A stretch of 64,000 nucleotides of DNA, taken from Phyllosticta citribraziliensis (taxonomy: Eukaryota). Both the position numbers and the translations under genes were made by a program. Below, piece after piece: positions 1 through 64,000 of the stretch (position 1 is its first letter; each line of letters begins with the position of its first letter). The notes beneath the pieces are model-generated. The model was not told the origin of the DNA. It made no database searches and was given only the letters and a program-made list of their open reading frames with translations. The stretch lies in contig NW_027117343.1 of assembly GCF_038025025.1 (NCBI RefSeq), positions 1,860,001 through 1,924,000 of the forward strand, in the 5' to 3' direction.

Positions 1-3000
1 ATGTCGGCGCTGCTTGCTTTATGACGGGGGAAATGAGAGGATAAGGGGGTTCTGGTAGAACGTCTGACACAGCAAGACGGGCGGCAGCCACCGCAGTCAA
101 ATCGTCTGGAAGGAGTTGTAGACGCCGACAGTTTTCGATTGGTTGGCTTCTTGTGGTGAGCCGAGCTTTCCAGCGCTGATGTCGTGGATGAGGGAGCAGA
201 TTCAACGGGAGAGTGTAGGGGGTTTTATACGCTGAAGGAGGGCTAGCGCTTGTGATTTCCTACTTCTAGCGCGCGGGGGCAATGCGGCCCATGTAACGGC
301 TGGAGCCCCTGACAGAGGAGTAGTATTTAAGTAGGAACTGACCTCGCACTTCTCTCACCAGTTGCGGATGCAGTGCCTTGGCTTTCCAAAAGCTGAGGAG
401 AACTGCCAGCGACACTGTTGCAGAAGCTCAAAAGGATCCCCACTGTTGGTTTCCGTCGGCTGCCTTTTCTCTCTTTCCTTTCTCTTCCTGGGGAGTCAGA
501 GGACGCAGCAACAGACAGCAATCCAGGGGTTCCATGGCACAGTGTCGCCGTCCACTAGTAAGGACACATGATGAACACTATCGCCGTCGAGGTATAAATC
601 TGCGTCTCCACGCGAAGAGTATTAGGAAAAAGGTTATGAAAAGAGCAACCACCACAGCCAAAGAGTGATCCTTTTCGGTAATGGAGCCACCAACAGTGGC
701 ATAATAGCCTCGTGGTTGCCACACAGCTCAGCGCGCTGGAATGACAAGAAGAAGGACATAGCTAAGAGCAAGAAGCTTCTTTTATACCTTAAAGGAGAGA
801 GGAGACGTGGGCAAAGTCATATGTGCTGTGTCTTTATGATGCAGTGGCTTCCATTTCCTGCTTCGGCGCGACTGTGTCGACGTGTCGACGTGGCTGGCGT
901 TGCATGTGACACCCCTACCTGCTGCCTTGCCTGGTACTCTTGCCCCTGAAGCTGCAGAGTATAAAAGCTGCCTACCCCCTTCTCAACGGATTCCTGCATC
1001 AAACGGACAGAGTTACAAAGCTTCGAAGGATGATAAGGTAGTCGGACTGTCTGTCTTTGTTTGGTAGGGACTCAACGACGCGACTGGTGCGCTCTGTTCT
1101 CCTCTTCTTGCCATCCTTTTGCATGCGCAATTCGCCATGGCGAAGCTTCAATTTGGCAGTGTTTTTGAGTATTCAAGGACTGCGGCGAGGCACCGTAATG
1201 ATGTCTAGCTGCGTTGAAGAACCACGACAATTTCCCAACATCGAAAGCAATTGGAGGAGAGGAATGTGTTTTCACCTCTGCACAAAGCCTCCACACAAAA
1301 CAGTCGTCATTCCGCTGAAGATGTTCGCCGACAGTCACAAAAGTCTTCGCGAGGGAAGTCATTAAGAGCTGAGAGGCTTGCAGACAAGTCAGCAAACAGA
1401 GACAGAAGGAGTAGTTTTATACCTTATGCGAGGGCGTAGAATGCGCTGGGCGCGCAACTCTGCCCTTGTGACTCTGAGCTTCTCGCCATTGCACGTGTCG
1501 TCCTTCAGGGCATCTGGCAGCGTCTTGAGGCCTATTTAAACCCACTCCTCCCTGTGCTAGAAATCTTTTGTCAACCAGACAGTCGGACATTGAGTGACTT
1601 CGCAAAGATTCGTACAGATGGACAACTGCTTGCCTTTATCAATCGCAAAATTTGTATGTTTCTTTTCTTCCGCTTCTTGTTTGTTGAGCCAGTGAGTCAT
1701 TCTGACAACTCGATTTCGTTGTGTTTTGGCGCGATGAACGGTCGCCGCATCAACAGGTAATGATGGATAGTGACGTAGCAAAAAATAGTGCTGGTAATTG
1801 AGTGGGGATTTGCAGAGGACGATGCAAGTAAATCCCTCCTCTCCAAAAGCACAAGAGAAGTAACAACTTTGATTTTTCCGAGCGAGTTACGAGTCTCAAA
1901 AGCCGCTCCTTGCGCCGTTGACTGAGTGAGGAGAGGGCAGTTTTATACGCAACCAAGGGCGCTGAAGAAGTCCGCACGCGCATTGCTCCTTGTGAGTCGT
2001 GACTGCCTGTGCTCAGGGGCAATTGATGATCGGGGGCGTCACACGTGTCACTCACCTCCTGGGTATTTAGGTCGTCAACTCCACCGGCAGACATTTTTTG
2101 ACTACCAGAACGACGACAGGATCTTGAGTTTCACAGGACAGCCTGACTGCCTGTTCACCACCAAGACCCAAGCTCTCATACACTGTCTCTATGCTCCTTT
2201 CCTTGCCCTCACTTCGCGGAACCGGGCGGCGAGAAAAGATGGAGTTTCTTTTGTGTTTTGCGCTTTTTTGCGTTGAGTGGCCGCAGCGAGGACCGATAAT
2301 AGTGGATGGCGGGACAATGGGGTGACGGTGGCCTCTAGGAACTTCGAGAAATCAGGAGCAGAGCCTCAGCTCGAATTTTCTGCAAAAAGCGCCGAAGGAA
2401 GTCGAAATTGGCTGGATCCTTCGCCAACGGTGCAGCTTTGCGATCTGCAACGTGTGCAGAACTTGCAAGAGGAGAAGCAGGAGTTTTATACGCGGCCGGA
2501 GGCGCCAAAGAGATGTGTGTGCGTTATTCCTCATCACAGGTATCTTTCAGGGGCACGTAGACGGGGCGCAGTCGCACGTATCACCTCTCTCCTGGAGTAT
2601 TTAAACGCTCCAGTTCGACCTGCAAACTCCTTCCGTCAACCAGACATGATTCTTCTTTTCTTTCTAGATTCTACCCTGAGCATTTCAGACTGTCTGCAAG
2701 ACTCACGCAATGAGCAATACTGTTGTGCTCTGCCTACGTCTGCCTCCTTATCTTTTCTATGACAGCAGTCAGGCAAGTCAATGGGGTCATCGCTTTGCGT
2801 CGTGGTGCGGCGAACGGTCGCAGCAATGACGGACAAAGATGAACAGCGGCGGAGTAGGAATATGGCCACATTCCTGGCCTCGAAGCGAAAAAGGGACGAA
2901 AATGCTACCTGCCCTTGCCCGCAATACAATGTTTGAACGAACTTGCGGCCAGGCAGTAGGATTTCCCCTGGTGCTTTGTCGCACAATCTGGGAGGTGTGC

Positions 3001-5200
3001 AGGCAGTATAGCAAGGAGGAAAGTTGCACTGACTTGAGCTCAGCAATTTATACCTTATGAGAGTGGAGTCGTAGTGGACGATACATGCCCATCTTGTCAT
3101 TTTCGCTTCTGATTCTCGACCTCCTGACCGCTGAGCGCCGATTCTCGGTATGATGATCGCTTGCCGCACGTGTCTAGTTCTTGAAGCTTGTGACTATCGG
3201 CCGGAGAGGTATATAAAGCGTGTCTTGAGTCCTTGGGTTTGCTTAATCAACGAGAGAGTGTTGACCTTCCGCGGTATTCACGATTTTTTTCGCTGTCCCG
3301 AAAAGTTTTGAGGGTCGCGATGACTCTGGGACCCGTTTGTCCCCATATTTCTTCTTCCAATCCCTGCTAGTCGCCGAGATGGCTGCTGAAGAGGCAAAGT
3401 TCCACCTTTTTTATAATGCAGTGTTGAAGCAAAGACAAGTGACGACGGGCAGCGTCGTGAGAGGAATATGATGCCGGTTTCCAACCTGGTAGGAATTCCG
3501 CGTGGAGAGACAAAGCACCCGCCCCCCGAAAGTGCAATCCAGAATAGATTTGGCTCCCAACAATAGGTATTCGACCTCTCTAGCCCTTAGTGAAAGGGCC
3601 AAGGTGTTCTGTTTGCCAGGACATGGACGCTGGGGAGAGCGAGACAGGGCGGTGGTCGTGGTTTTTATACGTGGCGGAGGCGGAGATGGGGCTTGCAGAA
3701 TGTTGACAGGCTTCAGAGTTTCGCGTGTGGCATGTGTCTGCGGGGCCCGTGACGGCCACCTGCCTCAGAGATATCCTGACTGCGCGTCTCCTGTGGCTAT
3801 CTAAAGCGCGCCTGTATTCTTTGATTAGCTTCCTTCAGCTGCAAAAGACATGTTGAATTCCAAAATTCTTCGCCGAAATCCACGAGTACTGAAAGCACCC
3901 CCTGGAGATCCTACTGGTGGGTCCTGTGTCTTTTCGGTCCTTTGAAATTGCCAGGAGGCTCTTAGCTTCTAGAATGCGCTGGAGAGCATTGTCGGATGTT
4001 GATGATGGCTGATGTGACGGAAGCATGATGCCTTGTTGTCCAGACAAGCGATACTGTGGACAGTCGCTCTGGTTGCGAATCGAGATGAGGAAGAAGTACG
4101 GGTAGGATGAGAAACACCGGACCCTCCACAGCAGTGTAATACACGATGACATCTCTGAACAGAGCGTTAGCAATCGCTGCAAAGGCGAATAGTTAGAGAG
4201 AGGGAGAGAAAGGACGGGGGGTTTTATGCCCACAGACGAAGGAGCCGTAGAACGAGATTTGTTGCCAGTCGTGTGACTATCTTGGATTTCGATCTCGTGA
4301 ATATCTGACTTGTGCGTTCGAAAGAATTGCGTCCCACTCGAATGTCTGTCCTTACTCACAAGGAAATTTTGGGCTACAGATGTGCAATGGAGACAGTACG
4401 ACAAATTACGATCAAACGCACTTGGACCTTTTGCCTGTTCCGCGCTCTCTCAAGTGATTGACAGAAAATTTGAAGGTTTTCTTGACGTAGCAGTATCGTG
4501 TGTCGATGACGGACAATGTGCCGAAGGAAAAATGCTGTTCCTCTCCACACGCAATGTTGCAAGCACTCGCCATCCCAGGAAATCGACAGCAAGAAGTCAG
4601 ACCGCCATGCCCAGTGCCCTCCAAGCCCACCGCAGTCTCGATCCTCAGCACAGCCGCTCACAGCAGCCAGTAAGTTCAGTCGATAGTAGTCGGCAAAGCA
4701 GTGCGCCTGCAATCAGTGTCGAAAAAGTGAAGAGGAGAAGACGCAGCGAGCGGCGCGCGTTTTATCCTAGAGCAGGCGGCAGACGTAGAACACGCGATGC
4801 GGTCAGCGGGTTGTCCTCGTGCCTAGCCTTTCCTGTTGCCTTGCCACATGCTGAAGGGGAGTCGGTGCGCTGTCTCCTGACGGGTGGTCGGTGGGTCGGC
4901 TTGTGAACGTCGGGCTCGTGAAAGCCTGGCTGCCGCCAGCGGAACGTGTACTTAATCCCTGGAGTGCGATGTTTCTCTCATAGAGTCGCAGAGAGTCGAT
5001 TCCGCAACCATGGACACAACTTACCCTCTTGCTTGACTGTCTCTGGGGTTGGTGTGCACCTCTCCAACCTTTCCATCCTACCTACTTTGTCCTCCTGTCT
5101 GGATGGCAAGCAGTGGTGGGCGACCGTCGACGAGTGTTTGCGCTTTGTTGTCTTTTAGATTCCGATACTCTGCATCATTGAGCATTATGCCACGATGAAG
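1..5200. repeat. Degenerate tandem array (>=9 units, ~570 bp period) of divergent TATA-box pairs, apparently non-coding; open at left window edge
   Basis: Minus-strand TATA boxes (+ strand TTTTATAC-like) at 223, 780, 1415, 1941, 2484, 3046, 3663, 4222, 4760. Plus-strand TATA-like boxes at 324, 960, 1533, 2064, 2598, 3210, 3798, 4949. Exact k-mers shared between units at matching offsets: GTCAACCAGACA 1570/2635, GAACGGTCGC 1736/2812, ATGACGGACAA 2826/4506, TTTATACCTTATG 1416/3047, CGCCGACAGT 123/1326. Confidence 0.8.
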
Positions 5201-6268
5201 GGGCCTGGCGAGATAAAGAAGCGGTGCTGCCGTTGGCGGTGTTCGAGTCCAAAGTCGACTCGAATGCGGCGAATGGATAACTTCCAGGTCTCTCTTGCTG
5301 ACTTTGAAGGTCGTTGAAGGGCTTTGGCTCTCATTTGAGCGCTGTGTTGTTCCTGTTCATTGCGCACGTCGTCTTTTCGGGCGGTGTGTCGGCCAGCTGT
5401 CTCGTTGGAGATTTCTCCCCTTGAGGCGCAACTCAGAGAAGTGCAAGGGTTTCGGCGCTGAGAGAGGCTCCGTTGATTCTGTCCAAGCGGTGATAATGAT
5501 GGATTGAGCTGTTGTCGCGTTGCTGGAAAGCGGCATGCGTGGGGACGCCTCGTTGTGCTGTAGATGGTAGTCAGCCAGCGGGTTCTCCCTACTCTTTCAG
5601 TGTCCATACCCGCCAACCTCAACCCCACGAACGCTTTCTGAATAGCATGCGTCGATAGTACTTATCACCCGTCATCGAATGCGCCCTAAATGCGTACTCT
5701 TCTTTGCTGGTGTCGATGTTGGCGTGCAAGTGATGCTGAGTCGACTCGGCGACGCGAGGCGGGAGCCAGTGACCCGCCGTGACGAGCACAAAACAACCTG
5801 CTCTTCTCCTGAACCTCTCGATCACCTCTCCAGACACGTACCCGCAACGTCTTCCTTTCATCCTGGCAAGGTCTTGTCCAGCGTTGAGCTTCTGTGAGTA
5901 AAAACGGGGTTGGATCTTGACCCGCTCGCTCACGTCACGCTCCCAGCTGCTGCCCACAACCTAAACTCCACGTCTGACGGCCAATCGCTCACGATATTGA
6001 GCCGGCAACCCACCCTGGAGCAGTTTCATCTTCATTGCCAACAGAGAGGAGCTCTAGAAGCCTCATCGCCCAGCTTTCATCCGGATTCGGCGAGGTATGG
6101 GGCTCCAACGCTGCAGTCCCAGAGTCTCGCGTCCAGAATGGCATAACTGACAAGTGTTCCAGCAGCAGAAGAGACAGCAAGAAGAGCGGTCGTCCGTCTA
6201 GTTCTCTTCTCGAATACCGTTGCGTAGCAGACGAAGTCTCCCAGCTCTTGAAAACTCTGTCTTTCGCC

Positions 6269-7447
6269 ATGCCATCCTTCGGCGTTCGAAACGGGCGCTT
6301 CGTTGTTGTCAAAGAGGAGGCCGATATCAACGCCCACCGCCACGCTCTTCCTCCTCCTCCTCCTCCTCCTCTTCCACCCACCCCAGCTCAGCATACACCA
6401 GGCGATCCACAGCTCAAGCCCTCTCTCATCGTCAAGTTGAAGCTGCCCGCCCAGCGTCCCCAACCCAGCAAGGTCGCCAAGCTCCACATACGTCCAAGCA
6501 ACATCGTCGGCGTCGCCAACCCCAGCAACGCAGAGCCCACGCCCAGGCAAATCCGAGCACGTATCGAACTTCTTGAACGACACAACGCCGAGTTAGCCAG
6601 ACAGAGAGCAGCTGCCGCCGCCGCTCAGCCCCAGCAATCCAGCTCGCCAGCCAGACCACCACCACCCCAACGCACTCTGCCTCCCCCAATGTCGCCAGCA
6701 CGCAAGCGCCAGTCGAAGCGCAAGGGCGCGAAGAAGGGCAAGGCTGCTTCTACGCCGCAGGACGAGACGACAACGCGTCCGGAGACGGCTGCCTCGCCTG
6801 CGTCGCCCGCTCAGTCGTCCACTGCCTCCACGGCCACCGGCCACCGCTCGTCGACGCCTCTGGAGCTTCACCCCACACCCACGTCGAACGCTCCCCGTGC
6901 CCGCACGCCCGTCGCGCCCACCATCCGGGCTGAGGCGCAAGCTCTCGGCGTCGGAGCTCGCGAGCTCCAGCAGGCGCAGCAGACCCACGACGCGGAGACC
7001 ATCGAGGCCGCGCTCATACTCATGGCCATCTCGCGTGGCGCGCCGCTCGGCTATGGAGCGTTCAACCCACTGGCGCAGTACGCCGTCACGGCTGCTCCCA
7101 GCCCGCCCGCCAACATGCCGCAGCTCACGACTGCTCCCACCGCCGGCCCCAGCACCACCACCATCGCCGCCGCCAGCACCTCCGCCGCCACCCCCGTCCC
7201 CACCACCACGGCGCAGCCCACAACTGCTCCCACCGCGCCCCCACCCCCCGAGACCAAAGACGCCTTCGCGGCGCGCTTTGGCCGCCTGCACGCGGGCCAG
7301 GAGGAGAAGGCGCGCGAGCAGGCGGAGTGGGACGAGCGGGTCGAGAAGGGCAAGAAGGAGTTCGACGAGAAGTACCCCGGCGCAGATGAGGAGTTGATGG
7401 CGTGGAGGGAGGAGAAGAGGCCGAGGGGTTGGAGGTATGAGGAGTAG
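6269..7447 (+). CDS. Hypothetical Pro/Ala/Thr-rich, probably disordered nuclear protein (~392 aa)
   Basis: Long ORF with strong GC3 bias from ATG 6269 (GCCATG context; MPSFGVRNGRF...) to TAG 7447. Basic NLS-like RKRQSKRKGAKKGK; short helical motif ETIEAALILMAISRG. Confidence 0.75.
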   Translation: MPSFGVRNGRFVVVKEEADINAHRHALPPPPPPPLPPTPAQHTPGDPQLKPSLIVKLKLPAQRPQPSKVAKLHIRPSNIVGVANPSNAEPTPRQIRARIELLERHNAELARQRAAAAAAQPQQSSSPARPPPPQRTLPPPMSPARKRQSKRKGAKKGKAASTPQDETTTRPETAASPASPAQSSTASTATGHRSSTPLELHPTPTSNAPRARTPVAPTIRAEAQALGVGARELQQAQQTHDAETIEAALILMAISRGAPLGYGAFNPLAQYAVTAAPSPPANMPQLTTAPTAGPSTTTIAAASTSAATPVPTTTAQPTTAPTAPPPPETKDAFAARFGRLHAGQEEKAREQAEWDERVEKGKKEFDEKYPGADEELMAWREEKRPRGWRYEE

Positions 7448-7627
7448 GGGGTGAGGGGGGGTGTTGTACATTATTTGTAAAGTAGAAACTGAGATATGGG
7501 ATGGGATGGATGGGATGGGACGACGCGTAGACGAAGTAATGAAGGAACTCTCCACTCTAAAAAAGGTCTCTCAAACACTGAATAACTTACTGACTCACTT
7601 TGACCAACCCTACATACACATCCCCCC

Positions 7628-9626
7628 TCACGCCGCCCCCTCCGTGTAATCCGCCCCCCTCTTCGTACTCGCGCTCCCCGCCTCGCCCCTCGCAAACCGA
7701 CTCGCCTCCTCCCGCCCCACGCGCCGCAGCGGGCGATACACCGGCTCCCACATCTGCTCCTGGATCCAAGCATCCAACTCGGCATCATCCCCCGGGATGC
7801 CGCGCTGCGTCGCCAAGCCCTCGGCCTGCGCGGCGCGGATGACGGCGTGCGCGATGCGCACGCTGATGTCGCGGACGGCCGTGACGTCGGGGAGCAGGGC
7901 GCGCTCGCGGGGGGAGCCCTTGGCCGCGGGATCGAGCGCGGGTGCTTGCTGCGCCAGCGCGTTGGTGGCGGCGACGAGGAGGCCGGGCGAGAGGCGCGAC
8001 GCGCGACACAGCACGGCGCCGAGGCCGATGCCGGGGAAGGTGGTCGAGTTGTTGCACTCGGCGACCTCAAACTGGCGGCCGTCGTGGGTGACGGGGGCGA
8101 AGGGGCTGCCGGTGGCGACGAGGCAGCGGCCGGCGGTCCACGCGAACAGGTCGGCGGGCGTCGCTTCGTGCAGCTTGGTCGGGTTGCTGAGCGGGAAGAT
8201 GATGGGGCGCGCGACGTGGGCGGCCATTTCGCGCACGACGGCTTCGGTGAAGGCGCCTGGCTGCGTCGACGTGCCGATGAGGACGTGCGGCTTGACGGCT
8301 TTGATGACTGACAGCAAGTCGCCGTGCGGTTTGTCCGCCCATTCGGCGTCGTCGCGGGCGTAGCTGAGTTGGGCGGGGGTGAGATCCTTTTGCTTGGACT
8401 TGAGGAGGAGGCCGGGCTTGTCGATGCACCTGGGACGAGGTCAGCAGTCACTAAAAGGGTAGATTAAAGGAGTTAGTGAGTGGCGTACCAGACCTGCTTG
8501 CCGGCGTCCTCCTTGGAGCGTGACGTGTTGATGGCGATGGCGTCTTTGATCTGGTCAGCAATGCCCGTTCCCGCGGTGCCAGAGCCAAAGAGGACGATCC
8601 GCAGGTCCTCGTACTTGACGTCCGCCACCTTCAGCGCCGCCATGACGGCTGCGAGCGTGACACATCCCGTTCCCTGCACGTCGTCGTTGAAGCAGGCAAA
8701 CTGCGGCTGGTACTTGTCCAGAATGCGGCGCGCGTTGTGCAGGCCGAAGTCTTCAAAGTGGATGTAGGCGTTGGGGTATTTCTCTCGCGCAGCGCGGATG
8801 AACTTGTCGACAAACTCGTCGTACTCCTTGCCGCGCGCCCGGGGCCGACGCAGACCCAGATACAGGTCGTCCTTGAGAAGCTCCTCGTTGTTCGTCCCGC
8901 AGTCCAAGACGACGGGCAGCGTCCGCGCGGGATGGATGCCCGCACAAAGCGTGTAGATGACGAGCTTGGCAACAGAGATGAGAATGCCGCCAACGCCCTG
9001 ATCGCCAATCCCCAGAATCTGCTCGCCGTCGCTGACGACAATCAGGTCGATTTCGTCGGGCGAGCCAAACTGGTTCAAGTCATCGGCGATGCGGTCCTGG
9101 TCCTCGACGTTCAGAAAGCAGCCCTCGGGCCGCCTGAACAGGCGCGAGTAGTTGGCGATGGCGTCGCCCTCGGTCGGCGTGTAGATGATGCTGAACATTT
9201 CCTTGAGGTGGTCGTGGATGAGGCGGTAGTACAGCACGGCATTCTGCTCCTTCATGCTCGTCATGAACGTGTTCTTGGCCAGGTCATCGCTGCGGCTGCG
9301 GTACTGCTGGTACGCGCGCTTGACTTGGTCGTCCAGAGTCTGCACGTTGGGCGGGAGCAGCCCGTGCAGCTTGAATTCGGTGCGCTCCTCGGGAGTGAAG
9401 GCTGAGCCTTTGTTGAAGTATGGGTCGTTGAGGAGAGCGGATCCCTACGCAATGTTAGTATCGAAAGTGGATGAGGAGTGAGAATGGCTTGGGAGGGATG
9501 GGATTCTCTTGTGCGGATGCTTGCTCTTTGGAGAAGACAAACACAGGTCCTGTCCAAACTTACCGTCAACGCGCATTCTATAGGTCCAGAAGTGGACAAA
9601 GGCAGCTTTCCAAACTTGGAAGACAT
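7628..9626 (-). CDS. Malic enzyme (malate dehydrogenase, decarboxylating; probably NAD-dependent); exons 9626-9564, 9444-8489, 8429-7628
   Basis: Motifs NKGSAFT, IIYTPTEG, VSDGEQILGIGDQG, HFEDF, FNDDVQGTG, GSGTAGTGIA, IFPLSNPT, ECNNSTTFPGIGLG. GT-AG introns 9563-9445 (branch TACTAAC) and 8488-8430 restore the frame. Confidence 0.95.
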
Positions 9627-10225
9627 GACGACGAAGCTCTGGTGTTGAAGATGTACAGAGGTTGCAGTAGATGAAGAAACGCAATGCAAAAGGACGGGAT
9701 CCAGGGGCAGCGAGGCGGGGTCGGAGCAAGGAAGAAGCTCCCAGAGCGGTGGTTTGTTCGAAAGGCTTCCTGGACAGCACCTCGAAGAGCAGGGGACCGT
9801 GAGGCGACGCGCGCTTCAATCAAGCTTTATCAATGTGATGCGCTGGGTACATTATTGCATGTCCGGGTACCGATGCCGCGCAGGTCGAGTTACGTTGGCT
9901 ATAGCTCCAGAAGCTCCCCGCCATGACGTAGCGACGTCCCGCATAACGACGCGCCCTGCTTTTGCGCCGACAAGAGCAGACCGAGTTATCGCACGCTTCC
10001 ATTCGTGCCCATGTTACATGCAAGGAATCAAGCCTTGGGCTGACAGCTAAGCTCATCGTCACATGCACCGCCGTTTTTCCCGGCGCCGACCGCTGTCACT
10101 TTTGCGCTGCCGCTCTGCAGCACAGCGTTTGGCGCTTCTGATTGGACGTCTTGCTGCAAACTATGCGCCTGTGTTGACATGGACGAATGGCAGAATAAAA
10201 AATCCACACACCTGAAAAAGCTTGC

Positions 10226-12241
10226 TCACGCCGTATTCCTCCCAATGCCCTCTTTGTACCGCGCCAGCGCCCTCTCCCTGCACGACTTGTGGTCGACCAT
10301 GGGCTCCGGGTACCCGGCCTTCCGCGCCTTTTTGCCCTCGCCTCTGCCGTACGGATCATGAATCGCCTTGCCCTTGACGTCCCTCAGCTCGGGGACCCAC
10401 TTGCGGATGTACTCGCCGTCGGGGTCGAATTTCTCGCTCTGCAGCAGCGGGTTGAAGATGCGGAAGTACGGCTGCGGATCGACGCCCGTCGACGCGCTGA
10501 AGCCCCACCCGCCGTTGTTGGACGCAAAGTCGCCGTCGATGAGGTGCTCCATGAAGTAGCGCTCGCCCATGCGCCAGTCGAGCAGCAGGTCCTTGGCCAG
10601 GAACGACGCCACGATCATCCGGCACCGGTTGTGCATGTACGCCATGTCGTTCATCTGGCGCACCGCGGCGTCGACAATCGGGAAGCCCGTCTGCCCCTCG
10701 CTCCAGCGCTTGAAGTGGTCGTCGTTGTATTCCCACTCCACGTTGGTGTACTCGTATTTGAATGGCTTGAACATGCTGTCGCACTGTCAGATTTGGCGTC
10801 AGAAAAACACTCTGCCAGACACTCACCAGATATACGGCCAATTGGCCAGGACGTGCTTGTAAAAGTCCCGCCATGCCACTTCGCTGATCCAGCACATGAT
10901 GCCCGCGTTTCCGGCGTCCAGCTTGTTTGACCCGTTCTTGTCCCGAGCCATGCGCACGCTCGTTCGCGCAGCCAGAGTCCCAGCAGAATGGTGCACACTG
11001 ACCTTCGCCGTCCCATCCACGGCTGGCAGATTTCGCTTGTCCTTGTATGGCTTAATTCTGGATTCCAGAAACTTGTCCAGACGCGCATGTGCCTCGTGTT
11101 CGCCTGCCGGCCACAGCGACGCAAACTTCTTCTTGTCTTCGGCCGAGAGACGTTTGTTTGGCGGCGCCTCTGGTATGGAGCTGTCAAACAAATACTTGAA
11201 CTTCTTCCGCGCTTCTGGTGGATTTTTTCCTGGAGATTCCCATTCATCGAGGAGGTTGGGGTGCTTGTGGATATGTGCCATCCACGATCGGTACCACGGG
11301 CTGTAGACGGCGTACTGCTTGCCAGCGCCCGTGCTTAACGCTCCAGGCGGCACGACGACATCGTCGTGTACAGCGGAGAAGTTGATACCCTTCTCAAGAC
11401 ACGACTTTGTGAGCTTCGTCTCGCGTCGCAGCTCATCCACCTCATACTCAATGTTGCAAAAGAGGTGCTTCGCGCCCCACTCCTCACACTTGCCCACCAA
11501 CCACGCCGACACATTCTTCCTCTTGTCAACCGTCTCCACCAACAACGGCACATCCAACGCCGCCAAATCGCTCTTCAGCACCTCCAGCGTCCGCAGATCG
11601 AAGTCGACGCGCATGGCCGACGTAAAATGCGCCTGGTAGTCCTGCGGGCTGACCACAAAGACGCACACCAACGGCACCTTGGCGTCCCGCGCCTTCTTCG
11701 CCGCCAAACTCAACCCCTTGTTGTCCTTGGTCCGCAAGTCGCGCTTGAACCAATGCACCACGGCGTCGCCGACGCCTATCTTCTCGCGCGCCTTCTGCGT
11801 CGCCGCGATCGTCTTCTCCAGCTCCTCGATCGGCCGCGGGATTTCGTTGTTGTTGTACTGCGCGCACCGCTCGTTGCTCATCTCGGCCGGGTAGAACTCG
11901 CGCTGCACGATGCCGACGCGCTCCTCGGCGCGCGCGTGGTCAGAGGTGGCCGGTGACGGCTCTTTCTTTACGCCATTGGCGCTGCCGCTCGACGGCTCCG
12001 TCTTGATGGCCTTGCGGGGCGTCGACGCGGCGGAGCGTTTATTAGATGCGGAGCCCGCCGAGTCGGCGTACCCGGACGACGCGGGCGCTTTGCGTTTGTC
12101 GGGCATGGCGAGTGGTGTAGCACAGCTAAATTGTCTGGCGGAGATGGATGAGCAGAGAGCTGGACTGCAGCGAGCTGTCCTCGTCGTTACTGGAACCAAA
12201 AAAGATCGAGTCAAGGGCGAGAGGTGGTGGAAGACGCGCAT
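10226..12241 (-). CDS. phr1: Class I CPD DNA photolyase; exons 12241-10827 and 10775-10226
   Basis: HWFKRDLR, WISEVAWRDFY, GQTGFPIVDAA, YMHNRCRMIVASFLAKDLL, DGDFASNNGGW, YFRIFNP. A 51-bp GT-AG intron at 10826-10776 joins WPYIC-MFKPF. Confidence 0.96.
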
Positions 12242-12376
12242 GAGGAGACGACGCGTTTGTGAGGAGAGGAAGAGACGATGTTGTGCACAAGGGTTTCAGC
12301 TTTTGATGAAGCTCCGCTGAGGGCTCCATCGTCATGCCAGGAACAAAGGCGCGCATGGTGGCTTCTACCCCTGTTG

Positions 12377-12425
12377 GATCTGATCTGTAACGCGCGACAT
12401 CGATCTGCGGGCGAGATCGAGCGGT
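12377..12425. promoter_or_regulatory. Cluster of GATC/GATCGA repeats upstream of photolyase, candidate light-response (White Collar complex) element
   Basis: GGATCTGATCT...CATCGATCT...AGATCGAG lies 135-185 bp upstream of the photolyase ATG. Repeated GATC/GATCGA motifs are the known WCC binding element in Neurospora; the assignment here is inference. Confidence 0.35.
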
Positions 12426-12428
12426 GGA

Positions 12429-15318
12429 TGAATCGCGTAATCCGCCCCACTGCACGTGCTCAATACCAAGTGGATACTGCAAACTCTGAGTATTTAGTAA
12501 TCATAAGGTAATAAATAAACAGATAAACTAGCTTTATAATCACCTAATTCACTCCTATATAAATAGCTAAGATAGTAGATAGTTAAATAGATAAGATAAT
12601 ATCTTCCCCTTATTATATAATTAATTATATATATAGACGCCCTACTAAATCTATAATTATTATAAGCCTAGAATTACTAAAATATACTAAATAGATAAAT
12701 TAGAACCTCTTAGAAGGCCCCTCTCCTTTAGTATATATTTAGTACTATACCTAATTAGAAAAATTCTATAGAATCTTTAGAGTTTTAAACCTAGACCCTA
12801 GTTCTATAAAAACTAAGATCTTTCCTATTAAGGTAATTTTAAGAACTCTCTTAGTATTTTCTATATAATATAGAGAGAACTCTTAGAACTTACTTTAAAA
12901 ATAACTATACTACTAAAAGTTATCCTTAACTCTACTAAAGATTAGGATAAATAGCTTAATTAGACTATTACTCTTCTTAATTAGTATAAACTTATTTAGT
13001 ATATATACCTCTATATAATAGGTAAAGCTTACCCTAAGCCTAAGAAACTAGTCTATACTAGTCTTAATCTTACTAAACCTAAGGGTATAGCTAAATAAAA
13101 GATATATATAGCTATAATTCTAATCTATAAGGATTTTACTATAAAGAAGCTTACTATTATTAATAGAATTATAGATATATACTCTTATATTACTAGATAA
13201 TAAGCCTATAGAAAGGAAACCCTTAAAGCTAAACTCTAAGCTCTTAAAGCTTACTTTACCCTAACTAGTAACTATAGGGAAATAAGTCTCCTAAAGGAGC
13301 TTTATAAGCTTTAAAAAGGTTCTAGGACTTAGGACCCTATTAATTAGGTAAGTAAGTAGAAGTATCTTTAAGAATAAATAGTAGATATAAAGCTCCTAGA
13401 GAAGGATAGAATAATAGACTACTTTATCTAAGCTATTTATAATACTAGAGAGTAAGAAGTAGCTAGCTCTCTTTAAATAAGAAAGGATCTTATCTCTAAC
13501 TTTAATCTTCCTAAGGTAATTAATATCTACTTATTATATAAAAGGGACTTTATCTCTACTAATACTTACTCTAATAATATAGCTATTCTCTAAGAAGTTT
13601 CTAGCTAAAATAAAGACTCCTCTAAGCTAATAAATATAGACTCTATAAGGCTAACTAAACCTAAGAAGCCCTATAGGGACCTAATAGATAAATCTAAGAA
13701 GAAATAGTATCTAATACGCGCCTCCTATAATATTATTAACCTATATAAATATAAACCTATAGTAGAGCATACTAAGGAGGAGAAGAACTAACTAGCCTAC
13801 TATATTAATAAAGTTAAGACTAAATAGATAGACTATATATCTAAAAGGTTTAAAGACTAAGAGGTACTTAAGCTTATTAAGACTCCTATAACCTCTATAC
13901 TATATAAAGAAAACGCGTATATTACTTAAAGCTACTTAGTTTAAATAGACCTAGATAAGGGATAGATCTTAGATATAGGCTTAGACCTATATATTATTAA
14001 CTATTACTCCTAGATAAACTTCTAACTAATAAAGCTCCTATCCTATAAGGATGTTAATATAGAGAGTAGAACTATTAGTATTATAGCCTATAGATATATT
14101 AAACTCTATCTATAAGATATAAATAGCCTCCCCTAGAACCTAATCCTTTATAATATTACTTATATCCTAGACTTTTATATTAATATTATCTCTAAAGGAC
14201 GCCTTAAAAGGGTAGGGTTTATCTAGGACTCTAAAGAGGATATAATCTTTTAAAATAATAAAGTACTACTATATCTTATATATTCTAGAGGCTATATTCT
14301 ATACTTCTAAGTAGATACTCCTACTTAGCTACTTCTATAAATCCTTTATTAGCTAGCTAATAAGTAAGGAAAACCTCTTCTAGTAGACTTAGTTCTATAA
14401 CTCTAGAAGTAATAAGCCTTTACTTTAATTATAAAGGATCTTAAAATAATAACTCTCTAAGATTAATACTAGCCTTAAGTTTATATAGATAAAACTATAC
14501 CCTTTATATTAGTAATAGCTTAAAATAGTAATAATTAGACTTATACTCTTCCCTTATAAGCCTAGTATATACTCCTTAGCTATATTAGCTAAGAGTAAAT
14601 TAGTTAGCTTAAGGATAATATTAAAGGTATTTCTCTTATAACTCTCTTAGATAATATTCTAAGGATATATAAGTATAAGACCTATATAAGATCTAAGAGT
14701 ATAATTACTAATAATAAATATATAATAGCTTATCTTCCTACTCCTTAAGAAGAGATTATAGTAGATATAATATACTTTACCCTAGCCTATAATAGAGACC
14801 TCTTCTTATTCTATACCTATAACCTAGATACTAGCACCTACTTTACTACCTCTTATCTAGCTAATAATAGCTAGTACTAGCTTAAAATCTAGGATAAGCT
14901 AGTATCCTTTATCTATACTCTAAGTAGAAATATTTATATTTAGTATATAGATAATAAACCTAAGGTAGGCCTTATATTTAACTTAATACTCCTTTAAAAT
15001 AGTACTTAGATTAAATAAATAGTACTATACACCTTAGTTTAAGACCTAGCTAAACGCGCTAGAGGGGTGATTATTTAGATAGTATACTTAATAAGGCTTT
15101 ATACTAGTCTTCTAGAGGACCTCTAGCTAGAAATTTATATAGCTACTATATATCTTATTAACTATACTCTAATATAGCGCCTTTACTAGAAGACTCTATT
15201 TAAGATAGCTACTAGTTATAAACTAAACCTTACTTATATTTACTTATACAGCTATAAGGCCTATATTTATAAAATAGGTAAAAGTAAACTATATAAAATC
15301 TATAAACTAGAGCTAAGA
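12429..15318 (+). mobile_element. Ty1/Copia retrotransposon relic: 5' LTR (12429-12659) plus gag, protease and integrase; interrupted at 15318
   Basis: LTR begins TGAATCGCG and is directly repeated at 44242-44472. TTATAAGCC (PBS-like) follows the LTR. De-RIPed WILDTGSDLH protease motif at 13963, followed by integrase (~14750-15300), i.e. Copia domain order. Confidence 0.8.
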
Positions 15319-18300
15319 TATTAGGCCTATACCTATATAAGGTTTAGTCTACTAGAATCCTACCTAGTAAAAAGTAAGTATATAACTATATACTTACTTA
15401 GTAGGCTAAATAATTAGCCTACTATAACTACTTCTCTATCTTCTCTCTTACTCTACTTCTCCTTTTCTCCTTACCTTAGACTTTTAGTTAGCTAAATATA
15501 GTATTTACCTCTTTAAGCCTTATATAAGTCTAAGGTCTCTTTAACTTTACCTAATAACCTTACTACTATATTTAAAGTAGCCCCTACTTCCTATTTTAGA
15601 AAACTACCCTACTAATTAGTATCTAGAATACTATATTTTTTAAAGCCTCTAGCTCCTATCCTTATTACTCTATAGAGTACTTATACTATACCCCTATTAT
15701 ATACTCTTAATTAGTTTTATCCTAGGCTTCCTCTACTACTAATACTTTAGTAGACCCTACTTAAAATACTTTAAATAAACTAGCCCCCCTAACCTCTAAT
15801 ATACTTAAGCTTAATATTAATAAAGCTAAGGTAGTAGCCTCTAACTACCTACTCTTTACTAATAAATAAGGACCTTAACTAGATAAGGGTAAAGGCCCTT
15901 TTACTATATAACTAGATATAAACCTAGTTAATATCCTACTCCCTAGTTTAGAACCTATTAGTATTAATAATAATAGTAACTCCTTATTTAATTATACTAC
16001 TATATCTATTTTTTATCCTAGCTTAAACCTTACTAGCCTCTCTATCTATAATAGAGGAGTCTACTATTTATTCCCCTTAAAGTAGGAGTCTCTTTATACC
16101 TTTAAGAATTTTATCTCTAAAACTCTAAATACTACCTCCTCCCTATTCTTATTTCTCTAGAACCTTATTACTAACTACTATTAGATACTCTACTATACCT
16201 CCTCCTCTAGAACCTCTTTAGCTACTATTAAAGAAATAGTAACTTTTAAATAACTCTAGGCCTCCTATAATAGTATAAAGAATATTCTTAATAAGCTTAG
16301 AAAAAAGAACTTTAGTCTTAGCTATACTATTAATAGACTCTATACTAGGATAGGAAGAAGGAATACTACTATACTAGCCTAAAAAGTAGATTACTAAGCT
16401 CTCTTTAAAGAGATCTAAATACTAGAAATAGAGGTTACCTCCTTATAGAACTAGCTTATTAATAAAGTTACTAATATTCCCTATATTAAAGTTATTAGTA
16501 ATAATAAAGACCTTTCTCCTAGCTATTTAACCTAAGTACCTTACTTTACTACTTTTTAAGAACCTATAAACTAAGCCCCTACTAGTTAAGTAACTACTAC
16601 CTATATTCTAAACTAGGACTATAAAGAAACCTCTTTTCTCTATAAGGACTCTACTACTACCTAGATTATCCTACTAAAGTCCTTCTAGAAATCTAGTATA
16701 AACCTATTAGAGAAGTTTAATAGTACTAACCCTAATAAGTATATCTAATAGTACTTTATTATTAAAATAAAACTAGAAGTAGATACCCCCCTCTACTCTA
16801 TAGAGAAGAGAAGGATACTTTATATCCTCTACTTCCTTAATAACCCCCTCTTTACCTCTATATAAGAATAGTTCTCTTATTATAATTATAAGGGCTACCT
16901 TATTTCCCTCCCTAACTTCTTTTATAAAATTAAATACTAGTTAGGTACCTCTAACCTAGTTAAGAGAGCCTATATAGAACTCTACTCTATCTACTAGAGA
17001 GGAGATAAAAATACCTCCTAGTTTTATATAAGGCTTCTTACCCTTTAGTTCTAAGCTAGGTATATAGAGAATAAATATCTCTAAAGTTTTATCTATTCTC
17101 TCTATCCCTCTCTCTCTTACTATATCCTCTATCTAATCTTTACCTAGACTTTTAATACCCTTAAGATCCTCTAAAATATTAAAAGGAATATACTTAGTAT
17201 TAATATCTACTAATCTTACTCCTAGTCCTTATACTAGTAAAGCTAGCTAGCTAGAAATAACCCCTCTTATCCTATAACTTACTCCTTAGTCCTAATTACT
17301 AGTAGCCCCTCTAGCCCTAAATAGAGGCCTACTACTATAAAACCTCTAGATTAGACTAGAGTCTAGTATAAGCCTAAGCTATTCCCTAGGAAGCTTAATC
17401 TAACTAGCTATATAAAGCTTACTACTTAAGACTACTACTTCTACTACTAGGGCTCTAGATACTATACTAGTAATCCTATTTACCTTACCTAAGACCCTAA
17501 CCCTTACCCTACTTATCTAAATCTTATAGATATTAGCTCTTCTAATAATTCCTCTACTAATAAGGAGATTACTACTAACCCTAAATTAAAAGATTAAACC
17601 TAAAGGATAGTTACCTTCTAGGTTCTTAGCTAGTATAGCTTATATCTCTCTATTCCTTCTTTACTAAATAAGATTTAACTTATAGATTACTATCTTATAA
17701 GATTTTAATACTAGATATTACCTAACTCTAAATTAGAGGCTACCTAGTCTTTTACTCCTTAATAGATAGTTCCCCTATAAAGATCCTACTTAATAGTAGT
17801 ACTAAAGTAAATATAATTAATAAAAGTTATATATATAAATATTATATTAATACTTTTCTACTCTAGTTACTTATAAAGCTCCTTAATACTAATAGGTTAA
17901 TTAACTCTATCCTTAAATATATTATACTAGTAAACCTAGCCCTTAGTAATTATATTAGCTAGGTCTTCTATTATATTATAACTATCCTATATATTCCCCT
18001 TATTATTAGGGACCCTTAGCTCTCTAAATATAATACTACTACTAATTATAAATAGTACTCTATTACCCTCTCCTCTAAGGATTATATCTATACTAGTTAC
18101 CTTACTAAAGGAAAACTAGTCTAAGTCTTTACTATAGATACTCTTCTATTATAGGAGGATAAGGAGTAGTCTACTTTTAATATAAAGTTTATTAGTACTA
18201 CCTTCTTCTACTAACTTATCTATAAATATAACTATAACTCTAGTATCTTCTTCCCTACTAACTCTATTATCTAACTCTACTCTACTATAACTAATACTAT

Positions 18301-21300
18301 TACTCTAGAAGACTTTAAGAAGTTTAAGAAAGAGAAACCTAAACTCTTACTCCTTAAACTAAAGTCTTAAGTCCCTAGCTACTTCTATAACCTTATCTCT
18401 ATCTTTAACTAGGAGTAGGCTAAATCTCTCCCTAGCTATTTATCTAAAGACTATAAGATTATCCTAGAAGCTAGAAAGGATCCCCTCTTTACTTATAGTT
18501 ATAGGCCCCTTAACCCTTAGGAGATAGAAGTAGTCTACTATTATATTAATAACCTTATTTATAAAGGGTATATCTAATCTAGTACCTCTCTAGCTATAGC
18601 CCTAGTACTTATTATTTAGAAGCCTAGTAGAGGCCTCTATATTTATATTAACTATAGGGGCCTTAATAAGATTACTATTAAGAACTAGTACCTAATCCCT
18701 AATATAAATAAAACTCTCTAGTATCTCTAAGGCTATAAGTACTTTATAAAACTTAATATTATTACTATATTTAATTATATCTAGATTACTATAGGAGATA
18801 AGTAGAAGATAGCCTTTACTACTTATTATAAATAGTTTAAATACCTTATTATACCCTTTAGACTATATAATACCCCTAGAACCTTTTAAAGCTATATTAA
18901 TAACTCTTTTAAAGACTACCTTAACCTTTAGGCTATAGCCTATCTTAATAATATTCTTATCTTTAGTAAGATACTAGAAGAGTATAGAGAATATATCTAG
19001 AAAGTTATTATTTACCTCCTTAATAGGAAACTCTTTATTAATATCTATAAGTATAAGTTCTATATAAAAGAAGTTAAATATCTTAGCCTTCTTATTAATA
19101 CTAATAGTATCTATATAGACCCTAAGAAGATAAAGGTAATACTAGACTAGTAGATCCTAAAGTTTATTAAGGATATTTAAGCTTTTCTTAGCTTTACTAA
19201 CTTCTACTATTACTTTATTAAGGACTTCTCCTTACTTACCTACCCTCTTATAGAACTTATAAAGAGAGAGCTAAAGACTACTCCTTTAAGAAAGAAGTAC
19301 TATATCTATACTACCCTAGACTAGACCCCTAAGTATAAATATACCTTCTAGGCCCTTAAGACTATATTTACCTCTACCCTAATTCTTATCTACTTTAACC
19401 CTAAGTAGGAAACCTAGATTAAAATAAATACCTCTAACTTTATTACTACTAGTATACTATTATAGGTTATTAATAGGTAGCTCTACCTAGTAGCCTTCTT
19501 CTCTAAGAAGATATCCCTTATAAAGTATAACTATAAGATCTATAATAAGGAGCTCCTTACTATTATTAAAGTACTAGAGGCCTAGTATCTTAAAGTAGTT
19601 AGTATAGAACCTAATAACCTAGTAAAGATCTTCTCTAATTATAAGAACCTAGAGTAGTTTATAATAACTAAGAACCTTAACTACTAGTAAGCCTATTAGG
19701 CTAAGTTCCTATCTAAATTTAACTTTAAGATTATATACTATCTAGGTAAGTAAGGTAAGAAGCCTAACTCTCTTATAAGATATTTCTAGGACCTTTTCTA
19801 GGATAATTTAGATACCTATTAGTTATACTAATACTAGATAGTCCTAAAATAATATTATCTTAATCTAGCTTTACTACCTACTATCTCCTACCTCTCTATA
19901 ATATCTTATACTATAAGCTATACTACTCCTACCTCTTCTAGCTAGAGCTCTCTAGCTATACCCCCTACTCTACTAGAGGAGGGCTATAGGGTACCTAGTA
20001 CTACCTACCTATAAGAACTTATTACTAAGGCCTATAAGACTAATAAGGATATATAGTACCTTATTATAGCTATATAGAACTAGGACCTAAAAATCCCTAT
20101 ACTCCTTATTAAGAAGGGTTACTATCTCTATATAGGATACTTAAAAATAGAGAATAACTAACTATTTATAAAAAACTAGCTCTTTATCCCTAATAATATA
20201 GAGCTCTATTTAAGGGTTATATAAGCTTATTATCTTCTACTATACCTTAGCCACTTTAGCTATAAGTTAATAAGTAAACTTATTAGCTATTCTTACTACT
20301 AGCCTAACTTAAAGAATAACTACTTAACCTTTACTTATACCTATACCTATTACTACTATTCCTCTATTAATAACTAGAAGAAGTAGGGGTTCCTTTAACT
20401 ACTTAACCTACTAGTCTACTACTAGACTAGTATTAGCTTTAACTTTATTAAGTACCTTTCTAATTCCTACTTCTATAACTAAGACTACTCCTATATCCTT
20501 ATTATAGTTAACTATCTTATAAAGGCTATTATCCTAGAAGGGTTACTAGATAATAGTATTAATTCTCTATATAAAGTAATTACCTAGTACCTCTTCTATA
20601 TATATAGTTTTTATAAGGAGTTTATTAATAACTATAGAAGTACTATATTAGCCTAGGTCTAGAGGTATATCTATAACTACTATAGTATTAAGATTAAGTA
20701 CTCCTCTACCTAATACCCTAAGACTAATAGCTAGACTAAGGTAACTAATAAGTCTATTAAAAATATCCTCTATACCTTTATTAACTACTATTAAAATAAT
20801 TAGATATTCTAGCTTCCCTATATAGAGTTTATACTTAATAATTATATTAACTCTTCTATTAGTATATCACTATTCTTTACTAACTATAGCTATAACCTAT
20901 AGATTAGTATTAAGCTACTACTACTAAATATTAACTAAGACCCTAGAGTTAATTATATTAACTATATTATTACCTAGACCTAAGCTATTAACTAGTAGCT
21001 TAGGATACTTATCTATACTACTTAAGAAGACTAAGCCCTCTATATTAATAAGTACTATACTCTATACCTAAACTATAAGGTTAGGGACCTTATCTATATA
21101 GATATAAGGGACTTCTCTATAATATAGCCTAGTAAGAGCTTAGATTAGAAATAGTATAGCCCTTAGCTAATTAAGTATATTATTAATTATAAGGCTTATA
21201 AACTTACTATCCTAAAGGATAAGCTTACTAAGGGCCTTACTCTAATCTTCTACTTCTAGAAACTCTATCTTATCCTAGCCCCTTTTCTTAATTAGATCTA

Positions 21301-21851
21301 GGAGCTAGCTAGCCCTAATATCCTTATCTATAATAGCCCTAAGGATAGCCCTTATAGTAAGTAGGAGGTTACTAAAGTTATTAACTTCTATAAAATAAAG
21401 TATTTTAGTATCTAGTATAAGGCCACCTTTATTAGTAATTAGGATAACTAGAATACTAACCCCTAATAGCTCCTTTAGACTAACTTTATCTATATAAAGA
21501 ATCTTATCCTAGAATACTACTACCTTAACCTAAATAAGCTACTACCTCTAGATAACTTAGTTAATTAGATAGATTTAGGGGATAAACTATCTAGTACTAC
21601 TACTTCTCTAGCTTAAGGGACTTTACCTAGTAGAGGGAGGGGTAGTATTAGGCCTATACCTATATAAGATTTAGTCTACTAGAATCCTACCTAGTAAAAA
21701 GTAAGTATATAACTATATACTTACTTAGTAGGCTAAATAATTAGCCTATTATAACTACTTCTCTACTCTCTCTCTTACTCTACTTCTCCTTTTCTCCTTA
21801 CCTTAGACTTTTAGTTAGCTAAATATAGTATTTGCCTCTTTAAGCCTTATA
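15319..21851 (+). mobile_element. Ty3/Gypsy chromovirus 'A' (RIPed, LTR-bounded); LTRs 15319-15524 and 21646-21851
   Basis: Near-identical 206-bp direct repeats; PPT AGAGGGAGGGGTAG. De-RIPed YLDDILIFS RT motif at 18941, then RNase H, integrase and a chromodomain-like EWEV... at ~21360. No matching target-site duplication seen. Confidence 0.88.
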
Positions 21852-22441
21852 CTAGTAGTGCTAGGAATAACTAGAGGGCTAGATAATAGACTAGTAGCTA
21901 AAGACTACTAGCTAGCTGCTAGTAAGGTTTAGGGAGTAGCTAATAGTACTATACTACTAGTAGAGGTCTAGCTACTCTTAGCTATTATATAGCTTACTAA
22001 CCGCGTGATATAATAAGATAAACTATCTCTATTACCTTTAGAACTATCTAGGCCTAAAATCTTACTTATATATCTTACTAGAGGCTATAGACTATAAACT
22101 TAATAATACCTAGAGCTTCTAGTATATCTATTAATATAGTATTTTATCCTAATACCTTATAGGGCGGGATAAGAGGAGAGAACTTATTAGTAAGGAGTAG
22201 ATAGAAAATTAATACCCTCTATAAGTAAAGTTAACCTATTAATAGTATTATAGCGCCTAGTAGAGCGAATTAATATAGACTACTAATAATTAATAGGTAA
22301 GGAGTAAGAGTAGTTACTATAAAGCCTATATAGGAAGACTATCTACTCCTTATAGCTAATACTAACTATATATAGCTAGTATATAGGAGAAAGGTATTAC
22401 TAAAACCTAGAAATACTAGAGGCGCACTAGTACGCGTAATA
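21852..22441 (-). mobile_element. Truncated 5' end (LTR 22246-22441 plus leader) of a Gypsy related to family D, inverted
   Basis: 22246-22441 is a diverged reverse complement of LTR 29473-29671; the adjacent leader resembles 29672 onward. Confidence 0.65.
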
Positions 22442-22710
22442 TTATAGAGTTCTTATTATATAGGTAAGGGCTAAAGGTGAACTACTAGAGAATATATATA
22501 TATCTTAATTAAATATAATAAGTTAAAAGAATATAATATAAAAGATACTTACTATCTATCTATTTCCTAGCCTTCCCTTTATACTATTCTACCTCTTATT
22601 CTTTATATAAGGGTCCTTAGTTATTATTAGGTAAGTTATAAAGGTAAGGTATTAATAGGCTATTATACTATATCTACCTAGGGCTATAGTAGCTAGTATT
22701 AGCCTAAGTT
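22442..22710 (-). mobile_element. Partial inverted LTR of Gypsy family C
   Basis: Matches 26957-27225 and the reverse complement of part of LTR 32483-32905. Confidence 0.8.
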
Positions 22711-25560
22711 CTTCTTAATAAAGTCTTTAGCTTTATTCTCTTAGATATACTACTTTACCTTACTAGCTATTACCTTAGATATATATAATAGCTATCTATA
22801 CCTAATACTATTAGGGTTACTACTTAGTTTAATCTTAAAGTCTAGGCTAGGGTAAGAGGATAGTAGCTTATTAGAGGCCTCTTTAGAAAATACCTTAAGT
22901 AAGTTATAATATTCTTTTAGTACCTTAGTCTTTAGGTCTATAGCCTCCTTAGAGTACTTATCTTATTAAAGATTAAGGTCCTTCTAGCTAATATAGTTTA
23001 TACCTTATACCTAATTAATAGCTTTAGGGTAGTTAGTATTAATAAGGTAGTAGACTATTATCTTAGATCCTTTATCTTTATCTATAAGTATAAATATAGT
23101 ACTATAGACCTTTAGGCTATACTTCTTAACTATCCTCTTATATATAGTCTATAAGATAGGGGTAATATCTTTAGTACTATCCTACTTTATCTATATCTTA
23201 TATAGGGATAGTAATAGAGCCTTATATTAGATTATTACTATAATTAATTCTTTACTATAAGTGCGCCTAGTATTAGTTTCTATTAGGGGAATTTTACCTT
23301 TATCTAGTTCTACTAGTAGAACTGGCTAACTTAGTAACTTACTCTCTAATTAGTCTAATTCTACTAGTAGAATTAGTTAGTAAGCCTCTCTATTATTTAA
23401 TTAGCTAGATTCTACTAGTAGAATCCTCTTTAGGATCTTAGGTATTATCTATAGCTTACTATCTTTATAGAGTAACCCTATATTTATATTTACTAGTTAT
23501 TAGATCTCTAAGGTGCCAGCTCCTATATTAATTATAAAGCTATACTACTTTTAGTACTCCTAGCTAATATATATATTATAATCCTTACTAAGTAGTATAA
23601 TTATAAATAATATAGAAAGGTTATAATATAGTCCTACCTTTAGGTAGAAGTTTAATTAGTATATAAGTTAGTAGTAGTCTTTTCTAGTAAAACCTATTAT
23701 AATATAAGGCTTTTCTAGAGGCTACTTATATACTCTATACTAATAGAGATAATTTACTAATAAAGTATTAATATATATATGCCCTCTATAACTAGTATCT
23801 ACTAGTACTTAAAGAGGGATAGCTCATCCTATAATATATATATAGATAATATAAGAGTAGGATAAAGAGAGTCTATTATTACTTAATCTATTCTTATCCT
23901 TATTTAAACTATTATCTTATATACCTTACTCTATAACTTTAAGTAAGGCTACTTATTTTCTAAGTTAGTATTAATAATATAGATAGACTAGACCTTATCC
24001 TTAATTTTATCTAGGTAGTTATAGGAGATATAGCCTAGCTTATTATAGTTATAGTACTTTACTATAGATATATTATATTTACTAGTAATATCCTTATCCT
24101 TATCTATATCCTTATTATCTATATAAGTAGTATTAGTACTAGTAGTACTACTACCCTAACTACTATAGAATCCTCTATATCTACTATATCTTCTATAAGA
24201 GGTATATCTACTAGTATATATATTATTATCTCTATCCTTATAGGTCTTAGTACTAAAGGTATAGTTATAGGTAGCCTAAGTATTAGTAGTCTCTATAAGG
24301 AATGAGACTATATTATTAAGAGAGTTATTATATTAAGTAAGTATAAGATAGTAGTTACTTTATAAGAGCTTAACTAATAGGCTTTCCTTTATAGTTCTAT
24401 TATCCTAGCTAGTAGCTATAATAAGAGACTAGAACTTAATAAGGAACTCCTTTAGTAGGGTAGTACCTTATATAAGAGTACTAAGCTTAGTAATAGTATT
24501 ACCCTACTTATTCTTAATACTATATATAGAATTAAGCTTATACTTTAGCTTAAAGGATAAGATAGTAATAATACTATCCTTTTAGTATCTAATAAAGGCT
24601 TTACCTACTTTAGTAGAGAGATAGAATAAGATATAGGCTATAACTTTAGTATTATTATCCTAAGTAAGTATATTAAGGTAAAGCTTAGTATTAAGTTTAT
24701 TATACTAGTCTTTATACTTCTCTAGGTTAGTATTAAATTTATTAGGGTTATAGACTTAAGGCTTAGGATAGGAGCTACTATTATTAGTAGAGTAGATAGT
24801 AGCCTTATTATAGAGGGTTTTAGTATTATCCTTACTTATAGCTAACTAGTTATAAAGGTTATTAATTATTATATATAGGTTATTAGGCTACTAAGCCTTA
24901 TACTTATTATACTTATTTTAAAGGGCTATTAGTTAGTTTTAGAGTATATTAACTTTAGTTTTATACTTATAGTAATACTTATCTTTATTATAGTAGTTAG
25001 TAATAAGCTAATTAAGGACTACCTAGTACTTATTATTCTAACTATTAGTAATTATTATATTCTTAATACCTCTAACTTTATTAATTATATCCTTTATTAA
25101 TTTAAGGTCCTCTATACTAATTATAACCTATTCCTTAGAAGCTATAATATTACTAGATATAGCTATCTATACTACTTATAGTACTATATCTTATTTTAGT
25201 AACCTATCTAGTTAGTATTATAGGGTAACTAGGTTTTATGTATTATATATATATATAGTAGTTTTAATCTAAACCTACCTAATAGAGTAAAAGAAGAGTT
25301 ATTAGCTTAAGTCTTTAGCTAGAATAGAAACCTAGGCTCTTACTTAAGGAGATAATAAAGTAACCTTATAATAATATTATAAAGTAGTAAATTAGTACTA
25401 GGTAAGGCAAGTTAATTAGCTAATAATTAATAATTATAAGGTAGAGTAGTAGGGAGGATATAGAGCTATAGCTAACTTAGCCTATAGCTTACTTAGGTAC
25501 TTATACTACTATATAACTAAGGTTTAGCTAACCCTATACCTTAGTATCTTTATAGACCTC
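22711..25560 (-). mobile_element. RIPed retrotransposon gag-like fragment (distinct family)
   Basis: De-RIPed minus-strand CYNCDKPGHISRDC zinc knuckle at ~24015-24056, preceded by an RG/G-rich linker. Boundaries are approximate. Confidence 0.55.
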
Positions 25561-25599
25561 GCGCCTACTCTCTACTACCTATCTACTCTATCTACATCG

Positions 25600-27348
25600 A
25601 TTTATCTTACTATATAGGTTTAAAGGAGTAGATCTATTATATTATAAAAGTCCTCTTTCTATTATTCTTAAGAAAGATCTATATCTAAGGCTAATTATAT
25701 AAAGTTAGATTAAAACTTTTAAAGGTCTATAGGGATATAGTATATAAGTAAGTATAACTACTTCTTTATATCCTTATACTTATATAGACTCTAGAGGAGG
25801 TTATCTAGGAATTTAAAGATATCCTTATCTAGAGTAACTTTATTAGCCTTTATATAAGAAGTAAGGAAAGGAGTTAAGTATTATAAGACTTCTCTACTAA
25901 TATAGGAGATAATATATCCTATAATATTCTATTTAGTCTCCTCTACTATACCTTTAGTAAAGTGGTTATAGTTTATTTAATTTTATTTTAAATAAGGAGG
26001 GTCTAGTATTTATATAAGGGGTCTTCTCTATTAGTAAGAAGAGGAGAATAAGGAACCTTCCTACTTCTATATTTCTTATCTAAGGAGGAAGTAGAGGTCT
26101 TAGTAGTAGTTTCCCTTATATAGATAGTAGGAGGTCTAAGAGTCTATTATACTCTACTAGTAGAAGGATCTTATAAGAGGGTAATAGGTCTTAGGCTCTA
26201 GCCTAATAAAGAGGGCCTAATATATTCTTCCTTTAAGACTTCTCTTAGGCTATTAGTATAGTTTAGGAGTATTTACTTAAGAGCCTAGTTCTATCTTTAT
26301 GCGTAATTTAATTACTACTATACTTAAGGCTTATTTAAGGATATAATCTTAGACTTAAATTAATTAATATCTAAATATGGCACCTTTATAAATACCTCTA
26401 TAACTAGAGCTTATATTATATAAGTTAGTCCTAGGTCTTAAGTATACTCCTTTATCTCTACTACTATAACTAAGTAGAAATTATAAAGGAGAATAGGAGG
26501 AGGTCCTCTTTTATTATTTTTTAATAGGGGTCTAGGGTTATATAAATCTTTAGTTCCTTTATATAAATCTTATTAGGTAGATTAACTAGTACTAATACCT
26601 TTAGTAGTACTAGATATATTAGCTTTATTCTTAGCTATACTATCTTTATAGTCTTCTACTTAGAATGTCCCTTAAGTAGGTTATAAATAGGATACCTCCT
26701 AAAAGTTTATATACTACTCTATAGCCTTAAATAAAGACTTCTATAGTTAATATATACTTAATACTCCTTAGTCCTTAGATAATACTAATATGCCTAATAA
26801 AGATAACTTAGATTTACTAGGGAAAAGTAATAAGTGGTCTTATATAAGACTATAGCTATATATAATATTACTTAGGTTAAATATTATAACACCTTTATAG
26901 GTAAAGAAGTAGGATAGAGCTAAAACTTAGAATAATCTTTTATATCTATTATAACTTATAGAGTTCTTATTATATAGGTAAGGGCTAAAGGTAAACTACT
27001 AGAGAATATATATATATCTTAATTAAATATAATAAGTTAAAAGAATAAAATATAAAAGATACTTACTACCTATCTATTTCCTAGCCTTCCCTTTATACTA
27101 TTCTACCTCTTATCCTTTATATAAGGGTCCTTAGTCATTATTAGGTGAGTTATAAAGGTAAGGTATTAATAGGCTATTATACTATATCTACCTAAGGCTA
27201 TAGTAGCTAGTAGTAGCCTAAGTTTTAGCCTAAGCTATAGCTAGCTACTACCTAAGGTGCAGCTAGTGCTTCCTATAACCGCGTGATATAGTATTTATTA
27301 GTACGGGCGTTTAGTACTTATATAGGCGTATATATGCCTATTATAATA
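25600..27348 (-). mobile_element. Inverted 5' fragment of Gypsy family C (LTR 26948-27348 plus leader and gag)
   Basis: Diverged reverse complement of ~32483-34245. Confidence 0.85.
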
Positions 27349-29472
27349 AGCTCCTTATTATAGATAGTATAGTTAAGCTTAGCTAGTACTATAGTCTTAG
27401 AGTAGTATATAATAGGGTAAAGCTATTACTTATTATTATACTAGGAGAGAAGGCTACTATTAGTCTAATTAGATAAGTCTATTTCTATAACTATCTTATA
27501 AGCTAGGTTAAAGTAGGTAAGGACTAGTACTATTATAAGAGTATACTTAAGACTATTAAATAACTATTATTTAGTATTAGTCTACTACTAATTAGTACCC
27601 TTATATATTAGCTATATTAATAGCCTAGTAGTCTTACTATAGTCCTTAATAAATTACTAGTAGAAATTAGTAGTGCTAAGAAAGGACTAGACCTATTTTA
27701 CTATTATAGGCTACTCCTAAGATATAATTATATTAATCTTAGAGGGGTCTATATAAATACTATTAGTAGAGATAATAATACCTAAAAACTAGGTTTCCTA
27801 GATATAGAACTTATACTTATTAATATTAACTTATAAACTATACTCCTATAGCTAAGTAAGGACCTCCCTAATATATTATTAGTAATCTATAAGTATTTAG
27901 CTATAAATAAGGATATTATTAAGATATATAGTAGTATACTTACTAAGATAGTAGAATAGGTACTTATTAATTAACTATTACTAGGTACTAGGGCTATTAG
28001 CTATACTAAAGGGTATAACTAAGTACTTATAGGTACTATAGTAGGTCTAGAATATAAGTAGGTCCTTAGTCTACTTATCTATAATATATATTTAGTAGAA
28101 AGCCTACTTAATATTAAGCTTAGTAATATACTTAGTACCTCTTATCTAGCTAATTATCTTATCTAGTAATAGGAGGGGATAGTAGTCCTTCTTAATAAGT
28201 TTATTAAGCTTATAATAATTAATATAGAAATAAATACTACTATTAGGCTTAGCTATAAGTAAAATAGGTAAGGCTATACCTACCTTACTAGGCTCTAATA
28301 TACTAAGATTAATACCCTCCTATATATATTACTTAATCTTAGCTAACTAGATATTATTAGTATACTAGAGTAGTATATAGCTAAGATCTTTAGGTTTAGT
28401 ACTATCTTTTAGTTCTATATAGAAGTTAGTCTATAGATAGGTATAAGGGAGTAGGTTAGTATTATAAAAAGTATCTAAGAGGTTATAATACTTATAGGGG
28501 ATAATTTAATAGAGGTAAGGTTTATTACTACTAGTATTAAAAGCCTATAAGATAGGCTCTAATAAGTAAAGTTTAGTATACTCTAAGTTATTAATAGGAG
28601 TAAAGGTATAGATAGAGTAGGCCTTAGTACTAAGCTATTATTAGAGTAGGACTATATTAAAAGCTATAATTAGTACTATATTAGCTAATAAGCTTATCTA
28701 GAAATAGCTCTATTTATTAAGCTAACTTATAGCCTCCCTAATAATAGAAATATCCTTAGTTACTTAGTAGTACTATTATAATTAAGAGAGCTCTCTTAGT
28801 AGGCCTACCTTATAATATATTAACTAGTATAGCTGGCTAACCTACTTAGTACTAACTTATATAGGTAAGATTAATAGTTTATTATAGAGAGGTTTACTAT
28901 AATATAAGATCTTAATAGGAGTTATAGTAGTAGGCTATAGTAGGAGTAAGGTAGTATTATTTATAGATAGTAATAATAGTAAGGTATAGTTATTAGATAA
29001 CTAGCTACTAGCCTAGGAGAGAGTTATAGTTATAGTTATAGGTATTATACTAGTAGTAGATATAGGTAGATAGACTATACTAGGCTATAATACTTAAGAT
29101 AATATTTAAATATATAGTAAGGATTTAATTAGCCTAGGGGCTATCTAAGGCTATACTAAAATATCCTAAGATTTAGCTAAAAAATTATCTTATAAATTAG
29201 TACTATACTAATATAAGCTATCTAACTTTACTCTACTAATCTTTAATAATATATATCCTAGATCTAGTATAAAACTAAACTGGCATATATACTCTAAGCT
29301 AATAAATAAATTATATAAAGGACTAATCTAGGTAATTATTATAGAAGCCTATAGATTAAAAAGTATAGAATCCTTCCTATATTCTAAGCTAAATAATAGC
29401 CTAGTAATAAGCTTATAGGTAAGATATTAGGTCTAGCTATATATATAGTTACTAATTATCTATAGCTTATAT
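27349..29472 (-). mobile_element. Inverted internal (protease-RT-RNase H) copy of Gypsy D, lacking the C insertion
   Basis: Near-identical reverse complement of 31294-32482 joined to 40734-41667; empty insertion site (single GTAAG) at ~28285. Confidence 0.9.
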
Positions 29473-32400
29473 TATTACGCGCCGCAGCGCGCGTAGCTTA
29501 TATTTTATAGTATCTAGTATTCGGCGTTTACTTCTTCTATATACGCTAGCCACTTCTAGTTAGCTTAAGAGTAGATAGTTATTCTATATAGGCTATATAA
29601 TAACTACTCTTACTCCTTACCTATTAATTATTAGTAGTCTATATTAATTCACTCTACTAGGTACTATAATACTATTAATAGGTCTCTTACTACTTATAAG
29701 AGGATAAGACTTATTATCTATCCCTTACTAATAAGTTTTCTTACTTTAATCATGCCCTATAAGGTGTTAGGTTAAAATACCATGGTTTTAGATATGCTAG
29801 AAGTACTAGGTATTATTATTTTTATAGTCTATAGCCTTACTAGAGGCGTATAAGTAAGATTCTAGACTAAGGTAGTCCTATTAATAATATAGACATGATG
29901 TCTTATTATATTACATAGTTAATAACCTATATAATAGCTAAGAGTAGCTAGTCTACTAATAGTATAGTACTATTAGCTACTTCTTAAACTATACTAATAG
30001 CTAGCTAGTAGTTAGCTACTACTAGCCTATTATCTAGCTAACCTATTACCCCTCTAGGTAATAATAATAATAAACTACCTATTATTATTATACTAATAAC
30101 TTAGTAGCTCTAGGAGTAGGTCCTAGGGCTTATATAGGTAATTTATAATAGGGGTAATATACTAGGCTAAGAGGTCTAATACTAATTTACTAATCCTAAG
30201 TACTAGTCTAGTAATAGTATACTAGATAACTACTATATATAGTATAGTAGTATTAAGGATAAGCTACTCTTTAATAGTAGCTAGTATCTAGATAACGCGG
30301 CTAAGGCTATATATATTTACTCTTACCTAGCTAGTAAGGCTACTTTAGCTACTATTATTAATAATAATAATAATAATAGTAAAGATGATACTAATAACCC
30401 TAAGGCTATCTAGACCTTATTAGATAGCTTATATAGTATTATAGACTAGTAAAGCTATGCTATTACTTAGCTAGCTACTATAGACTATATTACTAGTACT
30501 AGGGTGGCTTTTAAGATATTATTATATATATTCTATATATTAGCTTAACGTGCTAGCTAGGATAGCTATATAGCTAAGGATTAGCTAATCTATAAGCTAT
30601 ATAAGCTATTCTATAATATTACTATTACTAATATTATAAAGGGCTATGCTAAGCTATTATACATCTTAGGCTAGGCTACTAATATTAGCTAGGCTAAGCT
30701 AGTACTAACTCTATAGATAACTTACTACTATAAGGGTATACTCTATATACCTATACTAGCTAGGCCCTCTTATTAGGCTACTCCTACTACTAAAGGTGCT
30801 ACTAGTAGTATTAAATAGGAGTATACTACTATACTAGATAATTATAGCTATTAGTATTATAGTAGTCTAGGGTACTAGATTAAGGACTATCCCTATAGTA
30901 AGCCTATATATTATTAGCTAATTTATACCCGCGTAGCTACTAGTATAGAGGAGTTTACTAATAAGTTTATAGATATAGTTAAGGACCTAGGCATTATTAT
31001 TATTAGTAGAGGTAATATTATAGACTTAGATAAGATATTAGAAAATAAGTAGCCTCCTATAAAACTACTATAGGAGGTAATACCTATAAGATAGCTTTTA
31101 GTTATTTAATATAATTAGAGAATAGAGTTTCTAGTCCTTCTTACTACTCTTATACTATATATATCTATATATATCCTAATATACTACCTTAGCCTATCTA
31201 TATTCTTATTAACTCTAGCTATACTAGTAGCCTATATATAAGCTAGTCCCTTAAGTATAAACTTATTACTACTAGTACTTAGAAGTAATAGTTATATAAG
31301 CTATAGACTATTAGTAACTATATATATAGCTAGACCTAATATCTTACCTATAAGCTTATTACTAGGCTATTATTTAGCTTAGAATATAGGAAGGATTCTA
31401 TACTTTTTAATCTATAGGCTTCTATAATAATTACCTAGATTAGTCCTTTATATAATTTATTTATTAGCTTAGAGTATATATGCCAGTTTAGTTTTATACT
31501 AGATCTAGGATATATATTATTAAAGATTAGTAGAGTAAAGTTAGATAGCTTATATTAGTATAGTACTAATTTATAAGATAATTTTTTAGCTAAATCTTAG
31601 GATATTTTAGTATAGCCTTAAATAGCCCCTAGGCTAATTAAATCCTTACTATATACTTAAATATTATCTTAAGTATTATAGCCTAGTATAGTCTATCTAC
31701 CTATATCTACTACTAGTATAATACCTATAACTATAACTATAACTCTCTCCTAGGCTAGTAGCTAGTTATCTAATAACTATACCTTACTATTATTACTATC
31801 TATAAATAATACTACCTTACTCCTACTATAGCCTACTACTATAACTCCTATTAAGATCTTATATTATAGTAAACCTCTCTATAATAAACTATTAATCTTA
31901 CCTATATAAGTTAGTACTAAGTAGGTTAGCCAGCTATACTAGTTAATATATTATAAGGTAGGCCTACTAAGAGAGCTCTCTTAATTATAATAGTACTACT
32001 AAGTAACTAAGGATATTTCTATTATTAGGGAGGCTATAAGTTAGCTTAATAAATAGAGCTATTTTTAGATAAGCTTATTAGCTAATATAGTACTAATTAT
32101 AGCTTTTAATATAGTCCTACTCTAATAATAGCTTAGTACTAAGGCCTACTCTATCTATACCTTTACTCCTATTAATAACTTAGAGTATACTAAACTTTAC
32201 TTATTAGAGCCTATCTTATAGGCTTTTAATACTAGTAGTAATAAACCTTACCTCTATTAAATTATCCCCTATAAGTATTATAACCTCTTAGATACTTTTT
32301 ATAATACTAACCTACTCCCTTATACCTATCTATAGACTAACTTCTATATAGAACTAAAAGATAGTACTAAACCTAAAGATCTTAGCTATATACTACTCTA

Positions 32401-35400
32401 GTATACTAATAATATCTAGTTAGCTAAGATTAAGTAATATATATAGGAGGGTATTAATCTTAGTATATTAGAGCCTAGTAAGTATTATAATAGGCGTACA
32501 CGCGCCTACACAAGCACTAGGGCCAGCACGGATAAACCCAGCGTCGCGCAGTTATAAGAAGCATAAGCCTCACCTTAGGTAGCAGCCTGCTATAGCTCAG
32601 GCTAAAACCTACAGGCTAGTACCAGCCACTACAGCCTGGTACCAGCTACTATAGCCCTAGGTAGATACTATATAATAGCCCATTAACACCTTACCTTTAT
32701 AACTTACCTAATAATAACTAAGGACCCTTATATAAAGGATAAGAGGCAGAATAGTATAAAGGAAGGACTAGGAAATATATAGGTAGTAAGTATCTTTTAT
32801 ATTTCGTTCTTTTAACTTATTAGATTTAATTAAGATATATATATATTCTCTAGTAGTTTACCTTTAGCCCTTACCTACATAATAAGAAATCTATAAGTTA
32901 TAATAGATATAAAAGATTATTCTAAGTTTCAGCTCTATCCTACTTCTTTACCTATAAAGGTGTTATAATATTCGACCTAAGTAACATTATGCGCAGCTAT
33001 AGTCTTATATAAGACTGCTTATTACTTTTTCCTAGTAAACCTAAGTTGTCTTTATTAGGCGCATTAGTGTTATCTAAGGACTAAGGAGCATTAAGTATAT
33101 ATTAACTATAGAAGTCTTTAGTTAAGGCTATAGGGTAGTATATAAATATTTAGGAGGTATCCTATCTATAACCTACTTAAGGGACATTCTAAGTAGAAGA
33201 CTATAAAGACAGTATAGCTAAGAATAAAGCTAATATATCTAGTACTACTAAAGGTGTTAGTACTAGTTAATTAACTTAATAAGATTCATATAAAGGGACT
33301 AAAGATTCGCGTAACACTAGATACTTATTAAATAATAATAAGAGAGGACCTACCCCTATTCTCCTATATAATTTCTACTTAGTCCTAGCAGCAGAGGTAA
33401 AAGAATATACCTAAGACCTAGGGTCAACTTGCGCGGTTTAAGCTCTAGTTATAGAGGTATTTATAAAGGTACCGCGCTTAGATATTAATTAATTTAAATC
33501 TAAGATTATATCCTTAAACAAGTCTTAAGTGCAGTAGCAACTAAACTACGCGCGAAGGCAGAACTAGGCTCTTAAGTAAATACTCTTAAACTATACTAAT
33601 AGACTAAGGGAAGCCTTAAGGGAAGGATATATTAGGCCCTCTTTATTAGCTTAGTATCTAAGACCTATTACCCTCTCTTAAGATCCTTCTACTAGTAGAG
33701 TAATAAGGACTCTTAGACCTCCTCTAACCTATATAAGGGAAACTACTACTAAAACCTCTACTTTATCTTTAAGTAGTAAGAAATACTAAAGTAGTAAGGT
33801 TCCTAATCCTCCTCTTCTTACTAATAGAGAAGACCCCTTATATAAATACTAGACCCTCCTTATATAAAATAAAATTAAATAAAACTACAATCACTTTACT
33901 AAGGATATAGCAGAGGAGACTAAATAGAATATTATAGGTTATATTATTTCCTATATTAGTAGAGAAGTCTTATATTACCTAACTCCTTTCCTTACTTCTT
34001 ATATAAAGGCTAATAAAGTCACTCTAGATAAGGATATCTTTAAATTCCTAGATAACCTCCTCTAGAGTCTATATAAATATAAGGATATAAAGAAGTAGTT
34101 ATACTCTCTTATATACTATATTCCTATAGACCTTTAGAAGTTTTAATTAAACTTTATATAATTGGCCTTAGATACAGATCTTCCCTAAGAATAGTAGAAA
34201 GAGGACTTTTATAATATAATAGATCCTCTCCTTTAAACCTATATAGTTACTATAGAGCAAGATAGGGATATTAACTTTTATAAGTACCTCTAATAAGCCT
34301 ACCCTATTACTTAAAGTCTTAGTAACTACTATTCTAACTATAGAAAACTAACACTCACGTCGCGTAAGGAATAAGTAAAGAAGAGATAATAAGAATAAGT
34401 AAAGATAACTACCTTAGGTAGTATAAGTACTTTATCTTCTAGTCATGCCTAGGCGCGATCTATATCTAGGGCTCCCTTATATAATATAACCTATAAAGGC
34501 AAAGCAGAAGTCTATATAGAGATTAGACCGTATAATCACTATAGCTAGTTTAGCTATTTATAGAGATAATACCCACAACCTAAGATAAAGGCAATAGAGT
34601 TAGTTAAAGAAGAAAGTGCTAAAGATATCTATATAAATAAAGGAGATTAGTCTTTATTAGAAAATAATAAGACCTAGGTAAAGTCTCCTACTATAGGTCT
34701 AAACTTAGAGTAATACATATTAAGGGTTCTCACACAAATCTTAGTCACTTTATTAGAGGTATACCCTTTACCATACAAACCTCAATTATATCTAACAGCC
34801 GCACCTTAGAAATTCATACCCTAGCTAATACTAGTACTAGTAGTATAAGTTTTATTCACCCTAAGCTACTACTGACTCTCCAGTCTATAGGTACTATAAA
34901 AAAGAGAATAATAGGTAAAGGGCTTAATATTACTAGGTTTAACTAATATATAAATAAGAAAGTTAATTTTTACTTTCATCTTTAACTCTACTTCTAGGAT
35001 TAAATAGTTTCTACTTATACTTTTATTTATAATATTAGCCATAATGACATGATTCTTAGGTAACAGTTTTTTAACTAGTATAATATTCTTCTAGACTATA
35101 AATAATACAAACTAGTCTAGAAATAGCTACTAGTTAACTAATCCTTTTAGCATCTTTTATACCTACTAAAAATCTCTATATAAAGTAACAAACTACAGAA
35201 AGAACATCAAGTAGATATAGACTATAGAGATAAAAACTTTAATAAATACCTTCTTCCCTTAGTATAGGTTATTAAGGGAATTAAATTTTAAACTTAAGAT
35301 GCTTTTAAGCTTTCTATCTATAAAATACAAGTTATACTAATAGAGATCTATACTATTAACCTTATACAAGTTTAAGCGGCTCTTAAAGATAAGGAAACTA

Positions 35401-38400
35401 AGGAATTACTAGCTTCTAAGCTACTAGCTACTTATAAGGAATTTTAAGATATATTTTCTAAAATAGAGTCTAATAAGCTACCACCATATTATATAGGAGT
35501 TAATTATAAAATATCTCTTATATATAATAGTCTACTAGAGCTTCTACCTAGCCCTCTCTATAGAATATCTCTAGAATAGCTTAAGGCTGCAAAAGAGTAT
35601 ATTATTAAGAATATTTAGAAAGGCTTTATTACTAAAAGCTTTACCGCCTATACTTCTCCTATTCTGGTAGTAAAAAAGCCTAGTAGGGGATAGAGATTTT
35701 ATATAGACTACTAATAGCTTAATAAATAAACTACTAAGGATTTGCATCCCCTCCCTCTTATTATAGAGTTGCTTTAGCGCGTTAGAAAGGGCAAGATTTA
35801 TACTAAGCTTAATATTTAATAAGCTTTTTACTGCATCTATCTTACTAAGGATTCTAAAGACAAAACCACTTTCTATATAAGATATAGGTTATTTAAATAC
35901 TATATCTTACCTTTTAGATTAAGTAATAGACTAGTAGCCTTTTAACATTTTATTAACTAGGTTCTCTTTAAGTATTTAGACAATTTCATTATAGCTTTTA
36001 TAGATAATATACTTATTATCTCTAAAAACCCTGTAGAGTATGAGGAACAAGTAAAAAAAGTACTAGTAAGACTATAAAAGGTGGGACTATAGGTGGATTT
36101 AAAGAAGAGTAAGTTTTTAGTTATTTATATAAAGTTCCTTAGATATATCGTTTCTATAGAAGGCATTTAAATAGACCTAGATAAGGTGGAACCCGTATAT
36201 AACTAGCTAATACCTAAAACCCTTAAGGCTCTTTAATCCTTCCTAGGTTTCTATAATTTCTACTAATAATTTCTCCCTAACTATAGATGAATTAGCTGGC
36301 TATTAGAGAAACTATACTCTAAGGTAAAATAGTAATAACTAGGACCCCTAGAAGAAGAGGCAATTTAATAACTTAAGAAGCTAATATATAGTAATATACT
36401 CCTAGCTAATTATAACCCTACTCTTAATACTTATATAGAGACTAATACAAGTAATAGAGTTACTATAGGTATTTTAATATAGCTCTAATAACCTTTGCGC
36501 AATTAGAAACTAGTAGCCTTCTACTCTAAGGTAATGGCAGATGCAGAACTTTATTATAGAATTTTAGATAAAGAACTGCTAGCTATTAAGAATAGACTAG
36601 AAGAATAGAGACTAATACTTATTAGCCTTAAAAAACCTTTTCTCGCAATTATAGACTATTAGGTATTAGAGTACTACTCTACTAAATAACAACTTAATTA
36701 ATAATAAGCTAGATAGTCTAAGTTTTTTATAGAATTCTATATATAATTCTCCTATTAACTAGGAAAGGAAAATATCATTACTAATTACCTTACTTAAAAA
36801 TAAGAAGACCTAAAGACTTAAAAAGAAAAAGTAAGGGCTATATAAGAGATATACCTTATCCTACTAGAGACTATCATCCCTCTTTCTATTTTAGAATAAG
36901 AACTTCCTCCTCTAGTATTATTTTTAGACAAACTCCTCTGTATAAACTAGGAAGATTCTAAATTAGAACTCTAGAGATAGAAAGCCCTCTTAAAAGACCT
37001 TAAATAAAGAAATAGTTAGGAACTAAAAGATGGTCTTTTACTATAATATAGTACCCTCTTTATACTAGATTATAATAACCTCTACATGAGAATGCTTAAT
37101 ACTTTATATACTACCTATATAACTACCTATCCTAGTATTATAAAGATGCGAAAACTCCTTAAGTAATATTACTACTAGCTAGCTATAAATTGTATAATTA
37201 ATATTTATAGGTGAGGATGCTATATTTACTGCTAAATAAAAGAGTTTTATAATAAAGACCTAGGCCTTCTATAACCCCTAGAGATTCCTACTTAACCCTA
37301 GTAATACTTAGCTATAGATTTTAAAGAGATACCTAAAGACTAAAAGGGCTATAATATAATCCTAGTTATTATAGACTAGTTAAGTTGAAGAACCTTTAGT
37401 TTACCTTATATAAAAAAGATTAATACTAAAGGAGTCTCTAGGCTCTTTTATAAATATATCTACTATATTTATAGAAACCCTAAGTCTATCTTATCTAACT
37501 AAGGCCCTCAGTTCATCTTAGCATTTATAAATAAACTATATAAGCTGACTAGTATAGAGCAGTATTTTAACTTATCCTACTACTCTTAAACTAATAGTAT
37601 TATAGAGATTGTTAATTAGCATCTTATATAAAGATTAAGACCTTTTATTAATTACTTTTAGAATAATTAGTCTGATCTTCTACTATTAATAGACCTTATA
37701 TAAGTAATACTTCCCTATAAAGCTACTAGACTTTTACCCTTTAAGATTAAGTTAGGATATTCCCCTTAAATACACTATAACTAGTAATAACAAACCAAGA
37801 CCCCCTAGTAACTAGAAAAGATAGCTTATATAGTAGTATAAATGCTATAAAAAAGAAGATAAGAAGCTTTTAAATTTATAAAGAAACTTATTCTTAAATC
37901 CTAAGAGTATATACGCTAATAAGCTAATAAATACTATTATATACCAGACTTTATAGTTAGAGATTATATCTATATTAAGAAAATAGGATGGTCTACTAAT
38001 TAGCTAAACCTTAAATTAGACTTCCCTAATACTAGACCTTTTAAGATTATAAGAATAGAAGGATCCTCCTATATCCTTAATCTTCCCTTATATATAAAGA
38101 TAGTCAACCTTTTCCACGCTAATAGGCTATATAAGGCTGAACTAGAATAGCTTCCTAGTTAGGAATATACTAAACTAGAACCTAAGATTATTTAAGACAA
38201 GCCTAAGTAGGAAGTAGACTATATTTAAGCTAGTTAAGTCTTATATAGGAAGCTTTAATATTAAGTTAAATAGACTAGATATAACTAAGATAACTAGTAG
38301 TATAATATAAGTTCTTTTAGCAGCATACTATAGAAAATTAAAGAATTCTACTCATTATACCCTACTATAGCAGGACTACTAAAAAATCTAGAAAAATAGA

Positions 38401-41400
38401 AGACTGCCTTCCTCTAAGAAGAACTATAGATTAAAATAGAAAGTAATAATAAAATAAGTTACTTAGGCCTATAGTAAATATTATAAAGATATAGAAAGTA
38501 GACTAATTAGTTTACTATCTACCCTTATATAAATACTATTAATCTTAACTTCTACTCTCTAGTCTCTCCTTTTTACTACTTATCCCCTACTTCCCTCTTC
38601 TTTACTTTCTACCCTTTACTTCCTTCCTTTTCCCTTCTTCTTATTATAACTATTATTATATAAGACAGTCTCCTCTAGATCCTTTAGCTTATTAGGTAGG
38701 ATATCTTACTTAGCTAAAGCCTAATTAGCTTAATCCTCTACCCTAGCTTAGTAGTATAAGTTCTAGAACTCCTCTATATAAATTTTATCTTTATACCTCT
38801 TATAATAAGCAGGCGGCTTGGCACCCTTTAAGTTACTAATAGTATAGTCTAAGTTACCTATACCCTAAAGGCAGTTAGCACAGCGGCCCTATAAGAAACT
38901 AGGCAGGTAGTAATAACTAATAAACGCGCGAGTGTCAGTGTTATTATAATACTTAGTATAGCTAACAGGGTTATTAATTCTAGTATACTAGATAAGAAAA
39001 GCATTATATAAGCTAGCTTAAGTTTTAACTAATAAGTAGTTAAATTACTAAGTAGAAACTATAATATATAAGTAAGACATGCTATTACCTAAGGCCAAGA
39101 TATACTCAGCGCGCTCTTACGCTTTAGAACTACTAAGGTATACCTATATAGTTAGTTAGATAAGAATCCCTTATATTAGTAAGATAAACTTACTCGCGCG
39201 ACACTCTCTATATTCTTATAAGAGATGTGAAGTATTAACTTAAAGTCCTACTTAATAGGCACCTTATTAGAGCTAACTAGTAATACTATAATATAAATAT
39301 CACTATTACTGCTATCATATAAAGTAGCAGGCAGCAAGTACTTAGCTACTAGAACCTAATAAGCTATAGGATTATAATAATAGTATATATAAGTAGGCTC
39401 TTTACCTTCTTCCTCTAAAACAGGCTGCGCGATAGTAAACTAGTAGTAATATAGCATAATAGGCTGGTTAGTAGCAGGCTATATAGCTATAGATAACAAA
39501 CCTCGCGTGACAACTAATAATACTAATTAAGTAGAACCTGATACTATAGTATACTATAGGTAAAGTAATAAGCCTACAGCTATTCCTAGCTAAATAAGTA
39601 AAGCCTAGCCTAACTAAGTCTTTATATAAGTATCCTCCTCCATAATTATATTAGTCGGTAAGATGGGACGATAAAGTAGTAAAACCTAGATATATAATAC
39701 TACTTAATAGCCTAGATAATAATTAGTAATAGTTAGAGATAGAATTAAAGTTTACTTACCTTAGGACTCTATATAATAGTCCTTATAGATACTACTAGCT
39801 AAAACAGCTCTCTAAGTAAGTGGTGACTATAATAGATTATAAATAATACTATATAATAACAACTTAACACCGCAACTCTTATATAATAGTAATAAGTCCT
39901 AATAGACTAGACTATAATAAGTAGCAGACACATTAAGTACATAGCAGCTAGGAATATCTACTTTACTATTAGTAGGGTATAAATTATTTAAATTATTAGA
40001 ACCTTCGCGCGCAATAGTTAGTTTACTAGATTATAGCTAAATTAGACTGGGGCAACAATGTACTTTAATAGGGAGCTTTAGATATAGCTAAGTAAGATGG
40101 CAACCTTCTATAGGTCGCGCAGTAAAAGAGATAGTAATAGAAAAAGAGATGGTATAGTAGTAGCCCTAGACTAATAATTATACTTTATAACTATATAGAA
40201 TGCTTAAATTACTAAATTACTACTATTATATATTATAAGTCTACGCCTATATAAGCGCCTATAGCTACTAATTCCTATAATTTCAGCTTCTCTTTAGGGG
40301 GGGCATGTCATAATAGGCATACACGCGCCTATATAAGCACCAGGGCCAGCATAGATAAACCTAGTATCACACAGTTATAAGAAGCACAAGCCTCACCTTA
40401 GGCAGCAGCCTACTATAGCTCAGGCTAAAACCTATAGGCTAGCACCAGCTACTACAGCCTAGTACTAGCTACTACAGCCCTAGGTAGATACTACATAACA
40501 GCCCATTAACACCTCACCTTTATAACTTACCTAATAATAACTAAGGACCCTTATATAAAGGACAAGAGGCAGAATAGTATAAAGGAAGGACTAGAAAATA
40601 TATAGGTAGTAAGTATCTTTTATATTTTATTCTTTTAACTTATTAGATTTAATTAAGATATATACGCATTCTCTAGCAGTTTACCTTTAGCCCTCACCTG
40701 CATAATAAGAAATCTGCAAGTTATAATAGTAAGGTAGGTATAGCCTTACCTATTTTACTTATAGCTAAGCCTAATAGTAGTATTTATTTCTATATTAATT
40801 ATTATAAGCTTAATAAACTTATTAAGAAGGACTACTATCCCCTCCTATTACTAGATAAGATAATTAGCTAGATAAGAGGTACTAAGTATATTACTAAGCT
40901 TAATATTAAGTAGGCTTTCTACTAAATATATATTATAGATAAGTAGACTAAGGACCTACTTATATTCTAGACCTACTATAGTACCTATAAGTACTTAGTT
41001 ATACCCTTTAGTATAGCTAATAGCCCTAGTACCTAGTAATAGTTAATTAATAAGTACCTATTCTACTATCTTAGTAAGTATACTACTATATATCTTAATA
41101 ATATCCTTATTTATAGCTAAATACTTATAGATTACTAATAATATATTAGGGAGGTCCTTACTTAGCTATAGGAGTATAGTTTATAAGTTAATATTAATAA
41201 GTATAAGTTCTATATCTAGGAAACCTAGTTTTTAGGTATTATTATCTCTACTAATAGTATTTATATAGACCCCTCTAAGATTAATATAATTATATCTTAG
41301 GAGTAGCCTATAATAGTAAAATAGGTCTAGTCCTTTCTTAGCACTACTAATTTCTACTAGTAATTTATTAAGGACTATAGTAAGACTACTAGGCTATTAA

Positions 41401-43801
41401 TATAGCTAATATATAAGGGTACTAATTAGTAGTAGACTAATACTAAATAATAGTTATTTAATAGTCTTAAGTATACTCTTATAATAGTACTAGTCCTTAC
41501 CTACTTTAACCTAGCTTATAAGATAGTTATAGAAATAGACTTATCTAATTAGACTAATAGTAGCCTTCTCTCCTAGTATAATAATAAGTAATAGCTTTAC
41601 CCTATTATATACTACTCTAAGACTATAGTACTAGCTAAGCTTAACTATACTATTTATAATAAGGAGCTCCTAGCTATTATCTATACCTTAGAGCTATAGG
41701 AGCCTAATCTTAAGGCCTACTAGATACTATTTATAGTATTTATAGATTACTAGATATTAAGATACTTTACTATAACTAAGTAGCTAACTTATTATTAAGC
41801 CTACTAGGCTAAGCTCCTCTTAGAATATAACTTTAAGATTATATATTACCTAGGCTATACTAATATTAAGGCTAATATACTTACTTACTATCCTTAGGAC
41901 ACCCCTACTACTAATAACCCCTAGTAATAAATATAATACTAAACCCTACTTCTAGCTAATAAGCTCTTAGCTAATATATATAAGTATTAGGAGCTAGCTC
42001 CTATAGATAATAATAATAATAATAATAATATATTTATACTCTAGTAATTACTTATAGCTAATATTATAGATAATACTAAGATAAATAACTAGAAGTGTTA
42101 TACTAGTAAGCTAGACTTACTATTTACTATTAATAGGTAGTAAAATATCTTTATAGATAGCTATTTTATTATACCTACTAAACTCTAGCCCCTCCTTATA
42201 TATTATATCTATAAGTAGCTACTTACTAGCTACTCTAGTTAAACTTAACTATATAACCTTCTAGTACCTTAACTTTAGTTTCCTTACCTTATCTTACTTA
42301 TATCCTAAGTTATAGATAACTACCCTAACTATATCTATATTTATAAGGCTTACCTAGCTATTTTAGGCTAGCTATAGCTACTACCTATTCTATTATAGCT
42401 ATAGTAGTATATTACTATAGACTTTATTAGCCTACTACTATATAGTAAGGGTATAGATACTATTCTAGTTATTTATAACTATTTTAGTAAAGTATACTAC
42501 TTTATTACTATAGATACTATAAATAATAGGACTACTACTAAAGCTATAGCTTATATACTTATAGACTATATCTTTACTATATATAGTTTCCCTCTCTCTA
42601 TTATCTTAGACTATAGTAACTAGTTTATCTCTTACCTATAGGAGGGCCTAGCTTATATTATTAGTATTAGTCTAAAGCTATCTACTAGCTATTATCTATA
42701 GACTAATAGCTAGACTAAATAAGCTAATTAGGACCTTAAGAACTACTTAAGATAGTTTATTAGATTCTATTAAAATAATTAGTAACTACTACTATCTATT
42801 ACCTAGTTTATAGCTAATAGTATATTATATAAGAGCCTTAATAGCTACTCCTCTTTTTATATTTATTATAGCTATAAGCTATAATTTAATTTTAATACTA
42901 AAACTATTATTTATAGTATCTATAGACTAATTATAGATACCTATTCTATATAACTATAGACTATATAAGCCATTACTTATACTATATAATAGGTATAGGA
43001 TAAGACTAAGTATAGTCTTATAGTTATATAATAATAAATAGCTATTTAAGCTAACTACTAGTATTAGAATTATATTATTAAACTAGATAAATATATATAT
43101 ATCTATATAGATTATATATATACGCTCTATAGCTGCCCTACTATACTTAATTTTAATAATAATAGTCTATATTAAGTTACTAATATATATAGTAACTAGG
43201 CTATACTATAACTACCTACTAGTTTATATACTTATAATAAATTTAATATCTTATACCTTATTATTACTAGTAATAACCTATTACCTAGGTAATAGCTAGC
43301 TAATAGCCTAGCCCTATAAGATAATAAGAATAAGAATAAGGATACTAATTAGGAAGTAGAGGAGATTATAGGCTACTAGATATTAACTAATAGTAGGCTC
43401 TAGTTTAGGGTAAACTAGAATAACTACCTACTAGACTAGGTATTTTATAATACTAATAATAGTAAGTTTAATAATACTTATAATATTATCTTATACTATT
43501 ATAAAAGGCACCTAAACCTTTACCTACTAGCTAGTTAGACCTATAACTAAGTAATAAGGATATTACTTACTAGGAGGGAAGGGGAGAGGGGGGGGGGGGT
43601 AGTATTATATACTATAATATATATAGCTTATATTTTATAGTATCTAGTACTTAGTATTTACTTCTTCTATATATGCTAGCTACTTCTAGTTAGCTTAAGA
43701 GTAGATAGTTATTCTATATAGGCTATATAATAACTACTCTTACTCCTTATCTATTAATTATTAGTAGTCTATATTAATTTACTCTACTAGGCGCCGTGAT
43801 A
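29473..43801 (+). mobile_element. Ty3/Gypsy chromovirus 'D' (RIPed); LTRs 29473-29671 and 43603-43801; interrupted by Gypsy C
   Basis: Direct ~199-bp LTRs; long PPT at 43572-43600; gag zinc knuckle ~30850-30895; YLDDILIYS at 41091; integrase; chromodomain-like WEVEEI at ~43350. Confidence 0.88.
32483..40728 (+). mobile_element. Full-length Ty3/Gypsy chromovirus 'C' (8.2 kb, less RIPed); 423-bp LTRs 32483-32905 and 40306-40728; 5-bp TSD GTAAG
   Basis: GTAAG at 32478-32482 and 40729-40733; PPT TTTAGGGGGGGCA before TGTCA at 40306. Zinc knuckle at 34531, protease ~34820, RT FVDD ~35996, RNase H, integrase, chromodomain ~38200-38370. Confidence 0.93.
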
Positions 43802-44241
43802 CTTATTAGTAGTCTATATTAATTTACTCTACTAGGTGCTATAATATATTATATATCTATATACCTCTTCTATATTTTAGCTAATTAGAGGAACCCTATA
43901 CTATAATAGATACCTAGAAGTTTTTAAGTATAGACTTCTTAAAAACCCTAAAAATAAGGAACCCCTCTTTAATAGAGCTTATATAAGCTATATCCTTACC
44001 TATAAAACCTATACCTAGACTAGATATAAAGAGATAATCTGCTAATTCTATAGTATTAAGAAAGAAGATAAGGGTCTAGGTATAGTTTTATTTATAGACT
44101 TAATAGAAGATAATAGGGGCCCTAGAGAGGCCTTAACTATATAAAAGAAGAGGGTATTTCCTATTTTAGCTAAGACTATAGCTTTATTTTTAAGGAGTTC
44201 TTATATTTCTTAGGTATTAGAATCTTTCTATTCTAGGGGGG

Positions 44242-44472
44242 TAAATTATATAATCTACCCTACTATATATACTTAATACTAAGTAGATACTATAAACTCT
44301 AAGTATTTAGTAATTATAAGGTAATAAATAAATAGATAAACTAGCTTTATAATTACCTAATTTACTCCTATATAAGTAGCTAAGATAGTAAATAGTTAAA
44401 TAGATAAGATAATATCTTCCCCTTATTATATAATTAATTATATATATAGACGCCCTACTAAATCTATAATTA
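44242..44472 (+). mobile_element. 3' LTR of the outer Copia element (RIPed), preceded by a polypurine tract
   Basis: Direct repeat of 12429-12659 differing by RIP transitions; AGGGGGG immediately upstream. Confidence 0.85.
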
Positions 44473-44983
44473 GATAATATCTATCTAAGGCTTAATTATA
44501 AAAGTTATAGCATATATAATAATAGTAACTATATTAGGTATTATAGAATTAGTCTCTTCTATTATAGAGCATCTATTTAATTTAATAGATAGCTAGTAGG
44601 GAGTATATAAGTGTTAACTATAGTAATAGGCGGTTATATATGCTATAACTTTTATAATTAAGCCTTTAGGGGGGCATGAGTAGCTGATTAGATAAGATGG
44701 TACGGAATAGGTAGATTAAAGGGCTTCGCGGCTACTTTACACCAACTACATGCATTCTGAACTACTCCTATAAGAGCAGCAAACATGGCAAACGCGCACG
44801 AATGAACGATGCTAGCTTGGTTCCCGCTACAGCGGGGTAGGAGTAGTTGCATGGACGGACGGTGAGGCCCGTGCCCGCGTGGCGGGACCTTACGGGAGCT
44901 TCCGCTTTTAATCGCATCCCCACCATGGCGCTTACCGTATTCCACACTCCGTCCCTCAACGTCCCATAAGAACAACATCCGTC

Positions 44984-46611
44984 ATGGCTCGGCCTGCTTC
45001 TGCTCAAAGCCCGCAAAGCTACCGCTCAGCAACACCGACGCGTGGTATGCCGACACACAAGCCGTTCGCTGTACGTGCTAACCTGTTTCATAGGAGAGCG
45101 ACATCAAGGCATCAAGAAAGCATCGCCCAGCCGAAGAAGCGCGCGTGTCCAGCAATCCCTCCCACCCCTCAAGACCTCTGACAGGAACGGCTCAGACGAT
45201 CGGGTGAGCCTTCTATCCCTCGGTATCGCGCACCGGGCTTACGAAGTAGTAGTTGCAACCCACATTGACGCAGCCTGCGGGCGAGAAGCGCAAGCGCTCT
45301 CGTGAGAGAGCCACGTTGGACCAGCCCACACACGAGCGACAGCGGTCGCTTTCATTTACGACAGAAGCACCGCACGAGGAAACAGCGAGCGAGAGTAGCG
45401 GTACCTACAATAATCCTATCGACTATTGGCGGAAACATCTACACTGGCCCCAGCGATTCTTCGAGTCTGGCAGCAAAATGAGCCACTTACTCGCAAGGAA
45501 AAAATCCCCTTCGACGCCTCGCCGGAATTCCCCGGCGTCGTCAATCGCTTCCCCTTCCACGCAGTCTGACCAGAGGCCGAGGGAATTAAAAAGCGCCCAA
45601 TACAGAGACTCACGTTACGATACTCTGCTTGCTTCTCACGGAAGTTTTATGCGCGAAGATGTTGTGGGCATTAGCCAGGAAAGCAAAATGAAGTACATGG
45701 CATTGCTATCTGGCGAACAGGCTGTGCCAGAGCGCTCCCTTTTTTCCGACGATCTGTTCAAATCTGCATGTCAGAAGATCGAAAGTCAGAACGAGGCGAG
45801 AGTGATCAGGGATATTTCTCTTCTCCTTGTTCCTTCAGCGGAAACCTTGGAAACCTATGGGGCCTCGAATCTGAAGTGCTTGGTTGAAAGTACAAACGCA
45901 GGCTGGAACAACTCAATCCCCATCACGAACCCACGCCCGCAACCGGATTACGCTGTAGGATTCCGGCGCGAGGCCTTCACAGCAGATCAGCTCAAGCTGC
46001 TGGACCCCTTCTTCGGCACCGCCTGGGACGAGTCATACTTCGCAGCGACGTGGTATATGTACTTCCCCTTCCTCACATGCGAAGTCAAATGCGGAGCGGT
46101 TGCGCTGGAAATTGCAGACCGACAGAATGCACACAGTGCGACGCTCGCTGTGCGGTCCGTCGTGGAACTATTCCGGCTGGTGAAGCGCGAGAAAGAGATT
46201 GACCGCGAGATCTTGGCCTTTTCCATCTCTCACAGCCATGACACTGTACGGATCTACGGTCACTATCCTGTAATCGAAGGGAAGGAGACCAAGTATTACC
46301 GCCATCTGATCGACAAGTTTCATTTCACGGCTCGGGACGGCAAGGAAAAATGGACGGCCTACAAGTTCACGAAGAATATCTATGACAAGTGGATGCCCGA
46401 CCACCTCAAGCGGATCAGCTCCGCCGTTGACGAAATCCCTCCCGATCTCAACTTCGACGTCCCGCAAGACCAGGAAAGTCAACATCATTCAGAGTTGGAA
46501 GGCTCGGCTTCGGTTCCTGGCCACGGTAGCGCGTCAGGTGTTGCAAATGCTGATGATGCAACTCCTGACACGTCGGCTTCCCGGGAATTCAAGAAGCCAA
46601 GAAGGCTTTAA
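44984..46611 (+). CDS. Fungal PD-(D/E)xK-like domain protein (DUF7924-type); exons 44984-45044, 45094-45203, 45253-46611
   Basis: Two GT-AG introns with branch sites (GCTAAC, GCTTAC) give one continuous frame. Blocks NPIDYW, NEARVIRDIS, PRPQPDYAVGF, YFPFLTCEVKCG, IADRQNAHS, VRIYGHY. Family name from recall, not from a search. Confidence 0.8.
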
Positions 46612-46815
46612 CGGCAAGGCAGGCCCTCTTCGCACTGCCGATGATGTGGTACATCAATGCTTGATTGCTCCCTATTCGTTACTAGTATAGGATATGATTA
46701 AATAACCTAAGCACACACTCTAGTCTAGAGCGGCTTGAATGCTCCCTGACGGTGATACCGATTCCCTACCTACTCTTGTGTGTGCCACGACTTTTCCTAC
46801 CAAGCCTCGGAATCT

Positions 46816-47130
46816 CGGTTGCTGGCGACGGTAGCGCGTCAGTTATTGCAAATACTGAAGATGCAACTCCCGAGACGTCTGTTTCACAGAGTTTGAAGAA
46901 GCAAAGAAGGCTTTGACGCCAAGGCAGGCCCTCTTCGCATCATGATGTGGCGTTTCCAACCTCCCAGGGTGGGTGTTGAAAGAAATGAGACACCCACGGT
47001 TCGTCTGTGGCAACGAATGACTGCTTCCTGAGCGCAACTAAGGTGGTACATGAATGCTCCTTAAGCGCAGGCATAGTGGCAAATGAATACTTCTTGAGGG
47101 CTATGATAGGCATGAATGAATGCTCCCTAG
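46816..47130 (+). repeat. Diverged tandem duplicate of the last ~35 codons and 3' UTR of the 44984-46611 gene
   Basis: 46816-46950 aligns with 46511-46650 (CGGTAGCGCGTCAG...GATGCAACTCC...AAGAAGGCTTT...CAAGGCAGGCCCTCTTCGCA). GTGGTACAT and TGAATGCTCCCT motifs recur downstream in both copies. Confidence 0.85.
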
Positions 47131-47597
47131 ATGCACTTATGTTGCCAGCAGGTCTCACTTCTTTCGATACCTACAGCTCCTGCCCGTGTTGTGCCTGCAG
47201 GCGACTGCGAAAACTGATGACCGGGAGCTGAACGAGCAGTGCTAGTAGGGCACCATCTAATTGGTTGATACGATGCCTACCTAGCCTGGTAAGGAATGGT
47301 AAGTAGAGAGAGATAGGGGTTGTTACCTATATCTCAGCTAGAGTCCTAGTTGTTTGACTAGTAGTATTTATCATTACTAAGATATAATAGGATGAAGTCT
47401 AACCGTGCCTAGTCTATACGTACCTACCTCACGGCTTACTGGATTACTAAACCACCTATTTCAACTGCACCTCGCCTAGGTTATTTAGTTAGAGTAGATA
47501 TCTACTCTATAAAGTGTAGAGGCTTTTGCAAGGATATCTTGAGCAGCACACACACACCCTCTTCCCACAACTCAAAGGTCATCTACGCCTATGTAGC

Positions 47598-50500
47598 CTA
47601 CTCAACGCGACAGCTCTCCGGCGGCCCCAAATAGCTCTCCCGCACACCCCCCATATCGAGCACCATCTTCTGCACCACCACGCCCGGCTCCAGCGCCCAC
47701 AGCCTCACCACGTGCGCGCCTGGCGGCACCACCCAACCCGTCCGACTCCTCCACGCCGCGTCCGCGACCGCCTCTTCCCATCCCGCAGGCAGTGCGCCGT
47801 CCGGCCGGTCGACCACGAACTGCACCGTCTGCGGCTCTTGGTCGTCGACGGCGACGGCGTAGCGCAGCGGCCGCGCCGGGTCCGTGTTCATGCTGGGCGA
47901 GAGGTAGAGCGTGAGATTGGCGTTGGGGACGGAGGCGTTGGACGAGAGCAGCGGGGAGAAGGTGAGGATGTTGTACGCGAGCGCCGGAGCGGTTTTCGTG
48001 GTGAGCGAGGGAAGCGTGCCGGGGGAGAGAGCGACGCCGCTGTGCGTGCGGCCGTACGAAGAGATGACGGTCCACTCGGCGGTGGTGTTGGCCGTCTCCG
48101 CAGCGACGACGGCGCTGTAGTGCGCTGCTTCGATGGACACGTGGCCGTCGGATTCGACGAAGCCGTTTGTGAAGGCCGACGGGATGGCCGTGCGGTTGTA
48201 AGGGAGAACGACTTTCGGCGCCGTGTACTGCGTCCCGTAGCCGGTGCTGGACGTGACGTTGATCGTCGTCGAGCCCGAAGCGTCGGCGACGGCGTCCCAG
48301 TCGATCGTGATGTAGACGCGAGTTTCTGTCGCATTTCCCGACGGCACAAGCATGCCAGAGCTTTGCGACAGCTTCAAGAACGGAGCGGCGGAGATGTTCC
48401 ACGAACAGGGTTGTGTTCCGGTGGAGAATATGTCGATCCAGCGTCGAGAGCCGAATGGATCGATAGGGGGCAGTGTCAAAGTGTCGCTGGAGAGATCGTG
48501 CCATTGGTCGTCTCCGGGAACGCTCGCCTTGCTCCCCTCTACCGACACTCCCATGTCGCCGTTCAGGCCTCCTTCCAGTGTTTGGACGAATTGAAGGGGA
48601 GGCGTGACTTGCCGCATTGGTTGTTGCCTGGCTCGTTAGCAGACGCCCCAAGATATGAATGCTCCCGAGGCGTTACTTACCAGTAAACGTATCCAAGATG
48701 GGTTTGGTCCATCATGTGGTTCCACTTTCCATCGAGAAGCGAGTTGTATCTCACTGTCAACTCATGGTCGTATCTGAACTTGCTTAAAACCCTGTCTGCC
48801 CAAGCATTTGCGCTCGTCCGTCCCTGAGCCGCATAGAGCAAGTTCTTCGCAGAGCTGATGTGTATATCATACACGCTCAAGCCCGCAAGCACCGGATGCA
48901 GCACGAGCTCGAAGAAGGAAGGCCGAGCCTCCGCGGACAGAGAGTCATAAATCGACTGAGCATCTCGTGCGAGCGTTTCCCATTCGCCAAGAACATTCTC
49001 CGCCTCTTCGTAATTGACTATACTGTAGATTGTGGAATTGAGTAGTTCGTACTTTCTCCTGGCGGCAAGCTTACCGTAGACGTCGACGACTCGAGCAGTG
49101 TCTTTTGCTACGGCTGCTCCGAACTCGCGAGTGGCCCAGAGCGAGAGCCAGTGCTCGGTGCTTACTGTGGACCACTTGTCGATGTCGTAAGCAAGGTCGA
49201 GGAAATGGCTGATGGGGATTTCCTGCGCTTGTCAGCATCGCTTGGGAAAGCGCTCGACAGAAACTCACCAGAGGCTTGAGATCTCCCACGTTGACGATCC
49301 AAATGTCCCTTGCTCCTCTTTCGTATGTCAGACGAAGCTGCTCCCAGGTCTTCTCTAGCTGTATCGTGTTGATCTGAACCAGTCAGTGATTTGAAATCTT
49401 TCGTTTCATTTGGACATACCCATTTGTAGTCTCTTGGATCTCCGACATAGTCGAAATGCTACTCTCGAGTCAGTCGTGCTACAAGTCGGTAGCATTCACT
49501 CACGTAGTAGATCCCAGCCCCGCCACTTCGATCAGTCTCGTTGCCCGTCGGCAGTCTCCTCATATTCCCCCAATTATCATCTGTCCAGAGCAGAGTAACG
49601 TCGTCCGGCACGCGCATCCCAGCCTCGTAGTAGCCCTGCACCTCCTTGTACAGACACCACATCTGCGGAACAGCCGTCACATTCCCATACACATCTTCCA
49701 GGATACTGCGCTGCGTGTCGACAATGTTCTCTAGCATGGCCGTCTCGATACCTGCACTTAGTGCCGTGTCCCCGCTTCCACGCATGCCCATGGTCACGAT
49801 TCCCTCGTAGGGTTTGGCGCGCTCGGCACCCTCGACGAAAAAGGGGTATATGGACGCGTTGTTGGTGTTCCACTGCCAGGCGCCCTGGCCGAAAGTTGTC
49901 CATTCGTTCGTCGCTCGCATCATTGGCTCCGTGTGCGAAGTGCCCATGACGATGCCGTACTCATCAGCGAGCGGCTGACTACGCGCGTCGTCGACATTGA
50001 ACATGCTCCCCCACATAGCCGGCCAAAGGTAGTTCGCCCGCAACCGCAGAAGGAGTTCAAAGACGTGGGCGTAAAAGTCGGCGCCGAAAGCAGAGCCGTA
50101 CTCCGATTTGGGGTAGTTGGCGTTCATCCAGCCAGTCAGCGCGGGGGCTTCGTCGTTGATGAATAGGCCGCGGTATTTTACGGAAGGCGAGCCTTGCTTT
50201 TTGGTCGTGTTCGAGGCGAAGATGGTGGATTGGCGTCTTGTTGGGACGTCGGCGAACCAGTGCCAGGGGGAGACGCCAATCTGTTCTGAAATGTCGTAGA
50301 GACCGTATATCGTCCCGCGCTTGTCACTGCCTGTTTACTTTAGCATCGATCAAGAGTAGAGGCAGCGCGAAGACGCATTTCAGAGAACGCTTTCTCCCCC
50401 TCTCTTTCGACTGAAAGCTTTCATACCTGCAACCACCAGTGCCCAGTCCACACCGTCGATCGGCGCGTGGACAACACCCGAAGCAAAAGCTTCCCATTGC

Positions 50501-50922
50501 CCTTCGACACCAGAAACGTCGACTTTGCCATCTTTCACCAATGTATCAATCAGACTGCTCTTCCCTACAGTCCCAGCAATAATGACACCAGCAGTCTTTT
50601 CCCCGTCCCCAGAAACATCCCACTTGCTCTTTCCAGTGACGTTAAAAATGACCGACGCATTCCCGCGGACGTCATTGCTCTCATCCAAGGTGACGGCGCC
50701 GTTCAGACCAGTAACACGTCCAAAGTCGAGCGCAACATCGTCCGCAGCGCGCAGAACGCCAGGCCAATCCGCGGCATCCAGGATCAAACGCACCGAGGCG
50801 GACGAGCTGGCGAGGAGCAAGTCGTCGGCGGTGCCATTGAAGGCTACAGTCTGTTGCTGGCCAAGAGCATCCACAGCAGCACAGAGGAACGACGCAGAGC
50901 CGAGACATAAGGGCAAACGCAT
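47598..50922 (-). CDS. Secreted glycoside hydrolase family 115 (xylan alpha-glucuronidase), multi-exon
   Basis: Signal peptide MRLPLCLGSASFLCAAVDA; motifs SVKYRGLFINDEAPAL, LRANYLWPAMW, MGTSHTEPM, LLWTDDNWGN, GDPRDYKW, WIVNVGDLKP, KWNHMMDQTHLGY, FVESDGHVSIEAAH; several GT-AG introns. Confidence 0.93.
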
Positions 50923-51828
50923 CGTGGAGGAGCGAGATAGAACGAGCGCAGCAAGACCACGCACGAGACCACCGCGTGAGGATGGGATAAATATCACCAC
51001 TCACGCCTCCCCTCAACTCCCCCACAATCCACCGTCAAGACCCACCGTCCGCACCCCGTGTGTACCACGGCGGTACATCTCCTTCCGCAAGCATCTCCAC
51101 CTTCGCAGCACGCGGCGGCCATTCGTCTGGCGGGCGCAGCCACTCACTCGTCTGCAGCCCGGATATTCAGCTGGATAAAGTGAGCATTGGTCGCTGCATT
51201 TAGCCCCGCAGAGCCCTGCGATCGATGTCATAGCTGCTTCGGCTGGCTTGGGTTGCTTGTCACCTGCCCTTTGTATCCATGGCCGTTCGGTTGCTCTGGG
51301 GCGATTGACGTCAGAGCCGTCTGTCGGACTCGGCTCCCTCACAGAAATTTGGTTTGGCGAGTTCTGCGGGCGCGGAGCATCTGTCGTCCTCCACACAACA
51401 TTCAAAGTGATCAAAAATCGATCAGCGCAAGCAGCGGCGGTGAGAGCAAGAAAGAAAAGACCTGGTAGTCGCCGATGTTTGGTCTTCCAGCATCAACGAC
51501 CGAGAACCAGGATGCGGGGCCGCGAAAAACCCTTGCGCAGTGCCCAAAACAGCTAGCGCCGTGACTCGCGCCGCAGCTCCACCCCCGAAAAGCAGAGGCC
51601 AGGCGGTGAGCGGCGGCAGTATGACACAGGGCGACAATTTCCCCGGCGGGCGGCCATGGATAGATGTACACCAGATCAAACAACGACACACCAAACAAAA
51701 CCGTATCCACCGCACGATCGCTATCACCGCCTCAACACTCCGAAAACTTACGTCGACGTCACTCGAGACACGAGAATCTGCGGACGGAAGATTCAGAGCA
51801 CCGCGGAACGCACACACATACAGACGCA

Positions 51829-52168
51829 ATGGCGCAAGGCACCATCAAGCAAAAAGCGAAGCCCGCCGCGACGGCGAAGGGCAATGGCAAGAAGTGCGTA
51901 CCTCTCTCCCCCACCTCACCCCATCCCATCAAACCACCGCACACACTAACCTCTCCCCCTCAGACCATCCGGCCTCAAGCCCCGCGGCACGCGGCAAATC
52001 GCGCCCAAAAAGGCCAACCTGATCGCGCAAAAGAAGCTGCTCAAGAAGCACACGGGCGGGCTGACGGCGCTGACGGAGAAGAGCCTGGCGCAGCGGGCGG
52101 GGCACCTGGAGATTTTGCGCGGCGGCAAGAAGGACAAGACGAAGGAGAAGGAGGGGGCGAAGAAATGA
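51829..52168 (+). CDS. Small basic protein, UPF0390/DUF2462 (Leydig cell tumor 10 kDa-like); one intron 51894-51963
   Basis: Spliced product [11 protein letters not shown]...[47 protein letters not shown]; intron has a CTAAC branch and CAG acceptor. Confidence 0.85.
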
Positions 52169-52830
52169 GGGAATGAGTGAAGGGAAGAGAGGGAGGGGAA
52201 GGGGAGAGGGCAGGATGAGAGCGGACGGGAGTCCCTCTCCTTGACACATGTTGCGGCGTTGGGCGTTTTCTGATTGACTTGCATACATACTCGGATGGAC
52301 GGGCAGGCGTCGAAAAAATCACTTTCACAGTTCAGATGCGATGGTACCTTGGAAAAGGAGACGTGGAGAGGGCTGGGAAAAGAGTTGGATCGATGCATAC
52401 AAAACACTACGCCAAATACCGCGCTGAACAACGGTTCAACTGAACAGCATACACACACGGAGAGAGCGTGATTCGTACCTACCTAGGTATCTTGCCTCAT
52501 CTTGCCTACCGGGACTCAGCCCGTATCAAGCCCACCAGGACGACCGCGTGATAGTGTCCATTTTCTTACTTTCCACGTCCCACCCCAGCCCAAAGACCCA
52601 GCAAAGATCCCCTTAAAAAGCCCAGCGCAAATCGAACATGAGAAAGGGCGTCAAGGAAAGAACAACAAATCGACGATGAACCAAAACACCAAGGGGCACC
52701 GTAGTTGACCCCAAATCCATAATGCCGTACACGCGTGCGTGCTCATACTGCAACAAACATCAGAGAGCGAGTAGCAAAATCACGTCAAACAGACACTGCA
52801 CTCTCCTCGATTTCTGCCCGTGCTTTATTA

Positions 52831-54448
52831 TCAGATGGCGCGCGCAGCCTCGCCTCCGCCGCTCTCCTCGACCCGCTCGCGCGCCTTGCCGCGTCCAATG
52901 CCGCCCTCGCCGACGCCCATGCGGCGCGCGACGTATCGCTGGGCCACGACGCCGACGGCCAGGCTGATGACCTCCTCGATCCACTCGGCGACCCACTCGC
53001 GCGGGTCGACGCCGCCCGTCTCGATGATCTCCTTGATTTGCGGGGGCAGCTGGGCGACGGGGTCGGCGTCGCCCTCTTCGACGGGCGGGGAGCTGGCGTC
53101 AAGCCAGTCGGCCCACTTCTGCGGGAACGACTGCGAGAGGCTGTGGAAGGAGATGCTGTGGATGGGGTCGTGCAGGTAGACGGCGAACGAGACGAGGTCG
53201 TCCGTCTCGTCGGGCTCCTCGACGCCGCCGGCGTCCTTCTTCTCCTGGTCGGCGGTGGAGCTGGCAAACAGGTCCTTTGCTGCGCCGTGGCTGATGGCCT
53301 GCAGAGAGAGGAAGATGTCGCTGCTCCGCACGGGGTTTGTCTCGGACAGAATCTCGCTGGCCGCCTTGGCTGCCTCTTCGACTCCGCCCTTGCCCGCGAA
53401 GAAGTCGTTTGAGTAGCTCTCTGCGCTCACACGCGCAAGTTTCGTTCCCTCGATGAGTCCTTTGACTGCGCTCATGTCACGTTGCACGCCAACGTCGCGC
53501 CACCAGGGACCGTCATTCCAGCCAGCTGTGCTTCCGCCAGTGTAGCCAGCCTCGGAGGAGCGACGGTGTTGGGACTCGGAGCCACGCTGAATGACCATCA
53601 AGTCTCCGCCTTCGACCTGGGACATGACGCGGGAGAAGGTGGCGTAGATTATGGGGTCCAACGAGGGGTAGTTGCGGAGGTCATGGGTAATGTGGATTTG
53701 GAGACGTTCATGTTGAGAAATGGGCGGCGCGAGAGTGTGGAGGAGGTGCGTAAAGGTGGGGAGGGCGCGAGAACGGAGCTCATCTCCTAGGTCAACTCCA
53801 TTAGCTGCTGCTAGCAAACGCAGTTTGCTGTGGTTTCGAAGCTGTAGTGGCCAGCTCGAAACCCAGAGCTCGAGTTGCAATGTACCAGCGCATCGACTTA
53901 CCGTAGGATCGCAAGGCGCCAACATTGCCCTTGACCTGCTCGGCCCATCTAACAGCTTCCTCGTTCTTTTGAATCTCCTTCATGGCCGCCTCGGCCTGCT
54001 TGGCAGCGGCCGAGGCCAGTCCTGTGAGGCTTCCCCACCATCCTCCGCCAGACGACTTGGCGGCTTCGTCCTCTTGAGCTTGTTTCTCGGCCGCAGGAGT
54101 TGTGCCTTCGTGGAAAGGACGCGTGCCCTCGCCAGACCTGCGGGGAGGGTTCTGGGCAGAGCCCTTGTCCTCGCTGTTTCGCGGCGAGCCAGTCGACGAT
54201 GGCGTCACGATGCCCGTGCGGCGGGGGGAGCGGCTGTTGGTGGTGGATGAGGAGAGCTTGGGAGTGGTAGTCCTGCTGGGCGGGCGCGCGGCGGCCAAGG
54301 CGGCGAGCTCAGCAACGGGGTCGTCTTCAGCTTCGGGCTTGGACTGGTCGGCGGGAGCAGGCTTCTGGGGGGGAGCGGCGGCGAGTTGGTCGTCGCCGAG
54401 GTCGTCAAACTGAGCGAGGAGCTCCTCCTTGGAGAGGGCCTTGGACAT
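52831..54448 (-). CDS. MTC1: Maintenance of telomere capping protein 1 (Mtc1) family; one intron ~53901-53788
   Basis: GGWWGSL motif; ELRSRALPTFTHLLHTLAPPISQHERLQIHITHD, FSRVMSQVEGG, SQSFPQKWADWLD, EWVAEWIEE, AQRYVARRMG. Confidence 0.85.
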
Positions 54449-55001
54449 GATGGCGGGTGGGGAATGGATGCCCTGGGGAAGAGTGAAGCTGGGAGTGGTG
54501 GTGGCGGTGGAGGTGGTGGTGGTGGTGGTAGTGTCAACAGCGGCGCTGCACCATCCCTGGGAGGCCGCAGGAGGGCGGGGAATGTGATTGGCTGGGCCAG
54601 GCTGAGCATCAACGGACGACACGAAATGCTTCGCCTATGCAGAGACACTGGACCATCATCACCACGCCCACCCGCACCCGCACTCCAGACGCCGCCTCGA
54701 GCCGTCTGCTCTTCCTGACGGCCGCCGGCGCATCGATTGAGCTGGTCGCCTCTGCATTTTGTTGGCAGCTGCAGCGACCCGTTGTCTCCTATTGTTGTCT
54801 GGTCCCGAGTCTTGCGAGGTTTGTCCGGGGCCCATCACCAGCGCGACGGCCTCACGACGGAGCCTCCCTCAGCCGCACTCGCCCCGGCGCATTGCCGACC
54901 TCTGGCTGTCTTGTGCTCTGCTGGGTTCAGTTGCGTAGATTGTCCCTCGCGCTCGTCGGTCTCTGGACGCTCGGGCAGGGCTGCCCGTCCAGTCTTCCAC
55001 C

Positions 55002-57677
55002 ATGCGCACGCGCAGCGGCAAAGGCAAAACCTCCGAATCCGGCACGCCTTCTCCTCAGGCCAGCCACTACCATGACCACAACAACACAACTTCGTCCTCT
55101 GCATCTTCAAAATCCACCCGTCGCCTGACCCGCATCTCCTCCAACAATTCCATGCTCTCTTCACCCCGCCTTCATGGCCCTCCGCCCGTCACGGCTTACT
55201 ACGGAGATCGCATCCTGACCATCTACAACGTCCCTGCAGCCATCCTTTTAGCACACGAGGACCAGGAGCGTTCCCGCAAAAACGACACGCCGCGCGCCAA
55301 GACTGTCTATGAGCAGTTTCTTGAGATTGAGCGCGAGAGCTCCAACCCTTCCACTCCTACTCTCGAGGGTCACGAGCATGAAAGACCCAGGCGAGGTGGC
55401 AGGGGTCGCCCAGCAAAAGTTCACAAGCAGCTCACGCCAAAGAAACGTCGCACTCGCCACCACAAGCTCTCCAATGTTGCCGATGAGGACAGCACCGCTT
55501 CTCATCCCGTGTCACCCGCCGCCAAATCAGACGACGACGACTATGTTGCTGACAAGACCGAGCCGCGAGCAAACAATCGGCCACGCGTAGATGCTCCCGC
55601 TCAACAATCGCCTGACCCCGATTGGCAAACGCGAAATCACGATGGTCCTTCGGCTGAACCCCAGAGTGATGAATCTTCGCGCAGCTCAAACAACGCTGCC
55701 GCTGATGCAGTCGAGTCCATGGCCGAAATGGGACCCGCCGAACAGCCACTTCCACCCCGGCCGAGAGTGAAGCCGACCTACCTTGACGAAGAGCTAGATG
55801 AAGATGATGTTCCTCCGCCATTTGCCTCGACCGAGGCGAGTCCCGCCGAATCCGACATTGAGGACCAGGCCGACTTTGTCCTCAAAACTCGCTTCGCCCC
55901 CATGACGGATGCACAGAAATTTGTTGCCGCACTGACAAAGCACGCCCCGACAGAGCGCAGGACTGAAGTTCTTTTTGCCCTTGCCGAAAACACCCAAGCT
56001 GCGCTCAAGGCATGGCAAGACGAGTACCTGACTATTGACAAGCGCGTGGCGGTCCACGCTAACAATGGTCCGCGCAAGCCCGTAAACGGCGGCCGCCAGC
56101 CAATTGATCCCAAGGTTTTTGACGACCAAAAAGAGGCAGACATTTACAGCTACGTCTTTGACCCCAGGAAACCCCCTGGAACTCAGGATCCGTTCAGCCA
56201 GAGAATCGGGACCGACTACGTGGGAGGCCGCGAATTGCGACATCGCCGCGCAAGAGATGTCACGGCCGACGATTTGGCCCAAAGCGAGGAAGACGTCGGA
56301 AAGAGAAAGAGGCGAACTGCACAGAGATTCGACGCAGCGGAGCCTGCAGGGACGAGGAAACGTGAGCATGTCGAGTCCGAGACACCCGAATCTCCTCGAC
56401 CTAGAAAGAAGGGAAGGGCCGCCAATGCGGTCAAAAAGCAGGGCTATGTTCCTGCTCGTATCCGTGAGATGAGGGAGGAAAGCATGATGACCACGAGCGC
56501 TTCAGATGATGATCAAGACGACAACTATGGCACTCCGGAGCCCAAGGGTAAGAGAAGGGGAAGGCCGCCTGGCAGCAAGAACTTGGCGCAGCGTAAAGAC
56601 GCGGGCATTAAGAAGGGCCCGCGCAACAAGAAAAACATGGTTCCTCAACCCAACGAAAGTGGCAACAAGGAGCCACAGCAGCAGCAGCTTCTACGACACG
56701 AGTCTCCATATCCTCCTCCTAGCGCAGGTTCTGGAACGCCCTCTTACCAACCTCTACAACAGCAACAGCCATTCATGGTTCAGGGATATACACATGCACC
56801 ACACACCAATATTCCGCCAGCGTCCATGTCGCCCATGCCCGGCATCACTCTGGACCCTAGCTACATGAGCGGCACTAGCAATGCTCCCCATCAGAACCCG
56901 TTTGGACATACGTCGCTTGCCCCTCAACCGAATGGCCACATCCAACCCGTCCCTGGTGCCGGGCCGACATCATCACCGGCACCTGGGCCCTCGGGCAAAG
57001 CATCAAATGGGACCGCAAGTAGCAGGAAAAAGGGTGTCAAGTCTGAAAAGCGCAGTGCGAGCATGACGCAATGGTGGGCCGAACGAAAAGCGCGACAAGC
57101 CGAGCAACGTCAGGCCGAGCAACAGCGGCAAGCTGCAGCCGGCAGCATGACCCAACTCAACGCCGCCATGCCCCAAGCGCCAGCTGGCTACGGCGTCCCC
57201 GTCGGCGGAGGCATTGGCGCAGTCAATGGCTACACGGGGCCGTATCCCCCTCCTCAAGGGCAGCCCAACAACGGCGCATACAGCGTGACAGCATACGGAC
57301 ACAGCGGCGCACCTCCCGGCCAAAACTACCGCGCCATCGCCCCCGGGCCTCACCAGGCGCCTCCGCCGCCGCCGCATCCGTCACAGCAACATCAACATCA
57401 CCAGATGCACCATCACCACCACCACCATCACGCGCCGCCACCCCTCCCGCCCGCGTCCTCGGCCGCCCCGCCGCTCCACCATCAAGCGCCTCCTCCTCAC
57501 TCGTCTGTCAACCGTCGCCCGCATGCGCACAGTAACAGTCCCTTCGGCTTTGATGGTGCGGGCTCGCCGCCGCCGCTGCTGCCGCCCACGTCGGCGGTCG
57601 AGTCGGGCGTCCCGGATGAGGTGCGGAGGGACATTTTGGGGCTGAGGGGGCGGCCGGAGCACAGGCGGGAGGGGTGA
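55002..57677 (+). CDS. Hypothetical nuclear protein with AT-hook-like motifs and a Q/H/P-rich low-complexity C-terminus (891 aa)
   Basis: Uninterrupted 891-codon ORF; GRGRPAK and RRGRPPGSKN AT-hook-like motifs; conserved-looking core ALAENTQAALKAWQDEY...DPFSQR; SEKRSASMTQWWAERK. Confidence 0.8.
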   Translation: MRTRSGKGKTSESGTPSPQASHYHDHNNTTSSSASSKSTRRLTRISSNNSMLSSPRLHGPPPVTAYYGDRILTIYNVPAAILLAHEDQERSRKNDTPRAKTVYEQFLEIERESSNPSTPTLEGHEHERPRRGGRGRPAKVHKQLTPKKRRTRHHKLSNVADEDSTASHPVSPAAKSDDDDYVADKTEPRANNRPRVDAPAQQSPDPDWQTRNHDGPSAEPQSDESSRSSNNAAADAVESMAEMGPAEQPLPPRPRVKPTYLDEELDEDDVPPPFASTEASPAESDIEDQADFVLKTRFAPMTDAQKFVAALTKHAPTERRTEVLFALAENTQAALKAWQDEYLTIDKRVAVHANNGPRKPVNGGRQPIDPKVFDDQKEADIYSYVFDPRKPPGTQDPFSQRIGTDYVGGRELRHRRARDVTADDLAQSEEDVGKRKRRTAQRFDAAEPAGTRKREHVESETPESPRPRKKGRAANAVKKQGYVPARIREMREESMMTTSASDDDQDDNYGTPEPKGKRRGRPPGSKNLAQRKDAGIKKGPRNKKNMVPQPNESGNKEPQQQQLLRHESPYPPPSAGSGTPSYQPLQQQQPFMVQGYTHAPHTNIPPASMSPMPGITLDPSYMSGTSNAPHQNPFGHTSLAPQPNGHIQPVPGAGPTSSPAPGPSGKASNGTASSRKKGVKSEKRSASMTQWWAERKARQAEQRQAEQQRQAAAGSMTQLNAAMPQAPAGYGVPVGGGIGAVNGYTGPYPPPQGQPNNGAYSVTAYGHSGAPPGQNYRAIAPGPHQAPPPPPHPSQQHQHHQMHHHHHHHHAPPPLPPASSAAPPLHHQAPPPHSSVNRRPHAHSNSPFGFDGAGSPPPLLPPTSAVESGVPDEVRRDILGLRGRPEHRREG

Positions 57678-58810
57678 GTGGGATGGACGGCGCCGAATTA
57701 CTGAATATTCATGTATTTCGCGTGTTCCGCATTCGCTGCTCTGAGTACCATGTCTACCTTACCCTGCGGTGTCTACTGTACAGTACACGACAGGTACCCA
57801 CGGGAGAAGAAGGGACGCGCCGAGAACGCGCAAGGATCAGATGTGGATGTCCACCCACACCATTCATTCATTGCTCCGTCCGTCCACCACTATACCTTAC
57901 CTTACCTTTTCTTACCCATCCATCCATACCAATCTATCCACTGCCGCCGCGCCGCTGTTCTGGTGACTGGAGACATCCGTCGCCGCCGCGCCGACTGGAG
58001 GAGCCCGTCGAAGGAGAGCGAACGAGCGGACGGTGAAGGCGATTGATGGACGGGTGTATATGCTGCCTGCCTGCCTGCCTGCCTGCCTGTCTACTTAGGA
58101 GAGAAGTGGTTGGGCTGTTGGACGCATTGAAGGAAGGGTGTCATGATGACAAGGCAAGGCATGGCAAATTAGCTATCCGCCGCCCATTCTGGCATGTATG
58201 GTATGCCGTCGCCGGGCGAAGAAGCAGTGCGTGAATCCAACGAAGCGACAAGGCGGGGGGGAGGCTGGACAAGGCGGCCGAGGGGGGCCAGGGCATGCAT
58301 GTGAAGGGGTGGGTCAAGGGGAAAGGCAGAGGTACGGCATGTGTGGTATGGCTGTGCTCGATTGGTTGATCTGCCAATTTGCGGATCTATATACAGCCTA
58401 CCTACATGCATCTAGCACACATATAGATTTGCATACGCTCAAAACAGATGGCCATCTAGATTGCTTGCATTTGATGGACTCGTTCTGTTTGATTGATTGG
58501 GCCCTCCATTGAGGTGGTTGATTGGTCTGTGCCTGTTTTGAGCGGACGTTGTTGTTGTTGTGTGAAGTTGAGAGTGTGGTATTATCCTCCGTCCGTCCAG
58601 CGCCGTGCCTTGCCCTGCCTGTCCTCTGCCTGCCTAAGTATTGATGTCTTGGCAGGATGTTCGTAAGGATGTTTCATCAAGCCTTCCTGATCCCAATGAC
58701 CCACTGCAAGAATCCCAGTACTCCAGCACACCTACAACCAATGCCATGCACCAAAGATCCCAAGAAACCCCCTCCTCCCTCCCCCGCACACCACCACCTC
58801 ATCTCCTCCA

Positions 58811-59656
58811 TCACCGGGCCCCCCGCCCCCTTTCCCTCACAGCACCCCTCTTGCTCTCCTCCTTCCAGCCAACGGGCACCAGCGCGGCGGCGACCTGATT
58901 GACGCCGCGCTCGGTGGCCAGCAGGTTGAACTGGGAGGCGGCGTTGCGCGTGTCGGCCACCTCGAGCCGGATGCCGAGGTCGTTGATGTGGCGCCGCGTC
59001 GTCGGGCTGATGGGCACAATCGTCGCGCCCGTCCCGATGATGAGCAAGTCCGGCTTGGGCCACGCAACGTCGAGGACGCCCCACGCGCGCCGCCCGCATT
59101 CCCAGAGGAGCCCGGAGACGTCGCGGAGGGTGGTGTTGCTGCTGGTGCTGCTACTGCTGGTACGACTGGTGTTGTTTCCGCTGCCGCTGCCTGCGTTGGT
59201 GGTCGTATCGGGCCCCGCGTCGTCGTCTTCCCCGCGCACCCACGGCCGCCACTTGAATGCCTCGCCGCCATACAGCAGCACGCCGGCGCCCGCGACCTCG
59301 ATGCCCGAGTTGAGGCTGAAGCCGTCCGGGTGCGTCTCGTCAATAGCCGTGGTGGGCGGCGGCATGGACGCCAGCACGTCCAGCGCGCCAAAATCCGTCT
59401 GCGTCGTTTCTTTGCTGGCGGGCCCACGGTCCGCCGTGCGCGGCGCTCTGCTGCCGCCGCCGGCTTTGCTGTTTGGTCGCGCCTTGGTTTTGGGCAAGGC
59501 GGGCGAGGGCGTGCGCTTCGTGCTGTAGGGTTGACGCGGTGGAGGCTGGGAGAGGTAGGGTGCGGGGTGCCATGTGTGGGAGGAGCGCTGCGAGAGGCAT
59601 GTGTTGATGATGGGCCGGAGGGTGGAGGGGCGGAGCGGTGGTGGTTGCGGCGGCAT
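58811..59656 (-). CDS. NDUFAF3: Mth938-domain protein, NDUFAF3-like mitochondrial complex I assembly factor
   Basis: Arg/Ser-rich presequence-like N-terminus; WPKPDLLIIGTG, LGIRLEVADTRNAASQFNLLATERG, VAAALVP. Confidence 0.88.
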   Translation of the reverse strand: MPPQPPPLRPSTLRPIINTCLSQRSSHTWHPAPYLSQPPPRQPYSTKRTPSPALPKTKARPNSKAGGGSRAPRTADRGPASKETTQTDFGALDVLASMPPPTTAIDETHPDGFSLNSGIEVAGAGVLLYGGEAFKWRPWVRGEDDDAGPDTTTNAGSGSGNNTSRTSSSSTSSNTTLRDVSGLLWECGRRAWGVLDVAWPKPDLLIIGTGATIVPISPTTRRHINDLGIRLEVADTRNAASQFNLLATERGVNQVAAALVPVGWKEESKRGAVRERGRGAR

Positions 59657-60375
59657 AGTGTGTTCGGACTGTGAAATAGCTTAGCACGGGAGACGATCGA
59701 GACTCAATCGCTTCGGGGTAGCACAACTGACGGCGGTGGTGGTGGTGCAACAACAGGGCGTCCTGGCGGAAGGAAAAAAAGCGGGTAGATGTCAAGTGTA
59801 GGCGGTGGTGGTGGGAGCGATGTTTTACATCATGAGGCTGACTCGCGGCCGGAAGCGGCAAGAGGGCGATCCCTGCAACTTCAAACGCAGCAGCTTCCAG
59901 TCACTGATTGAGTGATGCATGATGCATCGCCAAGTCTTTTAGGGCCCGCGGCGAACTGGCCAACCACCGAGGCATCAAGAGCCCTTTGCCTTTGAACCCT
60001 TGCATCGTCGTGCTGCTCATCCTGGTCTGCCATTTTCCAACGTTGCCGTCTTCACCACTCCACTCCTTTACGTCGCTTCGTCCAATTGCTGTTCGCCCGG
60101 GGTGAGTGACGCGCCTCTACGCGTCTTTGGCACGCGTCTTCAGCGCCAATTGAGATCACGATTAACTGTCTCTTCAGCAAGAGTTTCCTTGCGAACAAAC
60201 ACGATACTGCCTCTTCCGATACTCAATTTCGACGAAACCCACTCGATCACCTCAACCACAAGCGCAACCTCATCCTCAACTCACTGCCTCACTCCGCTCC
60301 CGGCGCACACCCAACATCGTCCTCCAACAGCCCCTAGGCCCCTCCTCCAACAACAACAAGAAGACAACCACCACA

Positions 60376-60939
60376 ATGACAATCTCCACGCCAAAACCCA
60401 CGCCCGCAACCCTAACTCTCCGCCTCAAGTTCCACCGCACAACAGTCCTGCTCCACGCTGACCCGCTCCTCTCTTCGTCGGCACTACAATCAGACCTCCT
60501 GCACGCCCTGCGCGACACACATCCCAGCAACATCCTGCACGGCCGCCCGCTCCCCGCGTCGCCGGGCGCCCTGCAAATCGCGCGCCTAGTCGACCCGACG
60601 GACGCGGAGCAAGGCTGGGTCGAAATCATCGGCAGCAGCGAGAACGACGACATCGACGCGGAAGACGAAGAAGAGGCGCCGCGGAAGAAGGGCCCTGGTC
60701 GGCCTAGCACAGGCAAGGGCAAGGGCAAGGGCGCTGCCACTTCTTCTTCTGCGATTGGTGGCGCGGGCAAGAGCTTGAAGGAGCTGGGCGTCAAGGAGGG
60801 CATGGCGCTCGCTTTCCGCTGGGCTGGTGAGGTGCAGCGCGATGGCGAGGTTGAGGTGCTGGAGTGGGAGGATTGGGATGTCCAGTGGCCGCGCTACGAG
60901 GATACGTATGGCCTGGAGGACGAGGGCATCGTGGAGTGA
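60376..60939 (+). CDS. Hypothetical fungal protein (187 aa)
   Basis: ACAATG start context and GC3 bias; TLRLKFHRTTVLL...LLHAL and SLKELGVKEGMALAFRW blocks suggest a ubiquitin-like fold (inference). Confidence 0.7.
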   Translation: MTISTPKPTPATLTLRLKFHRTTVLLHADPLLSSSALQSDLLHALRDTHPSNILHGRPLPASPGALQIARLVDPTDAEQGWVEIIGSSENDDIDAEDEEEAPRKKGPGRPSTGKGKGKGAATSSSAIGGAGKSLKELGVKEGMALAFRWAGEVQRDGEVEVLEWEDWDVQWPRYEDTYGLEDEGIVE

Positions 60940-63900
60940 TGTGCTGGATGAAGCGGGCTGGTTGGGGTGCGTTTGCGACATCTACATGGGCGCCGCAAGG
61001 CGGGGCCGGGAGGGGAGGTACATACATGCCGGTCTTTGCGACTGGTGGCTTACAGCATGGTGCCCGGATACCTACAAAAGAGAGAGAGGGACTTTGTGGA
61101 CAAGACAAGACAAGAGACAAAAGACAAGAGCCACGGCAAATCACAAATGGAAAACACAACGAACAAATCAACAAGAATTGCTCTACCATATCTACCTGCT
61201 GCAACCCCTCCAACCCCAGAAAACCCCTCCCGTCTCATACTCTCCTCCCCCGTTCAACCCAGTCAAGTCCAGTCCAGTCCGCCGCCGTCAGCTCTTCCCC
61301 ACCCACACACCAACCCACTAACCAAACCATGTACCCAAGATCCTTTTCTGGCCGGCAACACTCTTCTTCTCTTTTCTTTCCTTTTCCTTAGCATCCCTGT
61401 TCTCCTCTGCAGCCCCGTTCTCCTTCCCATACTGTTTGCGATGTCACAGCAAACGCACATACAGATATATATTTCTATCCCACAGGGTTGAAGGGATCAG
61501 CGCGCACACGCTTAACGCGAGAAGACGAAAAAGGAACAGAACACGGGTGGGTGGGCGGAAGGGACGTGTGCGTGAGTAAGTGATGGAGGCGGGGCGGGGC
61601 GGGGCGGCGGCGGTGGTGGTGGTGGTGGGGGCCAGGGTGTCGGTCAGTCGGTCAGTCGGTCAGTAGTTGATGCCCTGGCGGTATGATGATTATGATGACG
61701 CTGGCGGGGAGGGGCAGGATTAGGGTGGAAGGGCGTTTTCTTTGTACATGTGTATGTACGCGCGGGGCTGCTGCTGCTGTGAGCAGTGAAAGAGGAGAAA
61801 TTCGAGTGGGTAAGTGAATGTGTCGACAGCGAATGTGACACTGACTTGCCAGTCCGTACGAGAAAAAGTGGCGCAGGCAGAAGAGAAGTGAGTCTATATG
61901 TGTAGGGAAGATTATCATAGCCATGACGATGACGACGGCGATGGTGATGATGAAGATGAGGACAGCAAAACTTCTCCTCTCCACCCTCTCGCATGCGTCG
62001 CCTACCTTACTCACGGACGGACGGATGGACAGAGAAGAATTAATAGACGACGCGTATCTTAGCGTGCGTTGATGATGATGATGAAGTGAGCGGTGAGGGA
62101 GTGCATGTGTGGGTAGAGTAGTCGGTAAGAGGCCGGCGCCGACGCGGGGAAATACGCATATAAATATATCGATGAGCGTCAATGCGTTTGGCCGAACGAG
62201 GATCTGCTCTGAGGTGGATCGCGCGGACAGAAGAGGAGAAAATAGATGCGCATATGTGTGGCAGAAAATAGATGAAGGATCAATTGACGTCTGATGTCAG
62301 CGCATGTGCAGACAGATAGACAGACATGCGTACATGAAGCATACATATGTTTCGTTTCGGTGCCATCTATGCGTGAAGGGATTGGTGTCAGCCACAGAGT
62401 CTCGCGGAAGAGAAGAGTAACTATAGTAGATGGTGGTCAATCGGCTGTCGTTGCGGCCGCCGGCCCCTTGCATCGACACGCGCTTGCTCCCGGGCGAGGT
62501 GGGTACATCAACCAAAGTACGGTACGGATGACGGGGTCCAATCCAATCTGCGGTGGCGCGCAAGACAGGATGCGCTAGCTGCCGTGGTGGTACGTAGGTG
62601 CGGTTCAGACGGGTGGGCCTTTGCGGACGGCGCCGCCGCGAATTTACATACCGCCATTCTCTCGAAGGCGAGGTGGCTATCCTTTTTGATTGTGGCATCT
62701 AGACAAGGCGGACGGAGCGTTTATGAAACAGGTGCTTCAGCGGCAGCCCAGCGTGTTTGGTGTTTGATGCGTGTGTGAGTGTTTCGCGAGCTGCAGCGGT
62801 GGAGGATGCCGTTTCGAGGTCACCGCAGTCAGCAGAGGTGGTCATTTTCTCGCTCGTGAATCTGGTTTGGACATGGCGATGCTGCAGGCGGTGGTTTGCG
62901 AGGCCCTGAGCGTGGAGCAAACGTGCTATTTGAAGACGTCTCCCTGTCGATGCATGCGTGATGGTTGATGGGTGCGGGAGGTTGCAGGCTTGGAGATTGC
63001 GGGGTGGCACTATCACCACATTAGCTACCATGGCGTCGGGGTCGAGGTGGACACGACAGGAGTGATGTTGTTTTTGGAGCGCACGCATCATCAATCGACA
63101 TGGCCCTGACAGCATGAAGCGGGGTTATGCAGAGGGGAAATTGGTCGTCAGTCGTGTCTTCGGCCTGGCCTGAGGTGAGAGTCGAGGAGACTGCGGTCGA
63201 GGTGACGAATCGGGCGCGAGTCAGGTTAGTCTGACGGCATGTCCAAAGGGGCTATTTTTGGGCCGAGATTCGCCAAAATGAGCCCCATGGGATCAGCAAA
63301 AGGGCCAAAATGGCCGGGGCTGTGTGCAGTGCAACCGCACCGACCTGACGCAGTGCAGTGACCTAGTGTTCTGCCCGCCCCCACGGCCATCCCACCCGTC
63401 CCCCCTTCCATCAACGCTTCTTCAATTGACCGCCTTCGCCGTCCGCCATCATCGACGCCAAGAAGCCTTTGCCCCGTTGGAGGATCGATATGCCTGTCCC
63501 ACGCCCGCTCTGCTTGTTCATTTTGTTCTCTTCAGCCGTGGCTGCGCTGGAGGGAATGGCGCCGCCTCTCTGATCAAACGCATCGGGTGACCGCCAAATG
63601 TCGGCTTCGGAGCCACCCTGCGCCATTTCTACGCCTCCGAGGCATGCAAGAGCTGTGAGAGTCGTGTCCCAACCGTCGTGTACCTGGAATGTCGAGCGCG
63701 GCGGCGCCGCCTTGAGGCGTGGGTCCCAAGTTGGTCAGAGTCCGTCACCCGTCAATGACACTGACTGACTGATGACGACTCGACACTGGATCCCAGGTAG
63801 GTAACCATTACCAAAGGGCACGCGTCGGCTGCCGAACCAAGAGGCCGTTTCATCCTCCGGGATGCCCATCCTTCGCGCAACCCAACGCTCTGCAGGCCAA

Positions 63901-64000
63901 CTGCTCGACAGCGCCGCAACCCCAGCGTCGATCTCGAAACCCATCTCTCATTTGTTCTGCCCAGGCACGCGCGACCAGGACGTCTGTCAAGCCGTGCGTG

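Follow-up and report, generated by a model that had tools for sequence, protein, structure and literature searches.

A tandem array of diverged non-coding units with back-to-back TATA-type promoter boxes in a Phyllosticta genome

We describe an array of at least nine head-to-tail non-coding units, with a mean length of ~567 bp each, at the left end of a 64,000-nucleotide stretch of a Phyllosticta genome (the window). The units are old tandem copies in which both promoter boxes are kept and transcription is weak, an unusual combination. The reading we favour, at a probability of about 0.45, is that the array is a series of short, non-coding RNA polymerase II transcription units whose bidirectional promoters are under selection. 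A preliminary description of this DNA had proposed TATA-type core promoters that recur periodically and back to back, while the content between them drifts and has no conserved ORF, an anatomy which the present analysis supports. Position 1 of the window falls inside a unit and the left edge of the array therefore lies beyond the window, and the right end is ill defined (unit 9, to ~5300). A limited text search of the literature surfaced no described system with such an architecture, which lends weak support to the same statement in the preliminary description.

Periodicity and promoter geometry

The minus-strand TATA box, GTATAAAA, is perfect at 223, 780, 1415, 1941, 2484 and 3663 and carries one mismatch at 3046, 4222 and 4760, confirming every position and the 526–635 bp period given in the preliminary description. 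Searched with up to one mismatch, positions 1–5300 contain 10 matches to TTTTATAC, the same box as read on the forward strand, compared with 0.96 ± 1.0 expected from 1000 dinucleotide shuffles (maximum 6). One match, at 3409, is off-register and the other nine are periodic, the eight gaps between them averaging 567 bp with a CV of 0.068, a regularity equalled by none of 200,000 random nine-point sets; the periodicity is thus significant against shuffled DNA. Across the 64-kb window the perfect box occurs 11 times versus 5.5 expected, a count reached in 0 of 100 shuffles. The box is directly followed on its own strand by a CT-rich tract in eight of the nine units. Several minus-strand leaders had been described as free of ATG, which is confirmed: none occurs in the 202 nt left of box 223, and the first minus-strand ATG lies 171 nt from box 1941 and 285 nt from box 2484.

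To the right of the minus boxes are the expected plus-strand TATA-like boxes, at 324, 960, 1533, 2064, 2598, 3210, 3798 and 4949, with degenerate sequences at 2064, 3798 and 4949; no notable plus box is seen in unit 8 (4299 is weak). Within a unit the minus and plus TATAs are 77–189 bp apart, and each plus box faces the next minus box across 408–461 bp, in agreement with the ~410–460 bp originally estimated. The non-RIP part of the window (~32 kb) contains TATWTAAR only four times, always in the array and on the plus strand, and TATA-type 8-mers are absent from the remaining non-RIP DNA. A TCAACCAGACA-like CA start motif lies 37–39 nt beyond the plus TATA in units 2, 3, 5 and 6, and start motifs resembling TCAAC(C)AGACA are also present in units 4 and 7. 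Several units carry a CACGTG/ACGTGTC box upstream of the plus TATA. ACGTGTC is found in four copies on the plus strand of the array, 21–80 nt upstream of the plus TATA, and seven times in the window versus 1.6 expected.

In Aspergillus nidulans promoters the TATA is placed 30–45 bp before a CA start, with a CACGTG peak near −70 and a pyrimidine-rich start region (PMC4046813). These tight core promoters resemble the array in the 37–39 nt spacing, in a CACGTG located ~60–120 nt before the start and in a pyrimidine-rich start region. Judged from these motifs, the plus boxes have the TATA-to-CA spacing and the minus boxes the pyrimidine-rich start region expected of TATA-type Pol II core promoters, and the plus box fits the published geometry. 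Each unit would contain a compact bidirectional promoter of 77–189 bp, the minus side formed by GTATAAAA and a CT-rich start region and the plus side, in the better-kept units, by the CACGTG/ACGTGTC box, a TATTTAA-type TATA and the CA start.

The units differ in how completely this arrangement is retained. In alignment, partial unit 0 (1–222) corresponds to the right half of the remaining units, and it has a core-like ATGACGG at 21. Unit 1 (223–779) has its minus TATA at 223–230 (GTATAAAA), plus TATA at 323–331 and central core at ~569, and is not recovered by a leave-one-out profile. In unit 2 (780–1414; leave-one-out E = 2.6e-10) the minus TATA (780–787) is followed by ACGTGTC at 880–886, within a (CGACGTGT)x2.9 mini-repeat at 869–892, a plus TATA at 959–967, an Inr-like motif at 999–1009 and a core at 1198. 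Unit 3 (1415–1940; E = 5.9e-13) contains the minus TATA at 1415–1422, CACGTGTC at 1492–1499, the plus TATA at 1532–1540, TCAACCAGACA at 1571–1581 and a core at 1760. Unit 4 (1941–2483; E = 1.5e-12) has its minus TATA at 1941–1948, CACGTGTC at 2042–2049, a plus TATA-like box at 2063–2071 (GTATTTAGG) and a core at ~2299 without ATG. Unit 5 (2484–3045; E = 1.2e-14) has the minus TATA at 2484–2491, plus TATA at 2597–2605, TCAACCAGACA at 2636–2646 and core at ~2838. Unit 6 (3046–3662), not recovered by its profile, combines a degenerate minus TATA at 3046–3053 (GTATAAAT) with CACGTGTC at 3167–3174, a plus TATA at 3209–3217, an Inr-like motif at 3247–3257 and a core at ~3442. In unit 7 (3663–4221) the minus TATA is at 3663–3670, a plus TATA-like box at 3797–3805 (CTATCTAAA) and the core at 4002, and the profile match (E = 3e-4) covers the first 208 nt. 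Unit 8 (4222–4759) has a degenerate minus TATA at 4222–4229 (GCATAAAA), no clear plus TATA and a core at 4506, is not recovered, and lies inside a well-expressed transcript. Unit 9 (4760–5300), the most degenerate, has GGATAAAA at 4760–4767, GTACTTAA at 4948–4955 and a core at ~5195, with a profile match limited to the first ~80 nt (E = 0.07 to 7.6).

Divergence, constraint and absence of a conserved product

These are genuine duplicates of great age. Pairwise identity among the best four is 45–52%, and plain blastn detects a single inter-unit match. Leave-one-out nhmmer profiles recover five of the nine units (2–5, and 7 in part), and on this sequence comparison whole-unit homology is statistically supported for those five only; units 1, 6, 8 and 9 belong to the array by motif position, the profile search detecting no homology. 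The earlier proposal that the units are homologous and very diverged stands, with profile support for five of nine. Despite per-site identity of ~50%, at which an intact 8-mer is expected in ~0.4% of copies, the minus 8-mer is perfect in six of nine units and one-off in three, implying constraint on the box. The body between promoters has drifted to near randomness, retaining its length of 408–461 bp and a central ATGATGG-like core. Selection would hold the promoter boxes while the bodies drift. Nothing similar to the array is found at 54 metagenome loci adjoining malic-enzyme homologues (≤82% protein identity), and selection is inferred from comparison within the array only.

The array is not RIPed, as originally stated, with a GC of 0.517, TpA/ApT of 0.67 versus 1.88 in the RIP block and (CpA+TpG)/(ApC+GpT) of 1.27 versus 0.12. 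A RIP-mutated repeat or transposon relic is rejected, as these indices give no RIP signature and a Pfam search detects no transposase or reverse transcriptase domain. The bodies have no similarity to anything else in the window.

An ORF scan and all-against-all blastp bear out the earlier claim that no reading frame is shared, the blastp matches between array ORFs being 11–39 aa long and mirroring DNA motifs. None of 93 array ORFs of ≥45 aa reaches the Pfam cut-off, one sub-threshold match being at chance level, the 10 longest ATG ORFs are not found in a collection of 15 billion proteins, and no CaaX series is present among the ORFs. A protein-coding family or its pseudogenes are rejected, in the absence of a shared frame or known domain. 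One small, fast-evolving protein or peptide gene per unit, such as an effector-like, pheromone-like or RiPP precursor, is highly improbable. An ATG is present at the conserved core in eight of ten units, residues in ORFs of ≥100 aa exceed those in shuffled DNA (1009 vs 377 on the plus strand, 1069 vs 638 on the minus strand) and minus-strand stop trinucleotides are mildly depleted; against this, the core-ATG ORFs are 7–73 aa with no common sequence, the searches above are negative, and the array GC of 0.52 departs from the 0.61–0.65 of adjoining coding DNA.

A conserved RNA product is similarly not observed. Rfam identifies no family in the array at gathering score, and a box C/D snoRNA cluster is rejected: the best match, to SNORD102, is confined to a single unit, has no CUGA D box and, at 28.6 bits, falls below the gathering score of 47; the ATGATGG core likewise has no paired D box and no stem. 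Folding energies relative to shuffles range from z −2.7 to +2.7, with z > −2 in 14 of 16 strand-bodies, and RNAalifold predicts 0 pairs in the central core. Structured ncRNA or hairpin (milRNA) precursors are rejected, there being no stable or conserved fold.

Transcription and competing explanations

Expression was assessed from unstranded contigs of two small runs, X1 and X2 (16 of 36 pieces listed). Both runs behave as RNA, skipping four CT..AC introns and having zero depth over >3 kb of the RIP block. The array is covered at a depth of 2.6–30 with no joints in 1–4200, in keeping with the earlier suggestion of a transcribed locus. Among the contigs listed, two unspliced ones lie in the array, 3137–3527 (391 nt) in unit 6 and 3615–4157 (543 nt) spanning unit 7; these sizes do not favour the paired ~200-nt ncRNAs previously envisaged. 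Both cross a central core and a plus TATA, and one also the next minus TATA. As the contigs run across plus TATA boxes, activity of the plus boxes is unsupported in the X1 and X2 samples. Array depth is 1–10% of that of the neighbours (386 and 168), with bins from right to left of 30, 17, 6.3, 3.6, 4.0, 2.6, 10.1 and 6.3, contig depth being a poor measure. Units 8–9 are overlain by the 3′ part (4202–5609, minus strand) of a spliced, ORF-poor transcript, represented by an X1 contig (4202–7155, depth 168) that skips a 52-nt minus-strand intron at 5558–5609 (GTATGG...CTGAC...CAG; CT..AC ends in the contig) and by an X2 contig (4264–5482, depth 26). It has no ATG ORF >80 aa and its ORFs are absent among known proteins. 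The 391- and 543-nt contigs and this spliced RNA (≥1.4 kb) all exceed 200 nt and have no credible ORF, as in lncRNA loci.

In these samples the observed transcripts fit minus-strand units that start past one GTATAAAA and end 20–50 nt past the next; on this view the box may double as a TATA for one unit and as a component of the 3′-end signal for the unit before it. The well-expressed minus-strand transcript stops 20 nt past the minus TATA at 4222, the X1 and X2 contigs ending at 4202 and 4264 beside this box, and among the contigs listed the breaks occur 20–110 nt downstream, in minus sense, of boxes 4222 and 3663 (two of two visible). UAUAAA-like elements act in fungal 3′-end formation, and the minus box plus CT tract could be chiefly a polyadenylation or termination signal, the array forming serial back-up terminators for minus-strand transcription of malic enzyme and the spliced ncRNA. 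The ends of the abundant transcript near GCATAAAA, the end of contig 3615–4157 48 nt past box 3663 and the ~6- to 17-fold fall in depth across 4202 are consistent with this. We consider it quite improbable, as it leaves the conserved plus-strand TATA/start module and the CACGTG box unexplained, nine serial terminators have no obvious use, and adaptor-like letters rather than a poly(A) junction are seen at 4202.

Against the favoured reading of selected bidirectional promoters, the array RNA could be read-through from the strong upstream minus-strand transcripts. An unlikely reading, though the likeliest of the rivals, is a functionless relic, in which an intergenic segment with a bidirectional promoter by chance underwent ancient tandem duplication and has been decaying since, the RNA being read-through or pervasive transcription from the strongly expressed right-hand minus-strand transcripts. 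The near-saturated bodies, the degeneracy of "outer" units 1, 6, 8 and 9, the drop in depth from the neighbours into the array and the lack of a definable product of any kind agree with decay. However, two separate TATA boxes, the TATA-to-start spacing and body length have been retained amid drift elsewhere, depth does not change monotonically from right to left, with the reservation on contig depth given above, and recent 550-bp duplicates in a RIP-active genome should be RIPed, which the array copies are not.

The model of the preliminary description, in which facing promoters co-fire and the ~430-bp bodies are read on both strands to give dsRNA and an siRNA- or disiRNA-like cluster of variable content, is unlikely. 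In its favour, the convergent layout is genuine and regular, both boxes resemble competent core promoters, and the bodies yield unspliced RNA; convergent transcription in Neurospora yields disiRNAs and methylation (PMC3764098). Nevertheless, the contigs, which are unstranded, cross plus TATA boxes, a pattern more easily explained by minus-strand RNAs alone, and the bodies have no target or similarity elsewhere in the window. Distinctly unlikely is the stronger form, a dedicated fungal small-RNA generator consisting of a row of autonomous mini-genes, each with two selected, facing TATA promoters and a variable ~430-bp body giving dsRNA that is diced. In its logic it would be analogous to the 21U-RNA mini-genes of nematodes or to dual-strand clusters in animals; to our knowledge, a promoter-defined, payload-variable small-RNA cluster has not been described in fungi.

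On the preferred reading of selected non-coding units, the RNAs are unspliced and scarce and share no conserved ORF or fold. Function is therefore likelier to reside in transcription as such or in its pattern, or in lncRNAs with a short lifetime, than in any product that is conserved.

Significance and comparison with known systems

If the boxes are truly selected, promoters are conserved and transcripts are not, and function would lie in transcription itself, chromatin patterning or RNAs, dsRNA for example, that act independently of sequence. With its nine units the array replicates, in nature, a minimal fungal promoter that is bidirectional (CACGTG, two TATAs and CA start in 77–189 bp). It is also a compact test bed for asking how TATA elements double as 3′-end signals and whether RNA silencing in Dothideomycetes draws on convergent mini-units. 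Should it prove a relic, it would remain a rare case of tandem duplication escaping RIP, 7 kb from heavily RIPed DNA.

Tandem Pol II small-RNA arrays with one promoter per unit include trypanosomatid spliced-leader RNA, animal U1/U2 snRNA and C. elegans 21U-RNA genes. The Phyllosticta array is similar in having many short units in a row, each with an autonomous promoter, and resembles 21U-RNAs in a conserved promoter motif and variable payload. Spliced-leader and U1/U2 arrays, 21U excepted, are homogenised and encode conserved structured RNA, whereas the Phyllosticta units are 45–52% identical with no RNA family or fold; two opposed promoters per unit further distinguish them from small-RNA gene arrays. 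Like transcribed macrosatellites (D4Z4, PMC3334996) and rDNA spacer-promoter repeats, whose tandem units have promoter activity, in some cases bidirectional, and give low-level ncRNA, the array has tandem units with apparent promoter character and low-level ncRNA. D4Z4 repeats, however, measure 3.3 kb, are almost identical and bear an ORF, and spacer promoters are Pol I, whereas the Phyllosticta array is old, diverged and Pol II-like. As in Neurospora disiRNA loci (PMC3764098), promoters facing each other across a short interval would produce sense and antisense RNAs that overlap, although disiRNA loci are ordinary convergent gene pairs and the array, known here by its sequence and unstranded contigs, consists of homologous mini-units. 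From the A. nidulans promoters that they resemble, the array promoters differ in forming at least nine back-to-back copies at a spacing of 567 bp and in having no associated gene.

Periodicity, homology and limits of the array

The preliminary description had reported, from the sequence alone, a series of regularly spaced, back-to-back promoters as a candidate ncRNA, dsRNA or small-RNA locus. This periodic anatomy was borne out and is statistically solid, as both box enrichment and spacing lie beyond shuffles and random sets. In a motif scan of the array (1-5300; nine units of ~567 bp, u1 to u9), the minus-strand TATA box that opens every unit, GTATAAAA, is perfect at 223, 780, 1415, 1941, 2484 and 3663 and carries one mismatch at 3046, 4222 and 4760. 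Over the whole window, 11 copies of GTATAAAA are observed versus 5.5 expected, a number reached in 0 of 100 shuffles. Within 1-5300, its plus-strand reading, TTTTATAC, is matched 10 times at one mismatch or fewer; 1000 dinucleotide shuffles gave 0.96 ± 1.0 (maximum 6). Nine of the ten matches keep the register, 526-635 bp apart (CV 0.068), a regularity equalled by 0 of 200,000 random nine-point sets. Plus-strand TATA-like boxes (plus TATA) occur 77-189 bp to the right of the minus boxes and are followed by the next minus box after 408-461 bp. Outside the AT-rich RIP block to the right of the array, TATWTAAR is present in only four copies in the window, all on the plus strand of the array.

Tandem Repeats Finder did not detect the array and blastn between units returned one match, indicating that the units are very diverged. 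Mean column identity in a MAFFT alignment of ten pieces was 39%, rising to 57% in the best four units (45-52% pairwise). Leave-one-out profile searches recovered u2, u3, u4 and u5 almost full-length (E = 2.6e-10 to 1.2e-14) and u7 over its first 208 nt only (E = 3e-4), while u1, u6, u8 and u9 were not recovered; the outer units were assigned on motif position alone. In a sharing test without positions, 576 8-mers were found in at least six units versus 169 in shuffles, a test not used for individual motifs because single k-mers attain 7-9 units by chance. Judged from these sequence comparisons, the array reflects genuine tandem duplication of old date. Position 1 of the window falls within a unit, so that units are counted inside the window only, and the right side of the array fades after about 5300; a profile search of the whole window found no further units outside 223-4906. 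The array is not RIPed, with TpA/ApT of 0.67 and (CpA+TpG)/(ApC+GpT) of 1.27, compared with 1.88 and 0.12 at 12.8-44.6 kb. The RIP block itself (12800-44600) extends over 32 kb at a GC content of 26-30% with extreme RIP indices.

Coding, structured-RNA and repeat interpretations

ORFs initiated at the first ATG share no sequence on either strand. An ATG is retained at the core, the central ATGATGG-like motif, in 8 of 10 units; ORFs from there encode 7-73 aa and have no common sequence. No Pfam match above cut-off was obtained among 11, then 93 ORFs, the single sub-threshold match (17.4 bits versus a cut-off of 25) being at chance level for 93 queries. All-against-all blastp of array ORFs gave matches of 11-39 aa only, and none of the 10 longest ATG ORFs is represented in the protein collection searched. 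ORF length in the array exceeds that in shuffled sequence only slightly. Minus-strand ATG is depleted (38 versus 53, z = -2.6), as are stops, neither more strongly than several other trinucleotides deviate. A protein-coding array was rejected on the missing shared ORF sequence, the Pfam result and the shortness of the blastp matches. Lipopeptide pheromone genes were likewise rejected, the three CaaX matches being scattered, with no periodicity and no CaaX series.

Rfam searches at E ≤ 10 returned four weak matches, none close to its threshold. One, SNORD102-like at 1246-1316 on the minus strand (28.6 bits; gathering score 47), is confined to a single unit and has a C-box-like AUGACGA but lacks the CUGA D box; a snoRNA reading of the ATGATGG core was rejected, as there is neither D box nor stem. 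Folding z-scores of the bodies, the stretches from one plus TATA to the next minus box, spread from -2.7 to +2.7, and RNAalifold found 0 conserved pairs at the core. These results, with the sub-threshold Rfam scores, led us to reject a known or structured RNA. A Pol III unit (TATA ... TTTT) was dismissed on several T4+ runs seen by eye inside bodies, and an LTR/PPT reading of the purine tract preceding TTTTATAC on the lack of TG..CA ends and, in the Pfam search, of RT/integrase remnants.

Transcription of the array and its right flank

Two sequencing runs of uncertain kind, X1 and X2, labelled 'RNA?' and with no RNA on record, yielded contigs that were placed on 1-16000. In both runs, contigs over the malic-enzyme and photolyase genes jump across CT..AC introns (GT..AG on the minus strand), and depth in the RIP block is zero in both (part covered by the comparison, 12817-16000); thus, X1 and X2 behave as RNA. 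X1 covers every 534-bp array bin at 2.6-30, compared with 168 at 4202-7155 and 386 at 7740-12402, and X2 cover of the array begins near 2500 and continues to the right, array parts without cover not being counted as evidence. No joints occur within 1-4200. The contigs show low-level, unspliced transcription of the array. Among the 16 of 36 pieces listed, contigs 3137-3527 and 3615-4157 both contain a plus TATA, and the latter also runs through the minus box at 3663 to a point 48 nt beyond. These extents fit minus-strand RNAs running from just past one GTATAAAA to just past the next and do not fit plus-only units, a weak hint since contigs carry no strand, start or level. All six X1 loose ends listed share one adaptor polarity, as would be expected if the library were stranded and derived from minus-strand RNA; with six observations, this was not counted as evidence. 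One X1 contig has one T more in the T-run that closes at 2263, and one X2 contig differs by G>A at 8321, within the malic-enzyme gene; each represents a strain difference or error.

The contig at 4202-7155 contains a canonical 52-nt minus-strand intron (5558-5609). It extends across units 8 and 9 to a 3' end 20 nt beyond the degenerate box at 4222; in X2, the contig of this region ends at 4264. Once spliced, the RNA contains no ATG-initiated ORF above 80 aa, and this well-expressed transcript looks like a lncRNA. Upstream of its intron, to the right of the array, a minus-strand TATA-like box, GCATTTAGG (5683-5691), and a minus-strand ACGTGTC box (5833-5839) may constitute its promoter. The transcript may run antisense into a Pro/Ala-rich gene, a plus-strand single-exon ORF at 6269-7447 whose protein matches, within the search, are in Phyllosticta only. 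Its product agrees at 256 of 257 residues with a protein annotated in P. citribraziliensis and shares 72% identity with one from P. citrichinensis, which places the window in Phyllosticta. The annotated P. citribraziliensis model (272 aa) leaves the open frame after residue 257, and the entire ORF, up to a conserved C-terminus, is matched by the 421-aa orthologue of P. citrichinensis, suggesting that the public model may be truncated.

Candidate promoter elements and interpretation of the units

Five features are kept among the units: the minus-strand GTATAAAA, followed immediately by a CT-rich tract; an ACGT-core box, which in four cases is a plus-strand ACGTGTC lying 21-80 nt before the plus TATA; the plus TATA; a TCAACCAGACA-like motif 37-39 nt downstream of it; and the central ATGATGG-like core, preceded by a T-rich patch. 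ACGTGTC occurs seven times in the window versus 1.6 expected, and in unit 2 the ACGT-core box is locally triplicated as a (CGACGTGT) x 2.9 mini-repeat (869-892). At ~50% body identity an intact 8-mer is expected by chance in roughly 0.4% of copies and is observed in 6 of 9, which, in comparison among the array's own units, points to constraint on the boxes.

We tentatively favour (probability roughly 0.45) a series of short, non-coding Pol II transcription units in which selection maintains the bidirectional promoters. Each unit would give short non-coding transcription from such a promoter, minus-strand RNAs beginning just after one GTATAAAA and stopping just after the next. The low, unspliced cover could also be read-through across a functionless relic, an unlikely reading to be set beside the apparent constraint on the boxes. 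Somewhat less probable is the generation of dsRNA or small RNAs, and we doubt still more that the boxes form a series of 3'-end signals. Small peptide genes are very improbable, as the ORFs share no sequence and 0 of 93 exceed the Pfam cut-off.

A scan of metagenomes beside malic-enzyme homologues gave 54 loci (protein identity 44-82%) in which nhmmer matched no array units and GTATAAAA is near-absent (4 matches in the 25 loci longer than 5 kb); given the distance of these loci (≤82% identity), this does not amount to absence in relatives. Listings from text searches of the literature contain no description of such an array architecture or of the locus. For single promoters, a study of Aspergillus nidulans places TATA boxes 30-45 bp before the start, which is usually CA, in a pyrimidine-rich start region, with a CACGTG peak near -70 (PMC4046813). 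The promoter reading is strengthened by the array's own TATA-to-start spacing and CACGTG box: matched to the A. nidulans layout, the plus module has tight fungal promoter geometry and the minus box that of a TATA box with a pyrimidine start region.
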